NCBI GenBank assembly: GCA_965203325.1
Contig: OZ241875.1
Coordinates: forward strand, 3,968,001 to 4,032,000
From: a bacterium
Lineage (GTDB): Bacteria > UBA8248
Length of the DNA stretch: 64,000 nucleotides
Reading direction: 5' to 3'
In this document: positions 1 through 64,000 of the stretch, piece after piece
Layout of the letters: the number at the start of each line of letters is the position of its first letter
How positions within the stretch are numbered: the stretch's first letter is position 1
Notes under the pieces: model-generated
The model's input: only the letters and a program-made list of their open reading frames with translations
Told to the model about the DNA's origin: nothing
The model's database searches: none
Made by a program: the position numbers and the translations under genes

Positions 1-217
1 CTATGCGAAGGAGTTGGTGGCCGAATTCGGCATGAAGATACCCGTTCTGGTGGACGACATCGATGAGGCGGTGGTGAACGCCTACGGGCGCATGCCGAAC
101 ATGGTCTTCGTCATCGACAAGGAGGGGAACATCGCCTACAAGGCGAGCTGGACGGAGCAGCCCAGAGTCGACCGGGTGCTCGATGAACTCCTCGCCGAGC
201 AGGCCGTAACGGCTTAA
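1..217 (+). CDS. Partial (5' truncated) thioredoxin-fold protein, deiodinase-like/peroxiredoxin-like
   Basis: Frame is open from the window start (YAKELVAEFGMKIPVLVDDIDEAVVNAYGRMPNMVFVIDKEG). The PVLVD..AYG.MP..FVID..G.I.YK pattern fits deiodinase/AhpC-like C-termini. Confidence 0.6.
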   Translation, partial: YAKELVAEFGMKIPVLVDDIDEAVVNAYGRMPNMVFVIDKEGNIAYKASWTEQPRVDRVLDELLAEQAVTA

Positions 218-248
218 AAAAACGATATACATTCTACTGGAGCGTACT

Positions 249-575
249 ATGAAACAGCCGGTGAGGCTTGCGGTGATTTTGTTCATTGGTTTGTTTTGTT
301 TTTCAGGTTCAATTCATGCTCAAGATTACAGAACTGAAATAATTGAATATGTAATTGACCCTTGTTTACTTTTCTCTGTCCGGAAATCGGGGTTAGACAA
401 AAAGATAGACGAAAAACAGGCCCTTGAACTAATGAGATTGATGACGCAAGCGCAAATGGAACAGACAATAACACAGGCAACACAGTTAGTTAGGAACAAG
501 AATTTTGATGTTAGATTAAAGCTCTATAATGTTTTTAGAATGATTTGTATAAACTCAGCGCAAAAAAGTAGATAG
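249..575 (+). CDS. Hypothetical secreted protein, AT-rich gene
   Basis: GGAG RBS upstream; signal-peptide-like N-terminus ending in SIHA-Q; much more AT-rich than its neighbours. Confidence 0.7.
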   Translation: MKQPVRLAVILFIGLFCFSGSIHAQDYRTEIIEYVIDPCLLFSVRKSGLDKKIDEKQALELMRLMTQAQMEQTITQATQLVRNKNFDVRLKLYNVFRMICINSAQKSR

Positions 576-598
576 TGCAAATCAATAATCGGTAGGTA

Positions 599-1801
599 TC
601 ACCGGACTTTCGGCAGGAAGAGCGCGAACGCGCAAGCAGCGATGAAAAAGCCGGGCAGCGCCCAGAAGGCGTTGGCCAGACCGAACCACTCGCCGAGAAC
701 AGACATCGGGTAGACCGAAAGGCTCGCGATGAACCACGAGAGTCCGAGCGTGATGGAACTGGCCAGACCCCGGTTGTGGGGCATGAGTTGCTGGGCGAAG
801 GCCATCGTCACCCCCATCGGGAGGTAGGTGGCGACGCCCAGGAAAGCAAGCAGCACGAAGCCCCACTCGGGCGGCGCAATCAAAAAAGCGCAGACGCACA
901 GAGCGCCCAGGCCGATGCCGCCGACGATAAGCTCTTTCTTCCCGAAACGGTCTCCCAAGACACCGCCCGCCAGGACGCCGAGCGCGCCCGAGGTGAGCAT
1001 GATGGCGCTGGCCGCCCCGCCGCTCCAGATGCTCATGCCGTGTTCGGCGTAGAGCGAGGGTATGAGACTGATGAAATTGATGTTCACGACGGCGCGGCAA
1101 ATCGTGACGCCCGAGAGCAGAAGCAGCGGTGTGCCCGCCGTTCGCAGCGCTGTTACGAAATCCCAGATGGAGGCTTTCTTGTCGCCGCTCGTCGGGGGCG
1201 ATTGAGGCTTCGGCAGCCCGTATTTCACCGCCAGGGCCATGGCGACGGCGACCAGGGTGAACGACGAGAGCCATTTTATGCCCCCGAGCGAGACGATGGC
1301 GATGGCGATGACGGGCCCCAGCCCGTGGCCCACGCGCCCTCCGGCGATGAAGACGCTCACCACGAGTCCCTTCCGGTATTCGGAGAGCGCACCCGCGCGC
1401 GACGCCATGTCCGGGTGGCACAGGCCGACCATCGAACCGCCGACCGCGGCCATGACGGTGAGGGCCGTGAAGTTGGGCGCCCAGCCGATGGAGGTGATGA
1501 AAAGCGCGCTGCCCACCATCCCCACGGCGAGCCAGGGGAGCGTCGGCCAGCGGTCCACCAGAATCGCCGTCACGGGTTGTGAGAGCGCAGCGCTCATCGA
1601 GACGAAGGTGAGCAACAAGCCGCCCGTGGAGAGCGAGACCTGGAATTGCTCCCGAATCAGCGGCAGGAGCGGCGCGATGAAATTCACCGTGCCGTCCACT
1701 ACGAAGTGGGCCGTGAACAGGATGGCGAGCGCCCCCCAGGGAATCTCCTGAGCCGGGCCGCCTTCACCTAAACTCGCGTCGATTTCCTGTGCCCGGCTCA
1801 T
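599..1801 (-). CDS. MFS transporter (Fsr-like)
   Basis: 400 aa with about 12 hydrophobic segments and a GVLGDRFGKK motif-A-like loop. Confidence 0.9.
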   Translation of the reverse strand: MSRAQEIDASLGEGGPAQEIPWGALAILFTAHFVVDGTVNFIAPLLPLIREQFQVSLSTGGLLLTFVSMSAALSQPVTAILVDRWPTLPWLAVGMVGSALFITSIGWAPNFTALTVMAAVGGSMVGLCHPDMASRAGALSEYRKGLVVSVFIAGGRVGHGLGPVIAIAIVSLGGIKWLSSFTLVAVAMALAVKYGLPKPQSPPTSGDKKASIWDFVTALRTAGTPLLLLSGVTICRAVVNINFISLIPSLYAEHGMSIWSGGAASAIMLTSGALGVLAGGVLGDRFGKKELIVGGIGLGALCVCAFLIAPPEWGFVLLAFLGVATYLPMGVTMAFAQQLMPHNRGLASSITLGLSWFIASLSVYPMSVLGEWFGLANAFWALPGFFIAACAFALFLPKVR

Positions 1802-2994
1802 GTCTCGCCCCCTTGCGTCTGGGGCTGCAGGACGCTTTCTTTATGCAGGAAGATGGCGATGAACCCGCCGATAACGAACATCGATGCGTAGAAGGTGAAC
1901 GCCATTTGAAGCCCCATCGCTTCGGCCACGAGGCCGCCGACGAGCGGCGATAGCGCGCTGGCCGCCTCGTTGAAGCCATAGATCATTCCCACCGAACTCG
2001 AGCGCACCCGCTCGTCCACGAGTTCCGTGCCGACGGCCAGCACCAGGGTGGGCACCGGCGTGAGGATGCAGGCGACGGCGAAAAGCGCGAGTAACAGCGT
2101 CGTGAGGCTTGCGACCCAGGTGAGAGAGGCCATAGCGGTGGCGCACATGAAGGTGAGCACGACGATAAGCTTCGTCCTGCCTGTTTTGTCCGACCACCTG
2201 CCGATGATGATGGACATGGTCGAGCCGATGAGAAAATAGGCGCTGAGCAGCCAACCCACCCCTTTGGTGTCGAAGCCGAATTGCTCCGCCAGCAGGAGCG
2301 GCAAAAAAGCCATGAAGCCGCGAAAGCCCATGATCCGGAACGAGGAGAGGGCGATGAGGAGCATGAGAGACTTGTTTCGGAACAGGGCGCCGAAAGTGGA
2401 CCTCGCCGCCTGGCGGAAGGGGAGGCGCTCTCCGAGTTGATCCTGAAATCGGAACCAGATGAGCGCCGCCCAGATGATACCGGGTATGACGTAGAACTGC
2501 GCCGCCATGCGCCAACTCGCCAGGTAGACGGCGAGCCAGCCGACGATGGCGGGCGAGATGATGTTCCCCATTTCGCCCCCGCCGTTGAACAGGCCCGTGC
2601 AGAAACCGCGCCTCTCGGGCAGTTCTCGCGTGATGAGCGCGACAGCCGGCGGGTGGTAGGCCGCGCTCCCGATGCCGCCGATGAAGACGAACAACAGCAG
2701 AAGGGAGTAGTTCGCCGCGTAGCCGTAGAGCAGAACGGGCAGCGCCTGCGTGAGCAGGGAAAGCGCCAGCACGGTCCGCCAGCGCCGGGTGTAGTCCGAT
2801 ATGAAGGATAGCGGGAACTGAAAGACGCTGTTCGCCACCGAATAGGTCGTTACGATGAGGCCCGCCTGCACGTAGTTGAGTTCGAATTCCGCGACGATAA
2901 GCGGGAGTACGGGTATGAGAAGCTGCGTGTAGAAAGCGTTGACGGCGTGGCTGCCCGCGATCGCGAAAAGGTTGAATATTTTCGATGGGGCCAT
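1798..2994 (-). CDS. MFS transporter
   Basis: 398 aa with about 12 TM segments, GRWSDKTGR and AYHP motifs; overlaps the next MFS gene by 4 bp. Confidence 0.9.
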   Translation of the reverse strand: MAPSKIFNLFAIAGSHAVNAFYTQLLIPVLPLIVAEFELNYVQAGLIVTTYSVANSVFQFPLSFISDYTRRWRTVLALSLLTQALPVLLYGYAANYSLLLLFVFIGGIGSAAYHPPAVALITRELPERRGFCTGLFNGGGEMGNIISPAIVGWLAVYLASWRMAAQFYVIPGIIWAALIWFRFQDQLGERLPFRQAARSTFGALFRNKSLMLLIALSSFRIMGFRGFMAFLPLLLAEQFGFDTKGVGWLLSAYFLIGSTMSIIIGRWSDKTGRTKLIVVLTFMCATAMASLTWVASLTTLLLALFAVACILTPVPTLVLAVGTELVDERVRSSSVGMIYGFNEAASALSPLVGGLVAEAMGLQMAFTFYASMFVIGGFIAIFLHKESVLQPQTQGGET

Positions 2995-3163
2995 GAAGAG
3001 TCCATTGATGACGGGAACGCGAAATACTTTTCATTAGGCTTATAGGTTCTGGGGAAAACGCGCGTCAATGGCGGACGACTCATTCGGGAGGAAACCGGCG
3101 GGCCGCATCTATGCGTTCGGTGCGGGAAGACTGTGGGTGGTGTTGTTTGTAGGGGACGTATAC

Positions 3164-3335
3164 GGGGCTGTTGAAAAAGCCCCTTGAAAGGGAAACTCCA
3201 TAAAGTCAACCCCCCCTACCCCCCTGACAAGGGGGGTAGGGGGGGGTGGTTTCGACGAGGGAGGTCGGGGGTTCGCACGAAAGCGGCCTTCCCGCCAAAG
3301 GCAATATCCCCCAATAAGGATTTTTTCAACAACCC
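3164..3335. repeat. MITE/REP-like element with GGGCTGTTGAAAAA...TTTTTCAACAACCC termini and an internal CCCCCTACCCCCC/GGGGGGTAGGGGG palindrome
   Basis: Inverted termini. Related copies at about 23427, 28950, 34455, 39350, 51840 and 58680. Confidence 0.8.
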
Positions 3336-3353
3336 TTCCCGGTCGGGTTCGTG

Positions 3354-3391
3354 CCTTCGATACGGCGCTTGCGCGCCTACTCAGGATGAGG
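3354..3391. repeat. REP-like palindrome of the CCTTCGATAC...TACTCAGGATGAGG family
   Basis: Copies also at 11740-11776, 18131-18168, 18208-18244, 23452-23488, 23529-23567, about 39194-39229 and about 52043-52103. Confidence 0.85.
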
Positions 3392-3551
3392 GTGTCAGGG
3401 CTTCTGCGAAGCCCGCTGCCGCAACTGGGTTCTTCAACAACCCCACATGCCTCCCCGACACCGGACATTCCGTCCGTTTTTATGTTAAGAACAAATTGAA
3501 TTGAATCGGTTTCGACTGAAAAGGCAATGGAACGATGAGAGAATACGCCGC

Positions 3552-4343
3552 ATGAGCCAGCCCCCCGGTTTTGATGAGAAAGCGGCGCGACGCGTCGAGG
3601 CCGTTTACACGACGGCGGACGTGGCCGCGCAGCGCGATATTCTTTTGCAGATAGTCGCTCTTCAGACGGGCGAGCGCGTGCTCGATTTGGGTTCCGGCCC
3701 CGGCTTCATGACGCTGGAAGCCGGGCGCATGGTGGGGGAGGGGGGCGCCGTTTTGGGCGTGGACAAGAGCGCGCCCATGCTCGCTCTCGCGCAGGCGCGC
3801 TGCGCTTCGCAGCCGCAGGTGTCGTTCCGAGAGGCCGATGCGCTGAGCCTCCCTTTCGAGGATGGCGGTTTCGATGCGGCCATCATCTCCCAGGTGTATG
3901 AATACGTCACCGACATGGAAGCCGCCCTGGCGGAGCTTTTCCGCGTCCTGCGGCCGGGTGGCCGCGCCCTCATCATGGACACGGATTGGGGTTCGCTCGT
4001 GTGGAACGCGCAGGACGCCGAACGGGCGAAGCGGATTTTCACCGCATGGGATTCGCATCTGGCGGACCCCCACCTGCCGAGAAGGCTATCGTCCCTGCTG
4101 CAAAATGCCGGCTTCGAGATTTTGGACTTGAGGGTTTTGCCGCTTCTCAATACGGAGTATCCTGCGGAGAACTACAGCCACGGGATGGTTAGCGTCATCG
4201 TGCCCTTCGTCATCCGAGTGGGCGGCGTGGCGAAGGAAGAGGCCAAAGCCTGGGCGGAGGATTTGACGGCGCTCGGCGAGCGCGGTGAGTATTTTTTCAG
4301 TCTCAATCGCTACGCCTTTCTGGCAAGAAAACCTGAGGCATAA
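3552..4343 (+). CDS. Class I SAM-dependent methyltransferase (UbiE/ArsM-like)
   Basis: VLDLGSGPG, DALSLPFEDGGFD and LRPGGR motifs; likely start is ATG 3552. Confidence 0.9.
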   Translation: MSQPPGFDEKAARRVEAVYTTADVAAQRDILLQIVALQTGERVLDLGSGPGFMTLEAGRMVGEGGAVLGVDKSAPMLALAQARCASQPQVSFREADALSLPFEDGGFDAAIISQVYEYVTDMEAALAELFRVLRPGGRALIMDTDWGSLVWNAQDAERAKRIFTAWDSHLADPHLPRRLSSLLQNAGFEILDLRVLPLLNTEYPAENYSHGMVSVIVPFVIRVGGVAKEEAKAWAEDLTALGERGEYFFSLNRYAFLARKPEA

Positions 4344-4344
4344 A

Positions 4345-5235
4345 ATGGACAGGTTCATCGACTGCCACAACCACCTGCATGGATTCAGTTTCGACGACTG
4401 GGAACTCCAGGGCATGTGCGGGATGGTGGGTTCCGTCCTCTCCTGCGGGAACCCCCACGTGCACCGCGAGATATGGAAGCGCCCGCCCGGGCCGGAAGAC
4501 GTGAGGAGGCTTTGGGAGAGTCCGCTCCGGATGGCCGAGGCCGCCGAAGCCAAACACCACATTCGCGCCATGTGCGCCGTGGGCGTCAGTTCGATGACGC
4601 GGGTCGACGACTGGGAGCGGCTCATCGACGCGCTACCCGGCTATCTGGAAAGCCAAAGGGTTGCCGCCCTTGGCGAAGTGGGTCTCGATCCGGGCCAGTA
4701 TTTCGGTTTCTCCTGGGATTTGGAAGAACAGGCCAGGTGTCTCGAAGCGCAGGCGCGCCTCGCGGCGGAACTGAAAAAACCTCTGATCCTTCATACGCCC
4801 ACTTATAAAAACCCGAAAGAATTCCTGGGCGGCGTGGATACGCAGGGAGATATTTCGCCCGAGGAATTCAGGCTCCATTACCTGAAGATGGATCTGGAAG
4901 TCATCGACGCCGCAGGTCTCGAACACTCCCTGCTCGTTGTCGACCACGTGGATGCGACGATAGTGGATTTCGTTCACGAACAGACGGGCGCCTGGTGCGC
5001 GACGAGTCTCGGGAGCAGGCTTCGTCCGATTCCTCCCGCCGCCGTCGTGGAGTGGGTTCGGCGTCACGGGGCAGGGCGAATGATGCTCAACTCGGACCTC
5101 ATCCCCTACACCTCGAACGATCTTTACTGCATTCCCCGGGCGATTCGCGCCATGCGTCGTGGCGGCATCGCCGAGGCGGAGATCGAAAAGGCCGCCTTCG
5201 GAAACGCGAACGCGCTCTTCGGCTTCGGCCTATAA
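4345..5235 (+). CDS. TatD-like metal-dependent hydrolase
   Basis: DCHNH, GEVGLD, LILHTP, DHV and NSD metal motifs. Confidence 0.85.
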   Translation: MDRFIDCHNHLHGFSFDDWELQGMCGMVGSVLSCGNPHVHREIWKRPPGPEDVRRLWESPLRMAEAAEAKHHIRAMCAVGVSSMTRVDDWERLIDALPGYLESQRVAALGEVGLDPGQYFGFSWDLEEQARCLEAQARLAAELKKPLILHTPTYKNPKEFLGGVDTQGDISPEEFRLHYLKMDLEVIDAAGLEHSLLVVDHVDATIVDFVHEQTGAWCATSLGSRLRPIPPAAVVEWVRRHGAGRMMLNSDLIPYTSNDLYCIPRAIRAMRRGGIAEAEIEKAAFGNANALFGFGL

Positions 5236-5236
5236 T

Positions 5237-5947
5237 TCAGTCCAGCACCGCTACGGCGCGCACGGGCGAGCCGGTAGCGTCTTTCAGCTTGATGGGCAGG
5301 CACAGGAAGGTGAAGCGCTTGCCCACCAGGCGTTCGGGAATCACCAGATTCTCCGTGTTGAGCATCCCCCGCTCCTTGCACACCTGGTGAGAGGGGTAGG
5401 GTTCTTCCGATTCGGGAAACATCTGCGTGGGGTTTTCTATCGTGAACGCCTCACAGCCGATGTTGCGCACCCCCCGATCGGCGAGATACTCGGTGGCGGG
5501 CCGGCTCAGGCCCGCGAATTCCTTCCACCATACATCGGGGTCCGGGTCCTTGAAGGACTTCTCGAAGTGGCCCGTGTAGTACAAAAAGGCGTCGCCCTCT
5601 TCGATGGTGAGCCCGTGTTTTCCCAGTTCGCGCTCGATGTGTTCGGTTTCGATGTAGGTCTTGGGCGCGACGTCCGAGAAATCCACGCAGATCGCGCTCG
5701 AATAAAAACGCTCCAGCGGCAACTGGTCGATGGAGGGCGCGTCTCCGGGAACGTAGTGGTTCAGGGCGTCCACGTGGCTTCCGGTGTGGTCAGACAGCGT
5801 GAGCTTCATGGCCGCGAAGGAGAATTTCCCGAGAAATCTTTCGGATGACTCCTCGTGCGTCATCATCGGCTCGATGGCCACCTTGGGATGAAACGGACGC
5901 TCGAATCCGCCCGCCGCCACAGTTTGTGAGAGGTCGATCAATTCCAT
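5237..5947 (-). CDS. Cyclase family protein (kynurenine formamidase-like)
   Basis: DHTGSHVDA (HxGTHxD) motif, ENL, and C-terminal GSPVRAVA. Confidence 0.9.
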   Translation of the reverse strand: MELIDLSQTVAAGGFERPFHPKVAIEPMMTHEESSERFLGKFSFAAMKLTLSDHTGSHVDALNHYVPGDAPSIDQLPLERFYSSAICVDFSDVAPKTYIETEHIERELGKHGLTIEEGDAFLYYTGHFEKSFKDPDPDVWWKEFAGLSRPATEYLADRGVRNIGCEAFTIENPTQMFPESEEPYPSHQVCKERGMLNTENLVIPERLVGKRFTFLCLPIKLKDATGSPVRAVAVLD

Positions 5948-5992
5948 GAAATTTTATCCTTTCCTCGTGAAACGCGAATCAAATCACTCTCT

Positions 5993-7579
5993 TCAAGCCA
6001 TCATGGTTTCCACGGGCGCCCAGAAGCGGTCGATTTCCAGATCCTCCGCGATCGCGTTCGCGCAGTTATAGCCGGGCGCTCCCGTCACCGCGCCGCCCAC
6101 GTGCGAGCTTGAACCGCAGAGATAGAGTTTCCCGATCGGCGTGCGGAAGTCGCTCACGTCCGGATGCGGGCGGTTGTGCCCCAACTGCTCGGGAATGTAG
6201 GCGCCCACGTGATGACTCGCGCGGACGAAGTTCGGGTTCATGCGCACGATGTCGAGCGGCGTGTAGAGATAGCTGCCCATGATGTTGTCGTGGTTGATGT
6301 TGGGCGCATAGGGCGTCCAGGAGTCGATGAAGTGCTGGGTGTACTCCTCGCGCCGCGCGTCCCACGCCTCGGCGCCGCCGTCTTTGAGTTCAAAGGGCGC
6401 AAACGGCCACCAGTAGCCCACGTGCGTGCCGTCCGGCGAGTAGGTCGGGTCGAAGTGGCTGTTGCTGCCGCCGTTGCCCATGAGCTTGGGAAGTTCGCCG
6501 TCGTGGATCGTCTCGAAGCACGCGTCGATCTCTTCGGTCGAGTCCGCGCCCCAGAAGATGTTGAACGTCTTGTTGACGTCGGGCTCGAATTTCGCCGCCT
6601 TGAAATCGGGCGCTTCCTTGAGCGCCAGGTGGATGGTGCACAGCCCGTGGCTCGCCCACTGATACTCGAGAGCCGCTCTGGCGAGCTTGCCGCCGAAGTA
6701 ATCCTCCCCGGCCAGACGCACCGTGAGCGGCCAGTTCACACCGCTCGCCACGAACTCGGTGGCATCGATGCGTGTGCCGTCGTCCAGGATGACACCGGTG
6801 GCGTCCCCGCTTTCCACCGTGATCTCGCGAACCTCCGCATTCGTGAACACCTTGCCGCCGCCTCGCTCGACCACGCGCTCGAGCGCGCGCGTGAAGTTCA
6901 CCGACCCACCCACGGGCAGGGCGAAGCTCGCGATGCGCGAGAAGATACGCGGGAAGAAAATGCCGGTCGTGGGCGTGTTCTCGAGGGTGAAGGAGCCCAG
7001 GAAGAGCTTGAAGAGCACGCGCAGCTTTTCGTCCTCGAAATGCTGGTCCACGGCCTCGTACATGCTGAGGTTCGTGTAGCTTAAGAACTCACGGCCCAGC
7101 GGCCCCGCGAAGCGCTCTTTCAACTCCTCGGGCGGCAGGGGGGCGCAGTACATGAAGGAGGTGATGATGTCGAGCATCCCCTCGGTGAACTTGACGTGGA
7201 GGTCGCGGTAGGTTCTCGCGTCGTTTTTGTTGATGCGTTCGATCGACTTGATGGTCTTCTCCACGTCGCGGTGGATGACGAACGCCGTGCCGTCGCTGAA
7301 GATGCAGCCTTGCTGAAACTCCGGGAAGATGAGGCTGAAGCCGTATTCGTGGAGTTCCAGGTCGCGCAGGATGGGACTTCTCTCCAGACCCACGTAGTAA
7401 TTCGAGTGCAGGTTGTGCTTGAAGCCCGGCAGGGTGACTTCGTGCGTGGAGCAGCCCCCGCCGGCGACGTCTGAGCGTTCCAGAACGGCTACCTTTTTTC
7501 CGGCTTTCGCCAGATAGGCGGCGCATACCAGGCTGTTGTGTCCGCCGCCGACGAACAATCCATCGTAAGATTCGGTCAT
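5993..7579 (-). CDS. Phytoene desaturase-like FAD-dependent oxidoreductase
   Basis: GGGHNSLVCAAYLA FAD motif; C-terminal LYLCGSSSHVGGAVTGAPG. Confidence 0.9.
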   Translation of the reverse strand: MTESYDGLFVGGGHNSLVCAAYLAKAGKKVAVLERSDVAGGGCSTHEVTLPGFKHNLHSNYYVGLERSPILRDLELHEYGFSLIFPEFQQGCIFSDGTAFVIHRDVEKTIKSIERINKNDARTYRDLHVKFTEGMLDIITSFMYCAPLPPEELKERFAGPLGREFLSYTNLSMYEAVDQHFEDEKLRVLFKLFLGSFTLENTPTTGIFFPRIFSRIASFALPVGGSVNFTRALERVVERGGGKVFTNAEVREITVESGDATGVILDDGTRIDATEFVASGVNWPLTVRLAGEDYFGGKLARAALEYQWASHGLCTIHLALKEAPDFKAAKFEPDVNKTFNIFWGADSTEEIDACFETIHDGELPKLMGNGGSNSHFDPTYSPDGTHVGYWWPFAPFELKDGGAEAWDARREEYTQHFIDSWTPYAPNINHDNIMGSYLYTPLDIVRMNPNFVRASHHVGAYIPEQLGHNRPHPDVSDFRTPIGKLYLCGSSSHVGGAVTGAPGYNCANAIAEDLEIDRFWAPVETMMA

Positions 7580-7687
7580 GATCCCTCTCCTCTGAAAGGA
7601 CTCAGCCTCACGGGCTGCTTGCGATCTGGTCTGTATGTGTCCCTATTCTGCCTTGTTGAGGCGCATTTCTCAATACGCGTTATTTCC

Positions 7688-8080
7688 TCAGGCCTCTGGC
7701 AGATAGGCCGTGGCGTCGATTTCGACGAGAAAATCCTCGGAAGCCAATCCGTCCACGATCACGCCCGTGCTTGCAGGCGCATGGGGGCCGAAGTATTCCG
7801 CGATCACCGCGTATACGGGTTTTCGGTACGCCCTGTCGGTGATGTAGTTCGTGAGCTTCACGACGTGGGAGAGGTCGCCGCCCGCCTCTTCGAGAAGCTG
7901 ACGGATGTTCTCGCACGCCTGACGCGCCTGGGCGGCGGCGTCGCCGGGTGCGGGCGGTGCGCCGTCGAGTCCCTCTCCGGTCTGACCCGCGAGATAGAGC
8001 GTCCTGCCCGCCAGGAGGCCCTGGGAATAGCTGCCCACCCCGGCGGTCACCTGCGTGGTGTGGAATTTTTGAAATGGCAT
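7688..8080 (-). CDS. RidA/YjgF family protein
   Basis: YSQG, LYLAGQ, PAST and LVEIDATA motifs. Confidence 0.9.
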   Translation of the reverse strand: MPFQKFHTTQVTAGVGSYSQGLLAGRTLYLAGQTGEGLDGAPPAPGDAAAQARQACENIRQLLEEAGGDLSHVVKLTNYITDRAYRKPVYAVIAEYFGPHAPASTGVIVDGLASEDFLVEIDATAYLPEA

Positions 8081-8216
8081 GGCGTTATCTCCAGAAATCA
8101 GCGGAAAAACGTGGATGCGCCGGCGATGGCGCTTCTATGCCGTGTTTATGAGCTTCACCGCCCGTGCATGAGGGGGCCGCGGCGGAGTGTGCACCCACCC
8201 CCGCGCCTCGCGCGCG

Positions 8217-8612
8217 TTACTCCATGTCGAACATCGCCGTGGACGCGACCTCGATCAGGTTGTTTTCCGGGTCTCTAAAGAAGATTTGGGGATACCCGTA
8301 AGGCTCGTCGTGGAACGGGATGCCGTGCGACTTGAGCCGTTCTTTCATACCTGCCAGATCCTCGGTCACCATCCCGAAGTGGTGGTCCATATAGCTGTCT
8401 TCGTTGTCGCTGATGGAATGCTTGACGTGCGTGTCGCTCACTTTGGCGAGGTGAATCTGATGGTCCTCACCCGCCTCGTACCAATAGCCCGGGAAGGGGA
8501 AGTGGGGCCGGGGCATTTCGGGCAGTCCCAGGATTTCGTTGTAAAACTTGTGCATGGCCGGCAAATCCCGGCAATAGATGCTGAAGTGCTGCAGGAACTT
8601 GATCTTGGACAT
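8217..8612 (-). CDS. VOC/glyoxalase family protein
   Basis: LQHFSI, FYNEILGL, HHFG and FFRDPENNLIE motifs; start MSKIKF follows a GAGGAGA RBS. Confidence 0.9.
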   Translation of the reverse strand: MSKIKFLQHFSIYCRDLPAMHKFYNEILGLPEMPRPHFPFPGYWYEAGEDHQIHLAKVSDTHVKHSISDNEDSYMDHHFGMVTEDLAGMKERLKSHGIPFHDEPYGYPQIFFRDPENNLIEVASTAMFDME

Positions 8613-8756
8613 CAGTGTCTCTCCTCGGGTTGTCGGGTGCTTTCTCACACTAATAATGCTCTTTTCCCTCTCTGGCAAGGCGCGGCTCCGGCGGGGATAT
8701 TCAAATCCGCCCGATTGTCGTATTCTCAGGAAAACACCAAACCGGAGGATTCCCCC

Positions 8757-10160
8757 ATGGCGGGTCGTTTCGTGATCGAAAACGCCTGCGTCCTCACCCA
8801 GAACGAGGCGCGTGAGGTCATCCCCCGTGCGTCGGTGCTCGTCGAGGATGGCCGCGTCGCGGAGATCTCAGTATCCCGAATTAACGCAGGCGCAGCGCAG
8901 GTGGTCGACGGCGAGGGGATGGCGCTCATGCCGGGGCTGGTGAACGCCCACAGCCACATCATGTGCATTCTTTTGCGGGGCGGCCTGGGTGCGGACAGGC
9001 GGCTGATGGACTGGCGCCTGAACGTCATGGCGCCCGGCCAGGTGGCCTATACGCCCGGGGATGCGGCGCTCTCCGTAAAACTCTTCGCGTGCGAGGCGAT
9101 TCGCTCGGGCACCACCGCGGTCGTGACGAACGAGCGCATCCCCATCCCGCTGGCCGAGGCGATGATAGAGGCCATGGACGATTCGGGCATGCGGAGCGTC
9201 TTCGCCTTGAGTTTCAACGAGATGTCGCCACAGGGAAAACTCGCCGAGCGGGCGCATTCCCACATCGCCGCCTGGGGCAAGACCTTTCCGCCTAGCCTCA
9301 AGACGAGGGATGAGGTGTTCGAGGAGACTTCCCACCTGGTGGACAAGTACCACGGTCGCTCAAATGGCCGGGTTCTCGTCTGGCCGGGGCCGAACATCCC
9401 CGTCTACGTGAAGCCCGAAACCTTCCGCGAGGTGGACGAATGGGCCGGCGCGCGCGGCCTTCGCGTTTCCACGCACGTCTCGGAAGACCCGATGGAATCG
9501 GAAGTAGGCGGTCTTCCCGTCGTGCAGCACCTGGCCGCCTGGGGCCTGCTCTCGGAGCGCCTGGTGGCGGGCCACTGCATTCACTTGAGCGAGGAGGACA
9601 TACGGCTCCTCAAGGAATCAGGCACGCAGGCCGTGCACCTGCCCTCGAGCAACATGTATCTCGGCTCCGGAATATCGCCCGTGCCCAGGATGCTGGGTTA
9701 CGGCATTCCCGTGGCCTTGGGTACGGACAATGCGAATTGCAATGATCTCGCCAACATGTTCTGGGAGATGCGCCTCGCCTGCCTGCTCCACAAGGGGGTG
9801 CACCAGGACCCCGCTGCCATCACGGCGCAGGAGGTGCTCGACATGGCCACGCGCAACGGCGCGCGCGCGCTCGGCCTGGAAGAAGAAATCGGGAGCATCG
9901 AGGTGGGTAAGCGGGCGGACATGATTCTGCTCGACATGAGCGGTCCCCACATGTTCCCGAACCACCATCTGCCTTCCATCCTCACCTATCAGGCGCACGG
10001 GACGGAGGTGCGCTGGGTCTGGGTGGACGGCGAGCCGCTCATGGAGGCGGGGCGTTTGAGCAAGATAAGCGAAGATGAGGAACGCGCGATTCGCGAGGGG
10101 GCGCAGGCGGCGTCTGCGGCTATCGTCGAGCGCGCGGGCCTGATGGTTCCGGGAGTTTGA
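8757..10160 (+). CDS. Metal-dependent amidohydrolase/deaminase (MtaD/AtzA/SsnA-like)
   Basis: PGLVNAHSH, THVSE, GHCIH, GTDN and GSIEVGKRAD motifs; GGAGG RBS before ATG 8757. Confidence 0.9.
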   Translation: MAGRFVIENACVLTQNEAREVIPRASVLVEDGRVAEISVSRINAGAAQVVDGEGMALMPGLVNAHSHIMCILLRGGLGADRRLMDWRLNVMAPGQVAYTPGDAALSVKLFACEAIRSGTTAVVTNERIPIPLAEAMIEAMDDSGMRSVFALSFNEMSPQGKLAERAHSHIAAWGKTFPPSLKTRDEVFEETSHLVDKYHGRSNGRVLVWPGPNIPVYVKPETFREVDEWAGARGLRVSTHVSEDPMESEVGGLPVVQHLAAWGLLSERLVAGHCIHLSEEDIRLLKESGTQAVHLPSSNMYLGSGISPVPRMLGYGIPVALGTDNANCNDLANMFWEMRLACLLHKGVHQDPAAITAQEVLDMATRNGARALGLEEEIGSIEVGKRADMILLDMSGPHMFPNHHLPSILTYQAHGTEVRWVWVDGEPLMEAGRLSKISEDEERAIREGAQAASAAIVERAGLMVPGV

Positions 10161-10208
10161 TGCGGCGCTTGCGCATCGAGCGCTTTTGACGAATGAGGAG
10201 GCCCAATC

Positions 10209-11315
10209 GTGTTTGATACCCAGGTGGTGAAATTTCAGATGTCGGGGCCCGAGGACGTCTCGGGCCTCGCGGCGGCGGTGGCGGAAGGCCGGATTCAGGC
10301 GGCGGACATTCAGGCCATCATCGCCAAGACCGAGGGCAACGGCCGGGTGAACGACTATTCGAGGCCCTACGCGCTCCATTCCTTCGAGGACTACATGATG
10401 GAGAAGCTCGATCTTTCCCGCGACGAGGTGCAGGGCATGTGCGCCATGGTGATGTCGGGCGGATGCGAGGGGATCATGAGTCCACACGCGGTGGCGTTTT
10501 CCAAGACCGACGTGGGCGACGCCGAGAGCCCCGGCGAGAAACGCCTCTCCATGGGAGTCGCCTTCACCCGTGAGCTTTTGCCCGAGGAGTTGGGCACGAT
10601 GGCGCAGGTGGACATCGTGGCCGAGGCGGCCGCGAAGGCGATCGAGAAGGCGGGCGTGGATTCGCTGGATGACGTGGGCTACGTGCAGGTGAAGTGCCCG
10701 CTCCTGACGTCGGACCGCATCAACGATGCGGCCTCGCGCGGCAAGAAAGTCGTGAGCACGGACACCACGCGTTCGATGAGCCTCTCGAACGGCTGCTCGG
10801 CCCTCGGCGCGGCGGTGGGCATCGGGGAGATCCCCCGCGATTCGTTCGAGATAACCGACGTGTGCAGCCGGGGCGACCTGTATTCGGAGATGATCTCCTG
10901 CTCGGCGGGCGTGGAACTCATGCGTTCGGAAGTCGTCGTGTTGGCGAATTCCTCACAATCCGTGAGCCGCTACAAGATCGGCCGGGCGGTGATGCAGAAC
11001 CTGATCGACGCAGACGCCGTCCGTCAGGCGCTCAGAAACGCCGGGCTCGCCTTTGACGGCCTGCCAAGTCAGGGCGATTTGAACAAAGTGGTGCACGCGT
11101 TCGCGAAAGCCGGCGCGCCGTGGGACGGCAGGCTTCTGGGCAAGCGCGTCACGTTGCTCACGGATTCGGTTCTGGGCACGCGGCCCGTGCGCGCGGTGGC
11201 GAACGCCGTCATTGCATCGGTGGTGCAGGACCCGGCGGTCTACGTCTCGGCGGGCCTCGTTTTCCACCAGGGGCCGGTGGGGGGCGGCGTGGTTTCCGCC
11301 ATCATCGAGGCGTAG
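10209..11315 (+). CDS. Ring-opening amidohydrolase (AtzD/barbiturase family), divergent copy
   Basis: KTEGNG.VND, MSGGCEG, QVKCPLLT, SCSAGVE and HQGP.GGG motifs. Confidence 0.9.
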   Translation: MFDTQVVKFQMSGPEDVSGLAAAVAEGRIQAADIQAIIAKTEGNGRVNDYSRPYALHSFEDYMMEKLDLSRDEVQGMCAMVMSGGCEGIMSPHAVAFSKTDVGDAESPGEKRLSMGVAFTRELLPEELGTMAQVDIVAEAAAKAIEKAGVDSLDDVGYVQVKCPLLTSDRINDAASRGKKVVSTDTTRSMSLSNGCSALGAAVGIGEIPRDSFEITDVCSRGDLYSEMISCSAGVELMRSEVVVLANSSQSVSRYKIGRAVMQNLIDADAVRQALRNAGLAFDGLPSQGDLNKVVHAFAKAGAPWDGRLLGKRVTLLTDSVLGTRPVRAVANAVIASVVQDPAVYVSAGLVFHQGPVGGGVVSAIIEA

Positions 11316-11429
11316 AGATGGAGTGAAGGGCAGAATGGTCAGGGAGAAGAGCGCCTGGAAAATTTTGATGATAAGGTGTTGAAATATATGGAACTGAGAT
11401 TTTCCGGCGCTTGTGAGAACAAAAAATGC

Positions 11430-11458
11430 TTGACACGGAAACCGTCATTCGCTACGAT
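11430..11458 (+). promoter_or_regulatory. Sigma70-type promoter
   Basis: TTGACA (11430-35), a 17 bp spacer, then TACGAT (11453-58). Confidence 0.7.
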
Positions 11459-11497
11459 TTTAGAGTACAAATCGCAAGTAGCAAGAGGAGGGCTGTC

Positions 11498-11593
11498 ATG
11501 GTAAGAAACTTGATAGTAACCGCCTACGACACATCTCTCCGGAGGGTTCTGAAAACGGCTCACCACCGGAAGAGGGTTCTGAAAAAACCCTAA
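11498..11593 (+). CDS. Putative 31-aa small ORF MVRNLIVTAYDTSLRRVLKTAHHRKRVLKKP
   Basis: Strong AAGAGGAGG RBS; lies between the promoter and the terminator. Confidence 0.45.
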   Translation: MVRNLIVTAYDTSLRRVLKTAHHRKRVLKKP

Positions 11594-11645
11594 ACTGCCC
11601 CTTGGTGTTACCTGAAACGGAACATTGAGGGAAACTCAAAAACAG

Positions 11646-11678
11646 CAGGCGGCGTCGACGGGCGTCGCCTGTTTTTTT
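11646..11678 (+). terminator. Intrinsic terminator
   Basis: CAGGCGGCGTC-GACG-GGCGTCGCCTG stem followed by T7; an upstream A-tract suggests it may be bidirectional. Confidence 0.85.
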
Positions 11679-11783
11679 GCGCGTTTTTGGAGGAGGGCGG
11701 GGAGACCCCCTCTCCTCCGAAAGCGTCGAAGCCCTCCTTCCTCACCCTGAGTAGCGGCGAAGCCGCGTATCGAAGGGGGGCCA

Positions 11784-12221
11784 CTACTCCCCGTGTCCCG
11801 GCGGGCGGCCCCGGTTCATCTCGTCGGGTTCTTCGGCGAACTCCATGCGGCTCTTGATGGCGTCTATCGTGAAATCTTCCTTGTCACCGGCCAGTTCGGG
11901 GTTCCACATCGGGTAGAACACCTCGAGCGCCATCCCCGGCTCATCGCTCACCAGCTTCAACGTGTGCATCGCGCCCGCCTTGACGTGCACCACGTCGCCC
12001 GGCCCGATCCGCCGCACCTCGTCTTCGAGCGTGAACTCCCACTCGCCCGCCTGGATGTAGAAGAACTCCTCGTGATCGGGGTGGTTGTGCAGCTTCGACG
12101 GCGTGCCGCCCGGCTCGGTAATGAGGTGCTGCATCTGGATGTTGTCGCCGAAGATCCGCCGGTGCGCGACGCCGGGGCGGTCGTGGCTCAAGGGGAGCAT
12201 GTCCCAGTTGTAGAAACTCAT
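11784..12221 (-). CDS. Cupin domain protein
   Basis: LHNHPDHEEFFY and GDVVHVKAGAMH cupin motifs; AAGGA RBS before MSFYN. Confidence 0.9.
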   Translation of the reverse strand: MSFYNWDMLPLSHDRPGVAHRRIFGDNIQMQHLITEPGGTPSKLHNHPDHEEFFYIQAGEWEFTLEDEVRRIGPGDVVHVKAGAMHTLKLVSDEPGMALEVFYPMWNPELAGDKEDFTIDAIKSRMEFAEEPDEMNRGRPPGHGE

Positions 12222-12463
12222 GGTGTATTCCTTCATCGTGAGAGGCGGAAAAAATTTCGTTTTTGAACACGAAGCCTTGACGTATTCGGCCTCGTGAAGC
12301 ATGCGCGGGCATTCTAGGGGCAGGAGACGGAATAAGACAATCCGCGCACCTGGCCACATGGGTGAAAGGAGGCAGGGACCCTGCTTTGTCTGGCCGTGCG
12401 CGCCTCTGTAGGATACACTCTTCCTACTCGCATTCTACTTTACGTGGTGATTCGGAAGAGGAG

Positions 12464-13993
12464 ATGGATATGCGGTTCTCCGTTGTGGGTGGTGACGGCT
12501 TCGACCAGGGGACGGACGCCCTGGTTTGCCTCATGGCGAAAGATGAGAAAGACGAGCGGCTCGAAAAATCTCTGGGCAGCGCCTTGGGCTCCTTGCGCGA
12601 GCGCAAGGTTTTTGGGGGAAAGGAAGGGCAAGTCTCCGTTCTGCCGGTTCCCGAGGGGGGCGGAGCGCCCGATTTCGTGATTCTCGCAGGCCTGGGGGAG
12701 AAGATAACGCCCGAATCGGTTCGCTGCGCCGGCGCTCTGGCGGCCAGGCGCGCGCGCTTAGAGGGGCTTGAGAGCGTTGCGATCTCGGCTTCTTCCGTTG
12801 TTGGCGATGACCTTGATGCCCGCGGGGCGGCCCAGGCGATTGTCGAGGGCGTAGGGCTCGGGCTCTACCGGATGGACAAGTACAAGAGTGCGGATGATGA
12901 CGAGAAAGCCGAGGTCTCACGCGTCGTTCTCTGCGGCGGGGCCGGCGGGAACCTGAGCGCGATGCGGCGCGGCGTGCGCTACGGGCGCGCTCTGTGCGAG
13001 GGAACGAACTACGCGCGCGACCTCATCAACACGCCCAGCAACGAGAAGCGCCCGCCCGCACTCGCCGATATGGCGCGCGCGATGGCGCGGCGCGAGGGCC
13101 TTCGCTGCCGCGTGCTGGACGAGAAACAGATGGCGAGGCAGAAGATGGGCGCGCTTCTCTCCGTAAGCCGGGGCAGCAGCGAACCGGCGCGCATGGTCAT
13201 TCTGGAGTACAGGCCGCAGGGCGCGCGGACGAAACCCATCGCCTTCGTCGGGAAGGGCGTTACGTTCGATACCGGCGGCATCTCCATCAAGCCGAGCGGC
13301 GGTCTCGAACTCATGACGACCGACATGAGCGGCGCCGCCGCCGTACTTGGCGCGATGCTCGCCGTCGCGCGCTCGAAGCCCCGCGTGCCCGTGGTGGGCG
13401 TGGCCGGCCTCGTGGAGAACATGGTGGACGGCGACGCCACCCGCCCCGGCGACATCGTGCGCTCCATGAAGGGAACGACGGTGGAAATCCACAACACGGA
13501 CGCCGAGGGCCGGCTCGTACTCGCCGACGCGCTCCACTACACGCGCGAGAAATACGAGCCCCAGTGCATGATCGATCTGGCCACCTTGACGGGCGCGTGC
13601 ATGGTGGCCCTCGGCCAGAAAGTGACCGGCATGTACGGAACGCACGATGAGTTGCTGGAGCGGGTGCGCGACCTGGGCGAGCGCACCGGCGACCGCGTCT
13701 GGCACATGCCGCTCTTCCCGGAATACGGCGAGGCGATGAAGGGCAAGATAGCCGACATGTGCAACATCTCGGGCGCGCGGTGGGGCGGCGCCAACACCGC
13801 GGCGGCCTTCCTGCAGCACTTCGCCGACGAGACGCCCTGGGTGCATCTCGACATCGCGGGGCCCTCGCACACCGGAAAAGCCGAACCCTACCGCCCCGAG
13901 GGCGGCACGGGCGTGGGCGTGCGGATTCTCGCGGAGCTTGCGATGGCCTGGAAGCGCCTCTCGCCCCAGGAGGGCAAGGCCTACGGGTGTTAG
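12464..13993 (+). CDS. pepA: Leucyl aminopeptidase (M17)
   Basis: GKGVTFDTGGISIK, DMSGAA, NTDAEGRL, ATLTGA and HLDIAG motifs. Confidence 0.95.
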   Translation: MDMRFSVVGGDGFDQGTDALVCLMAKDEKDERLEKSLGSALGSLRERKVFGGKEGQVSVLPVPEGGGAPDFVILAGLGEKITPESVRCAGALAARRARLEGLESVAISASSVVGDDLDARGAAQAIVEGVGLGLYRMDKYKSADDDEKAEVSRVVLCGGAGGNLSAMRRGVRYGRALCEGTNYARDLINTPSNEKRPPALADMARAMARREGLRCRVLDEKQMARQKMGALLSVSRGSSEPARMVILEYRPQGARTKPIAFVGKGVTFDTGGISIKPSGGLELMTTDMSGAAAVLGAMLAVARSKPRVPVVGVAGLVENMVDGDATRPGDIVRSMKGTTVEIHNTDAEGRLVLADALHYTREKYEPQCMIDLATLTGACMVALGQKVTGMYGTHDELLERVRDLGERTGDRVWHMPLFPEYGEAMKGKIADMCNISGARWGGANTAAAFLQHFADETPWVHLDIAGPSHTGKAEPYRPEGGTGVGVRILAELAMAWKRLSPQEGKAYGC

Positions 13994-14109
13994 GGGGCGA
14001 GCGCGTCGCTAGATTCACGACGCCCATGTACCAGGTTTGAAAGCAGATCGAACCTGACGCCTTGCCTGCGTATCCAGGCTTCAAGGTGCGTCAGGCCATT
14101 CCTATCTTT

Positions 14110-14322
14110 TCATAATAGCTTGCGGAATTCATCAACGCTCAGACCGGCGGCCCTGACGATCACGCCCATGGTGACCGCGTTGACTGGGTTGTTCCTCGGG
14201 ACCGTCAATACGCGTACGCCATCCGTCATTACGATGTGTTTGCCTTGACGAAGAATACGGAAGCCGGCCTTTTCCAGGGCACGCACCGCATGCAGGTGGT
14301 TGACTCCCGGGATCTTCGGCAC
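14110..14322 (-). CDS. hicA: HicA family toxin
   Basis: 70 aa with the ALEKAGF..LRQGKH pattern. Confidence 0.85.
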   Translation of the reverse strand: MPKIPGVNHLHAVRALEKAGFRILRQGKHIVMTDGVRVLTVPRNNPVNAVTMGVIVRAAGLSVDEFRKLL

Positions 14323-14324
14323 GG

Positions 14325-14522
14325 CTAGACGGCCACTTCGATTTCCCGTATATCTCCGCCCTCCAGGAGATCCTCCACGGCCCTAAGGTATTCCCTGGCA
14401 GCTATCTCAATGTTGGAGATCGCCTCCGCCTCCGTTTCTCCCTGCGAGCAGCAACCCGGCAGGCCCGGGACCCATACGCTATAACCTTCCTCAGAGTGGT
14501 GAAGAACGATTTTGTATTTCAT
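14325..14522 (-). CDS. hicB: HicB family antitoxin (short)
   Basis: YSVWVPGLPGCCSQGET..EA..NI motif. Confidence 0.9.
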   Translation of the reverse strand: MKYKIVLHHSEEGYSVWVPGLPGCCSQGETEAEAISNIEIAAREYLRAVEDLLEGGDIREIEVAV

Positions 14523-14648
14523 ATTGCGCGTCTCCTTACCCCTAGGTTACTGAGCATCAGGCATTCTATGTTTCTTGACCCGGCTTTTCAATAATGGTTT
14601 CAAGAAGCCGAAGACCAGATATGACAATAGCAGCAGTTTACTTTGTGG

Positions 14649-15674
14649 CTATTCCACCACGAACGCCTTCGAGACGGGCCGGTTCGTGTTGTTCCATCCC
14701 GGGATGATGAACGAAGAAGGTCCGGGGAGGCCGCCCGCCACGAGGAGGGTGACGTCTTCAGGCTGCCTGATCATGGGCGCCATGCAGTCGTCATCGTCGT
14801 GATCCACCCACCCGGGCCACTCGCTCTTCTCTTTCCCCCGGTAGCGGCCGCCGCGTTTTAGCAGCCCCACGGGCAGGCGGGCGCGTTTTGCAAGTCCTTG
14901 TTTCGCGTCGTCCCGGCTGAATCCGTGGTCGGCGAGAAGCTGCGCGTGTTCGGGCCCCATGATCACCGTGAGTCCCACGGGCGAGTAGGCGTGGCGCGTG
15001 CCCATGGTGGAGATGGTGCTCGCAATCGTAGTAAGCACGCCGTCCGGGTGGTCGCTCGAATCATCGAGCGCGACGCGCGGGCCTTCCCCCGCGCAGGCGG
15101 TGACGACGTTTTCTTCCTTTTCAAATCCGCGCTCCTCGGCGAGCGAAGGCCAGGGGCTGATTTCCTCGTTCTCGCGCAGGCAGTAAGCGAACTTGCTCGG
15201 GCTTCCGAACGTGCTCATGTCCACCACGCCGGGGATGCCGCCCCCCAGGTTCAGGAGCATGAGCCTGAGCGCGCGGCCGATGGTCGCGTTGGCCCGAAAG
15301 CCCGGTCCCAGGCATCCCGTGCCGCCGTGGACCCCGATCTCGCGCGGGTAGGGGCCGTTCATGACGATGAGGGGGCCGGCGGGGTTCATCGTCGCCTGAA
15401 TGCCGTTCATGTTGAAGCGAGGGTCCAGAATGCACGATAGCGCGCACAGAAGCGCCGGGAAGTATTCGGGCTTGCAACCCGCCATGACGGCGTGGAGCGC
15501 GACGGCTTCCATCGTGGCGAGGTGATTCGCCGGCGGCACGTGGCCGATGAGCGTATCGAACGCATGATCTCCCAGCATGTCCGAGAGGCGCTCTTCGGTC
15601 GGCACGACGACGGGCAGGCCGTCGGACCAGGGCTGCGCGAAGAAATGCTCGACCGGGTCTAGAGCGTCCGCCAT
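14649..15674 (-). CDS. Conserved hypothetical protein (WSDGLPVVxPT family, usually a neighbour of UGSC/thioredoxin-like genes)
   Basis: DGLPVVVPT, AVMAGCKPEY, GPGFRANATIGRA and ENEE.SPW motifs. Confidence 0.75.
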   Translation of the reverse strand: MADALDPVEHFFAQPWSDGLPVVVPTEERLSDMLGDHAFDTLIGHVPPANHLATMEAVALHAVMAGCKPEYFPALLCALSCILDPRFNMNGIQATMNPAGPLIVMNGPYPREIGVHGGTGCLGPGFRANATIGRALRLMLLNLGGGIPGVVDMSTFGSPSKFAYCLRENEEISPWPSLAEERGFEKEENVVTACAGEGPRVALDDSSDHPDGVLTTIASTISTMGTRHAYSPVGLTVIMGPEHAQLLADHGFSRDDAKQGLAKRARLPVGLLKRGGRYRGKEKSEWPGWVDHDDDDCMAPMIRQPEDVTLLVAGGLPGPSSFIIPGWNNTNRPVSKAFVVE

Positions 15675-15684
15675 TTGCTTAAGC

Positions 15685-16599
15685 CTATGCTCTTTCGGCG
15701 ATGGCGCGGGCGCGCGCGAGTACGTTCTCGGCGTGCTTGACCATGGCGACGTCGATCATCTTCCCCTGGAAGGAGACCGCGCCCAATCCTTGCGCCTCGC
15801 CCTCGCGGTAGGCTTCGGCCATCTCGGTGTAGTAGGAGATCTCTTCTTCGCTCGGCGAATAGACGTCGTTGAAGATCGGCACCTGCCTGGGATGGATGGC
15901 CGCCTTGCCGGTGTAGCCGAGTTTTTTGGCGAACTCCGCGTCCGCCCGGCAGCCGTCGTCGTCCTGCAGGCGCATGTAGACGCCGTCGGTGGGGTGGGGC
16001 AGCCGCGCGGCGCGCGCCTCGACGAGTACCTTGCTGCGCGTGTAGAGGAGCGTCGTGCCGTCTTCGGTCCAGGTGGCCCCCAGGCTGCGGCAGAGATCCG
16101 CATCCTCCGCACTCCCCAGGTTCACGCCCACCACGCGGTCCGCCGCCTTGCAGATGTCGTAGCAATGCACGACGCCCGAGGCGCTCTCGATCTGGGCGAT
16201 GACCCCGACGCCGCCTTCTTCCAGGCCGCGCTCGCGCTCGTATTTCGAAAGCAGCGCATCGGCGGTTCTCACGTCCGCAGCGCTCTCGGGTTTCGGCAGG
16301 AATATGCCGTCGAGTCCTTGGGTCATGATGGCAGCAATGTCTTCTTCGAGCATGCCCGATTCCACGTCGTTCACGCGCACGAGAATTGTTGAGGGGCCGC
16401 CGGGCGCGCCGCTCGTCTCCGCGATGCCTGCGCGCACGAGTTCGCGCGCCGCCTGCTTCATCTGGGGGGCGACGGAATCCTCGAGATCGAACAGGGCGGC
16501 GTCCGCCTCGATGGTGGGACCTTTCCCCACCATCTTCTCGCTCGAACCGGGGATGAAGAGCATGGAGCGCAAGGGGGTGTCGATGTCTGGTCTGGCCAT
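15685..16599 (-). CDS. CitE/HpcH-family CoA-ester lyase (citrate lyase beta/malyl-CoA lyase-like)
   Basis: RSMLFIPG, DLEDSV, VRVN, GKAAIHPRQ and GKMID motifs. Confidence 0.9.
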   Translation of the reverse strand: MARPDIDTPLRSMLFIPGSSEKMVGKGPTIEADAALFDLEDSVAPQMKQAARELVRAGIAETSGAPGGPSTILVRVNDVESGMLEEDIAAIMTQGLDGIFLPKPESAADVRTADALLSKYERERGLEEGGVGVIAQIESASGVVHCYDICKAADRVVGVNLGSAEDADLCRSLGATWTEDGTTLLYTRSKVLVEARAARLPHPTDGVYMRLQDDDGCRADAEFAKKLGYTGKAAIHPRQVPIFNDVYSPSEEEISYYTEMAEAYREGEAQGLGAVSFQGKMIDVAMVKHAENVLARARAIAERA

Positions 16600-16682
16600 G
16601 GGATTTCTTACTCCTCTTTCAATTCGTGGCCGATCCGTGGACGCGAATCGTCGATTGTGAATCCGCCTATGGGTTTTGGTAT

Positions 16683-17966
16683 TCAGTATTCCAAAAGGGA
16701 AAAGTCCATGTTCTCAAGCGCTGCGCGGACGTCGGAGATGAACCTGCCCGCCGCCATGCCGTCGTTCACGCGGTGATCGAAGGTGATCGCCAGAATCATG
16801 ACGGGCCGCACGGAGACCGAGCCGTTCGGAAGCGCCACCGGGCGCGGCGCGATCGCTCCCGTGCCGATGATGGCCACCTCGGGCGGGTTGATGATGGGAT
16901 TGCCGCCCAGCGCGCCCGAAGCGCCGAAATTGGTGAGCGTGAGCGTTCCGCCCCGGACGTCGTCGGGCGTGAGCGCGCCCTCGCGCGCGCGGGCTCCCAG
17001 ATCGCCGAGCCGGAGGGATAGCTCCACGAGGTTCATGGCGTCCGCCGATTTCAAGACGGGAACCACGAGGCCGCCCGGAGAATCCACGGCGACGCCCAGG
17101 TTCAGGTAGCGCCTGATGGTGAGGGCGTCGTCTTGAAAAGTGCCGTTAAAGCGCTCGTTATCGGTGTTTCTTAACGCGTGGACGAGCGCCATGATAAAAA
17201 AGGGCGTGTAGGTGAGGTTTACGCCGTGTTTCTCGCGAAACGCCTCCTTGTTCGCGTCCCGAAAGGCCGACACGCCGCTCATGTCGACTTCCAGCCAGCT
17301 TGTGACCTGGGGGATTTCCTGTACGGAGCGGGTCAAGTTCTCGGCGATTCGTTTTCGGACCCTGCTGAGTGGCTCCACGCGCTCATCATGGTCTTCGCTA
17401 AGCGGCTCGGTGGACATCTCGATCCTGGGCGGTGCGCCGCCGCCCGCGATGAACGCCTCCACGTCGCGCGCGCTGACCCTTCCGCCCGCTCCCGTGCCCT
17501 GTATGCCGGCGATTACGCTGAGATCGACCCCGTGCGCGGCGGCGAGGCTTTGGACACGGGGGGAGAGCCAGGTTTTCCTGTCTCCTGAGGAACGCGGCGC
17601 TTTTTCCACCCGCGCCGCCGGGATGACGGGTTTTTCCCTGGGTTTCAGCGGCGCGACGGGAGCCGCCCAGTCGCTCGCGCCCGATTCCGGCTCTTCCGGC
17701 TCTGGCGTTTCGTCTGCGACCTCGGTTTCGGTCTCCATGGTCGCCAGCACTTCGCCCACGGGCACCGTCTCCTCGGCTTCCGCCAGGATTTCCGTTATCA
17801 CGCCGTCTGCGGGAGCCTCGACCTCGAACTCCACCTTGTCGCTCTCTGCGGAGAGGAGCACCTCGCCCTGCGCCACCGTATCGCCCACCGCCTTCTTCCA
17901 GGCCACCACCGTGCTCTCGTGCACGCTGGTTCCCATGCGGGGCATTCTGATGCGCGCGATGTACAT
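16683..17966 (-). CDS. Dihydrolipoamide acyltransferase (E2)
   Basis: Lipoyl motif ESDKV, E3-binding GTGAGGRV, and catalytic DHRVNDG. Confidence 0.95.
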   Translation of the reverse strand: MYIARIRMPRMGTSVHESTVVAWKKAVGDTVAQGEVLLSAESDKVEFEVEAPADGVITEILAEAEETVPVGEVLATMETETEVADETPEPEEPESGASDWAAPVAPLKPREKPVIPAARVEKAPRSSGDRKTWLSPRVQSLAAAHGVDLSVIAGIQGTGAGGRVSARDVEAFIAGGGAPPRIEMSTEPLSEDHDERVEPLSRVRKRIAENLTRSVQEIPQVTSWLEVDMSGVSAFRDANKEAFREKHGVNLTYTPFFIMALVHALRNTDNERFNGTFQDDALTIRRYLNLGVAVDSPGGLVVPVLKSADAMNLVELSLRLGDLGARAREGALTPDDVRGGTLTLTNFGASGALGGNPIINPPEVAIIGTGAIAPRPVALPNGSVSVRPVMILAITFDHRVNDGMAAGRFISDVRAALENMDFSLLEY

Positions 17967-18082
17967 GGGGGCTCCTTCAAGCGTGATGGGGAATTTCCTG
18001 GGGAGTATATACCAGAATCCGTTCCGTATTTACAAAAGCGGGGCGCGCCCGTCATCCCGGTCTCAAACCCGGCCGATGAGGG

Positions 18083-18460
18083 GTTGTAGAAAAAGCCGAT
18101 TTCGGGACAGGCGCGCAAGCGCCCCAACCTCCTCATCCTGAGTAGGCGCGCCAGCGCCGTATCGAAGGAGGAGGGACGAACGTCCCCCGGCGGGTGCGGG
18201 GCCTCGCCCTTCGATACGCGGCTTCGCCGCTACTTAGGATGAGGCAGTGCGGTTTTGGTTCGTCATTCCGGTGTCAGACCCGACCAATGCGGAAGGGTTG
18301 CATGGGCGGCCCTATATGTCATTCGTGTTCCATCATTGCGTTTTCGGGGTGTAGGGGTCGCATACATGCGACCCGCATGCCGGACGGGGGAGGGCCGCAT
18401 GTATGCGGCCCCTACATTGGAATCCCGACAGTCCCGCAAGGGCTTTTTCAATTCAAACCT
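18083..18460. repeat. Cluster of REP-like palindromes inside the E1/E2 operon
   Basis: Inverted pair of CCTCATCCTGAG...TCGAAGG units plus GTAGGGGTCGCATACATGCGACCC and GGGCCGCATGTATGCGGCCCCTAC. Confidence 0.8.
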
Positions 18461-18509
18461 CATCAATCGGGTTTGACCCTCAAGGGGGGAATGAAAAACC
18501 TTCGGCGGG

Positions 18510-19502
18510 TCAGAACGCGGCGAGATCGCGAAGTTCTTCTACGACTTTCTCCGTGCTGGGCAGGTAGGCCCGCTCGAGCGGGGGGCTGAGCGGCACGTGG
18601 GCTTCGGGCGCGCCGATGCGGCGGACGGGCGCGTCGAGATATTCAAAAACCTCCTCGCTCACGATGGCGGCCAGCTCGCCGCCCACGCCGCCACGTTTTC
18701 TCGCCTCGTGCAGGAAGAGGATTTTTCCCGTCTTCTTGACGCTTTCGAGGATGGCTTCTTTATCGAGCGGAACGAGGGTTCTCAAGTCGATGACCTCGAC
18801 CGACACGCCGTCATTTTCGAGCACTTCCGCCGCTTCCAGGGCTTCGAGCACGGTGGTGCCGAAGGTGATGAGCGATATGTCGTCCCCATCGCGCAGGGTC
18901 CTCGCTTGGCCAAAGGGCACGGTGTAATCGTCTCCGGGAATCTCGGGTCTCAGGACTTCGGGCAGTTCGTCCACCGGGTAGTTATAGAACTTTTTGTATT
19001 CCATGAAGATGATGGGGTTGGGGTCTCTTATCGCTCCCTTGAGCATTCCTTTGGCGTCATAAGCGGTGGTAGGGGCGACGATCTTGAGGCCAGGCGTCCC
19101 GAAAAACCAGATCTCGGGGTTCTGGCTGTGGAACGGCCCCGCACTCACGAGCGCGGCGGCGGGCAGGCGCAGGACGATGGGCACCGGCCCCATCTGCCGG
19201 TAATGGTTCCCGGCGGCGAAGTCCACGATCATCTTGTAGGATTCGGTGACGAAATCGGCGAACTGAAACTCCACCACAGGCCGCATGCCGCATAAGGCGG
19301 CGCCTATGGCCGTCCCCGTAAAGCCCGCCTCGCTCAGGGGAACGTCCACCACGCGGTCGCGCCCGAATTTCTCCATGAATCCCTTCGTGATGTAGAAGGC
19401 CCCGCCGCCCAGGCCGATGTCCTCGCCCAGGAGAAACACGTCCTCATCGCGCTCCATCTCCTCCCAGAGGGCCTCGCTCAGCGCTTCGCGGTAGGTGATC
19501 AT
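18510..19502 (-). CDS. 2-oxoacid dehydrogenase E1 beta subunit
   Basis: GEDIG, PLSEAG, EFQFADF, FHSQ and DLRTLVPLD motifs. Confidence 0.95.
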   Translation of the reverse strand: MITYREALSEALWEEMERDEDVFLLGEDIGLGGGAFYITKGFMEKFGRDRVVDVPLSEAGFTGTAIGAALCGMRPVVEFQFADFVTESYKMIVDFAAGNHYRQMGPVPIVLRLPAAALVSAGPFHSQNPEIWFFGTPGLKIVAPTTAYDAKGMLKGAIRDPNPIIFMEYKKFYNYPVDELPEVLRPEIPGDDYTVPFGQARTLRDGDDISLITFGTTVLEALEAAEVLENDGVSVEVIDLRTLVPLDKEAILESVKKTGKILFLHEARKRGGVGGELAAIVSEEVFEYLDAPVRRIGAPEAHVPLSPPLERAYLPSTEKVVEELRDLAAF

Positions 19503-20596
19503 TCGGCAAAGACTCCTTTGGTCAGGCCCGCGGGGTCGGGCATCGGGCTTTTGAGCGCCTCATCGCGCGCGTCTTCCGCGTCTTGTCTCGCTCGCTTATG
19601 CGATTCGGTTACTTGTTCCTGCGTCATGACGCCGAACTCGATGAGGGTTTCATCCAGCCGCTTGATGGGGTCGCGCTCGCTGGTCCATTTCTCGAAGTGT
19701 TCCATGTCCACGTAGTCGGAGAACTTGTCGTACACCGAATGCCCCGCGGCGCGCAGCGTGATGCTCTCGATGAGCGTGGGGCCGCCGCCCGCCCTCGCGC
19801 GCGCGAGCGCCTCGCTGCAGACGTGGTGCACCAGGGGCGCGTTCGTGCCGTCGATGAGAAAGCCGGGAAGCCCGTAGCCGGGCGCCTTGAGCACCAGCGC
19901 GTCACAGGCGTATTGATCGCTCAACAGCGTCTTGTAGGCGTACTGGTTGTTGTCGATGATGATGACGAGGGGGAGTTTGCGCACCGCGGCGAAATTCACC
20001 GCCTCGTGGAAATCGCCCGCACTCGTGCCGCCGTCTCCGATGTAGTTGATGGTGGCCTCGCCCTTGCCGCGCGCCTTGGCCGCCCACGCCACGCCCGTCG
20101 CGATGGGCACCATGGTGCCGATGTGGCTGATGAGCTGGGTGATGCGCTTGGGCCGGTAGCCCATGTGAAAATTTCCGTCGCGTCCGCCGGAGGGGCCGTC
20201 GGCGCGTCCGAAGAAATGCGACATGATGCTCCTGGGCGGATGGCCCTTGGCGAGGTGCGCCCCGCAGTTTCGGTGCATGGGCACGAGCCATTCGTGATCT
20301 TCGAGACACATCGCGCTCGCGACGCTCGCCCCCTCGTTCCCCCTGCCGAAAAAGGCGGTGCCGGGGATGTGGCCGGCGCGAAAAGCGGAATCGAGCGTCT
20401 CCTCGACCGCGCGGGCGAGCGAGACGAGATAGTGCATCCGCTCGGCGGTTTCCTGGTCGGGGAGGATCTCTTTTTTGGTGAAACTCACCCAGCGCGCCTC
20501 CAGGCCGTCCACGGCGAGGTAGCGATCGGCGAGATCGGTATAAAAATCGAGGTTCGCCAGCTCCTCGCGCGTGGCGAGGGGGTGATTCGCGTCCAT
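19499..20596 (-). CDS. 2-oxoacid dehydrogenase E1 alpha subunit (TPP-dependent)
   Basis: GDGG...NNQYA TPP motif and GPTLIE..R..GHS. Confidence 0.95.
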   Translation of the reverse strand: MDANHPLATREELANLDFYTDLADRYLAVDGLEARWVSFTKKEILPDQETAERMHYLVSLARAVEETLDSAFRAGHIPGTAFFGRGNEGASVASAMCLEDHEWLVPMHRNCGAHLAKGHPPRSIMSHFFGRADGPSGGRDGNFHMGYRPKRITQLISHIGTMVPIATGVAWAAKARGKGEATINYIGDGGTSAGDFHEAVNFAAVRKLPLVIIIDNNQYAYKTLLSDQYACDALVLKAPGYGLPGFLIDGTNAPLVHHVCSEALARARAGGGPTLIESITLRAAGHSVYDKFSDYVDMEHFEKWTSERDPIKRLDETLIEFGVMTQEQVTESHKRARQDAEDARDEALKSPMPDPAGLTKGVFAE

Positions 20597-20875
20597 GCGG
20601 CTCTCCTTGCGCCCATGCAGCGGAAAAATGTGAGAGAGCGCTCCTTTTGAGCGGTCTTATCGTGATTCTCACTCGCTGTCGGGGCTGTCGGTATTAAACC
20701 ATAATTCGCAGTGAAATGAATATCCCCTTTGAAACGCGCGCGCTTTGAATATAGAGTTGGCCTCCTGAGAACGAGAAGGGAATGGGCGCGCTTTCGCCGG
20801 AGCTTTCCGGCGGGGAGAGGCTGCGGTGATTGATGGTGGCTGAGAACGTCGGCCAGTATGAAAAGTGAGGGAAAG

Positions 20876-21784
20876 ATGAGTCTTCTGGTGGTCGGTTCCA
20901 TGGCGATAGATTCGGTGAAGACGCCTTTCGGCGCGCGCGAAGAGGCGGTCGGGGGGTCGGCCACCTATTTCTCGGTGGCGGCGAGCTATTTCACGGACGT
21001 GCGGCTCGTGGCTGTGGTGGGGGCGGATTTCCCCGAAGGCACGCTCGAATTCCTGAGAGAGCGCAAAATCGACATATCCGGCATCGAAAGAAGCGATGGC
21101 CGGACCTTCCGCTGGAAGGGGGAGTACGGGTTCGACTTGAACACCGCCCACACGCTCGACACGCAACTGAACGTCTTCGAGAGCTTCTCGCCCAGGTTGC
21201 CGGATGATTTCCGCGACACCGAATTCATCTTTCTCGCGAACATCGATCCGGAGCTTCAGGCCGCCGTCCTGGGCCAGGCGAACACGCCCAGGCTCGTGGC
21301 GTGCGACACCATGAACTTCTGGATCGAGGGAAAGCGCGAAGAATTGCTCAAAACGCTCTCGATGGTCGATCTGGTCGTCATCAACGACGCGGAGGCGCGC
21401 GCGCTGTCGGGCGAGGCGAACATCGCGCGCGCCGCGCGCCGCATCAGAGAAATAGGCCCAAAGACCCTGGTGGTGAAACAGGGCGAGTACGGCGCGCTTC
21501 TTTTTCACGAGGACGGCGTGTTCTCCGCCCCCGGGCTGCCGATAGAAGACGTCTGCGACCCGACGGGGGCGGGCGACAGCTTCGCCGGCGGCTTCATGGG
21601 CCATCTCGCCGCAACGGGCGACCTGAGCGAGGCGGGGATGCGCCGGGCGGTCGTTTTCGGCAGCGTCATGGCGTCGTTCAACGTGGAGTCGTTCAGCTAC
21701 GACCGCATGCGCGCGCTCTCAGAGGAGGAGATTGACGCGCGCTACCGGGCGTTCAGCGAACTGGCCCACTTCGAGCGCCTCTGA
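20876..21784 (+). CDS. PfkB family carbohydrate/nucleoside kinase
   Basis: GGSATY, VKQGEYG and DPTGAGDSFAGG motifs. Confidence 0.95.
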   Translation: MSLLVVGSMAIDSVKTPFGAREEAVGGSATYFSVAASYFTDVRLVAVVGADFPEGTLEFLRERKIDISGIERSDGRTFRWKGEYGFDLNTAHTLDTQLNVFESFSPRLPDDFRDTEFIFLANIDPELQAAVLGQANTPRLVACDTMNFWIEGKREELLKTLSMVDLVVINDAEARALSGEANIARAARRIREIGPKTLVVKQGEYGALLFHEDGVFSAPGLPIEDVCDPTGAGDSFAGGFMGHLAATGDLSEAGMRRAVVFGSVMASFNVESFSYDRMRALSEEEIDARYRAFSELAHFERL

Positions 21785-21793
21785 GGCCGGGCG

Positions 21794-22387
21794 GTGTCGC
21801 TCAGGATCATCGGCGGCGCAGCCAGGAGCCGGAGAATCCCCTCGCCCGAGGGAGAGGGCGTACGGCCCACGGGCGAGCGGGTGCGCGAGGCGCTGTTCAA
21901 CATCTGGGGGGGCGCGGTCGTCGGCGCGCGCGTGCTGGATTTGTGCGCGGGCTCGGGCGCGATATCGCTCGAGGCGCTCAGCCGAGGCGCGGCGGGCGTG
22001 CTCGCCGTAGAGAAAAACCCGCGGCTTTGCGCGGCGATGCAGCGAAACGCCGAGGCCTTAGGCCTTAGCGAAGGCCTGGAGGTCCGCTGCGCGGACGTGG
22101 CCCACGAGATCGGGCGCATCCGGGCGCAGGGCTCCCGCAGGTTCGATCTGGCCTTCGCCGATCCGCCCTGGAGGGAAGACGCGTTGCGGCAAGAGTTGCT
22201 CGATACCGTCTTAGCGCCCGAGCCGATATGCACGCAGTTGGTGATGGAGGCGCCCCGGGGCGTTGAGGCGAAAAGCGAGGTGGGCGAGGCGAGACTCGTG
22301 CGCGAGAGGCGCTACGGCGATACGCGTCTGCTCTTCTACGAGGCGGAATCGGCGGGGATATCGGGCGATGGTGACGTGTCAAAATAG
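21794..22387 (+). CDS. rsmD: 16S rRNA m2G966 methyltransferase
   Basis: LRIIGG, RPT.ERVREALFN, LDLCAGSG, EALSRGA, DPPW and RRYG motifs. Confidence 0.9.
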   Translation: MSLRIIGGAARSRRIPSPEGEGVRPTGERVREALFNIWGGAVVGARVLDLCAGSGAISLEALSRGAAGVLAVEKNPRLCAAMQRNAEALGLSEGLEVRCADVAHEIGRIRAQGSRRFDLAFADPPWREDALRQELLDTVLAPEPICTQLVMEAPRGVEAKSEVGEARLVRERRYGDTRLLFYEAESAGISGDGDVSK

Positions 22388-22438
22388 AAATTCTAAAGGC
22401 GCTGTGGGACGCGAAAACGGGATTTCGTCGATAAAACT

Positions 22439-22630
22439 TGTGCAAAAACAATGCTTAAAACGAAAACGCAAGGCCTGATGAGGCGAAAATTTAGTGTATG
22501 TTATTGAAATTATTTACATTAGAAGGTTTGCCCAAAAATGTGTCAATATGTTTTAAGTGACGGAAAATAGGGGGTTTAGAGGCCCTCTAAACAGACTTAT
22601 CCACAGCTTATTCACGGATTCTGTGGGCAA
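22439..22630. promoter_or_regulatory. DnaA-box cluster next to an AT-rich tract
   Basis: TTATCCACA at 22597-605 (perfect), TTATTCACG at 22608-16, reverse TTGCCCACA at 22622-30 and reverse TTTTGCACA at 22439-47; AT-rich stretch at about 22487-22560. Confidence 0.55.
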
Positions 22631-22665
22631 ATGTTACAGAATTGTTACAAATAGGGGAAAGTGAA

Positions 22666-23427
22666 TTGCCACAACTATTTGATTTAAGCGGAAAGAGGGC
22701 TTTGGTCACAGGAGGCGGCACGGGACTCGGGCGCGCGATGGCCCATGCGCTGGCCGATGCGGGCGCCGACGTCGCCCTGGCGGCGAGGCGAAAGGAAAAA
22801 CTCGAGGAGGCGGCGGAGGAGATTCGCGCCCTGGGCCGGGCGGCCCACGTCGTCGCCTGCGACCTGACGGAGCCCGACTCCATCCGCGACGCGGCGCGCG
22901 AGGCGGAAGACGCGCTGGGGGCCATCGACGTTCTGGTGAACAACAGCGGCGTGAGTGGGGAGGGCTGGGCCACCGATCTGCCGATTGAGCGCTGGAACCA
23001 GGTGCTGGAGACGAACCTCAGGGGCGCGTTCCTGATGAGTCAGGCGGTGGCGCCCGGGATGATAGAGCGCGGCGGCGGCGCGATCGTGAACGTGGCCTCG
23101 GTCGCGGGCTTCATCGGGGTGAAGATGCTCTCCGCCTATTCGGCGAGCAAGGGCGGCCTGATCCAGCTCACCAAGACGCTCGCGCTCGAATGGGCGAAGA
23201 CGGGCGTGCGCGTGAACGCCCTGGCGCCCGGTTATTTCCTCACGGACATCAACAGCAAGTTTTTCGCGTCCGATGCGGGCGAGCGGATGATCAAGGCCCA
23301 CATCCCGATGGGGCGTATCGGCCGGCCCGAGGAGCTCAAGGGGGCGATCCTCTTCCTGGCGAGCGACGCTTCGAGCTTCATGACGGGCTCGACCCTCGTC
23401 GTGGACGGCGGACAGTACGCGCAATAG
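22666..23427 (+). CDS. SDR family oxidoreductase (KduD/FabG-like)
   Basis: TGGGTGLG, NNSG, YSASKGG and VNALAPG motifs; probable TTG start at 22666. Confidence 0.92.
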   Translation: MPQLFDLSGKRALVTGGGTGLGRAMAHALADAGADVALAARRKEKLEEAAEEIRALGRAAHVVACDLTEPDSIRDAAREAEDALGAIDVLVNNSGVSGEGWATDLPIERWNQVLETNLRGAFLMSQAVAPGMIERGGGAIVNVASVAGFIGVKMLSAYSASKGGLIQLTKTLALEWAKTGVRVNALAPGYFLTDINSKFFASDAGERMIKAHIPMGRIGRPEELKGAILFLASDASSFMTGSTLVVDGGQYAQ

Positions 23428-23621
23428 GGGTTGTTGAAAAAGTCCTATCCGCCTCATCCTGAGTAGCGGCGGAGCCGCGTATCGAAGGATGCCCGCTCGC
23501 CCGGCGCGAGGCGTTCGACCCCCCGCGCCCTTCGATACGCCGCCTTCGGCGGCTACTCAGGGTGAGGAAAGAGGCGTTGGCGGTTTGCGGGGGCCGCAGA
23601 CGGGGCTTTTTCAACAACCCC
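23427..23621. repeat. MITE-like element enclosing an inverted REP pair
   Basis: GGGGTTGTTGAAAAAG ... CTTTTTCAACAACCCC perfect termini. Confidence 0.85.
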
Positions 23622-23998
23622 GATTCATGTGTGATTCAGCCTTGGCGTTCTGGGCGTCGAAGCCGAAAAATCGAAATAAACGAAAGAAGGGACTTGACCT
23701 CGGCGCGCGCTTGACCCATAAGATCGGTGTTGCTTTTGCGAGGAATTGCATGATCTCCGCCCGTTGAGTCACGCAACCTCGCGTCTGATGGATCGATATG
23801 GAGTATTGATTCGATGAAGCATCAGGATCGCAGGAGGTCCTGGGGCGTGTTCAAGACGCCCCGCCATCCACTGGCTTCTTAGGAAACCAGCGCGTTCACC
23901 CGTCTTGCGCGCAAGCGCCCCACCACACACGAAAACCCGGCGTTCCGCCAAGGCGCACATTCACGAAAACATTGAAATTCCCAAGGAGCCTGAAACTC

Positions 23999-25633
23999 AT
24001 GGCGAGACAAGCCACGGCAGCACGAAAGAAACCATCCAGAGGCAGGGCATCGAACAGAATACGCATTTTCGACACCACGCTCAGGGACGGGGAGCAGTCG
24101 CCCGGCTGCAGCATGGATCATTTCCAGAAGGTGCAGATGGCGCTTCAACTCGAGAAACTGGGCGTGGACATCATCGAAGCCGGTTTTCCCATCGCGTCGA
24201 ACGACGAGTTCGAATCGGTGCGCGACGTGGCGAAGGCGGTGACGAAGACCAGCGTCGCCGGTCTTTCGCGCTCCGCGCGCGAGGACATCGACCGCTGTTG
24301 GGAGGCGGTGCGCCACGCGAAAAAGCCCAGAATCCACACCTTCATCGCCACGTCCGACATTCACTTGAAGCACAAGCTCAAGATGACGCGCGCGCAGCTC
24401 CTGAAGGAGATCGCCGCCTCGGTGCGCCATGCGCGAAAACTCTGCAAGGACGTGGAGTGGAGTGCTGAGGACGCAACGCGCTCGGACTGGGACTTCCTGG
24501 CCGAGACGGTGAAGATCGCCATCGAGGAGGGAGCGACGACCATCAACCTCCCCGATACGGTGGGATACATCATCCCCAGCGAGTTCAAGCGCTTCTGGGA
24601 GCATATTTTCGAAAAGGTGCCGAGCTATGACGAGGTGGTCTTCAGCGCGCACTGCCACGACGACCTGGGACTCGCGGTGGCGAACAGCATCGTGGCGGTC
24701 GAATCGGGCGTGCGGCAGGTGGAGTGCACCATCAACGGCATCGGCGAGCGGGCGGGCAACGCCTCGCTCGAGGAGCTCGTGATGGCCATCGCCACCAGGC
24801 GTGATGAGCTCAACTATAAATCCGGTATCAAGACGCGCGAGATCTACCCCACGAGCAGGCTGCTCACCTCCATGACGGGCGTGCCCGTACAGCCCAACAA
24901 GGCGGTGGTGGGCAAGAACGCCTTCGCGCACGAGGCGGGCATCCACCAGCACGGGGTGATTTCGAAGGCCATCACGTATGAGATCATGACGCCCAAGTCC
25001 GTGGGCAGGCCCTCGAACACGCTCGTGCTCGGCAAGCACTCGGGGCGCGCGGGCTTGCGGAAGCGCTACGAGCAACTCGGCTTCAAGATGTCGCGCGAGG
25101 ACATCACGGCCATCTACCCGCGCTTCATCGACCTGGCCGACAAGAAAAAAGAGGTCTACGACGAGGACTTGATAGCGCTCTTGCAGCAAAACCGCGCCGA
25201 GGGCGGGGAGAACTACTACAACCTCGAGTTCCTGCAGGTTACGTCCTCCACGGGCACGCAGCCGGCCTCCACGGCCACGGTGCGGATCCGCCAGGGCGAG
25301 GCGGAGTTCTCCGACGTGAGCCAGGGCAACGGCCCCGTGGACGCGGCCATCAACGCCATCTGCCGGGTGGTGGGCATCGAATGCCGCCTGGCGGATTTTT
25401 CGGTGAACGCCGTCACCCGGGGGCGCGACGCCCTCGCCGAGGTGAACATGATGGTCGAGTTCGAGGGCGACTTGCAGATAGCGGGCCACGCCACGAGCCC
25501 CGACACGGTCGAGGCGGGTGCGAAGGCCTTCGTGAACGCGGTGAACAAGTTCAAGCTCACCGAAGATATGCGCAAATCCAAGGGCAAGGGGCGCAAGGCG
25601 AAAGCACCCGCCGAGCGCCCGCGCGGCATTTGA
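23999..25633 (+). CDS. leuA: 2-isopropylmalate synthase
   Basis: FDTTLRDGEQSPG, HCHDDLG, GERAGN, HEAGIHQHG, LGKHSGR and regulatory-domain GNGPVDA motifs; AAGGAG RBS. Confidence 0.95.
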   Translation: MARQATAARKKPSRGRASNRIRIFDTTLRDGEQSPGCSMDHFQKVQMALQLEKLGVDIIEAGFPIASNDEFESVRDVAKAVTKTSVAGLSRSAREDIDRCWEAVRHAKKPRIHTFIATSDIHLKHKLKMTRAQLLKEIAASVRHARKLCKDVEWSAEDATRSDWDFLAETVKIAIEEGATTINLPDTVGYIIPSEFKRFWEHIFEKVPSYDEVVFSAHCHDDLGLAVANSIVAVESGVRQVECTINGIGERAGNASLEELVMAIATRRDELNYKSGIKTREIYPTSRLLTSMTGVPVQPNKAVVGKNAFAHEAGIHQHGVISKAITYEIMTPKSVGRPSNTLVLGKHSGRAGLRKRYEQLGFKMSREDITAIYPRFIDLADKKKEVYDEDLIALLQQNRAEGGENYYNLEFLQVTSSTGTQPASTATVRIRQGEAEFSDVSQGNGPVDAAINAICRVVGIECRLADFSVNAVTRGRDALAEVNMMVEFEGDLQIAGHATSPDTVEAGAKAFVNAVNKFKLTEDMRKSKGKGRKAKAPAERPRGI

Positions 25634-25642
25634 CGTAAAATC

Positions 25643-25671
25643 GGGGGCGGCCCTCTCCGGGGGGCCGCCCC
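25643..25671 (+). terminator. GC-rich hairpin after leuA
   Basis: GGGGCGGCCC-TCTCCGG-GGGCCGCCCC stem with only a weak U-tract. Confidence 0.5.
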
Positions 25672-25719
25672 GCATATTTGTTGCCCTCCCGATTCATCCC
25701 CACGCAAGGAGATTCCTCC

Positions 25720-27093
25720 ATGACCTACCCGGCCACAAGAGAGCTGGCGAAACGAATCGCCGCGGTCCTTCCACCCGACGTCGGCGCTACGGCCCGCGCG
25801 GGGGCGCGAAACGCCGCCCTCGACACGCTGGGCGTGATTCTGGCGGGCCGGGGAGATGATTGCGCGCGGCTGGCGCATCGGCTGGCGGTCGCCGAGGGCG
25901 GCGCGCCACTCGCACGGCTTATCGGCACGACGGGGCGCACGAGCGCCTCCTGGGCCGCATTCGTGAACGGCACGGCGGGCCATGCGCTCGATTACGACGA
26001 CGTGGATTTCGTGATGCTGGGCCACCCGAGCGTCACCCTGGTGCCCGCCCTCATCGCGCTGGCCGAGGAGCGGGAAATCGGCGGCGCGCGGGTTCTCGAA
26101 GCCTATGCGGTCGGTTTCGAACTTTTGCACGTCCTGGGCCGCGCGGTGAACCCCCGCCATTACCGCCGGGGCTTTCACGCCACGGCCACGTTGGGATCCG
26201 TCGGCGTGGCGGGCGCCTGTGCGTACCTGTTGGGACTGGACGAAGAGCAGACGCGGAACGCCCTGAGCCTGGGGGCGAGCGGCTCGGCGGGGCTGGTGTC
26301 GAACTTCGGCACGATGACCAAGCCCTTCCACGCGGGCCAGTCCGCGCGGGCGGGTCTCGTGGCGGCGAAACTCGCCGAGGACGGCTTCACAGCGGCCGAG
26401 GATACGCTGGAGACAGGCTTCACGGCGGCCATGGCGGCGGAGGCAATCGGGCCCAAGGCGCATGAATTCGCGGACTGGGAGGGCGCGGTCGCTCCCTGGG
26501 GGCGGCCCTGGGACATCGAAGAGGGCGTCTGCGTGAAGATTCACCCCTGCTGCGCCATGACGCATCCGGGCATCGACGCCATGCTCGACCTGGTGACCAA
26601 AGAAGACATCGCGGTCGCCGACGTGGCGGCCCTGGGCGCGCGCGCATCGACCATGACGCTCAAGGTTCTGCGCTATAAGGAGGCGACGACGGGTCTCGAG
26701 GGGAAATTCTCCATGCCGTTCTGTCTGGCCTCCGCCCTGGTGGACCGCAAGGTGGGCATCCGCCAGTTCGAGGAAGACAGCGTCGCGCGGCCCGAGATCG
26801 CTGCGCTCCAGAAGCGCGTGGCCTTCGAGCTCGATGAGAAGATGGCGCGCGAGGACCCCGAGACCGAGGCGGCCGAAGTCTGGATCAAGCTCAACGACGG
26901 CCGCGAACTTTCTCGCTTTTTCGCCCGCGCGCGCGGCCACGTCGAAAACCCCCTGAGCGAGTTCGAACTCAAGGAAAAATTCCTCGAATGCGCCGCCGAC
27001 CTTCCCGAAGGAAAGGCCGAAGCCGCCTGGGACGCCTGGTATCGTCTCGATGAGGCGGAGGACCTTACCCGCCTCACCGCCATGCTTTCATAG
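25720..27093 (+). CDS. MmgE/PrpD family protein
   Basis: GHALDYDD..GHPS, GFHAT, TMTKPFHAG, KIHPCC and GKFSMPF motifs. Confidence 0.92.
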   Translation: MTYPATRELAKRIAAVLPPDVGATARAGARNAALDTLGVILAGRGDDCARLAHRLAVAEGGAPLARLIGTTGRTSASWAAFVNGTAGHALDYDDVDFVMLGHPSVTLVPALIALAEEREIGGARVLEAYAVGFELLHVLGRAVNPRHYRRGFHATATLGSVGVAGACAYLLGLDEEQTRNALSLGASGSAGLVSNFGTMTKPFHAGQSARAGLVAAKLAEDGFTAAEDTLETGFTAAMAAEAIGPKAHEFADWEGAVAPWGRPWDIEEGVCVKIHPCCAMTHPGIDAMLDLVTKEDIAVADVAALGARASTMTLKVLRYKEATTGLEGKFSMPFCLASALVDRKVGIRQFEEDSVARPEIAALQKRVAFELDEKMAREDPETEAAEVWIKLNDGRELSRFFARARGHVENPLSEFELKEKFLECAADLPEGKAEAAWDAWYRLDEAEDLTRLTAMLS

Positions 27094-27100
27094 GGGTATC

Positions 27101-27157
27101 CGTAGGGGCAAACCCCTCCTCGGGGTTGCCCCACAGTTCGTGAACCGTCCCTGCAAT
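27101..27157 (+). repeat. 57-bp GTAG-type REP-derived direct repeat, copy 1
   Basis: Matches 28777-28833 at 54 of 57 positions. Confidence 0.85.
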
Positions 27158-27344
27158 CTTGATTTACCCTGTAGCCAAGTTTGTTCTTGCCTGTTATTCC
27201 GGCGTACGCTGAAGCGGCGGTGACGTTTGCCGCATTGATCGAAACAAAGCCTCATTCTCCGGGCAGAACTGACAATCTTGCCGCCGCGCGGCGTGGGGGA
27301 TATTATCGTCTCGCCGCTGGTAACTCGTACCAAGGAGATCGAAC

Positions 27345-28646
27345 ATGAAACGCAGGGAATTTCTTGTAGCGTTGGCGGCGACGGCGCTGACCCCCGCGAC
27401 CGGATGGGCGGCGCCAGCAGGTATGCGCTTGAAGGCCGAGCCCGTCACCGCCCGCCTCCTGCCGGATGGGCAGGGGGTGACGCGGATGCTCGGGTTCAAC
27501 GGGTCGACGCCGGGTCCCGAAATCCGCGCCCGTCAGGGCGGCCGGGTAGCCGTCGCCTTCGAGAACGGGATCGACAGCGCTTCCGCCATCCACTGGCACG
27601 GCATCCATATCGCCAACGCGATGGACGGGGTGCCGGGCCTCACACAGGCGGCGGTCAAGCCGGGCGGCGCGTTCGACTACGTTTTCGACGCATCCCACCC
27701 CGGCACCTATTGGTACCACTCGCATGAGCGCTCCTGGGAGCAGGTGGCGAAGGGACTCTACGGCCCCCTGATAATCGAGGAGCGCGACCCCCCGCGCGTC
27801 GACCACGACATCACGGTGGTTATCGACGACTGGCGCCTCACGCGCAGCGGCGAGTTGCACGCAAACTTCGGCAACCGGCACGACTTCTCCCATGACGGGC
27901 GGCTCGGCAACTTCGCCCGCGCGCTGGCCTCACGCGAAACGGTAAGACGCGGCGACCGGGTTCGCCTGCGGCTGATCAACACGGCGACGGCCCGGATTTT
28001 CCCGGTGCGGATCTCAGGCGGCGCGGGCAAGGTCGTGGCGCATGACGGCATGCCTCTGGCGGCGCCCGAGCCGCTCGGCGAACTCGTCCTCGCCCCCGCT
28101 CAGCGGACCGACGTCATCCTCGACGTGGCGGGGTCCGTCACCTTCGCCCTCCTGACCCGGCGCGAACCTTATGAACTCGGCAAAATAGCGGCGAAAGGCG
28201 CGAACCCGGCGCCCATCGACACTCCTATCGCGGCCTTGCCGCCGAATACCGTTTCAGCGCCCGATCGGAAAAAGGCGAAGCGGCTGACGCTCGCCATGCA
28301 GGGCGGCGCGATGGGCGGGCGGCACGGGGGTAAGGATTTCTGGGCCTTCAACGACTATTCCGGCTTGCCCTACGCGCCCTGGCAGCGCTTCGAGCGCGGC
28401 GAAACGGCGCTGATCACCATGCGCAACGACACGGCCTTTCCGCACGGCATCCACATCCACGGCCACCACTTTTATGAACTCGACGAGAACGGCGCGCCCG
28501 GCCATTACCGCGACACTACGCTGGTCGACCCGCGCCGGCGGCGGGACGTCCTCTGCGTGTTCGACAACCCCGGCAAGTGGCTTATCCACTGCCATACCCT
28601 GGCCCACCAGGCGTCGGGCATGAAGACCTGGGTCGAGGTCGTCTGA
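27345..28646 (+). CDS. Multicopper oxidase with Tat signal
   Basis: KRREFL Tat motif; HWHG, WYHSH, HGIHIHGH and HCHTLAH..GM copper ligands. Confidence 0.95.
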   Translation: MKRREFLVALAATALTPATGWAAPAGMRLKAEPVTARLLPDGQGVTRMLGFNGSTPGPEIRARQGGRVAVAFENGIDSASAIHWHGIHIANAMDGVPGLTQAAVKPGGAFDYVFDASHPGTYWYHSHERSWEQVAKGLYGPLIIEERDPPRVDHDITVVIDDWRLTRSGELHANFGNRHDFSHDGRLGNFARALASRETVRRGDRVRLRLINTATARIFPVRISGGAGKVVAHDGMPLAAPEPLGELVLAPAQRTDVILDVAGSVTFALLTRREPYELGKIAAKGANPAPIDTPIAALPPNTVSAPDRKKAKRLTLAMQGGAMGGRHGGKDFWAFNDYSGLPYAPWQRFERGETALITMRNDTAFPHGIHIHGHHFYELDENGAPGHYRDTTLVDPRRRRDVLCVFDNPGKWLIHCHTLAHQASGMKTWVEVV

Positions 28647-28776
28647 CGGGGGTTCTGCGGGCAATAGCGTTCGCCACGGAATCGGGTCATTCCGGGGAAT
28701 GCGCCGGATGGGGGTGAATTCACCACATTGCCGGCGGAGTCGAGCGCGGAAATCGAATCCCGCGTAGCCGATCACT

Positions 28777-28833
28777 CGTAGGGGCAAACCCCTCCTCGGG
28801 GTTGCCCCACGGTTCGCGAACCGCCCCTGCAAT
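28777..28833 (+). repeat. 57-bp direct repeat, copy 2
   Basis: See 27101-27157. Confidence 0.85.
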
Positions 28834-28948
28834 TGCGTTTCTCATTTGCGAAGAATGGATAAGGCACCCGTAGGGACAGGTCGCGACCTGTCCCTGTACC
28901 CTTCTCGGAAGAACCCTTATTCGGCCAGCATACTCTCCCTCATCGGAC

Positions 28949-29180
28949 TTGTTTAAAAACCCCCTGAAAGGGAAATCCCATAAAACCAACCCCCCCCTAC
29001 CCCCCCTTGTCAGGGGTCAAAACCGAACGAAGAGGGAGGTTTTGCAAGACGATGTGTTTCTCGTCAATGGCTTATGCAAACGCTCGTTCATCACTCGCGT
29101 TTGACCCCTGACAAGGGGGGGTAGGGGGGGGTGCCTTCAAAGAGGGAGGTCGGGGGTTCGCGCGAAAGCGGCCTTCCCGC
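28949..29180. repeat. MITE/REP-like element of the same family as 3164-3335
   Basis: Shares the TGAAAGGGAAA..CATAAA..CAACCCCCCTAC and GAGGGAGGTCGGGGGTTCGC.CGAAAGCGGCCTTCCCGC segments. Confidence 0.8.
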
Positions 29181-30321
29181 TAGTGGCGGGCACGCAGACC
29201 ATTCCTTCCATCAGTCTTCGCGCCGTGCGGTAGACGATGACTTTCTCGGCCACGGGGCCTTCGGGTGTCTCTGCGACCACGGCGTTTATCGTCTGCACGC
29301 CGGAGGGATGCCCCAGGCGGATGTCGCACGCTGCGCCTCGGGCGGCCTCGTGCACGATGGTGCCGGGAATCCGGGCGGCGACGGCGAGGCACATCGCGCC
29401 CGTGAGGGCGAAGGCGCGGTGGGTCTTGCCCATCGAGACGATGCGGGCCGCGATGTCGCAATCATCCGCCGAGATGATCTCGCCTTTCAAGTCGATATAT
29501 TCCAGCGGGGGGGCGACGAGCACCACCTTGGGAACCGCCTGCACGCTTTCTGAAGCCTCCCGCCTGTCGCGCGCAAGCCCCATGCGCACCGCCGCTTCGG
29601 CGCGGATCTGCTCCAGATTCACCATCACCTCGACGCGGCTGTCGATGAGGCCGGGGCCTTCACCGCCCGATAGCCCCAGGTCCTTGGCGCGGACGAATAC
29701 CATCGGGTTGGTGGCGTCCACCATGCTCGCCTCGATGGCGCCGATGCCCTCGATCTCGAAGGTATCCACCGCGTCCCCGGAGGGCAGGAGCGATCCGGTG
29801 GCTGCGCCGCCCGGGTCCATGAATTCGAGCGTGATTCGCGCGCCTGAGCCCGAAACGCCGGGCAGCTCATAGGAGCCGCTCACGCCTGCGGCACCTTCTT
29901 CCACCGGAAAGCGCGCGTGATAGGTCTTGCCCGTGTTCGTGTTGAATATGCGCACGGTGGCGACGCCGTCCGCCGCCCGCACCAGACCCTCGTCCACGGC
30001 GAACGGCCCGACCGCGCTCGATATGTTCCCGCAGGTGCCGACGTAGTCCACGGTCTCATCCGTCACGCCCACCTGCGCGAAGGTGAAATCCACGTCCGCA
30101 TCGGCGCGTCCGGAGGGCGCTACCACCGCGATTTTGCTGAGTGAGGATACCCCGCCTCCCAGGCCGTCGAGCTGGCGTCCGTTCGGGTCGGGGCTGCCGA
30201 GCGCTTTCAGGAATATGGCGTCGCGCTCGGCCCGGTCTTCGGGCAGGTCTTTCGCGTGAAAGACGATGGCGCGGCTCGTGCCCCCGCGCATGAAGACGGC
30301 CGGATATTTCCTTTGGCCCAT
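29137..30321 (-). CDS. prpF: PrpF family (aconitate/methylitaconate) isomerase
   Basis: MRGGTSR, GSPDPNGRQLDGLGGG.SS.SK, GTCGNISSAVG and RTARRLMEG motifs. Confidence 0.92.
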   Translation of the reverse strand: MGQRKYPAVFMRGGTSRAIVFHAKDLPEDRAERDAIFLKALGSPDPNGRQLDGLGGGVSSLSKIAVVAPSGRADADVDFTFAQVGVTDETVDYVGTCGNISSAVGPFAVDEGLVRAADGVATVRIFNTNTGKTYHARFPVEEGAAGVSGSYELPGVSGSGARITLEFMDPGGAATGSLLPSGDAVDTFEIEGIGAIEASMVDATNPMVFVRAKDLGLSGGEGPGLIDSRVEVMVNLEQIRAEAAVRMGLARDRREASESVQAVPKVVLVAPPLEYIDLKGEIISADDCDIAARIVSMGKTHRAFALTGAMCLAVAARIPGTIVHEAARGAACDIRLGHPSGVQTINAVVAETPEGPVAEKVIVYRTARRLMEGMVCVPATSGKAAFARTPDLPL

Positions 30322-30322
30322 A

Positions 30323-32305
30323 TCAGGCGCCGTCCCGCGCCGGGGCGGGGTTCGTTGCGCCTGCGCCGCCCCCTTCGATGCGGGCCAGGGCCAGCGCGCC
30401 GCCCGCGGCGAGCATCCGGCGCTCGCGTTCGGTGAGCGTACACGTTGCGCTGAAGGCGTGCCCCGTATCCGTATTTTCGACCTGGAATGAACCCGTGACG
30501 ATAGAATCCTGGATGTTCGATATCGAGAGCTTCTGACCGGCGTCCACCTTTTCGTAATCGTTCTCATCATTGAACACGAGAGGCAGGATGCCCCAGTTGA
30601 TGAGGTTCGCCCGGTGGATTCTCGCAAAACTCTTGGCGATGACGGCGCGGACGCCGAGTATCATCGGGCAGATGGCCGCCTGCTCGCGGGCGGAGCCCTG
30701 CCCGTACGTCTTCGCCCCGACGATGACCCCGCCGCCCGCCTCGCGCGCGCGGGAGGCGAAGGTCTCATCCACGCGCCTGAAGGTGAAGTCCGCGAGTGCG
30801 GGCATGTTCGTGCGGTAGGTGATGGCTTCAACCCCCGCCGGGCTGATGTGGTCGGTCGAGACGTTGTCGCCGAGCTTGATCAGTACCTCTCCCGTGTAGG
30901 AATCGCCGATAAACTCTCCCACCTGTACGGGCTGGATGTTCGGCCCCCGGATGATCTCCACCTCCGCCGGGTCCTCCGCAGGCTCCACGATGCCCGTCTT
31001 GTCGCCCGCGAAGCGGTAGGGGAGCAGCACCTCGGGCGCCTTGCCCTCGTCCCTGGGGTCTCTTATCTCGCCGTGCAGTGCGGCCACGGCGGCGAGTTCG
31101 GGACTCGCGAGATACACGGCGTCCTCGCTCAGCCCCGAGCGGCCCTTGAAGTTCCGGTTGAACGCGCGCAGGGAGTTCATGCCGGGCGCGGGGATGTGGG
31201 CGTAGCCGGGGCAGGAGCCGCAGGTGGATTCCGAGACGCACACGCCCGCGGCCAGCAGGTCGGCCAGATGGCCCTCTCTCGCGAGTTCTTCGAAGGCCTG
31301 CCTGCTGCCCGGAAAGACGATGGCGTCGACGCCGTCGGCCACCTTGCGGCCCCTCAGCACCTGCGCGAAAGAGGCCACGTCGGTGAACGTGCCGTTCGTG
31401 CAGCTTCCGATGATGACCTGGTGGATCGGCGTGCCGACGGTTTCCGAGACCGGCACGACGTTCTCGGGGTTCGAGGGCAGGGCGACCAGGGGCTGGACGT
31501 CCCCGAGATTCAGTTCGATTCTCTCGTCATACGCCGCGCCCGATTCCGCCTCCTGCGGCTTCCAGTCGGCCGCGCGGCCGATGCGCTCGTAGAACGTCCT
31601 GGTCTGCGCGTCGCTCGGGAAGATGCTGCCCGTGAGGCCGAGTTCGGTGCCCATGCTCGCGACCGTGAAGCGCTCCGGCACCGTGAGGGCCCGCACGCCG
31701 GGGCCGGTATATTCGAAATACTTGCCGATTCCCCCGCGCGCGCCCAAGCGGCGCAGGAGTTCCAGGATCACGTCTTTCGCCGTCGCCCAGGCGCCGAGCT
31801 TCCCGGTGAGCCGCACCTCGACGATGGCCGGACGCGGGATGATGGTCGCGCCCGTCGCCATGGCGGTCGCCACGTCCATGCCGCCCGCGCCAATCGCGAG
31901 CATTCCCACGGCGCCGCCCTGGGGGGTGTGCGAGTCCGTGCCGAGGAGGCTCTCGCCCGGAACCGAGAATTCCTCTAAATGGACGTTGTGGCAGATGCCG
32001 TTTCCCGGTTTCGAGAAATGGATGCCGTGCTTGCGGCAGAAACCGAGCATGAAGCGGTGTGCGTCGGTGTGGAGGCTGTTGACCTGGATGGTCTGGTGGT
32101 CGCCGTACATGACGGCCGTTTTCTGCTTCACTTGGGCTAAGCCCATGGCCTCGAAGTGGAGCAGGGCGGTGGGGCCGGATGCGTCCTGCAGCAACACCTG
32201 GTCGATTCGTATCTCGACTTCTTCGCCCGGCGTTCTCGCGGCGCCCGAAACCAGGTGCGCGTCGATGAGCTTTTGCGTGAGGCTGCGCGAGCCCTGCTCA
32301 GCCAC
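30323..32305 (-). CDS. Aconitate hydratase (compact aconitase)
   Basis: GICH, GTDSHT, IGSCTNG, CGSCPG, NRNFKGR, STDHISP and GQGSARE motifs. Confidence 0.93.
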   Translation of the reverse strand: MAEQGSRSLTQKLIDAHLVSGAARTPGEEVEIRIDQVLLQDASGPTALLHFEAMGLAQVKQKTAVMYGDHQTIQVNSLHTDAHRFMLGFCRKHGIHFSKPGNGICHNVHLEEFSVPGESLLGTDSHTPQGGAVGMLAIGAGGMDVATAMATGATIIPRPAIVEVRLTGKLGAWATAKDVILELLRRLGARGGIGKYFEYTGPGVRALTVPERFTVASMGTELGLTGSIFPSDAQTRTFYERIGRAADWKPQEAESGAAYDERIELNLGDVQPLVALPSNPENVVPVSETVGTPIHQVIIGSCTNGTFTDVASFAQVLRGRKVADGVDAIVFPGSRQAFEELAREGHLADLLAAGVCVSESTCGSCPGYAHIPAPGMNSLRAFNRNFKGRSGLSEDAVYLASPELAAVAALHGEIRDPRDEGKAPEVLLPYRFAGDKTGIVEPAEDPAEVEIIRGPNIQPVQVGEFIGDSYTGEVLIKLGDNVSTDHISPAGVEAITYRTNMPALADFTFRRVDETFASRAREAGGGVIVGAKTYGQGSAREQAAICPMILGVRAVIAKSFARIHRANLINWGILPLVFNDENDYEKVDAGQKLSISNIQDSIVTGSFQVENTDTGHAFSATCTLTERERRMLAAGGALALARIEGGGAGATNPAPARDGA

Positions 32306-33434
32306 GGCTTCTCATGGTCCTGTAGGGCCGCTTTCCGGGGCCGGTGTAGCGCGCCCGGGGGCGGATGAGGCGGTTGTCGGCCTGTTGCTCCAGGATGTTG
32401 GCCGTCCAGCCCGCGACGCGCGACATGGCGATGATGGGAACGAACAGCTCCATGGGGATCCCCAGCCCCTGCCAGAGGGGTGCGGAGTAGAAATCCACGT
32501 TCGGGATGACGCCCTTTCGGCTCTGAACCGCGTGGTCGAGCGCGCGCGCCATGTCGAACCACTTGGCGTCGCGGCCGGGCTGGTGGCACACCTCCTCGGC
32601 CAACTCGATGAGCACGCTCGCGCGCGGGTCGCCGCTCTTCGTATAGACCCGGTGCCCGAAGCCCATGAACAGGCGTTTCTTCGCGAGCGCCGCCTCGACG
32701 AAGGGCTCCACGTTCTCGATATCGCCGATCTCCCTCAGGGTCTCCATCACCGCCAGGCCAGCGCCCCCGTGGAGCGGGCCTTTCAGGGCGCTGATGCCCG
32801 CCGTGACGGCGGAGTAGATGTCCGACATGGTGGAGGTGACGACGCGCGTCGCGAAAGTGGACGCATTGAACTCGTGCTCCGCATAGAGGACGAGGGTGGC
32901 GTCGAGCGCGCGCGCGTCGAGCTTGTCGGGCGTCTCGCCCGTGATCATGTAGAGGAAATTCGCCGCATGCCCGAGTCCTCTGCGGGGGTTGAGCGGCTTG
33001 AGGCCTGCCGCGAGGCGATGCTGGGCCGCGACGATGGTGGGCATTTTCGCGGTGAGCCGGAGCGCCTTTCTGCGGTTCGCCTCGGGCGAGTCGTCTTCGG
33101 CCTCTTCGTCGAACAGCCCCTGGATGCCGACACCGCCTCTCAGCGCCGCTGTTCTCTGCGAGCCTGTGGGTATCTGTCTCAAAGCGCGCAGCATCCCGGG
33201 CGAGAGCGCGCGCTCGGCCTTCATGGCCCCGTCGAATTCCTTCAAGCGCTCTCGGGTGGGGAGTTCGCCGTGCCAGAGCAGGTAGACGATCTCCTCGAAG
33301 GTGACCTTCTTGCGCACCATCTCGGGCACGTCGTAGCCGTAATACCCCAGAATCCCGTTCACGCCGTCCAGGGAGCATATCCGCGTGTCGGCCGCGATGA
33401 CGCCCTCAAGGCCTCTGATTGGGGAGTCTTCCAT
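32298..33434 (-). CDS. Citrate/2-methylcitrate synthase
   Basis: HEFNASTF, GPLHGGA, MGFGHRVY, DPR and PNVDFY motifs. Confidence 0.93.
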   Translation of the reverse strand: MEDSPIRGLEGVIAADTRICSLDGVNGILGYYGYDVPEMVRKKVTFEEIVYLLWHGELPTRERLKEFDGAMKAERALSPGMLRALRQIPTGSQRTAALRGGVGIQGLFDEEAEDDSPEANRRKALRLTAKMPTIVAAQHRLAAGLKPLNPRRGLGHAANFLYMITGETPDKLDARALDATLVLYAEHEFNASTFATRVVTSTMSDIYSAVTAGISALKGPLHGGAGLAVMETLREIGDIENVEPFVEAALAKKRLFMGFGHRVYTKSGDPRASVLIELAEEVCHQPGRDAKWFDMARALDHAVQSRKGVIPNVDFYSAPLWQGLGIPMELFVPIIAMSRVAGWTANILEQQADNRLIRPRARYTGPGKRPYRTMRSRG

Positions 33435-33458
33435 AATAAGTCTCCTCTGCAGAGCGTT

Positions 33459-34433
33459 TTACTCGTAGATTTCGGGATTGGCGAGCGAGGTGACTTTCTC
33501 GCCCTCTACCGCCCGCTTGATATTATCGCACAAAAGCTTGTAGCTCTCACGCTGGACGCTTTCGGTCTGGGCGGCGTTGTGGGGCGACATGACGACGTTG
33601 GGGAATTTGTGCAAGGGATGATCTGCAGGCAACGGGTCCGGCTCGACCACGTCGAGGCCCGCGCCCGCGATTTTGCCCTCCCGGACCGCGTCCGTAAGCG
33701 CCGCTGTATCCACGTGGGGGCCGCGCGATACGTTGACGAGAGAGGCCGTCTCCTTCATCAGGTCGAATTCTCTCGCGCCGATAATGCCCGTGTTCTCGGG
33801 CGTCAGGGGCAGGGTGAGGACAAGGAAATCGACGCGCGGGAGGAGTTCGTGGAGCGTCTCCACCTCTTCCACCTCGAAGCCCTCGGGCTGGAACTTCCCC
33901 CGCGTGCGCGTATAGGCGCAGATTTCCATCTCGAAGGCGGCGGCGCGCTTCGCCAGCGCCCCCCCGATGTTCCCCAGCCCCACGATCCCAAGCGTCGCGC
34001 CCTGAAGCTGGAAGTGGAGTTTTCGTTCTCCAATCGGCCAGAGCCAGGGCCTCCTGGCCATGATGAGGGTGAGCGTCATGGCGTGTTCCGCCACGGGAAT
34101 GCAGCGCATCCAGCCGGGCGCGTTGGCGACGGGGATGCCGAGTTCGGTGGCCGCCTGCGTGTCGATGTTGTCCACGCCGGTGCCCACCTTGCCGACCACC
34201 TTGATATCCGGCCCCGCCTCCATCATCTCCCGCGTGATGGGCGCGAAGCCGGTAGTGAGCGCGCACGCGCTCTCGGCCGCCTTGAGCAGACTCGCGTCGT
34301 CGAAGGATTCCGGCTCTACGAACTCATAGCCCTCGTGCAGGTATTCCACCATGAAGGCCTTGCGGGCGGGCTGCGTTTTCGTGCGCTCATCCACGCTCAA
34401 GACGCGGTGTGCCATTTGGATGATTTCCTCCAT
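33459..34433 (-). CDS. D-isomer-specific 2-hydroxyacid dehydrogenase
   Basis: GTGVDNID, GIVGLGNIG, NVSRG, GLDV and SPHNA motifs; start may instead be 34415. Confidence 0.9.
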   Translation of the reverse strand: MEEIIQMAHRVLSVDERTKTQPARKAFMVEYLHEGYEFVEPESFDDASLLKAAESACALTTGFAPITREMMEAGPDIKVVGKVGTGVDNIDTQAATELGIPVANAPGWMRCIPVAEHAMTLTLIMARRPWLWPIGERKLHFQLQGATLGIVGLGNIGGALAKRAAAFEMEICAYTRTRGKFQPEGFEVEEVETLHELLPRVDFLVLTLPLTPENTGIIGAREFDLMKETASLVNVSRGPHVDTAALTDAVREGKIAGAGLDVVEPDPLPADHPLHKFPNVVMSPHNAAQTESVQRESYKLLCDNIKRAVEGEKVTSLANPEIYE

Positions 34434-34454
34434 TGTGTCGGTGCATCATGGGAA

Positions 34455-34622
34455 TGTTGAAAAAGCTCCCTTGTCAGGGGATAAAGGCAACCCCCCCTAC
34501 CCCCCCTTGACAGGGGGGTAAAAAGCAATGCCCCCGACAAGGGGGGGTAGGGGGGGGTTGCTTTTCCAGTCGAGAGGGGTGTCCCCTCTACCCCCTGAAA
34601 AGGGGGCTTTTTCAACAACCCC
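34455..34622. repeat. MITE/REP-like element within the operon
   Basis: TGTTGAAAAAG...CTTTTTCAACA termini and the CCCCCCTACCCCCC palindrome. Confidence 0.8.
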
Positions 34623-34626
34623 GCCT

Positions 34627-35256
34627 TCATGATGGCTGGCCGAATTTCTCTTTCGCGTCCGCCATGCTCGATGTGCCGGGCCGCCAGGCGGGAGGCGGGT
34701 CGGCCTCGTCGCGCGAGAACCCATCGCGCTCGAGCCTGTCGCGGAACCACGCCTCGTTGATGCGATTGGTGTCCACGTCCATTCTGGCCAGGTCGCAGAA
34801 AATCTCGATCCCGTTTCCGCAGGGGTCGTGAAAGTAAAAGGCGCGGTTCTCGCCCAGGGTGCCGTCGCCCTCGGGGTGCGTGGGGCTGTGGACGAGGGGC
34901 CCCGCCGCGATCTTGATTCCCTTCGAGCGGATGTGCGCCGCCCAGGTTTCGAGTTCCTCTTTCGAGCCGACCTCGAAGGCCACGTGGTGGAGGCCGACCT
35001 CGGGTTTTCGCATGCCGCCCTCTTTGGGGGTCAGGCCGGCTTCTTTTGGATAGGCGATGAGGGATACCTCGTGATGGCCCTCGCCGCAGCGCATGAAGCA
35101 TATCCCCCACGGGCTGTGGGGGTTGTCGCCCGGCTCGTAGCGGTCCGAGACCCGGAGCCCCATGACGTCGCGGTAGAAGGCCACCGCCTCGTCCAAGTCG
35201 TGGACCTTGAGGCCCACGTGCTGGATGCGCCTGAGAGCGGGAGGAGCTTTGCTCAT
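34627..35256 (-). CDS. VOC family protein (catechol 2,3-dioxygenase-like)
   Basis: IQHVGLKV, HHEVSL, GLHHVAF and FYFHDPCGNGIE motifs. Confidence 0.88.
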   Translation of the reverse strand: MSKAPPALRRIQHVGLKVHDLDEAVAFYRDVMGLRVSDRYEPGDNPHSPWGICFMRCGEGHHEVSLIAYPKEAGLTPKEGGMRKPEVGLHHVAFEVGSKEELETWAAHIRSKGIKIAAGPLVHSPTHPEGDGTLGENRAFYFHDPCGNGIEIFCDLARMDVDTNRINEAWFRDRLERDGFSRDEADPPPAWRPGTSSMADAKEKFGQPS

Positions 35257-35284
35257 GGTGCCTCCTTCTCGGGAACTGTTTGAA

Positions 35285-37753
35285 TTAAGTGGGTACCGGG
35301 TCTTCGCCGCCGCGCGTGCGCTGTAAGACGAACACCGCTGCGATGGCGATGATGCCGGCGGCGTAGGAGAGATACCTCAAGTCTCCTTCCAGCGGGGTGA
35401 TGAAGGTCACGAAATTCCCCACGGGGAGGAGGAGGCATACCGAACTGATGAACATCAGGGCCCGCTCCACGCCGTTCGCATGGCGCGTCATGAAGTTCTC
35501 CATCCACCCGGCCCAGCCGACGATGCCGATGAGACACGCCCCGAAGGTAATCGCCACCTCTGTCGTCGTGCCGCTCAAGAGGAGCGGGGTGTAGACGAAC
35601 AGGAACGGCATGATGAACAGCCACGAGGCGAGCTTCAGCGCCTGGAAGCCGGTCTGCACCGGGTCGGACACGGCGATAGCGCTCGCCGCGTAGGCGGCCA
35701 GGGCGACCGGCGGGGTAACGGCGCTCACGACGGCCACCCAGAAGCAGATGAGGTGCGCGTGAACGGTCGGCACGCCCAGGTTGGTGAGCGCGATGACGCC
35801 GAAGATGACCAGCACCACGTAGCTCGCCGTGATGGGCAGGCCCATGCCGACGATGTAGCCCGCGATGATGACCCATATGATGGTGAGCGGCAGGAGGCCG
35901 AAGCTGAACTCGGTCAACAAAATGGAGATGCGGCCCGACAGGTCGCTTTGCGTCGCGCAGGAGAGCAGGATGCCCAGCACGCACGCGATGCAGCCGATGA
36001 CGAGCGTGTTCCGCGCGCCTGCTTCGAGCGAAATCCAGGTGACCTTGACGATATCCACCACGAGTTCCCACAGCCGCCTGAAGAGAATCGGCCCCGTCTC
36101 GTATTCGGACTCTCCGGTTTCCGCCCGCATCCCGGTCGCGACGATCTCGGCGAGTTTCAGTACGATGAACGCTGTCACCGTCCAGAACAGGGCGTCTCCC
36201 CAGTTCATCCCGCGCAGCGTGTCCGCGAACCAGGAGAACGGAGCGCCGATTTGCAGGCCGAAGAAATAGGAGAAGACGCCGAAGGCGATCGAGACGTACA
36301 GGAACGGGCGGGCCGTCTGGTCTGCTGTGGGTATATTGATGTTCGAGAGCAGTTCGCAGGTCTTCAGCATCACGATGAGGCAGATGGTCTTGAAGGCCGC
36401 CAGGAACGCGGAATCGCCGATGACGAGGAAATACACCATCACGGGGATGGGCAGCAGGAAGTGGAGGCGCGGGATGATCCTGCTCCAGGGGGGCAGCTCC
36501 GAGGGGTCGACGCCGTGGAGTCCGCGCCGCACGGCACGGATGTAGACCATGTAGCCCACCGAGAGATAGTAGAGAATGGCCGGGAGCGTCGCTATCTTGA
36601 CGATGTCGAAATACGAGGTTTCGGTGAGCTGAGCGACGAGAAAGGCCCCGCCCGCCATGATGGGCGGCATGTAGGCCCCTCCCGTAGAGGCGGCGGCCTC
36701 GACCGCGCCCGCGAATTCGGAGCGGTAGCCCACCCGCTTCATGAGGGGGATGGTGAACGTGCCCGTCGTCACCACGTTGGCCACGCCGCTGCCCGAGATC
36801 ATGCCGAACAGCCCGCTCGACATGACGGCCGTAAGGCCGGGGCCGCCTGTTTTCTGGCCCGTCACCCGGTAGGTGGCGTCGATGAGGAATTCGCCCAGCC
36901 CCGTTTTTTCCAGAAAAGCGCCCAGGACGACGAAGATGACGATGTAGGTGGCGAAGACCTCGACGATGAGGCCGGTGATGCCGTCGGCCTCGAGCATCAG
37001 GAACTCGGTCACGCGGTCGAGCCCGAAGCCGTCGTGGTAGAGAAGGCCCGGCGATATCTGCGCGATGGGCTTGAAACTGTAGATCAGGAAGAAGAAGCCG
37101 ATGAACGGGATGACGGGGCCGATGACGCGCCTGGCGATGTCGAAACTCACCGCCGTCAGGAGCAGCGTGTATATCACCACCGAGGTGGGCACCGGGCCGC
37201 CGATGCGCGTGGTGAGTTCGATGTTGTAGATGTTCCACCAGATGATGGGGGCGACGGCCGAAACGATGAACAGCCAGTCCGAGAGTGTGGGGTATTCCGA
37301 TACGCGCTCTGTGGTGGCTTCAAACCGGTAGAGGAACGCGCCGAACAGACCGCCGAGCAGGGCGACCAGGTAGGTTCCCCCGACCATGAACTCACTCCAG
37401 AGCACGTCGCCGAAGAAAGCGCCCCAATACGCCCACAGGGCCAGGGTGGCGCACATGACGACGATGGCGGAAAACGAGAAGATTTCATCGAGATAGGCGA
37501 ACCCCTCCCGGACCGGCCTTTGCCTGCCCTTGTAGACGAGGATGCACAAGCTGGCGGTCGCCAGGATGTAGACGCCCTTGAAGATTTCCGAACGCGGGGG
37601 GCCGAAGAATGAGATATGAACGAAGAAGTAGGAAAACGCGACGGAAATAATCGAGACGATGACGCGCGAATAACCCCGGAGGTCGCGTGGTAGGACCATC
37701 TCGTCCGATATGAGGCCGATCTTCATCAAAAAGGGCAGGAGATTTCGGTACAT
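35285..37753 (-). CDS. TRAP transporter fused 4TM/12TM permease
   Basis: SGSGVANVVTTG, EAAASTGG..MPPIM, GMGLP and TPPVALAAY motifs. Confidence 0.93.
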   Translation of the reverse strand: MYRNLLPFLMKIGLISDEMVLPRDLRGYSRVIVSIISVAFSYFFVHISFFGPPRSEIFKGVYILATASLCILVYKGRQRPVREGFAYLDEIFSFSAIVVMCATLALWAYWGAFFGDVLWSEFMVGGTYLVALLGGLFGAFLYRFEATTERVSEYPTLSDWLFIVSAVAPIIWWNIYNIELTTRIGGPVPTSVVIYTLLLTAVSFDIARRVIGPVIPFIGFFFLIYSFKPIAQISPGLLYHDGFGLDRVTEFLMLEADGITGLIVEVFATYIVIFVVLGAFLEKTGLGEFLIDATYRVTGQKTGGPGLTAVMSSGLFGMISGSGVANVVTTGTFTIPLMKRVGYRSEFAGAVEAAASTGGAYMPPIMAGGAFLVAQLTETSYFDIVKIATLPAILYYLSVGYMVYIRAVRRGLHGVDPSELPPWSRIIPRLHFLLPIPVMVYFLVIGDSAFLAAFKTICLIVMLKTCELLSNINIPTADQTARPFLYVSIAFGVFSYFFGLQIGAPFSWFADTLRGMNWGDALFWTVTAFIVLKLAEIVATGMRAETGESEYETGPILFRRLWELVVDIVKVTWISLEAGARNTLVIGCIACVLGILLSCATQSDLSGRISILLTEFSFGLLPLTIIWVIIAGYIVGMGLPITASYVVLVIFGVIALTNLGVPTVHAHLICFWVAVVSAVTPPVALAAYAASAIAVSDPVQTGFQALKLASWLFIMPFLFVYTPLLLSGTTTEVAITFGACLIGIVGWAGWMENFMTRHANGVERALMFISSVCLLLPVGNFVTFITPLEGDLRYLSYAAGIIAIAAVFVLQRTRGGEDPVPT

Positions 37754-37894
37754 GGCGTCCTTACCTCGGCCCGGGCGAGCGGGCCTTGAATGGCGAGAAA
37801 AGTCGTGAAGCGAAAGAATCCCGGGGAGAAGGAGGTTTTCCCGGTTTCTCCTCCTCCCCGGGCGCGATTTCTCGCCGGATTATCGTTGCGAGAA

Positions 37895-38887
37895 TCAGAA
37901 GCCTTTCACGACCTCGTCGGGCACCTTCACGCCGCGTTCTTTCCAGTAACGCGCGGCGGCGGGGTGCACCCAGATCTTGTGCACCTTGAGGGCGTTGAAG
38001 TTGCCGCTCAGGTCACGCCAGTAGCGCGCCGTCTTGGTCAACTGCTTGAGGTTCTCGGGCGAGGCGATGACCTTGAGCATGTTGTAAACGGCGTCGTTGG
38101 ACATCTGCTTGTGGGCGATCCACCAGACGTCGTAGGCGATGGAGCGCGCCGGCGCTTTCATTCCGATGACTTCTTTCTGAACGGGAATGGTGATCGGCAC
38201 GTAGAACTTGTGAGCGCTGGTCACATTCTTCTGCTCGGCCTCGCTCAGGCTGATGTAGCGCACCGGCTTCTGGATGGAGAGCCGGGTGAGGGCCGGGATG
38301 GTGAAGGGCGCGCCGGCGGAGCAGTACACGTCGATCTGGCGGTCGCCCAGGGCGCGGCCCGAGGCGGAGAAGCCCAGGTAGCGCGGCTGAATCTTGTCGA
38401 GGAGCCCGACGGCGGCGAAGATGTTCTTGCAGTTCACGTGGCTGCCCGTTCCCTGCTTGAGCAGGTTCACCCGCTTGCCGGCCATGTCCTTGTAGGACTT
38501 GATGGGGCTGTCCGCCAGCACGGCGATGATCTGCGACTGCGCGCGGACGTTGGCGACGATGCGGAAGTCCTTGTTGGCGCCGTCTTTCTTGAACAGACCA
38601 GTGCCCGTCCAGGACTGGTACACCTGGCCCACGTGTCCCCACGAGGTGGCGAACTCGCCGAGGCTCACGCGGCGGACGTTGGCCACCGAACCGGCCGAGG
38701 GGGAATACTGGAAGTAGAACTTCCGTCCGACCTTTCGGTTCAGAAGCTGGGTTCCCGCACTGATGGAGGGGTGCCACGCGCCGCCGGAGGGGCCTCCGCC
38801 GAAGCGATAGCGTTCGGCCGCATCGACCGCGCCGAAGGTGAACGCCACGGCTGCCGCCACTGTTGCCAAGAATGCGAATTTCTTCAT
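37895..38887 (-). CDS. TAXI family TRAP solute receptor
   Basis: Signal peptide, GGPSGG.W, SAGSVAN, GTGS and VHPAAARYWKE motifs; AAGGAG RBS. Confidence 0.92.
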   Translation of the reverse strand: MKKFAFLATVAAAVAFTFGAVDAAERYRFGGGPSGGAWHPSISAGTQLLNRKVGRKFYFQYSPSAGSVANVRRVSLGEFATSWGHVGQVYQSWTGTGLFKKDGANKDFRIVANVRAQSQIIAVLADSPIKSYKDMAGKRVNLLKQGTGSHVNCKNIFAAVGLLDKIQPRYLGFSASGRALGDRQIDVYCSAGAPFTIPALTRLSIQKPVRYISLSEAEQKNVTSAHKFYVPITIPVQKEVIGMKAPARSIAYDVWWIAHKQMSNDAVYNMLKVIASPENLKQLTKTARYWRDLSGNFNALKVHKIWVHPAAARYWKERGVKVPDEVVKGF

Positions 38888-39070
38888 TACAAACTCCTTT
38901 TGATGGTGAAAACGTGCACGAAATTTTGATGATGACGCTTCATCACCACATGAACGCCTGTGTCTTTTCAGAGTTCCCCGTGAACTCAAGTCCTCTATCT
39001 TCTCATGCTATCCGTCCCGCCGTCCGCTCGGACAGGGCGTGCGATTTTGCTTGCCTGATGAGAATGCCTC

Positions 39071-39098
39071 ATTATCTCCGCTGAAAACTCCGTGTCAA
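39071..39098 (-). promoter_or_regulatory. Putative sigma70 promoter of the TAXI operon
   Basis: Minus-strand TTGACA (39098-93), a 16 bp spacer, then GATAAT. Confidence 0.45.
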
Positions 39099-39193
39099 GA
39101 CCTGCGGCCGCCCGCGCGGCGGACGCGCAGGTCCGCTCCTGTGCAGATATCCCCCCCGCGCGGCTCACTCTCAAGGGGACAGTCTCCACATGC

Positions 39194-39615
39194 CTCACCC
39201 TGAGTAGCGGCGGAGCCGCGTATCGAAGGGCGCTCCCCTCGCCCATAAAGGCAACCCCCCCTACCCCCCCTTGTCAGGGGGGCAAGAAAAAGCAAAACCC
39301 TCTCAGCCCGGCGGGGGCGCATCGCCTTTTTATACCCCCTGACAAGGGTCTGTTGAAAAAGCCCGATTAACGAGGATTCGACGCGACCGTGGAGGGGGCG
39401 GTTTTTGTAGGGGACGCATAGTATGCGTCCCAGCTTTTTCGACGTCGGAACTCGGGCCGCATATATGCGGCCCCTACAATCCCTTTGGCAAGGCGGTATC
39501 CCATTGCCGGCATTGCAGGGTTTTTTAACAGCCCTGACAAGGGGGGTAGGGGGGGTTGCTCCTTTGATAAAGGTTTTTTCAACAGCCCCGAGAAAGGAGC
39601 GTTTGTATCGAAGGG
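39194..39615. repeat. Nested REP/MITE cluster
   Basis: Several of the palindrome families above are interleaved here. Confidence 0.8.
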
Positions 39616-39767
39616 CGCGCTTCTGGTCGCCTCGCCGGGGGGCGGTCCCGGAAGAAAGAGCATTTTCTCCCGATGTGTGATAAGGAATAGGGGATCGGAA
39701 CAATCCATTGTCCATTTTTTGAGATAACGACGAGGCGCACGGCGCCCCAATTCGATGGGAGAAGAAG

Positions 39768-40748
39768 ATGAAGGCGATACACGTGCATGAATTCGGCGGC
39801 CCCGAAGTGATGGTGCTCGAAGACGCGGCGGACCCGGCGCCCGCGGCGGGCCAGATACTGGTGGACGTGAAGGCGGCGGGCGTGAACCCCGTGGACACCA
39901 CCTTCCGCTCGGGCGCACATCCGCTCTCGAAGAGCCTGGCGCTGCCCTGGACGCCCGGCATCGACGCGGCGGGCGACGTGACGGCCGTGGGCGAGGGCGT
40001 GAGCGGTTTCTCCCCCGGCGACAGGGTGTTCGGCGCGGCGGTGAGCGGCGCGTATGCCGAAAAGGCGCTCCTGAATCCCTTCCGCACGGCGAAACTCCCG
40101 GACAACCTCTCCTATGAGGAGGGTGCTTCCCTGCCGGTGGTCTTGTACACGGCCTACTACGCGCTGATTTACAAGGCGCAGATAAAGGCGGGCGAGACGG
40201 TGCTCATCCACGCGGGCGCGGGCGGCGTGGGCTGCATGGGGATCCAGATCGCAAAGGCGGCCGGCGCGCGCGTCATCACGACGGTGAGTTCAGAAGAAAA
40301 AGCCGCGTTTTGCCGCGATTTCGGGGCCGACGTGGTGATCAACTACCGCGAGGAGGATGTCGCCGAGCGCTGCCTGGCCGAGACCGGCGGCGTCGGGGTG
40401 GATTCGGTGATCGAGATGGTGGCGGTGGAGAATTTCGACGCCGACTGCCGGGCGGTCAAGAAATACGGCACGATCGTCGTGCTCGGCGCGGGCACCGGCA
40501 AGAACCCGGTGGGTTCGGTGAACTATCCGCCGTTTTATTCAAAGGACATCGACGTGCGCGGGTTGAGCCTGTTCAACTCCGACCCCGTGTTCCCGGAGAT
40601 GATTCGCCAGCTGGATCTGATGCTGGCCGATGGCAGGGTGCGCGCCTCGGTGGGGGAGACGATGCCGCTTGCGGATGCGCCTCGCGCCCATGACGTGCTG
40701 ATGACCGGGAAAGTCTTCGGGAAAATCGTGCTGACGATGGGCGGCTAG
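39768..40748 (+). CDS. NADPH:quinone reductase (MDR family)
   Basis: GVNPVD, PGIDAAG, HAGAGGVG and GKIVL motifs. Confidence 0.92.
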   Translation: MKAIHVHEFGGPEVMVLEDAADPAPAAGQILVDVKAAGVNPVDTTFRSGAHPLSKSLALPWTPGIDAAGDVTAVGEGVSGFSPGDRVFGAAVSGAYAEKALLNPFRTAKLPDNLSYEEGASLPVVLYTAYYALIYKAQIKAGETVLIHAGAGGVGCMGIQIAKAAGARVITTVSSEEKAAFCRDFGADVVINYREEDVAERCLAETGGVGVDSVIEMVAVENFDADCRAVKKYGTIVVLGAGTGKNPVGSVNYPPFYSKDIDVRGLSLFNSDPVFPEMIRQLDLMLADGRVRASVGETMPLADAPRAHDVLMTGKVFGKIVLTMGG

Positions 40749-40779
40749 ACGCCGTATCTCGGCCACCTGGTGAACCCAC

Positions 40780-41196
40780 ATGAATGAAGACGCGATTCAG
40801 CCGGGTATCGAGGGGACGTATGCCGTCGTCGTGGCGGATGAGCACGTGCCCATGCACCTGCGCGGCACGAACGCAGAAGTCGTGGCGACGCCCGAACTGG
40901 TGCGCTTCATGGAAAAGGCCGCCATGGACGCGCTGGCGGCCCACCTGGGGCCTGAAGAGACGAGCGTGGGGACGAAGGTATCGCTCACCCACATGGCGGG
41001 AACGCCCAAGGGGATGCGCGTGGAAGCGCGGGCGCGGCTGGTCGAGCGTGACCGCAGGCGCTGCGTCTTCGAGGTGGAGATTCACGACGAGGTGGAACTC
41101 GTCGCCCGCGGGACGAACGAGCGCTTCATCGTGCCCAAAGAGCGCAAGAATGAAAAACTGATGGAAAAGATAGGAATAGCTAATAAACGACAATAA
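40780..41196 (+). CDS. Hot-dog thioesterase (FlK-like)
   Basis: VATP..VRFME, SVGT and THMAGTP (Thr/Glu/His triad). Confidence 0.88.
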   Translation: MNEDAIQPGIEGTYAVVVADEHVPMHLRGTNAEVVATPELVRFMEKAAMDALAAHLGPEETSVGTKVSLTHMAGTPKGMRVEARARLVERDRRRCVFEVEIHDEVELVARGTNERFIVPKERKNEKLMEKIGIANKRQ

Positions 41197-41241
41197 AACA
41201 ATTAGATATTAGATATATTTCAACAATTTTCAAGGAAAGAT

Positions 41242-42414
41242 ATGGACGGTTTGGAAGGAATTCGGGTGCTGGACCTCACGCATTACGTGGCGGGGCCGTT
41301 CTGTACGCTGATGATGGGGGACGCGGGCGCGGACGTGGTGAAGCTCGAACCGCCCGAGGGCGACCGCGTGCGGAATTTCCCGTCCTCATTCGCCGGGGAA
41401 AGCAGGCTGTTCCTGGGCCTGAACCGCAGCAAGCGCAGCATCGCCTTGAACCTGCGGGCGGAGCAGGGCCGGGAGATCGCCAAGAGGCTCGCCGCACAGG
41501 CCGACGTGTTCGTGGAGGGCTACCGCCCCGGCGCGGTCGAGAAGTTCGGGCTCGGCGCGGACGCCCTGATGCGCGAGAACCCCCGGCTCATCTATCTCTC
41601 GGTATCCGCCTACGGGCAGGGCGGCCCCCTGCGCGAGCGGCGCGGCATCGACCCCATCATCCAGACCACGGCGGGCATTCCCGCCGAGCAGGGCGGGGGC
41701 GGCGCGCCGGAACTCGTGCAGGGTTCTTTCGTGGACTACATGACGGGCGCGCTCGCGTACGGCGCGGTGATGATGGCGCTCTACGCCCGCGAGCGCACAG
41801 GCCAAGGCCAGCGAATCGACGCGTCTCTGCTGGGCGGGGCGACGGCCATGCAGTTCGGGCGCCTCATGTGGGCGAGTGATTTGGAGCCCGTCTCGGAGGT
41901 GGAAGACGCCCTGAACGACCGCATCGCCCGCGTGTATGAGGTTTCCGACGGCTACATCTATCTTTACATGGACGTGGACGGTTTCTGGGAGAAATCCTCG
42001 GAAATTCTGGGGCTCCCCGAACTGCTCGAAGAAGAGGCCTGGCGGACCTTCCGAGGGAGGCACGATGCGCGAGGCGTCATCATCCCCCTCGTGCAGGAGG
42101 TCCTGCGCAGGGCGCCGGGCGAGGAATGGGTGCGCAGGTTCGAGGGCGAGGGCGTGCCCTGCGCGCGCGTGCGCAAGCCCACCGATCTATATGAGGACCC
42201 CCAGATGAAGGCGATGGGCTATCTCGCGCAGGCCGAGCATCCCGAATACGGGGTGTTGCAGCTCGGCGGCGTGCCCGTCAAGTTCGACAAGACGCCCGCT
42301 TCCGTGCGGAGGCCCCCGCCGGTGCTCGGCCAGCATTCCGATGAGGTGCTTGGCGAACTCGGTTTCTCGGGGGAGGAGATAGCCGTTCTCAGGAGGGAGG
42401 ACGTCGTCCGCTAG
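41242..42414 (+). CDS. CaiB/BaiF family III CoA-transferase
   Basis: GIRVLDL, AGPF, GADVVKLEPP.GD, NRSKRSI, catalytic Asp in FVDY, and PP.LGQH. Confidence 0.93.
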   Translation: MDGLEGIRVLDLTHYVAGPFCTLMMGDAGADVVKLEPPEGDRVRNFPSSFAGESRLFLGLNRSKRSIALNLRAEQGREIAKRLAAQADVFVEGYRPGAVEKFGLGADALMRENPRLIYLSVSAYGQGGPLRERRGIDPIIQTTAGIPAEQGGGGAPELVQGSFVDYMTGALAYGAVMMALYARERTGQGQRIDASLLGGATAMQFGRLMWASDLEPVSEVEDALNDRIARVYEVSDGYIYLYMDVDGFWEKSSEILGLPELLEEEAWRTFRGRHDARGVIIPLVQEVLRRAPGEEWVRRFEGEGVPCARVRKPTDLYEDPQMKAMGYLAQAEHPEYGVLQLGGVPVKFDKTPASVRRPPPVLGQHSDEVLGELGFSGEEIAVLRREDVVR

Positions 42415-42550
42415 GGATTTCATATTTCGTATCGGGTGAATTGACCGCAAGATGCGCCGCGCTCGGCATTCCGCCCGAATCCAGGACAGATACATTTCCC
42501 GGCGAAACTTCTTTTGCCATTTTCATCAAACATCAAACGTGGAGAGGAAA

Positions 42551-43771
42551 ATGATTCGCAAACTACGCACCGAAAGAGACAACCAGCAGTGGATGCTCGA
42601 CCTGGCCCTGAACATGAGGGGCCGCGTCCAGAACTTCGAGCGCGACTACTTGGAAGTCCCCCAGGGCAAGCGCGCGCACAACTACCAGATGCTGCCCAAG
42701 GTCTGGCGCGAGTCCGCGGAATTTCACGAGACGCTCGGCAAGAAGGCCCAGCGAGAGGGGTTCGACGCCACGGCCACGGAGCACTACGACCACGCCATCG
42801 AGGCCTACCGCATGGCGCAGCACCCGATTTTCTATGACGACAACCCGGTGAAGATCTACCTGTGCAACAAGCTGAAGGAGATGGTCGACAGGCGCTCCGA
42901 GACGGCGTCCTACCCCATCGAGCGCGTCGAGGTGCCCTTCGACGACGGCAAGACGATCTCCTGCCTGCTGCACCTGCTTCCCGACCGGAGAAAAGCGCCC
43001 TGCATCATCTACGTGCCGGGCATGGATCAGAGTAAAGAAGTATTCCCCCACGCGCGCCACAACGTGGCGGCGGACAGGGGCTTTCACGTCATTGCGATGG
43101 ACGGGCCGGGGCAGGGCAACTCCAACATCCAGAAGATCCGCGCCGTGGGCGACAACTACGAGCGCGCGGGCGCCGCGGTGATGGACTACCTCCTCGGGCG
43201 CGAGGAGGTCGAACCCACCAAGATCGGCATCTACGGCATCAGCATGGGGAGTTTCTGGTCGCTCCGCCTGGCGAGCTACGACCACCGGGCGGCGGCGGTG
43301 GCGAGCGCGGTGGCGTGTTTTAATCCGAACAACACCATCTTCACGCAGTCCTCGCCGCGCTTCAAGCAGGTGTTCATGTACATGGCGGGCATGGACGATG
43401 AGGACGCCTTCGACGAGATGGCGCGCAACATGACCGTCAAGGGCTACATGGACAAGGTGCAGTGCCCCACACTGCTCGTGACGGGCGAGTTCGACCCGCT
43501 CTGCCCGCTCGAGGACGCGATAGAAGTGTATGAGGACTTGACCTGCAAGAAGGAGATGTGGGTGTTCGAGAACCAGTTCCACCCCCTCGTGAACCTCTCG
43601 AACCTGGGCGGCGTGGACAACCACCAGTACATTCTCGACTGGCTGCACCGCGCCCTGCTAGGCGAGAGCGTGAACGACGACCGCATCGCCTACGTCAAGG
43701 AAAACGGCGACGGCCCCTTCGGCGAGTGTGAGTGGACGCCGCCGGTCAGGCCCGGCGAGGTGTATTTCTAG
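42551..43771 (+). CDS. Alpha/beta hydrolase (2,6-dihydroxypseudooxynicotine hydrolase/FrsA-like)
   Basis: PGMDQSKE, DGPGQG, the GISMG nucleophile elbow, GEFD and FHP motifs. Confidence 0.85.
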   Translation: MIRKLRTERDNQQWMLDLALNMRGRVQNFERDYLEVPQGKRAHNYQMLPKVWRESAEFHETLGKKAQREGFDATATEHYDHAIEAYRMAQHPIFYDDNPVKIYLCNKLKEMVDRRSETASYPIERVEVPFDDGKTISCLLHLLPDRRKAPCIIYVPGMDQSKEVFPHARHNVAADRGFHVIAMDGPGQGNSNIQKIRAVGDNYERAGAAVMDYLLGREEVEPTKIGIYGISMGSFWSLRLASYDHRAAAVASAVACFNPNNTIFTQSSPRFKQVFMYMAGMDDEDAFDEMARNMTVKGYMDKVQCPTLLVTGEFDPLCPLEDAIEVYEDLTCKKEMWVFENQFHPLVNLSNLGGVDNHQYILDWLHRALLGESVNDDRIAYVKENGDGPFGECEWTPPVRPGEVYF

Positions 43772-43830
43772 GGATAGCTAAAAAACGGGCGGCCGGGCGT
43801 TTTCGACACAGAGATGAGTTTTTGGAATTA

Positions 43831-43978
43831 ACTCCCCCCTTGAGGGGGAGTCGAAGAGGCCAAGCCTTGGCGAAGGCCGATTCGGTGGGGGGACGGTTCT
43901 AAAAATAAAAGCTCCCCCCACCAGTTCGCTTGCGGGCTTGCGCCCTAAGCTCACTGACTCCCCCTCAAGGGGGGAGTT
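43831..43978. repeat. ACTCCCCCCTTGAGGGGGAGT palindromic repeat family
   Basis: Inverted arrangement; related cluster at 57043-57264. Confidence 0.8.
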
Positions 43979-44214
43979 TATCTTGCTCCCTTGCGAACAT
44001 TGCGGGAAGGATTGCGTTTTGTAGGTAGCGCTCCCTTCTTGGGAGCGCTACAGACATGCGGCCCTTGTAGTGAATGAAAAAAACAGGGTCGCATGTATGT
44101 CGGACATACATGTCCGACATACACACAAACGAATTTTTTCTTTGCGGTCCATAGGAATGGCTGTGAGAGAGCCGCGTGGTCTCAAGAACGACCCGCACGC
44201 GTGGCGTCCACTTC

Positions 44215-44892
44215 CTAGTCGATCAGATCGAGGAGGTCCTGCTGGTCATATTGGGCGTTGCGCTCCTTGACCCGGCTCAAGGGCAGCTCCCGGAAATCGA
44301 CCTCGCTCGATATGACCGGTTTTCGGCTGCGCCAGAAGGGTCCTTGACGGGGACGGCCGCGGCGCGGGTAGGCCCGGGCATAGAGGGCCGCGGCTTCGAT
44401 CTGGGCTTCCACGAGGGAGGGGTAAGCCGCGCGGACGGCGTCCACGCCGTCGCCGCCAGCGAGCATTTCGGCGATATCGTGAACGGGTATGCGGGTTCCC
44501 TTGATGCACGCTGTACCGGAAAGTACGGCCTCATCGGACGCGATCATCTTGCGCGCCCTCGCCAGCCTGGAGAGTCCTCTGCGCACTTGGCCCTTCATGG
44601 GCCGCACGTCGACGGACACGTTGTTCTCACGGGCCGTCCCGGCCTTCGGATTCTCGAGAAGATAGCGCACGAGCCGACGGCGTCCGTCGAGGGTGAGGGT
44701 GTCCGTCGTCTCGTGGGCGAGCTTGAGGCCCACCAGGCCGTCGTAAAGGATGAAGCGGGAGCCCTTTTGGCTTTCCGCAGCAGCGCCCAGAAGGCCCGAG
44801 TCGATGATGCGGTGCACCTGTTTCAGAGGTACGCCGGTGACACAGGCCGCCTCGTTCGCCGACATGGCCCGGTCCGCAATGCTAGTCGCCAT
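44215..44892 (-). CDS. DUF433 domain protein (antitoxin-like)
   Basis: SDEAVLSGTACIKGTRIPV...AYPSL...IEAAALY DUF433 motif; GGAGG RBS. Confidence 0.88.
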   Translation of the reverse strand: MATSIADRAMSANEAACVTGVPLKQVHRIIDSGLLGAAAESQKGSRFILYDGLVGLKLAHETTDTLTLDGRRRLVRYLLENPKAGTARENNVSVDVRPMKGQVRRGLSRLARARKMIASDEAVLSGTACIKGTRIPVHDIAEMLAGGDGVDAVRAAYPSLVEAQIEAAALYARAYPRRGRPRQGPFWRSRKPVISSEVDFRELPLSRVKERNAQYDQQDLLDLID

Positions 44893-45077
44893 TATCTTTC
44901 CTCCATTCTGGAAAGAATATAGCCCATCGTGGATCAAAATGCCAGCCCGCTTTCACCGTGGAGCGGTTCCGCCTGCACGGGTCAAGGGGACGCCCCTTTG
45001 CTTCCCCCATACGGGCGGCGCTTTTCGCCTGCCTGGTGTAGAATCCCGCGAAACCGGACGTTTATGGGGAGGCGCCC

Positions 45078-45602
45078 ATGTTTTCCATCGTTCTGAAAGC
45101 ACTGCTTCTCTCGCTTGCCCTCTCCGCTCCCGCCGGAGGCGCGTCCGCCGCCGGGCTTGTAAGCGAGTGCAATCCGGCGATGGTCGGCGAGTGGATTTGC
45201 GGGGAGATCCGGTACCTGAAAATATCCTTTGAGGTGGGTGAAGACGCGATTACGAGAGTGACCTTCGTAGACGCTTCGGCTTCCGGAGAGGGGCGCGGGC
45301 GCAAAACGCACACGGAAATTGCGGACGGGAAAGTCCATGCTCTTGAGAACGGCACCCGGTACGCCTCTTCGTGCAACCACAGGATCGGCCCAAGGGGCTA
45401 TAAGATTTATCGACGCGCCGCCCGGGATGAAGCCACCGGCAGGGTTTTGATCGGGGATTACATCGTTCTGGAAGACGGGCGAATGCTTATCGGCTTGTTC
45501 GGCAACGGGAAGATGGAAGGCTACGATGTCAAGAATTCCTCCAGGCCGAGCGAGCCGGACCACATCGTCGAATGCATCAGGTGCAAGAAAACCGGCTGTT
45601 GA
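45078..45602 (+). CDS. Hypothetical secreted protein
   Basis: GGAGG RBS, signal-peptide-like N-terminus, several Cys including a C-terminal CxxC. Confidence 0.65.
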   Translation: MFSIVLKALLLSLALSAPAGGASAAGLVSECNPAMVGEWICGEIRYLKISFEVGEDAITRVTFVDASASGEGRGRKTHTEIADGKVHALENGTRYASSCNHRIGPRGYKIYRRAARDEATGRVLIGDYIVLEDGRMLIGLFGNGKMEGYDVKNSSRPSEPDHIVECIRCKKTGC

Positions 45603-45715
45603 GGCCTTGCCGGCCGGATCGATTCGGCCGTTTTGCGGCGCGGCGACTATCGCCCGGGTGAGCGCGCAAGCGGCGTGCGCCAAGTGAGTCAGCAAGTCTA
45701 ACCCTGGAGAATTTC

Positions 45716-46591
45716 TTGAACCCCTTGCTGGCTTCGTTCTTTGCGCTCGCCTCCTCAGTCCTGTTCGCCGTCTTCAGCGTCATGGCGCGAAGGTACATGC
45801 GCTACACGAGCGCCTTCACGGGCAGCCTCATCACGCTGAGCATCGGTACTGTTGTTCTGGTCGTCATCTCGGCCTTTTTCTCCCCGTGGGGGGAGCTCAC
45901 GCTGCCGGTCGCCCTGTGGTTTCTGGTCGGCGGTGCGCTCGCGCCCGGATTGGCGCAGGCGCTCATGTTCCTGAGCATCGGCTACATCGGGGTGGGCCGC
46001 GCCATGCCGCTCATCACGGTGACGCCTTTTTTCAGCACGCTCGTGGCGATGGCCTGGCTCGGCGAGCGGCCGGGCGTCGTGGTCCTGGCGGCGACGCTCT
46101 TCGTCGTCGCGGGATGCGTCCTGTTGGCGCTCAAGAGAGAAGGCGAGAAACCCTGGCGGCGGATTTTCATCCTCATGCCGATGGCCCACGCCGTCTCGTT
46201 CGCCTTCGCCGCATCCATCAGAAAACACGTGCTCGCCCTCATGCCCGAACCGCTGCTGGGGGCGACGCTTTCCTATGCGATTTCCCTTCCCGTGCTGTTC
46301 GTGTTCTATCCCTTCCTGCCCGAAAACGAGCGGCTCTCCTTCAACCGCGCGGGCGTGCTGGGCTTCGCGCTGGCGGGCTCGATTCTCACGCTTTCATTTT
46401 TTTGCCATTTCACGTCGTACCGTTACGGCGACGTGTCGATCATCGCGCCCATCGTCTATACGGCGCCGCTGTTCTCCCTGCTGCTCGCGCGGATATGGCT
46501 CAAGGGGGAAGAAGAAATTACCTGGCAGAAAACGGTGGGCGCGGTCTTGTTGTTCATCGGGATGGTGGTGATCATCTGGCAGGCGGCGTGA
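45716..46591 (+). CDS. EamA/DMT family transporter
   Basis: About 10 TM segments in two repeats; WLGER and LKGEE motifs. Confidence 0.9.
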   Translation: MNPLLASFFALASSVLFAVFSVMARRYMRYTSAFTGSLITLSIGTVVLVVISAFFSPWGELTLPVALWFLVGGALAPGLAQALMFLSIGYIGVGRAMPLITVTPFFSTLVAMAWLGERPGVVVLAATLFVVAGCVLLALKREGEKPWRRIFILMPMAHAVSFAFAASIRKHVLALMPEPLLGATLSYAISLPVLFVFYPFLPENERLSFNRAGVLGFALAGSILTLSFFCHFTSYRYGDVSIIAPIVYTAPLFSLLLARIWLKGEEEITWQKTVGAVLLFIGMVVIIWQAA

Positions 46592-46608
46592 GGTGGTGGG
46601 GCGTGATT

Positions 46609-46636
46609 GTAGGGACAGGTCGCGACCTGTCCCTAC
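46609..46636. repeat. GTAG-family REP GTAGGGACAGGTCGCGACCTGTCCCTAC
   Basis: Perfect palindrome; also at 47879-47906 and about 28870. The variant GTAGGGGCGGTTCGCGAACCGCCCCTAC occurs at about 47749, 57300 and 60289. Confidence 0.9.
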
Positions 46637-46645
46637 AATCAAAAC

Positions 46646-47621
46646 CTACTTCGCTTTATCCAGAATCCCCGTCGCCTCCAGGTCCTTTCGGAACGCGTCC
46701 TTCTCGCGCTGCGTCAGGGGCACGATGGGCGGGCGCGGCTCGCCAGCCGGCAGGCCGAGCAGCTTCGTCCATTCCTTGAGATACGCCGTCGTGCGTCCGT
46801 TCGGGCCCGTCGTGAAGTACTTCTTGCGGACCGTCCGCAGGGGTTCGAGCGAGTAGTTGATCTGCCAGGCCTTCTCCGTGTCGCCCGCCATCGCGGCTTC
46901 GTAGTAGTCGCGGATCGGCGTGTAGCCCGGCGTCTGGAAGAGATAAGGAACAGGGGAGGACATGTGCACCTGCATGCCCAGATGCAGCAGGCTCACGAGG
47001 AAGTTCTCCTCGTTCGGGTCGCAGACGACGATCTCATCCCCCACGCGGCGTCGCACCTCGCTCTGGTGTGCCATGCTCGGAACCGCGTTCTTGATGCAGC
47101 AGATGTTCTCGAGCGTACAGAGCCGCTCGATGAGTTCGGGGCTGAGCGTGGTTCCCGATTTCGGCTGGTTGAACAGCGAGAGGCCGATGTCTATCTGATC
47201 GCAGATGGTCTTGAAGTAGAGAAAAATCTCGTCGTCATCGTGCGCGCCGTAGACCGGGTTGATCATGATGGCGTAATCCGCCCCGACTTCCTCGGCGTGT
47301 TTGGTGAGTTCGACGGCTTCCTTGATGTTGATGTGCGGGGTGTGGGGGGATGGTCTGCGCGCCGCCCCGGCTCTCCTCGCAGACGATGTGCTGCACGCGC
47401 TTTCGCTCCTCGGGCGAGAGCGACCAGTACTCGCCCATCAGCCCATTGCAGAAAAACCCGTCTATCTTCAGATCGTCGATGCAGGTGCGGACGATCTTGC
47501 GAAGGCCCTCCTCGTCCAGTTCGCCCTCGGGCGTGAAGGGCGTCGTGAGCGCGGCCCAGACGCCCGTCATGTGTTCCCTGCAATACGCTTTCGCTTCCGA
47601 TTTGGTGTAATTCATGTTCAA
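46646..47621 (-). pseudogene. DapA/NanA-family aldolase with a +1 frameshift
   Basis: The N-half (TPFTPEGELD, GLMGEYWSLS.EER) and C-half (CIKNA, Schiff-base Lys) join if one G is removed from G6 at 47344-47349. Confidence 0.85.
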
Positions 47622-47942
47622 CCCCTCTCCTCAAAGACGGTGCGGAACCAATGAAAACCCGATGGCCAGCGCGCGTTCGACCAGCGTTTTATTCTTCTGA
47701 ATATCTTTTCATCATACATCAAAATCGCGTCTGGGGCGTGTCAATTCCGTCGGGGCGGTTCGCGAACCGCCCCGACAATGACACTGCAATTCCTGTCTTT
47801 TCGCTCGGGCTTTGCCACTAATCGTCGTCATTCTGGCGTATGCCGGAATGACAAACGAATCACGCAATCGCCGAATGCGTAGGGACAGGTCGCGACCTGT
47901 CCCTACAGGGGAGCAAAGTGCCTTGCTCGGCAAGCCCTCCCG

Positions 47943-49361
47943 CTACCCGGACATCTTCCCGGCCAGGGACTCGAACGCCATCTGGAACGGCGCTTCGGGC
48001 GCGCGGAGGACGCCCGCGCCTATCTGTCCTACGCCCGGCTCGCGGTGGGCGATGCCCGTGTTGATGACGGGGTAGATGCCCGTCTCGATCACCTTGCGCA
48101 CGTCGACCCCGGTCGGCGCGCCCGCGAAATCAAGGGCGGGCAGGGTGTAATCGCGGCTCCGCGCCCAGGTGATGCCGTACATCTCGTTCGTCGCCTGAAA
48201 GGCCTCCGCCGTCGAGCCGCCCACGAACTCGACGATGGCGGGCGCCGCTGCCATCGCGAAGCCGCCGACGCCGAGCGTTTCCATGATCGCCGAATCGCCA
48301 ATGTCGGGATTGGCGTCTTCCTGCGAATAGCCCGGGAAGAACAGGCCGACGGGATTTTTCGCGGGCGCCGTGAACCACCTATCCCCCAAGCCGGCGACCC
48401 TGATGCCGAAATCCGTCCCGTTGCGCGACATGGCGTAGACCAAGGAGCTGCCCTCGACCCCCGCCATGGTGTCGAGGCTCGCCTTGGCGGCGGGCATCGC
48501 GAGGTTCAGGAAGAAGTGATCGTTGCCCGCGAGGAATTCCGCCGCGCGGGAGATCACGCCGGTGTCGCTGACAGAATCCGCGAGCCAGGGCATGAGGGTG
48601 CGGGCGACCGTGGAGGTGGCCGCGACGTTCCGGTTGTGCGCCTCATCGCCCATCTGCAGGGCGCGCGCGATCACGTTTTTGATGTCCAGCCCCTCCGGCA
48701 TGGCGCGAAGCGCCGCGCGCAGGGCGGGGGCGAGTTCGTCCGCCATCCATTTCAGGCGCGCCAGCACGTCTTCTGAATAGGCGCCATAGCGCAGCACCTT
48801 GCCCAGACCCTCGTTCAGCGTACAATAGGCCCTCCCGCCGCCGCCGAGTTCCTCAGGCGCCCGGTTTTCGATGATGCTCACCGGCATCGAGGGCGACACC
48901 ACGCCCGCCATCGGCCCCACCGACGAGTGGTGGTGGCAGGGCTCGAAGGTGATTTCTCCGCTTGCGCAGAGTTTTTCGGCCGCCTCCGCGTCCTGCGCCC
49001 AGCCTTCGAGAAGCGCCGCGCCGATCATCGCGCCCTTGAGAGGGCCGGACATTCTATCCCAGGCGATGGGAGGGCCCGCGTGCAGGAGGGTGCGCTCGCC
49101 CATGCCGGGCACCTCGTCCATGGCTGTCCCGATATCCACCCAAACGGGTCTGGCCGCCTGAAGGCGTTCGATGGCGATGTCGTTGGCCGCATCGCAAGCG
49201 GCCAGTCGGTCGAGGTGTTCGATCATGTCGGGGTCTCCTCCGGCGGGGGGGCGCCAGTCCACCTGCACCACGGGGGCGTTCTGCGCGGCCAGGCTCTCCG
49301 CGAACAGCTCCACGCCGACGTTGGCGACGCGGACGCCTTCCAGCAAGTTTTTCGCGCTCAT
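47943..49361 (-). CDS. DUF1116 protein (YahG/YlbE-like, oxamate carbamoyltransferase-related subunit)
   Basis: LHAGPP, PCHHH.SVGPMAG, NEGLGKVLRYGA, MGDEAHNRN, RNGTDFG, DIGDS and INTGIAH motifs. Confidence 0.9.
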   Translation of the reverse strand: MSAKNLLEGVRVANVGVELFAESLAAQNAPVVQVDWRPPAGGDPDMIEHLDRLAACDAANDIAIERLQAARPVWVDIGTAMDEVPGMGERTLLHAGPPIAWDRMSGPLKGAMIGAALLEGWAQDAEAAEKLCASGEITFEPCHHHSSVGPMAGVVSPSMPVSIIENRAPEELGGGGRAYCTLNEGLGKVLRYGAYSEDVLARLKWMADELAPALRAALRAMPEGLDIKNVIARALQMGDEAHNRNVAATSTVARTLMPWLADSVSDTGVISRAAEFLAGNDHFFLNLAMPAAKASLDTMAGVEGSSLVYAMSRNGTDFGIRVAGLGDRWFTAPAKNPVGLFFPGYSQEDANPDIGDSAIMETLGVGGFAMAAAPAIVEFVGGSTAEAFQATNEMYGITWARSRDYTLPALDFAGAPTGVDVRKVIETGIYPVINTGIAHREPGVGQIGAGVLRAPEAPFQMAFESLAGKMSG

Positions 49362-50914
49362 CCGCCTAGTCCCTCGAGTGCGGCGGCAGCGGCGAGACAC
49401 GCCTCGGCGTGCGTATCCGCCACCAGGACGCCGGCCTCTCGTAACCTCGCGCGCTGCGCCTTCAGACCCTGCGGGTCGCCCTCTGTGCCCGTCACCGAGC
49501 CGATGAACAGGACACCGGGACTCGACTCCTGGGTCTCCACAATCGCCTTCGCCGCCTCTCCCGCCGGGTCTTCATGCGCGCCGAGACCCAGCACCACGTC
49601 GAAGAGCACGACCGCCGTTTCGGGGTCCCCCGCTTCCTGAACGATGCGCGCGCTTCTGGGCGCGGGGTCGATCATGGGATGGGGTTTCCCCCGCGTAAAG
49701 AGGTCGTCGCCCATGTCCACGACCGCGTGGCCTTCCGATTTCCGGGGGTCGGGCATTTGTCCGCTTATTTTATCGAGGGGCGCGTTGGAGGAAATCCCCG
49801 GAATAAATTCGCCGATTATCGCCTGCGCCTCGGCGCACAGCGTCCCGCCCGTGTAGACGCCGCGCAGGAACCGGCGGCCATGCGCGCGCGCGTGGCTCCA
49901 TCCGGCGATTCTCTCTCTCGCATCGGAGTCGAGTTCAGGAGCCGCCGGGTTGGCCCGTCCTCCGCTCAGCGAGACGGCGAGCCGCCCCGCTTCGGCGAGC
50001 GAGTCCGGCGCGTAAAGACCGAGATGCACGAGGATATCCTCGTTCCAGTCCCCGACGAAATGAACGACGGCGGGTTTTCCGCAAGTGGCCGTTGCTTCCA
50101 GTATCTTCCCCAAAGCGGCGGGTTCGGGCGGTTTTCCGAGTACGAGGAGAACCTCCGTCGCCGCATCCTCGCTCAAGGTCTCGATCGCCTGGATCATGGC
50201 GAGGCCGCCGACGGCGTCGGTGACGTCGCGCCCCCCTGTTCCCAGCGCGCAGGTGATTCCCCCGCCCGAGGCGTCGATGGCGGCCATGGCCTCCTGAATC
50301 CCCGTTCCCGCAGCGCCGACGATACCGATTCCGCCGGGACGCACCACGTTGCAGAAACCTAAGCCCACGCCTGCGATGTGCGCCGTGCCGCAGTCGGGGC
50401 CCATGACGAGCAAGCCCTTATCGCGCCCAGTTTGCTTGAGCGCCACCTCGTCTTCCACCGATACGTTGTCGCTGAAGATGAGGCAGTGGAGGCCTTTATT
50501 GAGCGCGCGTTCGGCCTCGCGGCGCACGCTCGGGCCGGGAACCGAGAAAAGGGCGAGGTTGATGAGCGGGTCTTCCCCGAGCGCCGCGTCGAGCGTGGGT
50601 GCGGAGAGGCTCGCGAGCGCTCCCGCTTCGCCGCTCGTGCGGGGAGCGGTGAGCGCCGCTTCCATGGCGGCGAGCTCTTCCTGCGCCGTCTGCGTGTCTT
50701 GCGCCTCGGCGACGAGGACGAGGTCGTTCGGGCCGGCGCCTTTCGCTTCTTGTGAGAGAAGGCCGCTCGATGCGAGTTGTTCCAGGTTCATTGGCGTGCC
50801 CATGAGGGCCGCCGCTTGCCTGATGTGAGTCTTCTCCGAGGCGGCGGCGCTGATTCGCATGAGCTTCACCGAATCGTGGTACGCGCCGCTTAAGACGCGG
50901 ACGGCCAGCGCCAT
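49358..50914 (-). CDS. fdrA: FdrA/YahF-like acyl-CoA synthetase-fold protein
   Basis: YHDSVKLM, MGTPMN, FSDNV, MGPDCGT, GTGGRD, GGTLCAEA and GKPHPMIDP motifs. Confidence 0.9.
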   Translation of the reverse strand: MALAVRVLSGAYHDSVKLMRISAAASEKTHIRQAAALMGTPMNLEQLASSGLLSQEAKGAGPNDLVLVAEAQDTQTAQEELAAMEAALTAPRTSGEAGALASLSAPTLDAALGEDPLINLALFSVPGPSVRREAERALNKGLHCLIFSDNVSVEDEVALKQTGRDKGLLVMGPDCGTAHIAGVGLGFCNVVRPGGIGIVGAAGTGIQEAMAAIDASGGGITCALGTGGRDVTDAVGGLAMIQAIETLSEDAATEVLLVLGKPPEPAALGKILEATATCGKPAVVHFVGDWNEDILVHLGLYAPDSLAEAGRLAVSLSGGRANPAAPELDSDARERIAGWSHARAHGRRFLRGVYTGGTLCAEAQAIIGEFIPGISSNAPLDKISGQMPDPRKSEGHAVVDMGDDLFTRGKPHPMIDPAPRSARIVQEAGDPETAVVLFDVVLGLGAHEDPAGEAAKAIVETQESSPGVLFIGSVTGTEGDPQGLKAQRARLREAGVLVADTHAEACLAAAAALEGLGG

Positions 50915-50934
50915 ATCAATCGCTCCCCGGGAGG

Positions 50935-51654
50935 CTAGTCGTCGATGATCGCCACCGCGCGAATGGGGGAGCCCGACATGCCCCGGAACTTGATGGGCAG
51001 CACCGAGAGCTTGAACCCGTGGGACTTGGGGATCAGGTTCAGGTTGATCATGTTCTCGATGTGGCAGTAGTCCTTCTCCAGCATGACCCGGTGGGCCTCC
51101 CAGTAGCTGCGCGTCTCGTGCATCTTCCATATCGGAACGTCCCAGCCGCTCGCGTCTATCCCCATCACGCGGATGCCGTTGTCGATGAGGTAGTGGGTCG
51201 CCTCGGCGCTCATGCCGGGCTGGTTCATGGTGTAGTCGGGGTTCGTCTGCCAGTCCACGCTCGCGTCGGTGCGGATGAGCACGATGTCGAGCGGCTTGAG
51301 GGTGTAGTCGATCTTCTGGAGCGCGCCTTCCACGTCCGCCGCCGTGATGGCGTAGCCCGATTCCCTGTCGGTGAAGTCGAGGACGACGCCGTCCGAAAGA
51401 CACCATTCGAGCGGGATGCGCTCGGTCGTGAAGGCGTCGGGGTTGTTGTGCCAGGGGGAGTCGATGTGCGTGCCCGTGTGGTCGCTCATGAAGATGACGC
51501 AGTGGTTCGTCACGATGGGGGCGCCGTAGTTAATCGAGCCCGTCCGCCTTGCCACGGTGTCCCAGTCTTCATCGACGGTGAGGGAGGGGCCGGGCAGGTC
51601 CGGGTAAATCGGCATGTCCCGGTATATTTCCATGCTCAGATCGATCAATTCCAT
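50935..51654 (-). CDS. Cyclase family protein
   Basis: DHTGTHIDSPWH, HIEN and GSPIRAVA motifs. Confidence 0.9.
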   Translation of the reverse strand: MELIDLSMEIYRDMPIYPDLPGPSLTVDEDWDTVARRTGSINYGAPIVTNHCVIFMSDHTGTHIDSPWHNNPDAFTTERIPLEWCLSDGVVLDFTDRESGYAITAADVEGALQKIDYTLKPLDIVLIRTDASVDWQTNPDYTMNQPGMSAEATHYLIDNGIRVMGIDASGWDVPIWKMHETRSYWEAHRVMLEKDYCHIENMINLNLIPKSHGFKLSVLPIKFRGMSGSPIRAVAIIDD

Positions 51655-51838
51655 CTCGGAGGTCTCCTTTTGGATGAAGAAAAGAAACGATCTCCATCTT
51701 GGGTGGTCGGTTCATTAGGGGAAGCGTTTGCAATGCGCGCATTATGTATGAACCCGAAGCGGCGGGCAACGCATCGGCTTTCGTCGGGTCGTGTCCGCCC
51801 GCAAGGGGAGGGAGGGTCAAACAGCCCCCTGCATGAAA

Positions 51839-52103
51839 ACCACCCCCCCCTACCCCCCCTTGACAGGGGGGTAAAAAAGGCCGACGCCCCGGCAAATGGA
51901 GGATATGAAAAAGGCGACGCCCACCGCCGGGCCAGGGGTTTTGTTTTTTCTTGCCCCCCTGACAAGGGGGGGTAGGGGGGGTTGCCTTTATCCCCTGAGG
52001 AGGGGGAGCTTTTTCAACAGCCCCGCATCAGTCGCGATTGCCCTTCGATACAAACGCTCCTTTCTCAGTCGCGTCTGACCTTCGGCGGCTACTCAGGGTG
52101 AGG
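51839..52103. repeat. REP/MITE cluster
   Basis: CCCCCCTACCCCCCTTGACAGGGGGG ... CCCCCTGACAAGGGGGGGTAGGGGGG, a TTTTTCAACAGCCCC end, and a split CCTTCGATAC...TACTCAGGGTGAGG unit. Confidence 0.8.
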
Positions 52104-52345
52104 GGTGTTGGGGACGGCTACTCGGGGTGAGGTTGATACGGCGGCTGCGCGCGACGAGGGGAACGGGCCGCAGGGAAAGGGGCTCGACGTTACATGCCGG
52201 AAACATGAAATCTGTATATTTTGAATTTGGGTATACATGAGGCATACTGGCGGAAAGCGACAAAGATAATACCTGAGTCTCCCGGGCAGCGACGCACGGA
52301 GACGGGTTTTCGCATTTTCACACCACATGCGGGGAGTGCGCCTTC

Positions 52346-53287
52346 TTGTCCCTCTTGTTCGACATATCCCTTTTCCAGCTCACGATGCTCATGATGGCCC
52401 CGCTCATCATCGCGTGCCTGGGCGAGACCATCATCGAGCGCTCGGGGATTCTGAACGTCGGCATCGAGGGGGTCGTGACGCTCGGTTCGGTGACAGGCTT
52501 TCTGCTCACCTACTACTCGGGCAGCGCGATCATCGGCTGCATCGTCGCGGCGCTCTCGGGGAGCGTCCTCACGCTGCTCCTGGCGTATTTCTCGATCACC
52601 CTGCGGGCGAACCAGATCGTCATCGGGCTGGGGATATTCGTCCTGGGGCTGGGGATATCGCCCACCATCTACCGGCTGGCGGTGGGCGTCGTGCAATCCA
52701 TCCCCCAGGTGCCGACGTTAAAGGAGATACACATCCCGCTCCTGGGGAGCATTCCCTTCATCGGCGAGATTTTCTTCGCGCAAAACGGACTGGTCTACAT
52801 GTCCTATTTCCTGGTGGCTGCGGTGAGTTTCTTCCTCTTCAAGACGCCGCTGGGTCTGAGGCTGCGCGCCTGCGGGGAGAACCCCCGTGCGGCGGACACG
52901 GTGGGGATAGACGTCGCCCGCATGCGCTACGGCGCGTGCGCCGTGGGCGGGCTGTTCCTGGGCGTGGCGGGCGCATACCTGCCGCTCGTGATCTCGGGCT
53001 CGTTCACGGACAACATCGTGAACGGAAGAGGGTGGCTCGCCCTGATGCTGGTGATATTCGGCCGCTGGGTGCCGATATGGTCGTTCGTCGGCGCGCTGCT
53101 GTTCGCCTACGTGGACGCCTTCCAGTTCAAGGTCAACGCCCTGCCGCAGTTCGCCAAGATCATTCCGCCGCAATTCCTGCTCATGCTGCCGTACGTGTTC
53201 GCCATGATAGTTCTGGTTCAGGTCGCCCGGGGGGCGGAGAGCCCCCGCGCGCTGACGAGGCCATACGACCGTGAAGCCCGGGATTGA
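52346..53287 (+). CDS. ABC transporter permease (nucleoside/purine-type)
   Basis: ERSGILNVGIEG, ANQIVIG, GLRLRACGENP, GRGWLAL and MLPY motifs. Confidence 0.92.
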   Translation: MSLLFDISLFQLTMLMMAPLIIACLGETIIERSGILNVGIEGVVTLGSVTGFLLTYYSGSAIIGCIVAALSGSVLTLLLAYFSITLRANQIVIGLGIFVLGLGISPTIYRLAVGVVQSIPQVPTLKEIHIPLLGSIPFIGEIFFAQNGLVYMSYFLVAAVSFFLFKTPLGLRLRACGENPRAADTVGIDVARMRYGACAVGGLFLGVAGAYLPLVISGSFTDNIVNGRGWLALMLVIFGRWVPIWSFVGALLFAYVDAFQFKVNALPQFAKIIPPQFLLMLPYVFAMIVLVQVARGAESPRALTRPYDREARD

Positions 53288-53332
53288 CCCACGTCCGGGC
53301 AATCGTGCTTTCTCATCAAGGAGGAGTGTGAA

Positions 53333-54334
53333 ATGAAAACCAAATGGACACGCCGATTGTTCTTCGCCGCCGCCGCGCTCACGGCCCTGGCGCTGGCCGT
53401 ACCCGGCCCTGCCCTCGCCGCGAAGGCGCACAAGTTCGCCATCATCCTGCCCGGACCCATCGAGGATGCGGACTACAACTTCCGGGGCTACGAGGTGGCG
53501 CAGGACGTCAAGAAGATGTTCAAGATCGAAACCTCCTACTCCGAGCGCATCTCGCCCGCGGACGCCGAGCGGGTGGCGCGCGAGTACATCTCCTCGGGCT
53601 TCACCATCATCGGCTTCCACGGCGGGCAGTACGTCCGGCTCGTGCAGAAGCTGGCCCCGAAGTTCCCCGAGGTGACTTTCATCATGGAGAGTTCGGCGAA
53701 ATTCAAGGTTCCCAAGAACGTCTGGAACATTCACCGCCACTACTTCCAGGCCTTCTATCCCTTCGGCGTGCTGGCCGGCCTCGCCACGAAGACGAACAAG
53801 GTGAGCGTTATCGCGGGCATCCCGCTCCCGGACTTCAAGGCTTCCATCAACACCATCTCGGACGCGCTCAAGGCGACCAACCCCAAGGCGGAGCTCACCT
53901 ACTCCTTCACCGGAAACCAGAACGATCCGGTCAAGGCGCGCCAGACCGCCGACGCCATGATCGCGGGCGGCGTCGACTTCATCATCAACATGGTGAACCT
54001 CGGCGTGTACGGCGTGGTCGAGGCCGCCAAGAAGTCGAAGCGCAAGGTGCTGGTCACCACGTTCTACACCGACAAGACGGACAAGGCGCCCAAGCACTTC
54101 GCCGGCACGCTGATCATCGATTTCCGGCCGCCCTACCGCAAGGCCCTGGCGGGCATCCTGAAAGGATCGCCCGGGGGATACGTGCCGATGCAGCTCGGGG
54201 TCGGGTTCGAGATCACCTCTCTGGGCAACGTATCGGCCGAGGCGATGAAGCGGACCAAGGAGGCGTATGAAAAGGTGCGCGCCGGGAAGATCAAACCCCG
54301 GCTGGAGATGAAGAAGGTCATGTTGGCGAAATAG
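53333..54334 (+). CDS. BMP family ABC substrate-binding protein
   Basis: ILPGPIEDADYN, IIGFHGGQY and TKTNKV motifs; N-terminal signal with TRRLFF. Confidence 0.88.
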   Translation: MKTKWTRRLFFAAAALTALALAVPGPALAAKAHKFAIILPGPIEDADYNFRGYEVAQDVKKMFKIETSYSERISPADAERVAREYISSGFTIIGFHGGQYVRLVQKLAPKFPEVTFIMESSAKFKVPKNVWNIHRHYFQAFYPFGVLAGLATKTNKVSVIAGIPLPDFKASINTISDALKATNPKAELTYSFTGNQNDPVKARQTADAMIAGGVDFIINMVNLGVYGVVEAAKKSKRKVLVTTFYTDKTDKAPKHFAGTLIIDFRPPYRKALAGILKGSPGGYVPMQLGVGFEITSLGNVSAEAMKRTKEAYEKVRAGKIKPRLEMKKVMLAK

Positions 54335-54392
54335 GGCATGTGAGCGCCCCGCCCCAATCTTCCGGGCGGGGCGGGGCGCGAGAACGGAAGGC

Positions 54393-55943
54393 GTGATGAC
54401 GGAAAAAATGAGTTCCTGCGTCGAGATGTACGGCGTCAGCAAGTCCTTCGGGGAAGTCCGCGCCCTGGACGCGGTCGACTTCGAGGCCGCAGAGGGGGAG
54501 ATCCACGCCCTCCTGGGCGAGAACGGCGCGGGCAAGACCACGCTCATGAACATCCTGAGCGGCCTCTACCGCATGGATGAGGGGCAAATCGCGATCGAAG
54601 GGCGCGAGGTGGACATCCACTCTCCCCAGGATGCGATCGCGGTCGGCGTCGGGATGGTCCACCAGCACGTGGAGCTGATCGGCAACTTCACCGCGCTCGA
54701 GAACATCCTGCTGGGCCGCGAGGGTTCGCGCTGGCGGCTCGACGTCGAAGCCCGGCGCGGTTCGGTGGAGGAACTTGCGGCGAATTACGGCCTCTCCATC
54801 CCGCTGGATGAGGGGGTGAAGACCCTGCCTGCGGGCATCCAGCAGAAAGTGGAGATTTTGAAAGCCCTCTACCACGGCGCGGACATCCTGATCCTGGACG
54901 AGCCGACGACCATGCTGACCCCCCACGAGGTGGACGGGCTGTTCACCATCCTCAAGTCTTTCGCCAAGGGCGGGCTGACGGTCGTCTTCATCACGCACAA
55001 GATCCAGGAGGTGCTGGACAACTGCGACCGCATCACCGTGTTCCGAGGCGGGCGCAAGATCGACACCATCCCCCGCGAGGAGGCCACCCGCGAAATACTC
55101 GTCCAGATGATGATGGGCGAGCGCGGCATGCCGCCCGAGGGCGAGCGGCCGGCCGGACCCTCGGCGGCTCTGGAGGGGGGTCCCGCTCTGTCGGTGCGGG
55201 GGGTGCGCACCTCGGCGAAGTGGGGGGTGCCGCTCAAGGACGTCGCCTTCGACGTCCCCCGGGGGCTCATCGTCGGCATGGCGGGCATCTCGGGAAACGG
55301 CCAGAAGGAACTGGCGGAAGCCCTGGCCGGGTTGATCGAAACGGAAGAGGGGGAGGTTCACCTGGACGGTGAGCAAGTATCAAACCTCTCGGTGGCCGGG
55401 CGCATCGCGCGGGGGATGAGCCTCCTGCCGCAGGACAGGATAGAGGAGGGGATTCTGCCGGGCCTGAGCCTGGCGGAGAACTTCGTGCTCGGACTCCACC
55501 CCCACATCTTCAGGCGGCGCGGCGTGTTCGAGCGCGAGGCCGCCTTCGAGCTCGGCAGGAACGCGATTGCGGAATTCAACATCTTAGCTAGAAACGAGCA
55601 CGTGCCGGCCGCGCACCTCTCGGGCGGGAACATCCAGAAGACCATCGTGGCGCGCTCGGTCATGCTCGCCCACAAGACGGGCGGGAAGGTGATGATCGCG
55701 AACAACCCCACGCGCGGGCTGGACGTGATGGCCGCCTCGTTCGTGCACGGCCGGCTGCGCGAGCTTCGCGCGGGCGGGGCGGGCGTGCTGCTGATATCGG
55801 AAGACCTGGACGAGCTGTGCCTGATGAGCGACCGCATCGTCGTCATCTATGCGGGGGAGATTCTCGGCGCCTTCGACGGCCCCGAATACGACATCTACCG
55901 GATAGGCGCGCTCATGGCGGGCCACAGAGAAGAGGTTTCCTGA
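54393..55943 (+). CDS. ABC transporter ATP-binding protein (two NBDs)
   Basis: GENGAGKT, ILDEPT, LSGGNIQK, PTRGLD and ISEDLDE motifs. Confidence 0.95.
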   Translation: MMTEKMSSCVEMYGVSKSFGEVRALDAVDFEAAEGEIHALLGENGAGKTTLMNILSGLYRMDEGQIAIEGREVDIHSPQDAIAVGVGMVHQHVELIGNFTALENILLGREGSRWRLDVEARRGSVEELAANYGLSIPLDEGVKTLPAGIQQKVEILKALYHGADILILDEPTTMLTPHEVDGLFTILKSFAKGGLTVVFITHKIQEVLDNCDRITVFRGGRKIDTIPREEATREILVQMMMGERGMPPEGERPAGPSAALEGGPALSVRGVRTSAKWGVPLKDVAFDVPRGLIVGMAGISGNGQKELAEALAGLIETEEGEVHLDGEQVSNLSVAGRIARGMSLLPQDRIEEGILPGLSLAENFVLGLHPHIFRRRGVFEREAAFELGRNAIAEFNILARNEHVPAAHLSGGNIQKTIVARSVMLAHKTGGKVMIANNPTRGLDVMAASFVHGRLRELRAGGAGVLLISEDLDELCLMSDRIVVIYAGEILGAFDGPEYDIYRIGALMAGHREEVS

Positions 55944-55944
55944 G

Positions 55945-57009
55945 ATGGCGGCGGGCGTGAGCGAGAAGAAAAAGATCGCGATGGAGTTCGCCGTCACCTA
56001 CGCGGCGGCGGGGGCGCTGGCGCTCGCCTGCGGGGCCGTCTTCATCGTCGCCTTCGGCGGCGACGTGCTCGTCGCGCTCGGCACGGTGCTTCGCTCCTCG
56101 CTCGGCACGTGGGGCGGGTTCGCGCAGACGCTCAACAAGTTCTGCCCGCTCCTGCTCGGCTCGCTCGCGGTGGCCTTCGGGATGCGGGGCGGGCACTTCA
56201 ACATCGGCGTGGACGGGCAGATCTACGCGGGCGCCATCGGCATGACGGGCACGGCCTTCGCGCTCGAGGGCATGAACCTCCCCTGGCCGGTCTTCGTGCC
56301 CCTGGGGATTCTGGGCGGAATCGCCGGCGGGTGGTTCTGGGGCTTCATCCCCGGCATCCTGCGCGTGCGTTTTCAGGTGAGCGAGATTTTCGTGACGGTG
56401 ATGCTGAACTTCGTCGCGCTCTATCTAGTGGACTACCTCGCGAACGGCCCCTGGAACGATCCGCTCGCGGGAGAGGCCATCTCGCTCCCGATCCCCGACG
56501 CCTCGGTGCTGCCCCAGGTGATGCCGAGGGCCGGCGCGCACGCGGGCTTCATCATCGCGCTGGCGGCGGCGGTCGGCATGTACTTCTTCATGACGCGCAC
56601 CATCGCCGGCTACGAGATACGCGCGGTGGGCGACAACCCCCGCGCCGCGCGCTTCGGCGGCATCAACGTCGCGCGCGTCACGCTCATCATCATGCCGACC
56701 TGCGGCGCGCTCTCGGGTCTCGCGGGGGCCATCGAGGTCTCGGGCTTCCACCAGAGCCTGTTATTGGGCATCAGCGGTGCGGAGGGCGCCCCCAACTACG
56801 GCGCGATGGCCATCCTCATCGCCGTCATCGGGCGCAACAACCCGCTCGGCGTCACGATAGCCGCCGCGGTGTTCGCCGTGCTCGTCTCGGGTTCTGATTC
56901 CTTACAGCGCAGCATCGGCCTCCCCGGCGCGGCGGTGTTCGTCTTCCAGGCGATCATCGTGCTCACGGTCGTCTTCGTGCAGGCGCGGCGGAGCATCAAG
57001 GCGGGGTAG
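55945..57009 (+). CDS. ABC transporter permease
   Basis: FNIGVDGQ, SEIFVTVMLNF and GYEIRAVGDNP motifs. Confidence 0.92.
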   Translation: MAAGVSEKKKIAMEFAVTYAAAGALALACGAVFIVAFGGDVLVALGTVLRSSLGTWGGFAQTLNKFCPLLLGSLAVAFGMRGGHFNIGVDGQIYAGAIGMTGTAFALEGMNLPWPVFVPLGILGGIAGGWFWGFIPGILRVRFQVSEIFVTVMLNFVALYLVDYLANGPWNDPLAGEAISLPIPDASVLPQVMPRAGAHAGFIIALAAAVGMYFFMTRTIAGYEIRAVGDNPRAARFGGINVARVTLIIMPTCGALSGLAGAIEVSGFHQSLLLGISGAEGAPNYGAMAILIAVIGRNNPLGVTIAAAVFAVLVSGSDSLQRSIGLPGAAVFVFQAIIVLTVVFVQARRSIKAG

Positions 57010-57042
57010 GGGGGAGACCACCGCCAGCGAGATATGCAATTA

Positions 57043-57327
57043 CTTCCCCCTTGAGGGAATTCCCCACCGACGAAAGAAGGATTCACTCCCCCCTTGAGGG
57101 TCTGGCTTCCCGAGGGGAAAGCCAGACGATGAAGCCGAGCGTTTTTGCGAAGGCTGATGCGGTGGGGGGTAAAACGCGTTTTATCGCCATCCGAATTATC
57201 CCCCCCACCGATTCGCTTGCGGGCTTACGCCCTTACCTCATCGACTCCCCCTCAAGGGGGGAGTGAAGTCCATTCTACGGGGAGAGGGGTTGCGGTTTTG
57301 TAGGGGCGGTTCGCGAACCGCCCCTAC
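57043..57327. repeat. REP cluster
   Basis: CTCCCCCTTGAGGG family plus a GTAG REP. Confidence 0.8.
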
Positions 57328-57364
57328 GGGGTCGGTGGCCGGGATGACGAACGATGGCCTGCCC

Positions 57365-58468
57365 CTACACCGCCCGTACGACCGCCGCGACGGGGCCGCC
57401 GCCGGGAGGCCCCTGGTGTTCGGCACCGCCCGAGACGTAGGTCATCGTGTCGCCGACGATGGATGACACCACGGCGTTCACGACAGAGCGGGCGTGGCGC
57501 GTGTTGTTGATGTCCGAGTCATCGAGCATCGTGTGCCGCCGCCCGCGCACCAGGCCGTCGGGGGAGGCCTCGCACTTGGCGAAGACGTTCACGACGCGCG
57601 CGCGCTGCTCGGGCGCCAGCGACCACTCGAACGCGACCCCTGCGTTCACGATGGCCTCGCGCACGGCGTCGCGGTCGATGGCGTCTCCCATCACGCTGTG
57701 GCCGACGACGAGGTCGCCGCCCCAGGCCGCGCTGTTACCGATGACCATCGCCTCGTTGCACATGAGCTCGATTCCCGCCGAAGTCGAGGCGACGCCGGAT
57801 TGGAGCGACCAGTCCGCACAGATCACCTCATCGCTCAACCGGCTCTCGGCCACCTCGCCCGCCGCCAGGGCGACCCCCAGCGCCGATGCGCCGCGCGAGT
57901 AGCCCATCGATTTATACGTGTCCTCCGTGCAGACGCTCTCCCCGCGCCTGGCGGCGTCCGCCATGCGCTCGCCTGTCAAGAGCGGGCACTTCACCTGGAC
58001 GAAGTGCAGGTCTTCGGTGCTCTCGATCTGCGCCTCTTTCATGAGCCTTCGCACGAGGTTCGCCGTCGCGCGCACCTGCGCCATGCGGCCCATTTCTTCG
58101 GGCAGGAAATCCGCCGTGTGGCCCGAGGCGATGGCGAGGCGCTTGGCGCGCCCGTCGCCCGCGCCGTTCTCCGACTTCGTGAACACGGAAAAATGCGGGC
58201 ACATGACGCCTTCCGTTCCGCCGGACATGATAAGGGCGATCTGCGCCTCCACCTCCTCGCGGGTCTTGCCCATCGCGCGTGAGAAATAATCGAGCAGGAC
58301 GAAGTTGCTGAACCCGCGCGAGAAATCGTTCACGCAGCCGTTGCCCTCGGTCTTGCCCATGATGCCGACGACATCTTCCGCCCGGCATTCGCCCCCCTCG
58401 ATGAGAGCGGCCACGCCTGAGATGTCGTCGGGCGAGTCCATCGCCACGCGGAACAAGTCGGCCTGCAT
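57365..58468 (-). CDS. atzD: Cyanuric acid amidohydrolase-like ring-opening amidohydrolase
   Basis: KTEGNGCVNDFSR, MSGGTEG, QVKCPLLT, SMGYSRGASALG, STSAG, FAKCE, RHAR and YVSGGAEHQGP motifs. Confidence 0.85.
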   Translation of the reverse strand: MQADLFRVAMDSPDDISGVAALIEGGECRAEDVVGIMGKTEGNGCVNDFSRGFSNFVLLDYFSRAMGKTREEVEAQIALIMSGGTEGVMCPHFSVFTKSENGAGDGRAKRLAIASGHTADFLPEEMGRMAQVRATANLVRRLMKEAQIESTEDLHFVQVKCPLLTGERMADAARRGESVCTEDTYKSMGYSRGASALGVALAAGEVAESRLSDEVICADWSLQSGVASTSAGIELMCNEAMVIGNSAAWGGDLVVGHSVMGDAIDRDAVREAIVNAGVAFEWSLAPEQRARVVNVFAKCEASPDGLVRGRRHTMLDDSDINNTRHARSVVNAVVSSIVGDTMTYVSGGAEHQGPPGGGPVAAVVRAV

Positions 58469-58611
58469 CTTGCGTCCCCCTTTCGCAAAGGCGCGCGTCT
58501 GCGCGCTCGTGGATACCGGAATTTTTATGGGGAAAAACTAGCACCGCAGGGAGAGCCTGTGCAAAGGGTCAATCGCGACCGAGGAGGGAGCGATTGCAGG
58601 TTTTGTTGTAG

Positions 58612-58818
58612 CGGACAGGCCTCCGTGCCTGTCCGGGGTTGCGACCTGTCCGAAAGGGTCGCCGCTCTCGCCTTGAAAACCAACCCCCCTACCCCCCCTT
58701 GTCAGGGGGGTAAGAAAAATCAAAACCCCTTCTCCGGCGGGGGCGCATCGCCTTTTTATACCCCCCTGTCAAGGGGGGGTAGGGGGGGTTGCCTTTGTCC
58801 CCTGGCAAGGGGGGAGTG
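58612..58818. repeat. REP/MITE cluster
   Basis: CCCCCCTACCCCCCTTGTCAGGGGGG ... CCCCCCTGTCAAGGGGGGGTAGGGGGG. Confidence 0.8.
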
Positions 58819-58841
58819 AATGCCTCTCACGCGGCCCATCC

Positions 58842-59804
58842 TCACCTCTTATATATACAAGTCCCCGCATCCCCGCGCAGGGCGGGCACCGCATCCTCCA
58901 AAGCCGCGATGTGCACGCGCTCGCCGCCACCCTCGAGAAAGCGGATCGCCGCCTCTATCTTGGGGCCCATGCTGCCGGGCGGGAAGTGGCCCTGGGCGTG
59001 GTATCCCTTTATCTCGTCGAGGGAGATTCTTTCCAACTCGCGCTGCTCGGGCGTCCCGAAGTGGACGGCCACCCTCGGCACGGCGGTGAGGATCATCATC
59101 GTCTCGATCCCCAGCACGTTCGCCATGAGGGCCGAGGTCAAATCCTTGTCGATGACGGCGGCCAGCCCGCGCCGCGCGCCGTCGGCTTCGCGCACGACGG
59201 GGATGCCCCCGCCGCCGCCCGCGATGACCACCGCCCCGCTTTTGGCGATCGTCTCGATGAGCGAGATGTCCACGATGTGTTTCGGCGCAGGCGAGGGAAC
59301 GACGTGCCGCCAGCCGCGTCCTGCGTCCTCGCGGAACGTCCAGCCCATCTCGCGCTCATAGCGCCTCGCCTCTTCTTCCGTGTAGGTGTAGCCCACGAAC
59401 TTGGTCGGCGCGTCGAAGGCCGGGTCCGCCGGGTCGACCTCCACCTGCGTCAGGAGACACACCACGTGGCGGGGGTCACCCGCGCGCCTGAGCGCGTTCT
59501 CGAACGCCTGCATGAGGAGATAGGCGATGCCCCCCTGGCTGTGGGCGACGCAGATGTCGAGCGTCATGGGGGTGACCTGCTCGCTCGACATCGCCTGGCG
59601 CATGAGTATCTTGCCGACGACGGGGCCGTTCCCGTGCGTGATGATGAGTTCGTTTTTGAGCTGCAAGAGGGGGAGCAGGGCACGGCCGGTCGCTGCGGCG
59701 ATGGCGGCCTGTTCCGCCGCGGTGCCGCGTATCTCGGGCGGGTGGGTCGCGTTGCCGCCGACGGCGACGAGCAGGCGGCCTGGAAGATCGGGCGGGGGAG
59801 CCAT
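58842..59804 (-). CDS. arcC: Carbamate kinase
   Basis: VAVGGNA, THGNGP.VG, PTKFVG, VVPSP.P, GGGGIPV, VIDKD and GSMGPKI motifs. Confidence 0.93.
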   Translation of the reverse strand: MAPPPDLPGRLLVAVGGNATHPPEIRGTAAEQAAIAAATGRALLPLLQLKNELIITHGNGPVVGKILMRQAMSSEQVTPMTLDICVAHSQGGIAYLLMQAFENALRRAGDPRHVVCLLTQVEVDPADPAFDAPTKFVGYTYTEEEARRYEREMGWTFREDAGRGWRHVVPSPAPKHIVDISLIETIAKSGAVVIAGGGGGIPVVREADGARRGLAAVIDKDLTSALMANVLGIETMMILTAVPRVAVHFGTPEQRELERISLDEIKGYHAQGHFPPGSMGPKIEAAIRFLEGGGERVHIAALEDAVPALRGDAGTCIYKR

Positions 59805-59973
59805 GTCGGATTCTCCCGATGAACCCCCGGCCTCGGGACGCGGTGGCATACAAGTGCAGTCGCAAGACCCGCGGCGCGCCCCGGGCCGGGAGTGACATCT
59901 TACAACAACGGCGGGGTCGGGGGGTAGGGAATTTTATGACGAATCCCTTCCACATCGATCGGGTTCGACCCCG

Positions 59974-60316
59974 CCGTCATTCCGGCGAAAGCCGGAATCC
60001 ATTTTGACTTTCCAACCAGGCGGGGTGGCCATAACCTTGTTGTTGCGCGGCGTCCGGATGCGGAATTCAGAGAATTCGCCTTTCGTTTTTGTGTTCGATT
60101 CCGATCCTCCCCGCCAGGAGTAAAGACGTCCGAACGAGGAGGAGAAAAGGCAAAGGCGAAAATGGATTCCGGCTTTCGCCGGAATGACGGCAAGAGCGAA
60201 GGGCCGCATGAATGGGATTGTCCAAAAGCCTGGTGGGGCATTGTTTTACCCCCTCTCTCCAGTCGGAATCGACGCCGGAATGACGGCTGTAGGGGCGGTT
60301 CGCGAACCGCCCCTAC
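59974..60316. repeat. CGTCATTCCGGCGAAAGCCGGAATCCA inverted pair plus a GTAG REP
   Basis: Unit at about 59975-60001, its reverse complement at about 60163-60189, and a degenerate copy at about 47825. Confidence 0.8.
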
Positions 60317-60509
60317 GGAAACCCCACACCCTCCTTCTCCGCTCCCCCCAAACCCTCATTCCCCGCCCGCGTCAAACCCGCATTCATCGCTCCCGTCAAA
60401 CCCTCATTGATCAATCGCGTTTGACCCCCGCTCCCCGATAATTCATAATCGAACCATCACTGGATCATGCGACCCGTTTCAGAAGTTGCGCGCAAGTTCA
60501 AATAAAGGG

Positions 60510-60542
60510 TTGACAAAACCGGAAAACTTGCCGCACTATCAT
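60510..60542 (+). promoter_or_regulatory. Putative promoter of the hairpin array and lipoprotein gene
   Basis: TTGACA at 60510-15 followed by CACTAT (18 bp spacer) or TATCAT; an inverted TGTCAA lies at 60546-51. Confidence 0.45.
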
Positions 60543-60570
60543 ATATGTCAAGCAACAGACGTGAGCAGTA

Positions 60571-61379
60571 ATCACAGGGCCGCCCGCTCGATGCAACACT
60601 GACCCATCCGTGAAGAACGGAGAGAGCGGGAACCCACGAGAGAACCTGCTCTCACGAATTGCCTGACAGCCCGGAAGACGACGACCCAGAAGGTTCCGGG
60701 CATAAGCAGTAAAAATCACGAGGCTAGAGGACTCAACCCACGATGCAGCACGCCACAAAACCCCCTCCAGTTTCGTGATCAATAGAAGAGCAGGAAAGCG
60801 GCAGGCCCGGCGGAAGCCGGGGAAGCAGTAAATCACGAGGCCAGAGGACTCAACCCACGGCGAACCACGCCACCAATCCCCCTCCAGTCTCGTGAAGCGT
60901 AAGGCCCGGCGGCCCGCGCAGTCGGCGGCGCGCCGGGAAGAACGGCAAGCCCGGCGAAAGCCGGGAGATGAAATATCACGAGGCCAGAGGACTCAACTCA
61001 TGATGCACCACGCCACAAATCCCTCTCCAGTCTCGTGATCGATTCAAGGAAAGGCCCGGCAGGAGCCTGAAACGAAAAATTCGGCTCGGGGCCAGGAAGT
61101 TTTTTATCACGAGGCTGGAGGACTCAAACATCATGAATCCTGACCAGAATCCCACACCAGTCTCGTGGATAAGCCGGTCACCGGCCCGGGCGCGTGAGTC
61201 CGGGCCGGCGGCCGCGCGCTCCGGCCCCGGTTCGATGATTCGATGAAACGATAGAAGCCCGATAACGAAGGATAAGGAAAGTCGGAAAGTCAAAGAAAGG
61301 AGGTCAAATCCGAACACTACAGTTTTGTTGGTTGCAAAGCTCTTTAATATCACGAGACTAGGAGGACTCAAAAGTGATG
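60571..61379 (+). repeat. Array of SD/anti-SD hairpin units (ATCACGAG.CT.GAGGACTCAA ... CCTCCAGTCTCGTGA)
   Basis: Full units at 60715-60779, 60832-60895, 60975-61039 and 61106-61170; a degenerate unit at 60571-60614; a half unit at 61349-61379 that is the RBS/start of the downstream gene. Confidence 0.9.
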
Positions 61380-64000
61380 AAACTTGACAGAAACAAAATC
61401 TTTTCATTCATGCTGGCGGCTGCCTTCGCGCTGACGCTGGCGGGCTGCGGTGGCGGCGGCACTGCTACTGCGCCTGACGATGATGGCGGCACGATAGTGG
61501 AGACACCTTATAGCAAAGCGGTTGCGGCAATCGCGGCAGCCGAGACGGAGGCAGATGCGCGGGCGGCGGTCACCACGGCAGTGGCCGCCGGCATCTCGGG
61601 CACGGAGCTCCAGGACCTGAACACGAAGGTCGCCGAGCGCGTGGAGGCCCTGGCCCTGATGGCCCGGATCGATGCGCAGAAGATGGCGATGATGAACGCG
61701 GCCGGCATGATCGACACGTCCGACCTGACGACTCAGGCTGCGATCAATGCGGCCGAGGCCGCCATCGCCGTGCTGAAGAGGGCGATCGCCGCCGCGGCCG
61801 ACGTCGACGACACGTCGATGTACGACGCGCAGGTGACCGCGGCCGAGACAGACGTGGCGACCGCGCAGAGCGCTCTGGACCATGCGGCCCAGACGATGGC
61901 GCTCATGAATGCCGTCGATGACCTTCAGGCAATCGACCTGGCCGACCTGTCGACAAAGGAGAAGATCGACGCCGCCCAGGGCGCCATCGACGCGCTTCAG
62001 ACGGCGCTGGACAACGCGACAGAACTGAGCGCTGCCGAGAAGACCGCGGCCATGACCGAGCTGGGGACCGCCAATCGGGCCGTGGCGAGTGCGCAGGGCA
62101 GGTACGACACCGCAGCCCAGAAGAAGGCGCTCGCCGATGCCGTTGCCACCCTGGCCGCTCTCGACCTCGACAACCTGATGACGCAGGCGCAGATCGACGC
62201 GGCCGTGGCAGCCATCACCGGGGTTAATCTGGCTCTGCAGTCGGCGACCAATCTGACCGACGCCGAGAAGCTCGACGCCACCGTCGACGTGACGGTGGCC
62301 CAGCGGAAGGTGGACCGTGCGGAGACGGCTCTCGACGAGAATGTCGGCCGGCAGCGCATGGCGCTGATGGAAGCCGGCACGGCCCTTGCCGCCATCGACC
62401 TCGACGATCTGGACACGCCGGAAAAGATCACCGCGGCCAACGATGCCGTTAACGCGCTCAAGGCGGCGCTGGACGGGGCGACCCACCTGAGCGATTCCGA
62501 AAAGGCCACGTACCAGACCCAACTGAACGAGGCCACGGAGGACGTGAGGATGGCGCAGACCGGCATGGACCGCGCCGGTCGCATGATGGCCCAGCGCACG
62601 GCGATCACGAGTGCCGTCACGATGGCCCGCACTGCGGTCGCGGGTGTGAGCGACACCTCGACCGATAGCGAGGTTGCTGCTGCGGACGCGGCGGTTGCCG
62701 CTCTCAAGAAGGCGATCGACGATGCGGTAGACCTTCCCGAAGGCGATACCGACGTTGCCAGCGCCAGGGGAACGCTCGCCACGCTCGAGCCGCAGCTAGC
62801 CGCCGCCAAGACGAGCCGCACGGCCGCGTTGGAGGAAAAGGCCAAGGCGGATCGGGCGGCCATGGCGAAAACCGGCAAGGATCTGCACGCGGCGCTGGGG
62901 CCGCCTGCTGCGGCTGACACGACCGCGCTGGACAACATCGAGGCACTAACAGCAAGCTCCTTGGTGACATCAGGGGCGACACCAGGCCTTACGATCGACG
63001 CCGTTCAAGGAGCGGGAACGCTCCACGATACTGATGCTGCCGGAAACCCAGACGCCGTGCGCCTCAATCCTGGCGATTCCGCCGGATCGTTGGGCGGTTG
63101 GGAAGGCACGAACTATGCCCGTTCCCAGGGTAGTGGTAGCGCGATGGTCACCAACGAAGCCAGGATCTACACCAACAAGGGTCCAGGGACGACCCGGCCC
63201 TTTAGCAATACAGAGACAAACGGAAAGTACTTGCTCATAACCGCATCGGGCGCGACTAAGGGTCACGTGCTGCTGGGCGATACCACTTCGGGGCAGGAAA
63301 GCCCGGTCACGCGCGCCAGTGCTCCCGCCTTCACGCACTCGGGAACACAGACTCACCAAGTGCCCGACGAGAGCGACGCATTCTACACCAGCGGCACCTA
63401 CGACGGCGCGCCTGGGCGATTCCGTTGCGTGGACACGTCTGCTACGGATCGTTGCTCCTCGACCAACGACGGCACAGGCAGGGTGAGTGCCTTGGGTGGA
63501 ACTTGGCATTTCAAGCCCGATGCCGGCGCGATGGTGATGGAGGCCGATGCCCACTACCTGTATTACGGCTGGTGGGTGAGTAAGGACGATGAGGGCAAGC
63601 CGACGGCGGCCAGCGCGTTCGTGGGTAGATTTGGGACCCCCGGTGATGACTCCGCCACTGACGATGATGGCCTCAACGCTGGATGGACCGGTGGCTTTGA
63701 CGCTCTCACCGGCGCGGCGGCTCTTACCGGTTCGGCGACCTATTCTGGCAATGCCGCCGGCAAGTTCGCCATAAGCAACCCGTTCGACGGCACCGGCAAC
63801 GGCGGTCACTTCACGGCGGACGCCGAGTTTCAGGCGAAGTTCAGTGGTTCTTCTGGCGTCGGTATATCCGGCACCATCGACAACTTCCGGCTGAACGACG
63901 GGACCGAAGACCCGGGCTGGAGCGTGTCGCTGGGGCTCAGGGGCTTTGGCACCGACGGAGCCATCGGTGCTGCCGTGGACATTCCCACGACGACTGTTAA
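61377..64000 (+). CDS. Large surface lipoprotein (3' truncated): helical repeats plus a TbpB-like beta domain
   Basis: Own translation: MKLDRNKIFSFMLAAAFALTLAG|CGGGG lipobox and GGAGG RBS. About 5 Ala-rich ~75-aa repeats (e.g. IDLADLSTKEKIDAA), then YLYYGWW, GSATYSGNAAGK, HFTADAEFQAKF and ISGTIDNF. No stop before the window end (>874 aa). Confidence 0.88.
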   Translation, partial: MKLDRNKIFSFMLAAAFALTLAGCGGGGTATAPDDDGGTIVETPYSKAVAAIAAAETEADARAAVTTAVAAGISGTELQDLNTKVAERVEALALMARIDAQKMAMMNAAGMIDTSDLTTQAAINAAEAAIAVLKRAIAAAADVDDTSMYDAQVTAAETDVATAQSALDHAAQTMALMNAVDDLQAIDLADLSTKEKIDAAQGAIDALQTALDNATELSAAEKTAAMTELGTANRAVASAQGRYDTAAQKKALADAVATLAALDLDNLMTQAQIDAAVAAITGVNLALQSATNLTDAEKLDATVDVTVAQRKVDRAETALDENVGRQRMALMEAGTALAAIDLDDLDTPEKITAANDAVNALKAALDGATHLSDSEKATYQTQLNEATEDVRMAQTGMDRAGRMMAQRTAITSAVTMARTAVAGVSDTSTDSEVAAADAAVAALKKAIDDAVDLPEGDTDVASARGTLATLEPQLAAAKTSRTAALEEKAKADRAAMAKTGKDLHAALGPPAAADTTALDNIEALTASSLVTSGATPGLTIDAVQGAGTLHDTDAAGNPDAVRLNPGDSAGSLGGWEGTNYARSQGSGSAMVTNEARIYTNKGPGTTRPFSNTETNGKYLLITASGATKGHVLLGDTTSGQESPVTRASAPAFTHSGTQTHQVPDESDAFYTSGTYDGAPGRFRCVDTSATDRCSSTNDGTGRVSALGGTWHFKPDAGAMVMEADAHYLYYGWWVSKDDEGKPTAASAFVGRFGTPGDDSATDDDGLNAGWTGGFDALTGAAALTGSATYSGNAAGKFAISNPFDGTGNGGHFTADAEFQAKFSGSSGVGISGTIDNFRLNDGTEDPGWSVSLGLRGFGTDGAIGAAVDIPTTTV

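Follow-up and report, generated by a model that had tools for sequence, protein, structure and literature searches.

What a tandem array of hairpins does in front of a surface-lipoprotein gene is the question raised by this locus, which lies in an analysed window of 64,000 nucleotides (the whole stretch of DNA under study). The initial annotation described the hairpins as copies of the gene's ribosome-binding site (RBS) paired with complementary arms, and proposed an RNA switch, a source of small RNAs or a recombination-tunable device. The analysis gives about an even chance to the reading that the array is a cis-acting translational switch or timer, in which decoys compete with the real translation-initiation region (TIR), and that it forms, as part of this reading, the core of an unusually long leader of ~820 nt. 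The array hairpins probably set how much lipoprotein is made.

Units of the array and layout of the leader

Four hairpin units of ~65 nt each, starting at 60715, 60832, 60975 and 61106, were recovered by repeat search, in agreement with the initial annotation. In the 64-kb window, nhmmer and covariance model R1 each returned the same four units and no others, all on the + strand, with 74.6-90.1 bits. Repeat family D3 corresponded to the 5' arm (four copies, spacing 117/143/131 nt) and family D2 to the loop and 3' arm (four copies). The claim that the 5' arms copy the lipoprotein's TIR was borne out by two further families: D5 tied these arms to the real TIR at 61346-61361, and D8 matched unit 4 (61117-61144) to the real start (61361-61388) with 82% identity. 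Therefore, the units are copies of the SD, spacer and ATG, and each unit is a detuned copy of the gene's TIR paired with an anti-TIR arm. The sequence of the anti-TIR 3' arms was CCUCCAGUCUCGUGA, including CCUCC and UCUCGUGA parts, and the best of these arms was that of unit 2, CCTCCAGTCTCGTGA. Opposite the anti-TIR arm, the decoy arm placed a G.U pair and C.A/A.C mismatches exactly where the real TIR would give Watson-Crick pairs. Neither leader inspection nor a genome pattern search found a local 3' arm for the real TIR, as had been stated for it.

A GC hairpin between the units, CCCGGCGAAAGCCGGG, was also present as described. A fifth, degenerate unit placed at 60571 was not matched as a unit by nhmmer or by R1 (E<=1 for each), and this position fell in a copy of a different element, domain X (60541-60671). 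The view that the array is not a CRISPR held as to the repeat pattern: in place of a constant repeat with unique spacers of similar length, there were two-armed hairpins with conserved loops at irregular intervals, and the spacers carried conserved GC hairpins. Rfam gave 0 matches at the gathering threshold for the whole window, and nothing relevant was obtained at permissive thresholds, in line with the earlier remark that no known riboswitch is recognisable here. The best sub-threshold matches inside the array were to c-di-GMP-I-GGC (22.9 and 13.6 bits versus a gathering score of 59) and covered the inter-unit GC hairpins. No description of the array element was found in the literature searched.

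Features of the leader and of the gene behind it, with positions in the window
Feature	Position	Strand	Details
Upstream sigma-70-like promoter candidate, TTGACC-17-CATAAT	60421..60449	+	Sole match of the consensus scan
Palindrome GAAGTTGCGCGCAAGTTC adjoining the -35 box, candidate operator	60482..60499	.	Inverted repeat I2
Main conserved promoter candidate, TTGACA-18-CACTAT	60510..60539	+	Block nearly invariant in 12 species
Domain X (diverged copy): structured RNA of ~130 nt, three helical segments P1-P3	60541..60671	+	Model R2, 23.3 bits, E 0.005
Conserved hairpin GCCCGGAA-GACGACGACCCAGAAG-GUUCCGGGC	60669..60701	+	Paired in MFE and centroid structures
Unit 1: TIR decoy as 5' arm, 11-codon uORF MQHATKPPPVS (then stop) in the loop, anti-TIR 3' arm	60715..60779	+	85.4 bits
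Unit 2, type A: lacks a start codon, has an inner GGCG/CGCC mini-hairpin	60832..60895	+	87.4 bits
Unit 3: decoy arm, 12-codon uORF MMHHATNPSPVS (then stop), anti-TIR arm	60975..61039	+	90.1 bits
Unit 4, last type: GGAGGA and ATG intact, with a U-run; 3' arm CCAGTCTCGTGGAT	61106..61170	+	74.6 bits
Candidate uORF of the last unit, 37 codons, crossing the anti-TIR arm and GC hairpins	61133..61246	+	
GC-rich nested hairpins 3' of the last unit	61171..61226	+	Inverted repeat I1
Orphan perfect SD-like AAGGAGGT, purine-rich tract, no start codon behind	61297..61304	+	Conserved in array leaders
Real translation-initiation block TCACGAGACTAGGAGG: GGAGG 61361-61365, GTG 61374, ATG 61377	61335..61382	+	
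Surface-lipoprotein gene, 948 aa, lipobox LTLAGC	61374..64000	+	Extends 223 nt beyond the window end

The main promoter candidate was missed by the consensus scan because its -10 box fits only 3/6 positions. The hexamers of the upstream promoter candidate were retained in most of the 12 aligned species, and the candidate-operator palindrome was conserved throughout this alignment and duplicated in one species (G014). Likewise, the loop GAAGACGACGACCC of the hairpin that precedes unit 1 was nearly invariant in the 12 species. The last-type unit closed the array in 11/12 genomes, and in all 11 genomes with this unit type its uORF (33-47 codons) had a conserved SD and ATG. In 11 species the nested GC hairpins behind this unit kept their stems and varied in their loops. 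An element comparable to the orphan SD-like sequence, AAAGGAGGTTAATCGG, was found in the paralogs' leaders. The TIR block was essentially invariant over about 48 nt in the 12 species, well past the SD; its variation was limited to one base before TCACGAG, the A-run before GTG and a few flanking bases (G007, G022, G014). At <=4 mismatches, the 23-nt TIR pattern had 1 site in the genome.

The array was contained in metatranscriptome contigs of two studies, and one RNA-library contig ran uninterrupted from unit 3 to position 61460 of the CDS; these data consist of contigs carrying no strand, ends or levels, and DNA carry-over is possible. Both RNA runs lacked cover over 60300-60634, a gap given no weight because the relatives' sequence there is too diverged to align. 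No terminator-like site (0 found) and, by consensus scan, no internal promoter were found in the leader. Promoter candidates upstream, the lack of terminator-like sites and the contigs bridging units 3-4 to the CDS all favour the annotated role of the array as a leader of the lipoprotein gene, with which it appears to be co-transcribed.

Conservation of the array, its cargo and domain X

Within one genus, whose members are MAGs labelled Nitrospinota, 12/23 genomes had the array, each of them once and with 2-4 units, always between a conserved promoter and the same invariant TIR. Its hosts are uncultured sponge bacteria. A metagenome scan added a single further locus, with 3 units. In the own genome, only the four units and one lone arm-like site were detected. 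Across the genus, 38/41 unit-model matches lay inside arrays, and the other three were single diverged units before other lipoprotein genes, all in G014. Among 185,579 species representatives, multi-match loci of an 18-nt pattern occurred only in this group; the approximately 59 single matches fit a rough estimate of chance. A REP- or MITE-type dispersed repeat was thus rejected, and the array proved confined to this locus. Pairwise identity was 0.85-0.91 for the arms, 0.66 for the loops and 0.41-0.53 for the flanks, and leaders were only about 70-80% identical between species.

As to the suggested recombination-tunable device, the number of units did vary between species, but neither inversion nor unit-deletion joints appeared in the array in run X3, which is near-identical. 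One contig joint (61038>61096, depth 3.7) was present in run X5 and may come from a relative, and the joints in run X2 derive from a relative whose unit number differs.

Homology between species at the DNA level stopped at 61459-61478, just past the lipobox. The leader, TIR and signal peptide were kept and the mature lipoprotein was swapped; therefore, the leader is a conserved expression locus with exchanged lipoprotein cargo. Pfam and PDB sequence searches with the lipoprotein gave no match. The protein atlas offered a lead to TbpB_B_D/FHBP_C-like barrel clusters (0.90-0.93), and the AlphaFold model was poor (pLDDT 53.5). Of the features typical of Slam-dependent TbpB/fHbp-like surface lipoproteins, the lipobox was present, and the Slam gene, SlipAM (PF04575), was detected in the genome with 95.5 bits next to a paralog (C1:1776843-1777712).

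Promoter inversions driven by recombinases abound in the genome. The paralogs carried their own invertible promoters, and the promoter of the array locus was fixed. Regulation of the paralogs in trans by the array was rejected because the paralogs share a common TIR that differs from that of the array gene. The leader of one paralog (leader B), different in sequence, repeated the design with a decoy ACGAUUCACGAGG, an anti-arm CCUCCUGAAUCGU and a TIR AUUCAGGAGG. The core of this anti-arm, CCUCCUGAA, was invariant in 9 species. No covariation was detected between the TIR and anti-TIR of leader B, where the TIR varied in G010, G022 and G007 without compensation in the anti-arm. Domain X also occurs in this leader, closed by a stem that is itself an SD-like/anti-SD-like pair.

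Domain X, a diverged copy of which opens the array leader, was matched by model R2 at the same position in 11/12 other array loci searched (19.8-41.6 bits), the G014 locus being unmatched. In the alignment of the family, 93.2% of cells were paired versus 85.5% in shuffles (reached by 0/500 shuffles), and double changes affected 57 cells versus 21.4 in shuffles; slid controls gave 29-43%. Domain X thus has conserved, covarying helices of the kind that mark a riboswitch aptamer. Its loci had no Rfam match. Stand-alone copies were preceded by the same promoter style as that of the main array promoter, and the genes seen behind them encoded exported proteins and lipoproteins or a sensor-like protein; some copies had no gene behind them. 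Apart from the array, domain X is in its own right a candidate new family of cis-regulatory RNAs before envelope-protein genes. An origin of the units from the closing stem of domain X is speculative, as only a CUCGUGGAU-like motif was shared and R2 does not match the units.

Predicted pairing and the proposed mechanism

Predicted folding energies of the four units were -19.2 to -24.6 kcal/mol (z between -3.2 and -4.8, 200 mononucleotide shuffles each), and that of the region 60550-61420 was -325.3 kcal/mol versus -277.5 +/- 6.9 kcal/mol in 20 shuffles (z -6.96). The complementarity of the 3' arms to the TIR comprised 13 nt and a bulge. For units 1, 2 and 3, the duplex of the 3' arm with the real TIR (-25.6, -27.4 and -25.4 kcal/mol, respectively) was more stable than that with the own 5' arm (-22.5, -22.0 and -23.0 kcal/mol). 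The arm of unit 4 favoured its own partner (-22.6 versus -19.4 kcal/mol with the real TIR). The preference for the real RBS noticed earlier for units 2-3 is consequently seen in the duplex energies, and unit 1 shares it and unit 4 does not. Taking all species together, the anti-TIR:real-TIR duplex was better than the own-arm duplex in 29/38 units (mean -23.3 versus -21.9 kcal/mol). Against TCACGAGACU-A-GGAGG, the 3' arms gave -19 to -28 kcal/mol, except for the degenerate arm of unit 2 in G014 (-15.2 kcal/mol).

When the full leader was folded by partition function, 12/12 species had the real TIR paired with a unit's 3' arm; the best-pairing arm had a summed pairing of 8.1-14.4 of 16 nt, and the mean P(unpaired) of the SD was 0.00-0.33, values to be read with caution because the pairing spans 200-650 nt and equilibrium folding is unreliable at such range. 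In the MFE structure of G000, the real TIR paired with unit 2. For one and the same 3' arm, pairing with its own 5' arm and pairing with the real TIR were both predicted, within a few kcal/mol of each other. Computationally, these are mutually exclusive pairings that would free or sequester the downstream SD. The annotated RNA switch accordingly gains from the pairing of the TIR in all 12 folds and from the confinement of the array to this locus; the unit stems showed no significant covariation. In the 38-unit alignment, 78.9% of cells were paired versus 79.0% in shuffles, and the two pairs with double changes were equalled or exceeded in 78/500 shuffles. Because the arms are nearly invariant, this test had little power. 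One-sided changes in the unit stems preserved wobble pairs (A>G opposite U), pair 21-65 of the last type appeared as GC, GU or AU, and unit 2 of G017 swapped U-A to A-U.

The following course of events is proposed. Transcription would start from the conserved promoter(s) near 60420-60540 and proceed through the domain-X element and the 2-4 units into the lipoprotein gene, and each unit may fold locally while the real TIR has yet to be made. The complete mRNA would hold N anti-TIR arms and N+1 TIR-like arms, the real TIR being the best partner, so that the real TIR could be captured by a 3' arm of a unit. Such long-range capture would displace a decoy and turn translation OFF. A fresh mRNA would thus be translatable (ON) and later pass to OFF through strand exchange; the unit number, translation of the uORFs (that of the last unit especially) and the state of domain X may set how fast or in which direction this exchange runs. 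The anatomy, conservation, confinement to the locus, complementarities and predicted energetics were observed, and to these we add, by inference, co-transcription, the ON-to-OFF kinetics and a trigger. A bolder and rather unlikely version treats the locus as a multi-state RNA device: the aptamer-like domain X and a countable set of self-neutralised anti-TIR/decoy hairpins would act as a kinetic timer or ratchet, portable in that cargos are recombined behind a shared signal peptide. Shut-off would then be stepwise, with ribosomes on the uORFs or a domain X signal freeing anti-TIR arms, which would capture the real TIR. If true, this device would complement the DNA-inversion switches of the paralogs.

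Alternative readings and comparison with known systems

The leader could instead be a precursor of small anti-TIR RNAs, the units being excised (perhaps at the GC hairpins between them), after which their 3' arms would repress this mRNA or other copies in trans. Tandem hairpins split by GC hairpins and the 13-nt complementarity with its bulge fit such a precursor, and clusters of homologous anti-SD sRNAs exist elsewhere, as with CcsR/cuckoo in the part of the literature consulted. However, the genome offers a single extended target, the TIR on this very transcript, so trans action would add little over action in cis; the paralogs use another TIR, and the leader has neither terminator-like sites nor an internal promoter. 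Considering also the RNA-library contig unbroken from unit 3 into the CDS and the absence of an Rfam sRNA match, this reading is unlikely. Selection could also act on the small ORFs: they would encode tandem leader peptides (M-x-H-A-T-K/N-P-P/S-P-V-S), sensing would occur through their translation or through stalling that depends on proline, and the hairpins would be secondary. An in-frame start was present in 20/27 internal units, most of which ended at a stop codon within the 3' arm; unit 2 of G014 retained its stop (TAA) at the cost of a stem pair, the diverged single units of G014 held the frame with synonymous changes, and the strong SD and ATG of the last-type uORF recurred in 11/11 genomes. 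Nevertheless, 7/27 internal units had no start codon, and in 5 internal units 1-nt indels of the C-run shifted the frame relative to the stop. The proline codons follow automatically from the anti-SD CCUCC, variation of the long uORF falls in RNA loops, and the 3' end of this uORF is frameshifted in G013. Peptides as the selected product are therefore judged very improbable.

The units might mimic the TIR for a protein, a translational repressor or a chaperone of the mRNA, and serve as decoys or landing pads in cis rather than as partners in RNA-RNA competition. The near-invariance of the ~48-nt TIR block well beyond the SD would suit protein recognition, and the decoy arms are equally conserved, including their unpaired tail GGACUCAA. 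Against this, the decoy SD sits in a stem and not in a loop, no candidate protein emerged, and a CsrA homologue was not found in the 95%-complete genome; it is a quite unlikely reading. A CsrB/RsmZ-type sponge was rejected specifically: a search of the 95.5%-complete genome detected the controls but not PF02599, and the GGA of the units lies at the stem end. Similarly low in probability is an array with no regulatory role, left as duplication scars of the gene's 5' end by cargo replacement or kept as a generic mRNA-stabilising leader. The units do copy the gene start including ATG and the first codons, the cargo was exchanged repeatedly at this locus, and unit number varies between species. 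Scars, however, would not each gain and keep a complementary 3' arm, nor would arm constraint far exceed that of loops and flanks in leaders so diverged between species; moreover, the positions of the mismatches give the real TIR the advantage over the decoys. Finally, the inverted repeats could work as DNA, as recombination or protein-binding sites, or through an antisense transcript. The reverse-complement strand of the units indeed folds more stably (mean -26.1 versus -21.6 kcal/mol, 33/38 units, the + strand being better in 5/38), so hairpin stability alone does not single out the + strand, and the use of + strand G.U pairs as a mark of the functional strand failed for this reason; the abundance of promoter inversions in the genome points the same way. 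Yet no - strand promoter-like site was found in 60200-61600, the conserved promoter, U-run, SD, ATG and TIR complementarity are properties of the + strand, and run X3 had no rearranged joints in the array. This is the most remote of the readings considered.

For the competition of decoys with the real TIR, the underlying principle of RBS sequestration is familiar. A tandem array in which each blocker is pre-paired to a detuned copy of its site had no description in Rfam or in the literature searched. If the mechanism holds, it would provide a natural example of competition-based, copy-number-tunable translational control and possibly a design template for synthetic RNA circuits. The locus also shows how sponge symbionts handle a large, fast-evolving family of surface lipoproteins, with one conserved, putatively RNA-controlled expression locus with exchangeable cargo alongside many recombinase-flipped promoters.

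In ermC/cat translational attenuation, a short leader ORF is combined with alternative hairpins, and an upstream segment competes with the SD segment for a common partner; each such leader has a single leader peptide and a single set of four segments, and is triggered by a drug-stalled ribosome. The present leader is similar in its short leader ORFs and in the predicted competition of an upstream segment with the SD segment, but has several self-contained decoy/anti pairs that would act at long range, some of them in units with no start codon. It resembles SD-sequestering riboswitch platforms in having a structured, covarying 5' domain (domain X) followed by SD/anti-SD alternatives; here, unlike in those platforms, the expression platform would be an array hundreds of nucleotides long with no Rfam family. 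The CcsR/cuckoo RNAs carry the motif CCUCCUCCC in loops and act in trans on many mRNAs. As far as the consulted part of the literature describes them, these alphaproteobacterial RNAs share with the array tandem homologous hairpin units with C/U-rich anti-SD motifs. In the array, by contrast, the motif is part of a stem, where its partner is a copy of a single TIR, that of the very gene whose leader contains it.

Variable surface-lipoprotein systems of the Vpma type, in which the 5' region is conserved, switch by site-specific inversion. In Mycoplasma agalactiae, Vpma is a variable surface-lipoprotein family with recombinase-driven phase variation, according to the consulted portion of the article (PMC2268961). 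Unlike Vpma, the array locus combines a fixed promoter with a putative RNA-level device, and invertible promoters are found at its paralogs. A parallel on the RNA level is the thermosensor of the meningococcal fHbp mRNA, which carries several anti-RBS copies whose pairing with the SD restrains translation (Loh et al. 2016, PMC4999090). The portion of this article consulted describes two 6-nt repeats CUGCCU inside the ORF beside the start and mentions no decoys (PMC4999090). Both mRNAs encode a surface lipoprotein (here with an atlas lead that is TbpB_B_D/FHBP_C-like) and, judging from the predicted pairing of the 3' arms in 12/12 species, both contain SD-complementary sequence. Instead of a local anti-RBS hairpin beside the start codon, the present leader has 2-4 anti-TIR arms of 15 nt located 200-650 nt upstream, each pre-paired to a decoy of the TIR.

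Hairpin units and the leader

Reading of 60200-62000 together with a repeat finder recovered the four units that the initial annotation had placed at 60715, 60832, 60975 and 61106, spaced 117, 143 and 131 nt apart. Repeat family D5 aligned the real translation-initiation region (TIR) of the lipoprotein gene, at 61346-61361, with the 5' arms of the units, and in repeat family D8, unit 4 (61117-61144) and the real start (61361-61388) were 82% identical. Therefore, the SD, spacer, ATG and first codons were all copied in the units, which supports the earlier claim that the 5' arms copy the gene's own TIR. Exactly four units in the 64-kb window were detected both by a profile search and by R1, the covariance model of a 38-unit alignment (scores of 74.6-90.1 bits). 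The folding energies of the units were -19.2 to -24.6 kcal/mol (z of -3.2 to -4.8 relative to shuffles), and the 871-nt region folded as a whole at z -6.96.

The order of the parts of the leader was read from a 12-species alignment (see table). Versions of the array from relatives were present in contigs of two RNA libraries (sponge and coral metatranscriptomes), and one 502-nt RNA-library contig spanned units 3 and 4 and the TIR, reaching to 61460. Because these contigs carry neither strand nor ends and DNA carry-over is possible, they give a weak hint of co-transcription of the array and the gene.

Features of the leader and related elements (window positions; C1, contig of the window's own genome, G000)
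Feature	Position	Basis or remark
Promoter-like TTGACC-17-CATAAT	60421-60449	12-species alignment and promoter scan
Palindrome GAAGTTGCGCGCAAGTTC	60482-60499	12-species alignment
TTGACA-18-CACTAT, nearly invariant	60510-60539	12-species alignment
Structured 5' domain, then conserved hairpin with invariant GAAGACGACGACCC loop	between promoter and units	12-species alignment
Units with GC hairpins between them	after GAAGACGACGACCC-loop hairpin	12-species alignment
Unit 5' arm		ATCACGAGGCyrGAGGACTCAA
Unit loop		~25 nt
Unit 3' arm		CCTCCAGTCTCGTGA or close variant
Last-type unit (unit 4 kind)	after other units	12-species alignment; U-run in front, GGAGGA and ATG intact
Strong GC hairpins	3' of last-type unit	12-species alignment
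Purine-rich tract with orphan AAGGAGGT	3' of strong GC hairpins	12-species alignment
48-nt block around real SD and start	61335-61382	essentially invariant, 12/12 species
Domain X copies	C1:2884869-2884999, 3273070-3273210, 2418138-2418272, 1446220-1446341, 254589-254706	in addition, loci L138-L157
TTGACATGGCCGTGAGAGGTGTTATA invertible promoters	C1:1308570, 1412011, 1713290, 1827429, 2585676, 2672684, 2765605	and nine more sites

Several other repeats were observed around these parts. Between the GC hairpins and the purine-rich tract lay the short motif GAAACGATAGAAGCCCGATAACGGA (61228-61270 and orthologous positions), whose tandem copy number ranged from one to three among species. Upstream of the promoter, tandem 24-nt repeats (GTCAAACCCTCATTC...CGC) at 60325-60420 ended in the inverted repeat GTCAAAC-N17-GTTTGAC, and a similar GTCAAACGCTC...CGCGTTTGAC motif lay past the window end (~64500-64560), downstream of the lipoprotein gene; both could serve as sites for a regulator or for recombination. 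The Bradyrhizobiaceae sRNA BjrC68 matched at 59900-60005 and 60159-60215 (26 and 13.7 bits), below its gathering score of 39; these matches lay over REP-like GC hairpins of the GTCATTCCGGCGAAAGCCGGAATGAC type and are probably repeat elements rather than BjrC68.

Distribution of the array and replacement of the lipoprotein

In the 4.39-Mb genome, the 22-nt 5'-arm pattern (up to four mismatches) was found only in the four units and at one lone site, C1:2479327, and the 23-nt real TIR occurred once. The lone site, intergenic and adjoining a lower-GC segment, was arm-like at 19/22 nt, had no 3' arm and reached just 11.7 bits with R1. BLAST with the 841-nt region gave matches in 11 of the 22 other genomes of the genus, in 0/14 genomes from the family's other genera and in 0/24 more distant genomes. 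R1 gave 41 matches in 12/23 genus genomes; 38 of them formed one array per genome, and the remaining three were weak (31-32 bits) single units in the relative G014. Copy number varied between two and four units per array among the 12 array-bearing genomes (four units in G000, G010 and G011, three in eight genomes, two in G014). When 185,579 species representatives were scanned for the exact pattern, 69 loci were found, with about as many single matches expected by chance on a rough estimate for this 18-nt pattern with two degenerate letters; the loci with at least two matches all belonged to this group, two of them labelled Nitrospinota MAGs. A metagenome scan added one further locus with three units.

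The stray G014 units (C1:3227170, 232834 and 2488095 of that genome; L046-L048) were single and diverged, each followed after 70-110 nt by another lipoprotein gene. These genes belonged to a different family, one being apparently frameshifted in the signal peptide; the ORF of the strays was of the MKKRAAKPPPVP* type, with GTG or, in one copy, ACG as the start. Given this distribution and the position of the strays, the element is locus-specific and tied to lipoprotein genes. Dispersal among unrelated intergenic sites was seen neither in the window's own genome nor in the genus, and a REP-like repeat was thereby ruled out.

The product of the gene is a 948-aa lipoprotein (lipobox LTLAGC). Pfam and PDB sequence searches with it gave no match, and it has at least 309 homologues that are unannotated. 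A protein-atlas lead pointed to TbpB_B_D/FHBP_C-type barrels (0.90-0.93), and the AlphaFold model (pLDDT 53.5) was too poor for use. The family was large, with some ten loci in G000 and a higher number in the relative G012. A SlipAM/Slam gene (PF04575, 95.5 bits) at C1:1776843-1777712 lay ~1.2 kb from the paralog at 1778882-1779451, an arrangement consistent with a family of Slam-dependent surface lipoproteins.

Pairwise DNA comparison of G000 with each of the other 11 species showed homology from the promoter through the leader and TIR into the signal peptide (in 9/11 also in the upstream carbamate-kinase region), with a sharp end at 61459-61478, directly after the lipobox. The proteins linked to the array in the other species (519-616 aa for complete ORFs) matched that of G000 in the first 32-75 residues and otherwise only in the C-terminal domain (31-42%), some not even there. 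G012 carried full-length homologues of the G000 protein, 70-73% identical, elsewhere in its genome. Therefore, the locus is a conserved expression site with a replaced mature-protein part, and these sequence comparisons imply that the cargo has probably been exchanged repeatedly by recombination, with leader and signal peptide conserved.

Domain X, leader B and invertible promoters

Most lipoprotein paralogs had another leader, with the TIR UUCAGGAGGACUCACUAAAUG. Leader B, the long leader of the paralog with its ATG at C1:3272595 (C1:3272595-3273400, - strand, L049, L051; also at L052-L059), was kept over nearly its whole length in eight other species; in G013 and G020 its end and the downstream gene differed. 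The decoy here was ACGAUUCACGAGG, the anti-arm CCUCCUGAAUCGU and the TIR AUUCAGGAGG; this is the decoy/anti-TIR logic of the array leader in another sequence. Its TIR varied in three species with no compensating change. Its promoters were two TTGACAAA..CAATAT copies in tandem; a degenerate second module, an anti-TIR arm and a full domain X copy, whose closing stem is an SD-like/anti-SD-like pair, were also seen.

Domain X, a separate structured RNA of ~130 nt, recurred at several loci per genome in most genus genomes. Its structure, derived from 21 copies, consisted of three helical segments with strong support: 93.2% of cells were paired versus 85.5% in shuffles, and 57 were double-change cells versus 21.4, values matched by 0/500 shuffles (slid controls, 29-43% paired). 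Helices P1 and P3 covaried, and the junctions were invariant (GGGCUGCCCGCUGAAUACAAGACG ... GGAAUAGGCGGGAACCCAC). Domain X had no match in Rfam. Its covariance model, R2, matched the start of the array leader (60541-60671, 23.3 bits) and the same relative position in 11/12 other searched array loci. The degenerate fifth unit proposed at 60571, which neither the profile search nor R1 detected as a unit, is, judging by this match, a domain X copy. The genes downstream of strong copies in G000 encoded a lipoprotein, a secreted protein and a sensor-like protein, and one copy was stand-alone with its own promoter; often, domain X was found 3' of a TTGACA-N18-CACTAT promoter and 5' of lipoprotein or secreted-protein genes. 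We regard domain X as a candidate for a new riboswitch or other cis-regulatory RNA.

G000 also carried 16 copies of the TTGACATGGCCGTGAGAGGTGTTATA invertible-promoter family, one of them at C1:2078051, most flanked by 16-nt inverted repeats 179 nt apart. The copies at lipoprotein paralogs adjoined a divergent tyrosine-recombinase-like gene. Of seven copies upstream of paralogs, six point away from the gene in this assembly and one (2672684) toward it.

Proposed competition for the anti-TIR arms and known systems

With the real TIR (TCACGAGACU-A-GGAGG), the 3' arm was perfectly complementary save one bulged A; its pairing with its own 5' arm included one G.U pair, and C.A/A.C mismatches occurred at one or two positions. 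Duplex energy preferred the real TIR in 29/38 units (mean -23.3 versus -21.9 kcal/mol). In G000 this held for units 1-3, in agreement with the earlier proposal for the 3' arms of units 2-3; unit 4 showed the opposite. Partition-function folds of full leaders placed the real TIR on the 3' arm of one unit in 12/12 species, the predicted partner varying by species, with a mean P(unpaired) of the SD of 0.00-0.33.

These data best support a cis-acting leader for translational control, based on competition between decoy and real TIRs for pairing with the anti-TIR arms; we give this reading about an even chance. Local unit hairpins would form first and leave the real TIR free, and at equilibrium it would be captured by an anti-TIR arm. 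Temperature, elapsed time, translation of the uORFs and the state of domain X are possible triggers.

Rival readings are processed sRNAs, selected leader peptides, protein mimicry, non-functional scars, and a DNA-level or antisense function.

Pairwise identity was 0.85-0.91 in the arms versus 0.66 in the loops and 0.41-0.53 in the flanks. Because the arms hardly vary, the unit stems gave no significant covariation signal; the rare arm changes would still allow RNA pairing: A>G opposite U, GC, GU or AU at pair 21-65 of last-type units, and a U-A to A-U swap in unit 2 of G017. The reverse-complement strand was more stable than the + strand in 33/38 units, which counts against a simple reading; the conserved + strand mismatches, we infer, detune the units so that the real TIR wins. 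Neither terminator-like nor reverse-strand promoter-like sites were found in 60200-61600. For peptides, an in-frame start was present in 20/27 internal units, most such ORFs stopping inside the 3' arm (e.g., MQHATKPPPVS); seven had no start codon and five carried frame-shifting 1-nt indels, and a peptide is thus unlikely as the selected feature. The last-type unit had a strong SD, an ATG and a 33-47-codon ORF in 11/11 genomes, overlapping the anti-TIR arm and the GC hairpins; this predicted ORF is plausibly translated and might influence how the leader folds.

The units had no match in Rfam, in line with the initial annotation, which recognised no known riboswitch in them. The tandem layout of self-neutralised decoy and anti-TIR arms is absent from Rfam and without a description in the literature searched; SD sequestration itself is a known principle, used in attenuation leaders and riboswitch platforms. 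One known example is the fHbp anti-RBS thermosensor (PMC4999090).

Follow-up and report, generated by a model that had tools for sequence, protein, structure and literature searches.

The window, by which we mean the whole 64,000-nt stretch of DNA that was analysed, ends within the gene of a surface lipoprotein, and the features described here, listed in Table 1, make up the leader of this gene: a palindromic box, a putative promoter, four hairpin units in tandem, a GC-rich hairpin, a free SD-like word and the ribosome site of the gene itself (the true TIR). The lipoprotein has a lipobox (LAGC), repeats rich in alanine and a C-terminal domain that is conserved, and about 10 paralogues of it are encoded in the genome. 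Sequence and profile searches of Pfam, NCBIfam and the PDB with this protein gave no match, and none of its 311 homologues contains a Pfam domain. An AlphaFold model of the C-terminal 309 residues has a mean pLDDT of 47.9, while a language-model look-alike search of the ESM Atlas with the C-terminal domain points to TbpB_B_D / FHBP_C-like domains (score 0.93), a resemblance to the TbpB/fHbp barrel that we treat as a lead only.

Table 1. Features of the leader and of the lipoprotein gene, in positions of the window.
Feature	Position	Strand	Remarks
Palindromic box GAAGTTGCGCGCAAGTTC	60482..60499	+	inverted repeat I6, just 5' of the -35 hexamer
Putative promoter	60510..60539	+	TTGACA 60510-60515, 18-nt spacer, CACTAT 60534-60539
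'Unit 0' frame MQH*	60591-60602	+	script translation
Unit 1	60716..60778	+	decoy TIR (5' arm with AGAGGA), ATG loop, anti-TIR 3' arm
Unit 1 mini-ORF MQHATKPPPVS*	60743-60778	+	script translation
Unit 2	60833..60895	+	ATG-less 'GGCG' class; GCG at 60860
Unit 2 frame ANHATNPPPVS*	60860-60895	+	GCG replaces the ATG of the other units
Unit 3	60976..61038	+	hairpin unit
Unit 3 mini-ORF MMHHATNPSPVS*	61000-61038	+
Unit 4	61107..61168	+	last-unit type hairpin; strong, partly paired SD GGAGGA
Unit 4 uORF MNPDQNPTPVSW...	61133..61246	+	37 aa, TGG read through
GC-rich hairpin	61175..61214	+	inverted repeat I5; kept in 13/14 leaders
Free SD-like AAAGGAGG	61296..61303	+	55 nt 5' of the TIR; STAB-SD-like
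True TIR ATCACGAGACTAGGAGGACTCAAAAGTGATG	61349..61379	+	SD 61360-61365, GTG 61374, ATG 61377
Surface-lipoprotein gene	61374..64000	+	949-aa ORF, continues beyond the window end

The 22-nt 5' arm of the units, ATCACGAGRCYRGAGGACTCAA, occurs four times in the window against an expectation of 0.01, a number reached in none of 100 shuffles, and the true ribosome site is a fifth copy of this arm, one base longer. Elsewhere in the single-contig 4.39-Mb genome no hairpin built on ATCACGAGRCYRGAGGACTCAA was found; the lone match with two mismatches (L005) has no 3' arm and is hence no unit. The leader folds more stably than its shuffles (z = -6.2), the hairpins of units 1 and 2 reaching -18.5 and -24.6 kcal/mol, respectively, with an additional GGCG:CGCC stem within the ATG-less loop of unit 2. 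The 3' arm of unit 4, CCAGTCTCGTGG, contains no CCTCC and ends in TGG instead of TGA, and the unit 4 uORF crosses this arm and then the GC-rich hairpin. The SD-like words of the leader are meaningful, given that the 16S rRNA of the organism has the canonical CCUCC at its 3' end; start codons follow such a word at a distance of 4-13 nt only in units 1, 3 and 4 when the whole leader is considered. Script translation returned the five mini-ORF strings of the initial annotation exactly, at the same coordinates. The string MQH* of a proposed degenerate 'unit 0' is thus present, but it does not belong to a hairpin unit: it has neither 5' arm nor SD, sits in another conserved stem and was rejected as a unit. 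Its ATG is found in five of the 12 leaders compared (G000, G016, G017, G007 and G022).

Upstream of the units, a string with at most nine mismatches in 31 nt to the putative promoter is found in all 12 genomes and in two metagenome contigs that carry the leader. It would act as the promoter and place the transcript start near position 60547; its absence from the list of the promoter scanner is due to the scanner's -10 rule. The core of the palindromic box, AAGTTGCGCGCAAGTT or a close variant, is present in 12/12 genome leaders and duplicated in one of them (G014), and the box is likely to be an operator for a dimeric transcription factor. Behind the GC-rich hairpin a U-tract is absent, and the scanner found no terminator-like site. 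Neither strand of the leader holds a conserved long ORF, which rules out a mis-called protein gene. A scan of positions 59800-61700 against Rfam 15 gave 11 sub-threshold matches and none at gathering score; the best of these within the units, c-di-GMP-I-GGC (22.9 bits vs 59), is a GNRA-hairpin fragment.

The whole leader (promoter box, 5' stem region, units, GC-rich hairpin, free AAAGGAGG and TIR) is kept in 11 of the 22 other genomes of the genus, or 12 of 23 with the organism's own, as one array of two to four units per genome that always lies 5' of the lipoprotein gene. A scan of metagenomes with the TIR word gave two contigs with two additional leaders, making 14 leaders with those of the 12 genomes. 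The array was not found in 19 searched genomes of other genera of the same family, nor in 16 searched more distant relatives, and in 185,579 species genomes scanned with a pattern, matches in several copies were confined to this group, with about 57 single matches outside it against about 70 expected by chance. Two of the multi-copy MAG records bear a Nitrospinota label. The 47 units found were reduced to 43 distinct sequences by removal of four exact duplicates (alignment A1), and the 12 genomes contribute 27 internal and 11 last-type units, the last-unit type being present in 11 of the 12 genomes as well as in both metagenome contigs. A covariance model (R1) detected no additional units in the organism's own genome; in the genus it returned, besides the arrays already known, just three isolated divergent units, all in G014. 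Since the model was built from the known units themselves, only its absences are informative. The single G014 units lie 5' of other lipoprotein genes and have a GTG start, and they were dropped as a simple model of the mechanism because they fold no better than shuffles (z = +1.5 and -0.1).

An alignment of the units with the start region of the lipoprotein gene suggests where they come from. The 5' arm, the spacing and the ATGATG/GTGATG align with the TIR, the ATGATG of unit 3 mimicking the GTGATG at the true start; the unit loops align with the first codons of the gene, and unit 4 and the gene share 82% identity over their start regions (repeat D7). A unit accordingly consists of a TIR copy, ATCACGAG..GAGGACTCAA, a start codon, about eight codons resembling MKLxxNKI and then the anti-TIR arm, whose consensus CCTCCAGTCTCGTGA is the reverse complement of TCACGAGACT-GGAGG, that is, of the TIR minus one bulged A. 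Judged by these alignments, each unit is a copy of the lipoprotein gene's own TIR joined to an anti-TIR 3' arm, which bears out the initial description of the units as SD-plus-start mimics with an anti-SD in the 3' arm. The template itself is strictly kept: the word [AG]TCACGAGACTAGGAGGACTCAA is identical in 14/14 leaders save for its first base, and the TIR word occurs once in the genome, no other gene having such a ribosome site. This origin also dictates the peptides. They begin with M because the start codon was copied from the TIR and end in P-P/S-P-V-S-stop because the anti-TIR is read in that frame, the TGA in the 3' arm being complementary to the TCA at the beginning of the TIR word and the PPP run being CCCCCTCC, the anti-SD, in the mini-ORF frame.

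A 3' arm can pair with the TIR over 15 bp with one bulge, and the TIR:anti-TIR duplexes (14-16 bp, -19 to -27 kcal/mol) are stronger than the duplex of the same arm with its own 5' arm in 29 of the 38 genome units (24/27 internal, 5/11 last). For the duplex of a 3' arm the mean energy is -23.2 kcal/mol if the partner is the TIR, -21.9 if it is the 5' arm of the same unit and -23.3 if it is that of the next unit. The closest fit to the TIR of any arm in the window is CCCCCTCCAGTCTCGTGA, the 3' arm of unit 2, with -27.4 kcal/mol for the TIR vs -22.0 for its own 5' arm, and the minimum-energy fold indeed pairs these two elements. Two positions of the unit hairpin are telling in this respect. Pair 19-70 is G-U in 39/43 units and pair 21-68 is mismatched in 23/43, and in both the 3'-arm base is Watson-Crick with the TIR, although counts such as 39/43 overstate the independent support since the units are related by descent. 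Four genomes (G013, G017, G007 and G022) have CTAG in place of CCAG in the arm of the last unit, a change that creates an uninterrupted 11-mer match to the TIR and weakens the unit's own hairpin in three of these genomes.

The minimum-energy folds pair the TIR with a unit 3' arm in 14/14 leaders, with a probability of 0.72-0.89 that the TIR is paired and a cost of 9.3-16.9 kcal/mol at 37 C for opening its 36-nt window, long-range pairings predicted for RNAs of 600-950 nt being uncertain as such. In prefixes that lack the TIR all hairpins are local in 6/14 leaders and at least one unit is out of its local register in 8/14; in the full-length fold of G020 none of the three units is locally paired. 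Covariation adds little on the paired positions, where 434 of 500 shuffles reach the observed value, and RNAalifold on the MAFFT alignment of the units returned an empty structure, so that pairs were counted on a hand-specified one. The arms are simply conserved, and the pairings therefore rest on complementarity and energy models. Metatranscriptome contigs of relatives from two libraries (X1 and X2) cover the leader, strand, ends and level not being readable from contigs. One of 502 nt (X2 record 10) extends from unit 3 across unit 4 and the TIR and enters the coding sequence; in X1, record 1 matches the unit 1 region with three differences, and record 3 also holds part of the leader. Other parts of the leader are left uncovered by the contigs of X1 and X2, which speaks neither for nor against their transcription. 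These contigs, for which DNA carry-over is a possible source, lend weak support to transcription of the long leader together with the gene.

The anatomy of the leader, its conservation and the complementarity of its arms are observed, and the energetics are modelled; together they lead us to propose that the decoy-TIR/anti-TIR leader is a translational switch for the lipoprotein gene, a proposal whose chances of being right or wrong we judge to be about equal. The transcript as drawn, the interconversion of registers in the cell and ribosomes as the input are what we infer. The helices formed by the array and the true TIR would compete along a chain, with two registers of similar energy. In the local register each decoy would hold its own anti-TIR and the true TIR would be open; as each arm is transcribed about 30 nt behind its own partner, this is the register expected to form first. 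In the shifted register, adopted in the minimum-energy folds of several leaders, anti-TIR n would have decoy n+1 or the true TIR as its partner; the gene would then be closed and one decoy exposed, as predicted for the ground state. The leader would thereby set the amount or the duration of translation per mRNA. Only an exposed decoy could bind ribosomes, and a ribosome bound there would be the likeliest signal for a shift or reset of the register. The uORF of the last unit would be the best candidate for a ribosome-driven reset, because its SD is strong and partly paired and the uORF crosses the anti-TIR arm.

A more elaborate form of the switch would be a multi-stage RNA strand-displacement relay, in which ribosome or 30S occupancy of the first exposed decoy start would be handed along the units over about 600 nt, through shifts in the register of the anti-site arms, until it reaches the true site. 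The mRNA would then be bistable, engaged either in decoy binding (silent and perhaps stabilised) or in lipoprotein synthesis, with mini-ORFs and start-less decoys serving as its inputs. We hold this extension with little confidence. A multi-step relay had been part of the initial annotation, and that part is physically plausible, an arm n pairing as well with arm n+1 or the TIR as with its own partner, but the role given there to the peptides was not supported.

Could the leader instead be static? It might stabilise the mRNA or recruit ribosomes for a highly expressed surface protein, through protection by 5' stem-loops and 30S binding of the STAB-SD kind, with the mini-ORFs as inert relics of TIR duplication, a reading that we consider unlikely, if respectable. 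It would account for the great stability of the hairpins and for peptides that are not under selection, and it finds a natural element in the free AAAGGAGG, which is present in 14/14 leaders at 55-62 nt 5' of the TIR with no start at a usable distance and in this resembles a STAB-SD, as that element is outlined in PMC4113751. Several observations are left unexplained by it, however. The 3' arms fit the TIR better than their own partners; TCACGAGACT, which is not required for an SD, is invariant 5' of the true SD in 14/14 leaders; the arm of the last unit has come to fit the TIR better while its own hairpin has lost by the change; and the loops are conserved, with 2.55 parsimony steps per column against 6.7 in the flanks.

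The switch must also be weighed against genuine leader peptides, the explanation put forward in the initial annotation, in which translation paused at polyproline would melt the hairpins in turn and give a multi-step attenuation cascade that depends on the peptide or its pausing. In its favour, an ATG is present in 20/27 internal units, 18 of these 20 ending at a stop within the arm, and in 11/11 last units of the 12 genomes, or 13/13 with the two contigs. Some substitutions keep a start or a stop. An in-frame ATG 3 nt upstream is found in L112 and in G014 units, ATG and GTG interchange among units, and in the start-bearing G014 u2 the TGA has become TAA despite a broken pair, as opposed to the start-less G017 u2, where the change of TGA to TGT is compensated in the 5' arm. 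The canonical 16S 3' end is in keeping with this reading as well. The expected conservation of frame and stop is nevertheless seen in part only, as seven internal units lack the ATG and two (G007 u2 and G022 u2) are frame-shifted by +1. The ATG-less units comprise one orthologous class in five genomes (G000 u2, G012 u1, G016 u1, G010 u1 and G011 u1), G017 u2 and G010 u3. The class is not decayed: its hairpins reach -24 to -28 kcal/mol, with GGCG paired to CGCC in the loop.

On a parsimony tree of the 31 distinct internal units the start codon was lost four times independently with the hairpins retained, and the three ATG columns changed in 2, 5 and 0 steps, no better conserved than the loop (mean 2.55); the arms take 1.0-1.4 steps per column. 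Changes fall on the three codon positions as 21:15:23 (15:11:17 for loop codons alone), with no excess at the third position, and this lack of codon periodicity speaks against the function that had been proposed for the peptides. Polyproline fares no better. Both PPP runs noted in the window are there, but one belongs to the ATG-less unit 2, and among the ATG-bearing internal units PPP occurs in 4/20, the others having PSP, PST or PPT, so that a pausing role is not upheld for a motif that is the anti-SD in frame. Finally, closed unit hairpins of -15 to -28 kcal/mol bury the SD and should block initiation; translation of a mini-ORF therefore cannot come first, as a cascade started by a ribosome melting its own hairpin would have it. 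Nor can it be the general reset, since the most exposed decoy at predicted equilibrium is ATG-less in 6/14 leaders. The tail of the peptides is also dictated by the complement of the TIR. We regard leader peptides as a quite improbable basis for the array; the mini-ORF peptides look like by-products and not like functional products, and the start codons themselves may, on weak support, matter in some units.

The uORF of the last unit deserves separate consideration. Its sole indel in the first 29 codons is one of 3 nt, and frame-breaking indels are found near its end only, in G013 and G016. Its substitutions are located in the loops of RNA hairpins, a pattern that reflects RNA structure and not coding. 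As far as such comparisons go, the unit 4 uORF is the best candidate for real translation.

A platform for a trans-acting factor, either a translational repressor or an sRNA, that would bind the extended TIR and be titrated by the copies or load on them cooperatively, seems to us a distinctly doubtful alternative to the switch. The decoys copy about 45 nt of the TIR, loop positions included, the unpaired loop positions are conserved, and a TIR word that is unique in the genome is what one would expect of a dedicated regulator. No candidate factor was identified, however, decoys sequestered in hairpins are a poor design for a sponge, the GGA lies in stems and not in loops, unlike in CsrA/RsmA sponges, and the anti-TIR arms are left unexplained. 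Functionless, neutral tandem duplication of the start region would fit the variation from two to four units between species and the loss of some starts, but is scarcely credible given that evolution in the arms and loops is 2.6-6.7 times slower than in the flanks and that the array has persisted in 12 species between which the spacers can hardly be aligned.

Among known systems, the proposed switch comes closest in its working to the attenuation leaders of ermC, ermB and cat. In these a short upstream ORF comes with an SD of its own, and an anti-SD segment alternates between an upstream segment and the SD of the regulated gene, which is sequestered in the ground state. The leader resembles ermC/cat in the anti-SD and the predicted alternative pairings and, for part of its units, in an upstream SD and start: an ORF with SD and start is present in 3/4 units of the window, 20/27 internal and 11/11 last units, the other seven internal units having no start, and the SD of the gene is predicted to be sequestered in one of two exclusive pairings in 14/14 leaders. 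Unlike ermC/cat, it has no conserved stalling peptide, its peptides vary and a quarter of its internal units are start-less; it holds two to four tandem copies of its own TIR over about 600 nt, and the gene it precedes encodes a surface lipoprotein. For the ermB leader, see PMC8274638.

Other parallels are more partial. In meningococcal fHbp, two anti-RBS repeats pair with the RBS of a lipoprotein mRNA and lower its translation; these are 6-nt CUGCCU repeats in the coding region that form weak, heat-labile pairs and have no decoys (Loh et al. 2016, PMC4999090). Repeated anti-sites against the RBS of a surface-lipoprotein mRNA are common to both, while the anti-TIR arms differ in being about 16 nt long, in lying 5' of the gene, in their energies of -19 to -27 kcal/mol and in having a competing decoy each. 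RNA thermometers (fHbp anti-RBS, ROSE, fourU) rely on short or imperfect helices that melt at temperatures of the physiological range, which the predicted TIR duplexes of 14-16 bp are not. The STAB-SD of cry3A is an SD-like sequence of a long 5' leader at which the main protein is not initiated (Agaisse and Lereclus 1996, as presented in PMC4113751). The sequence definition given there fits AAAGGAGG alone, with a putative stabilising role; the SDs of the units are base-paired and mostly followed by an ATG, unlike a STAB-SD, nor does the organism belong to the Firmicutes with a known RNase J1 pathway. Upstream RBSs of Sinorhizobium meliloti are described as acting by translational coupling or ribosomal occlusion (bioRxiv 10.64898/2026.05.12.723736). 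Upstream SD-plus-start sites that modulate a main ORF, there sometimes without a detectable product, would be the common element; the S. meliloti sites overlap or adjoin the main RBS, however, whereas those of the leader are 200-650 nt away and would act by RNA pairing.

CsrB/RsmZ-type titrating RNAs expose their GGA motifs, which in the units lie in stems, and no such Rfam family was matched. The hok mRNA combines metastable 5' hairpins, refolding and fold-back inhibition with the mok uORF, and in phage MS2 a long-distance interaction couples the translation of coat and replicase. A kinetic as opposed to a ground-state fold, long-range closure of an RBS and its opening by upstream translation would be shared with both, but hok and MS2 are single elements with another biological purpose, and the leader consists of tandem repeats of decoy and anti-site. 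A search of the open literature library for the wording of decoy or pseudo ribosome-binding sites found no paper. The leader seems to represent a variant, so far undescribed, of translational control by SD sequestration.

Two cautions follow for the annotation of similar loci: repeated and conserved short ORFs complete with SD, ATG and stop can arise from RNA-level constraints alone, and polyproline can be merely an anti-SD in frame. If the reading of the leader as a translational switch holds, it would represent an undescribed class of cis-regulatory RNA, with no Rfam match, in which a ribosome site has been copied repeatedly to buffer several anti-sites and two nearly isoenergetic global folds have opposite outputs. 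Surface lipoproteins of this kind often act in the interaction with a host or with phages, and the gene that would be regulated in this way is a fast-evolving surface lipoprotein of uncultured bacteria.

An 18-bp palindrome (GAAGTTGCGCGCAAGTTC) lying at the putative promoter of the surface-lipoprotein gene is kept in 12 of 12 genome leaders, the leaders of the 12 among 23 genomes of the genus that carry the hairpin array, and is duplicated in G014, another genome of the same genus. It is probably the operator for a dimeric regulator of the lipoprotein gene. The tandem 24-nt repeats further 5' could be regulator-binding sites. The perfect palindrome GTAGGGGCGGTTCGCGAACCGCCCCTAC and the repeated CGCCGGAATGACGGC word look like REP-type intergenic repeats. 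A comparable palindrome, GTAGGGGCG...CGCCC, occurs at a locus elsewhere in the source genome (L005). The match of positions 59900-60005 to the Bradyrhizobiaceae sRNA BjrC68 scores 26 bits, below the gathering score of 39, and probably reflects a mere REP-like hairpin.

Features of the lipoprotein locus and its upstream region (window coordinates)
Feature	Position	Remarks
AtzD/TrzD-family gene and adjoining amino-acid-kinase-family gene	57365-58468 (-) and 58842-59849 (-)	
Word CGCCGGAATGACGGC, two copies	60177-60191 / 60273-60287	
Perfect palindrome GTAGGGGCGGTTCGCGAACCGCCCCTAC, 28 bp	60289-60316	
Tandem 24-nt repeats, 3-4 copies, CAAACCCnCATTC...CGT, family D4	60325-60420	100-200 nt 5' of putative promoter
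Palindrome GAAGTTGCGCGCAAGTTC, 18 bp	60482-60499	immediately 5' of -35 hexamer
AAAGGAGG, without usable start codon behind	61296-61303	
Lipoprotein gene	61374 to beyond 64000	paralogues in source genome (G000): L101-L109

Among the neighbouring genes, one belongs to the ring-opening amidohydrolase family AtzD/TrzD (E = 2.5e-148), and the adjoining gene encodes a carbamate-kinase-like member of the amino-acid-kinase family; the two may act as a pair in the breakdown of cyanuric acid or barbiturates.

Within the leader itself, the free SD-like word AAAGGAGG is found 55-62 nt 5' of the true ribosome site in all 14 leaders (the 12 genomes and two metagenome contigs), and is a candidate STAB-SD-like word or ribosome standby site.

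The lipoprotein's family has about ten paralogous members in the source genome; in these the signal peptide and C-terminal domain are conserved and the alanine-rich middle is highly variable; between species, the mature part of the protein is swapped out downstream of the conserved leader and signal peptide. Searches of Pfam and PDB returned no match, and a language-model search suggested a TbpB/fHbp-type barrel as look-alike (score 0.93), which we take as a lead only.

Relatives of the leader elements are also found at other lipoprotein genes. A second such gene in the genus genome G022 (L026), 3 kb 3' of the first, has a diverged copy of the translation-initiation region and shares the signal peptide, but lacks the hairpin array. 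Three other lipoprotein genes of G014 (L027, L028 and L029) are each preceded by one divergent copy of the unit: two of these carry a mini-ORF with a GTG start, VKKRAAKPPPVP*, and the third has ACG at the start position, with SD and anti-SD degenerate. The hairpin unit may predate the array and be tied to this lipoprotein family.
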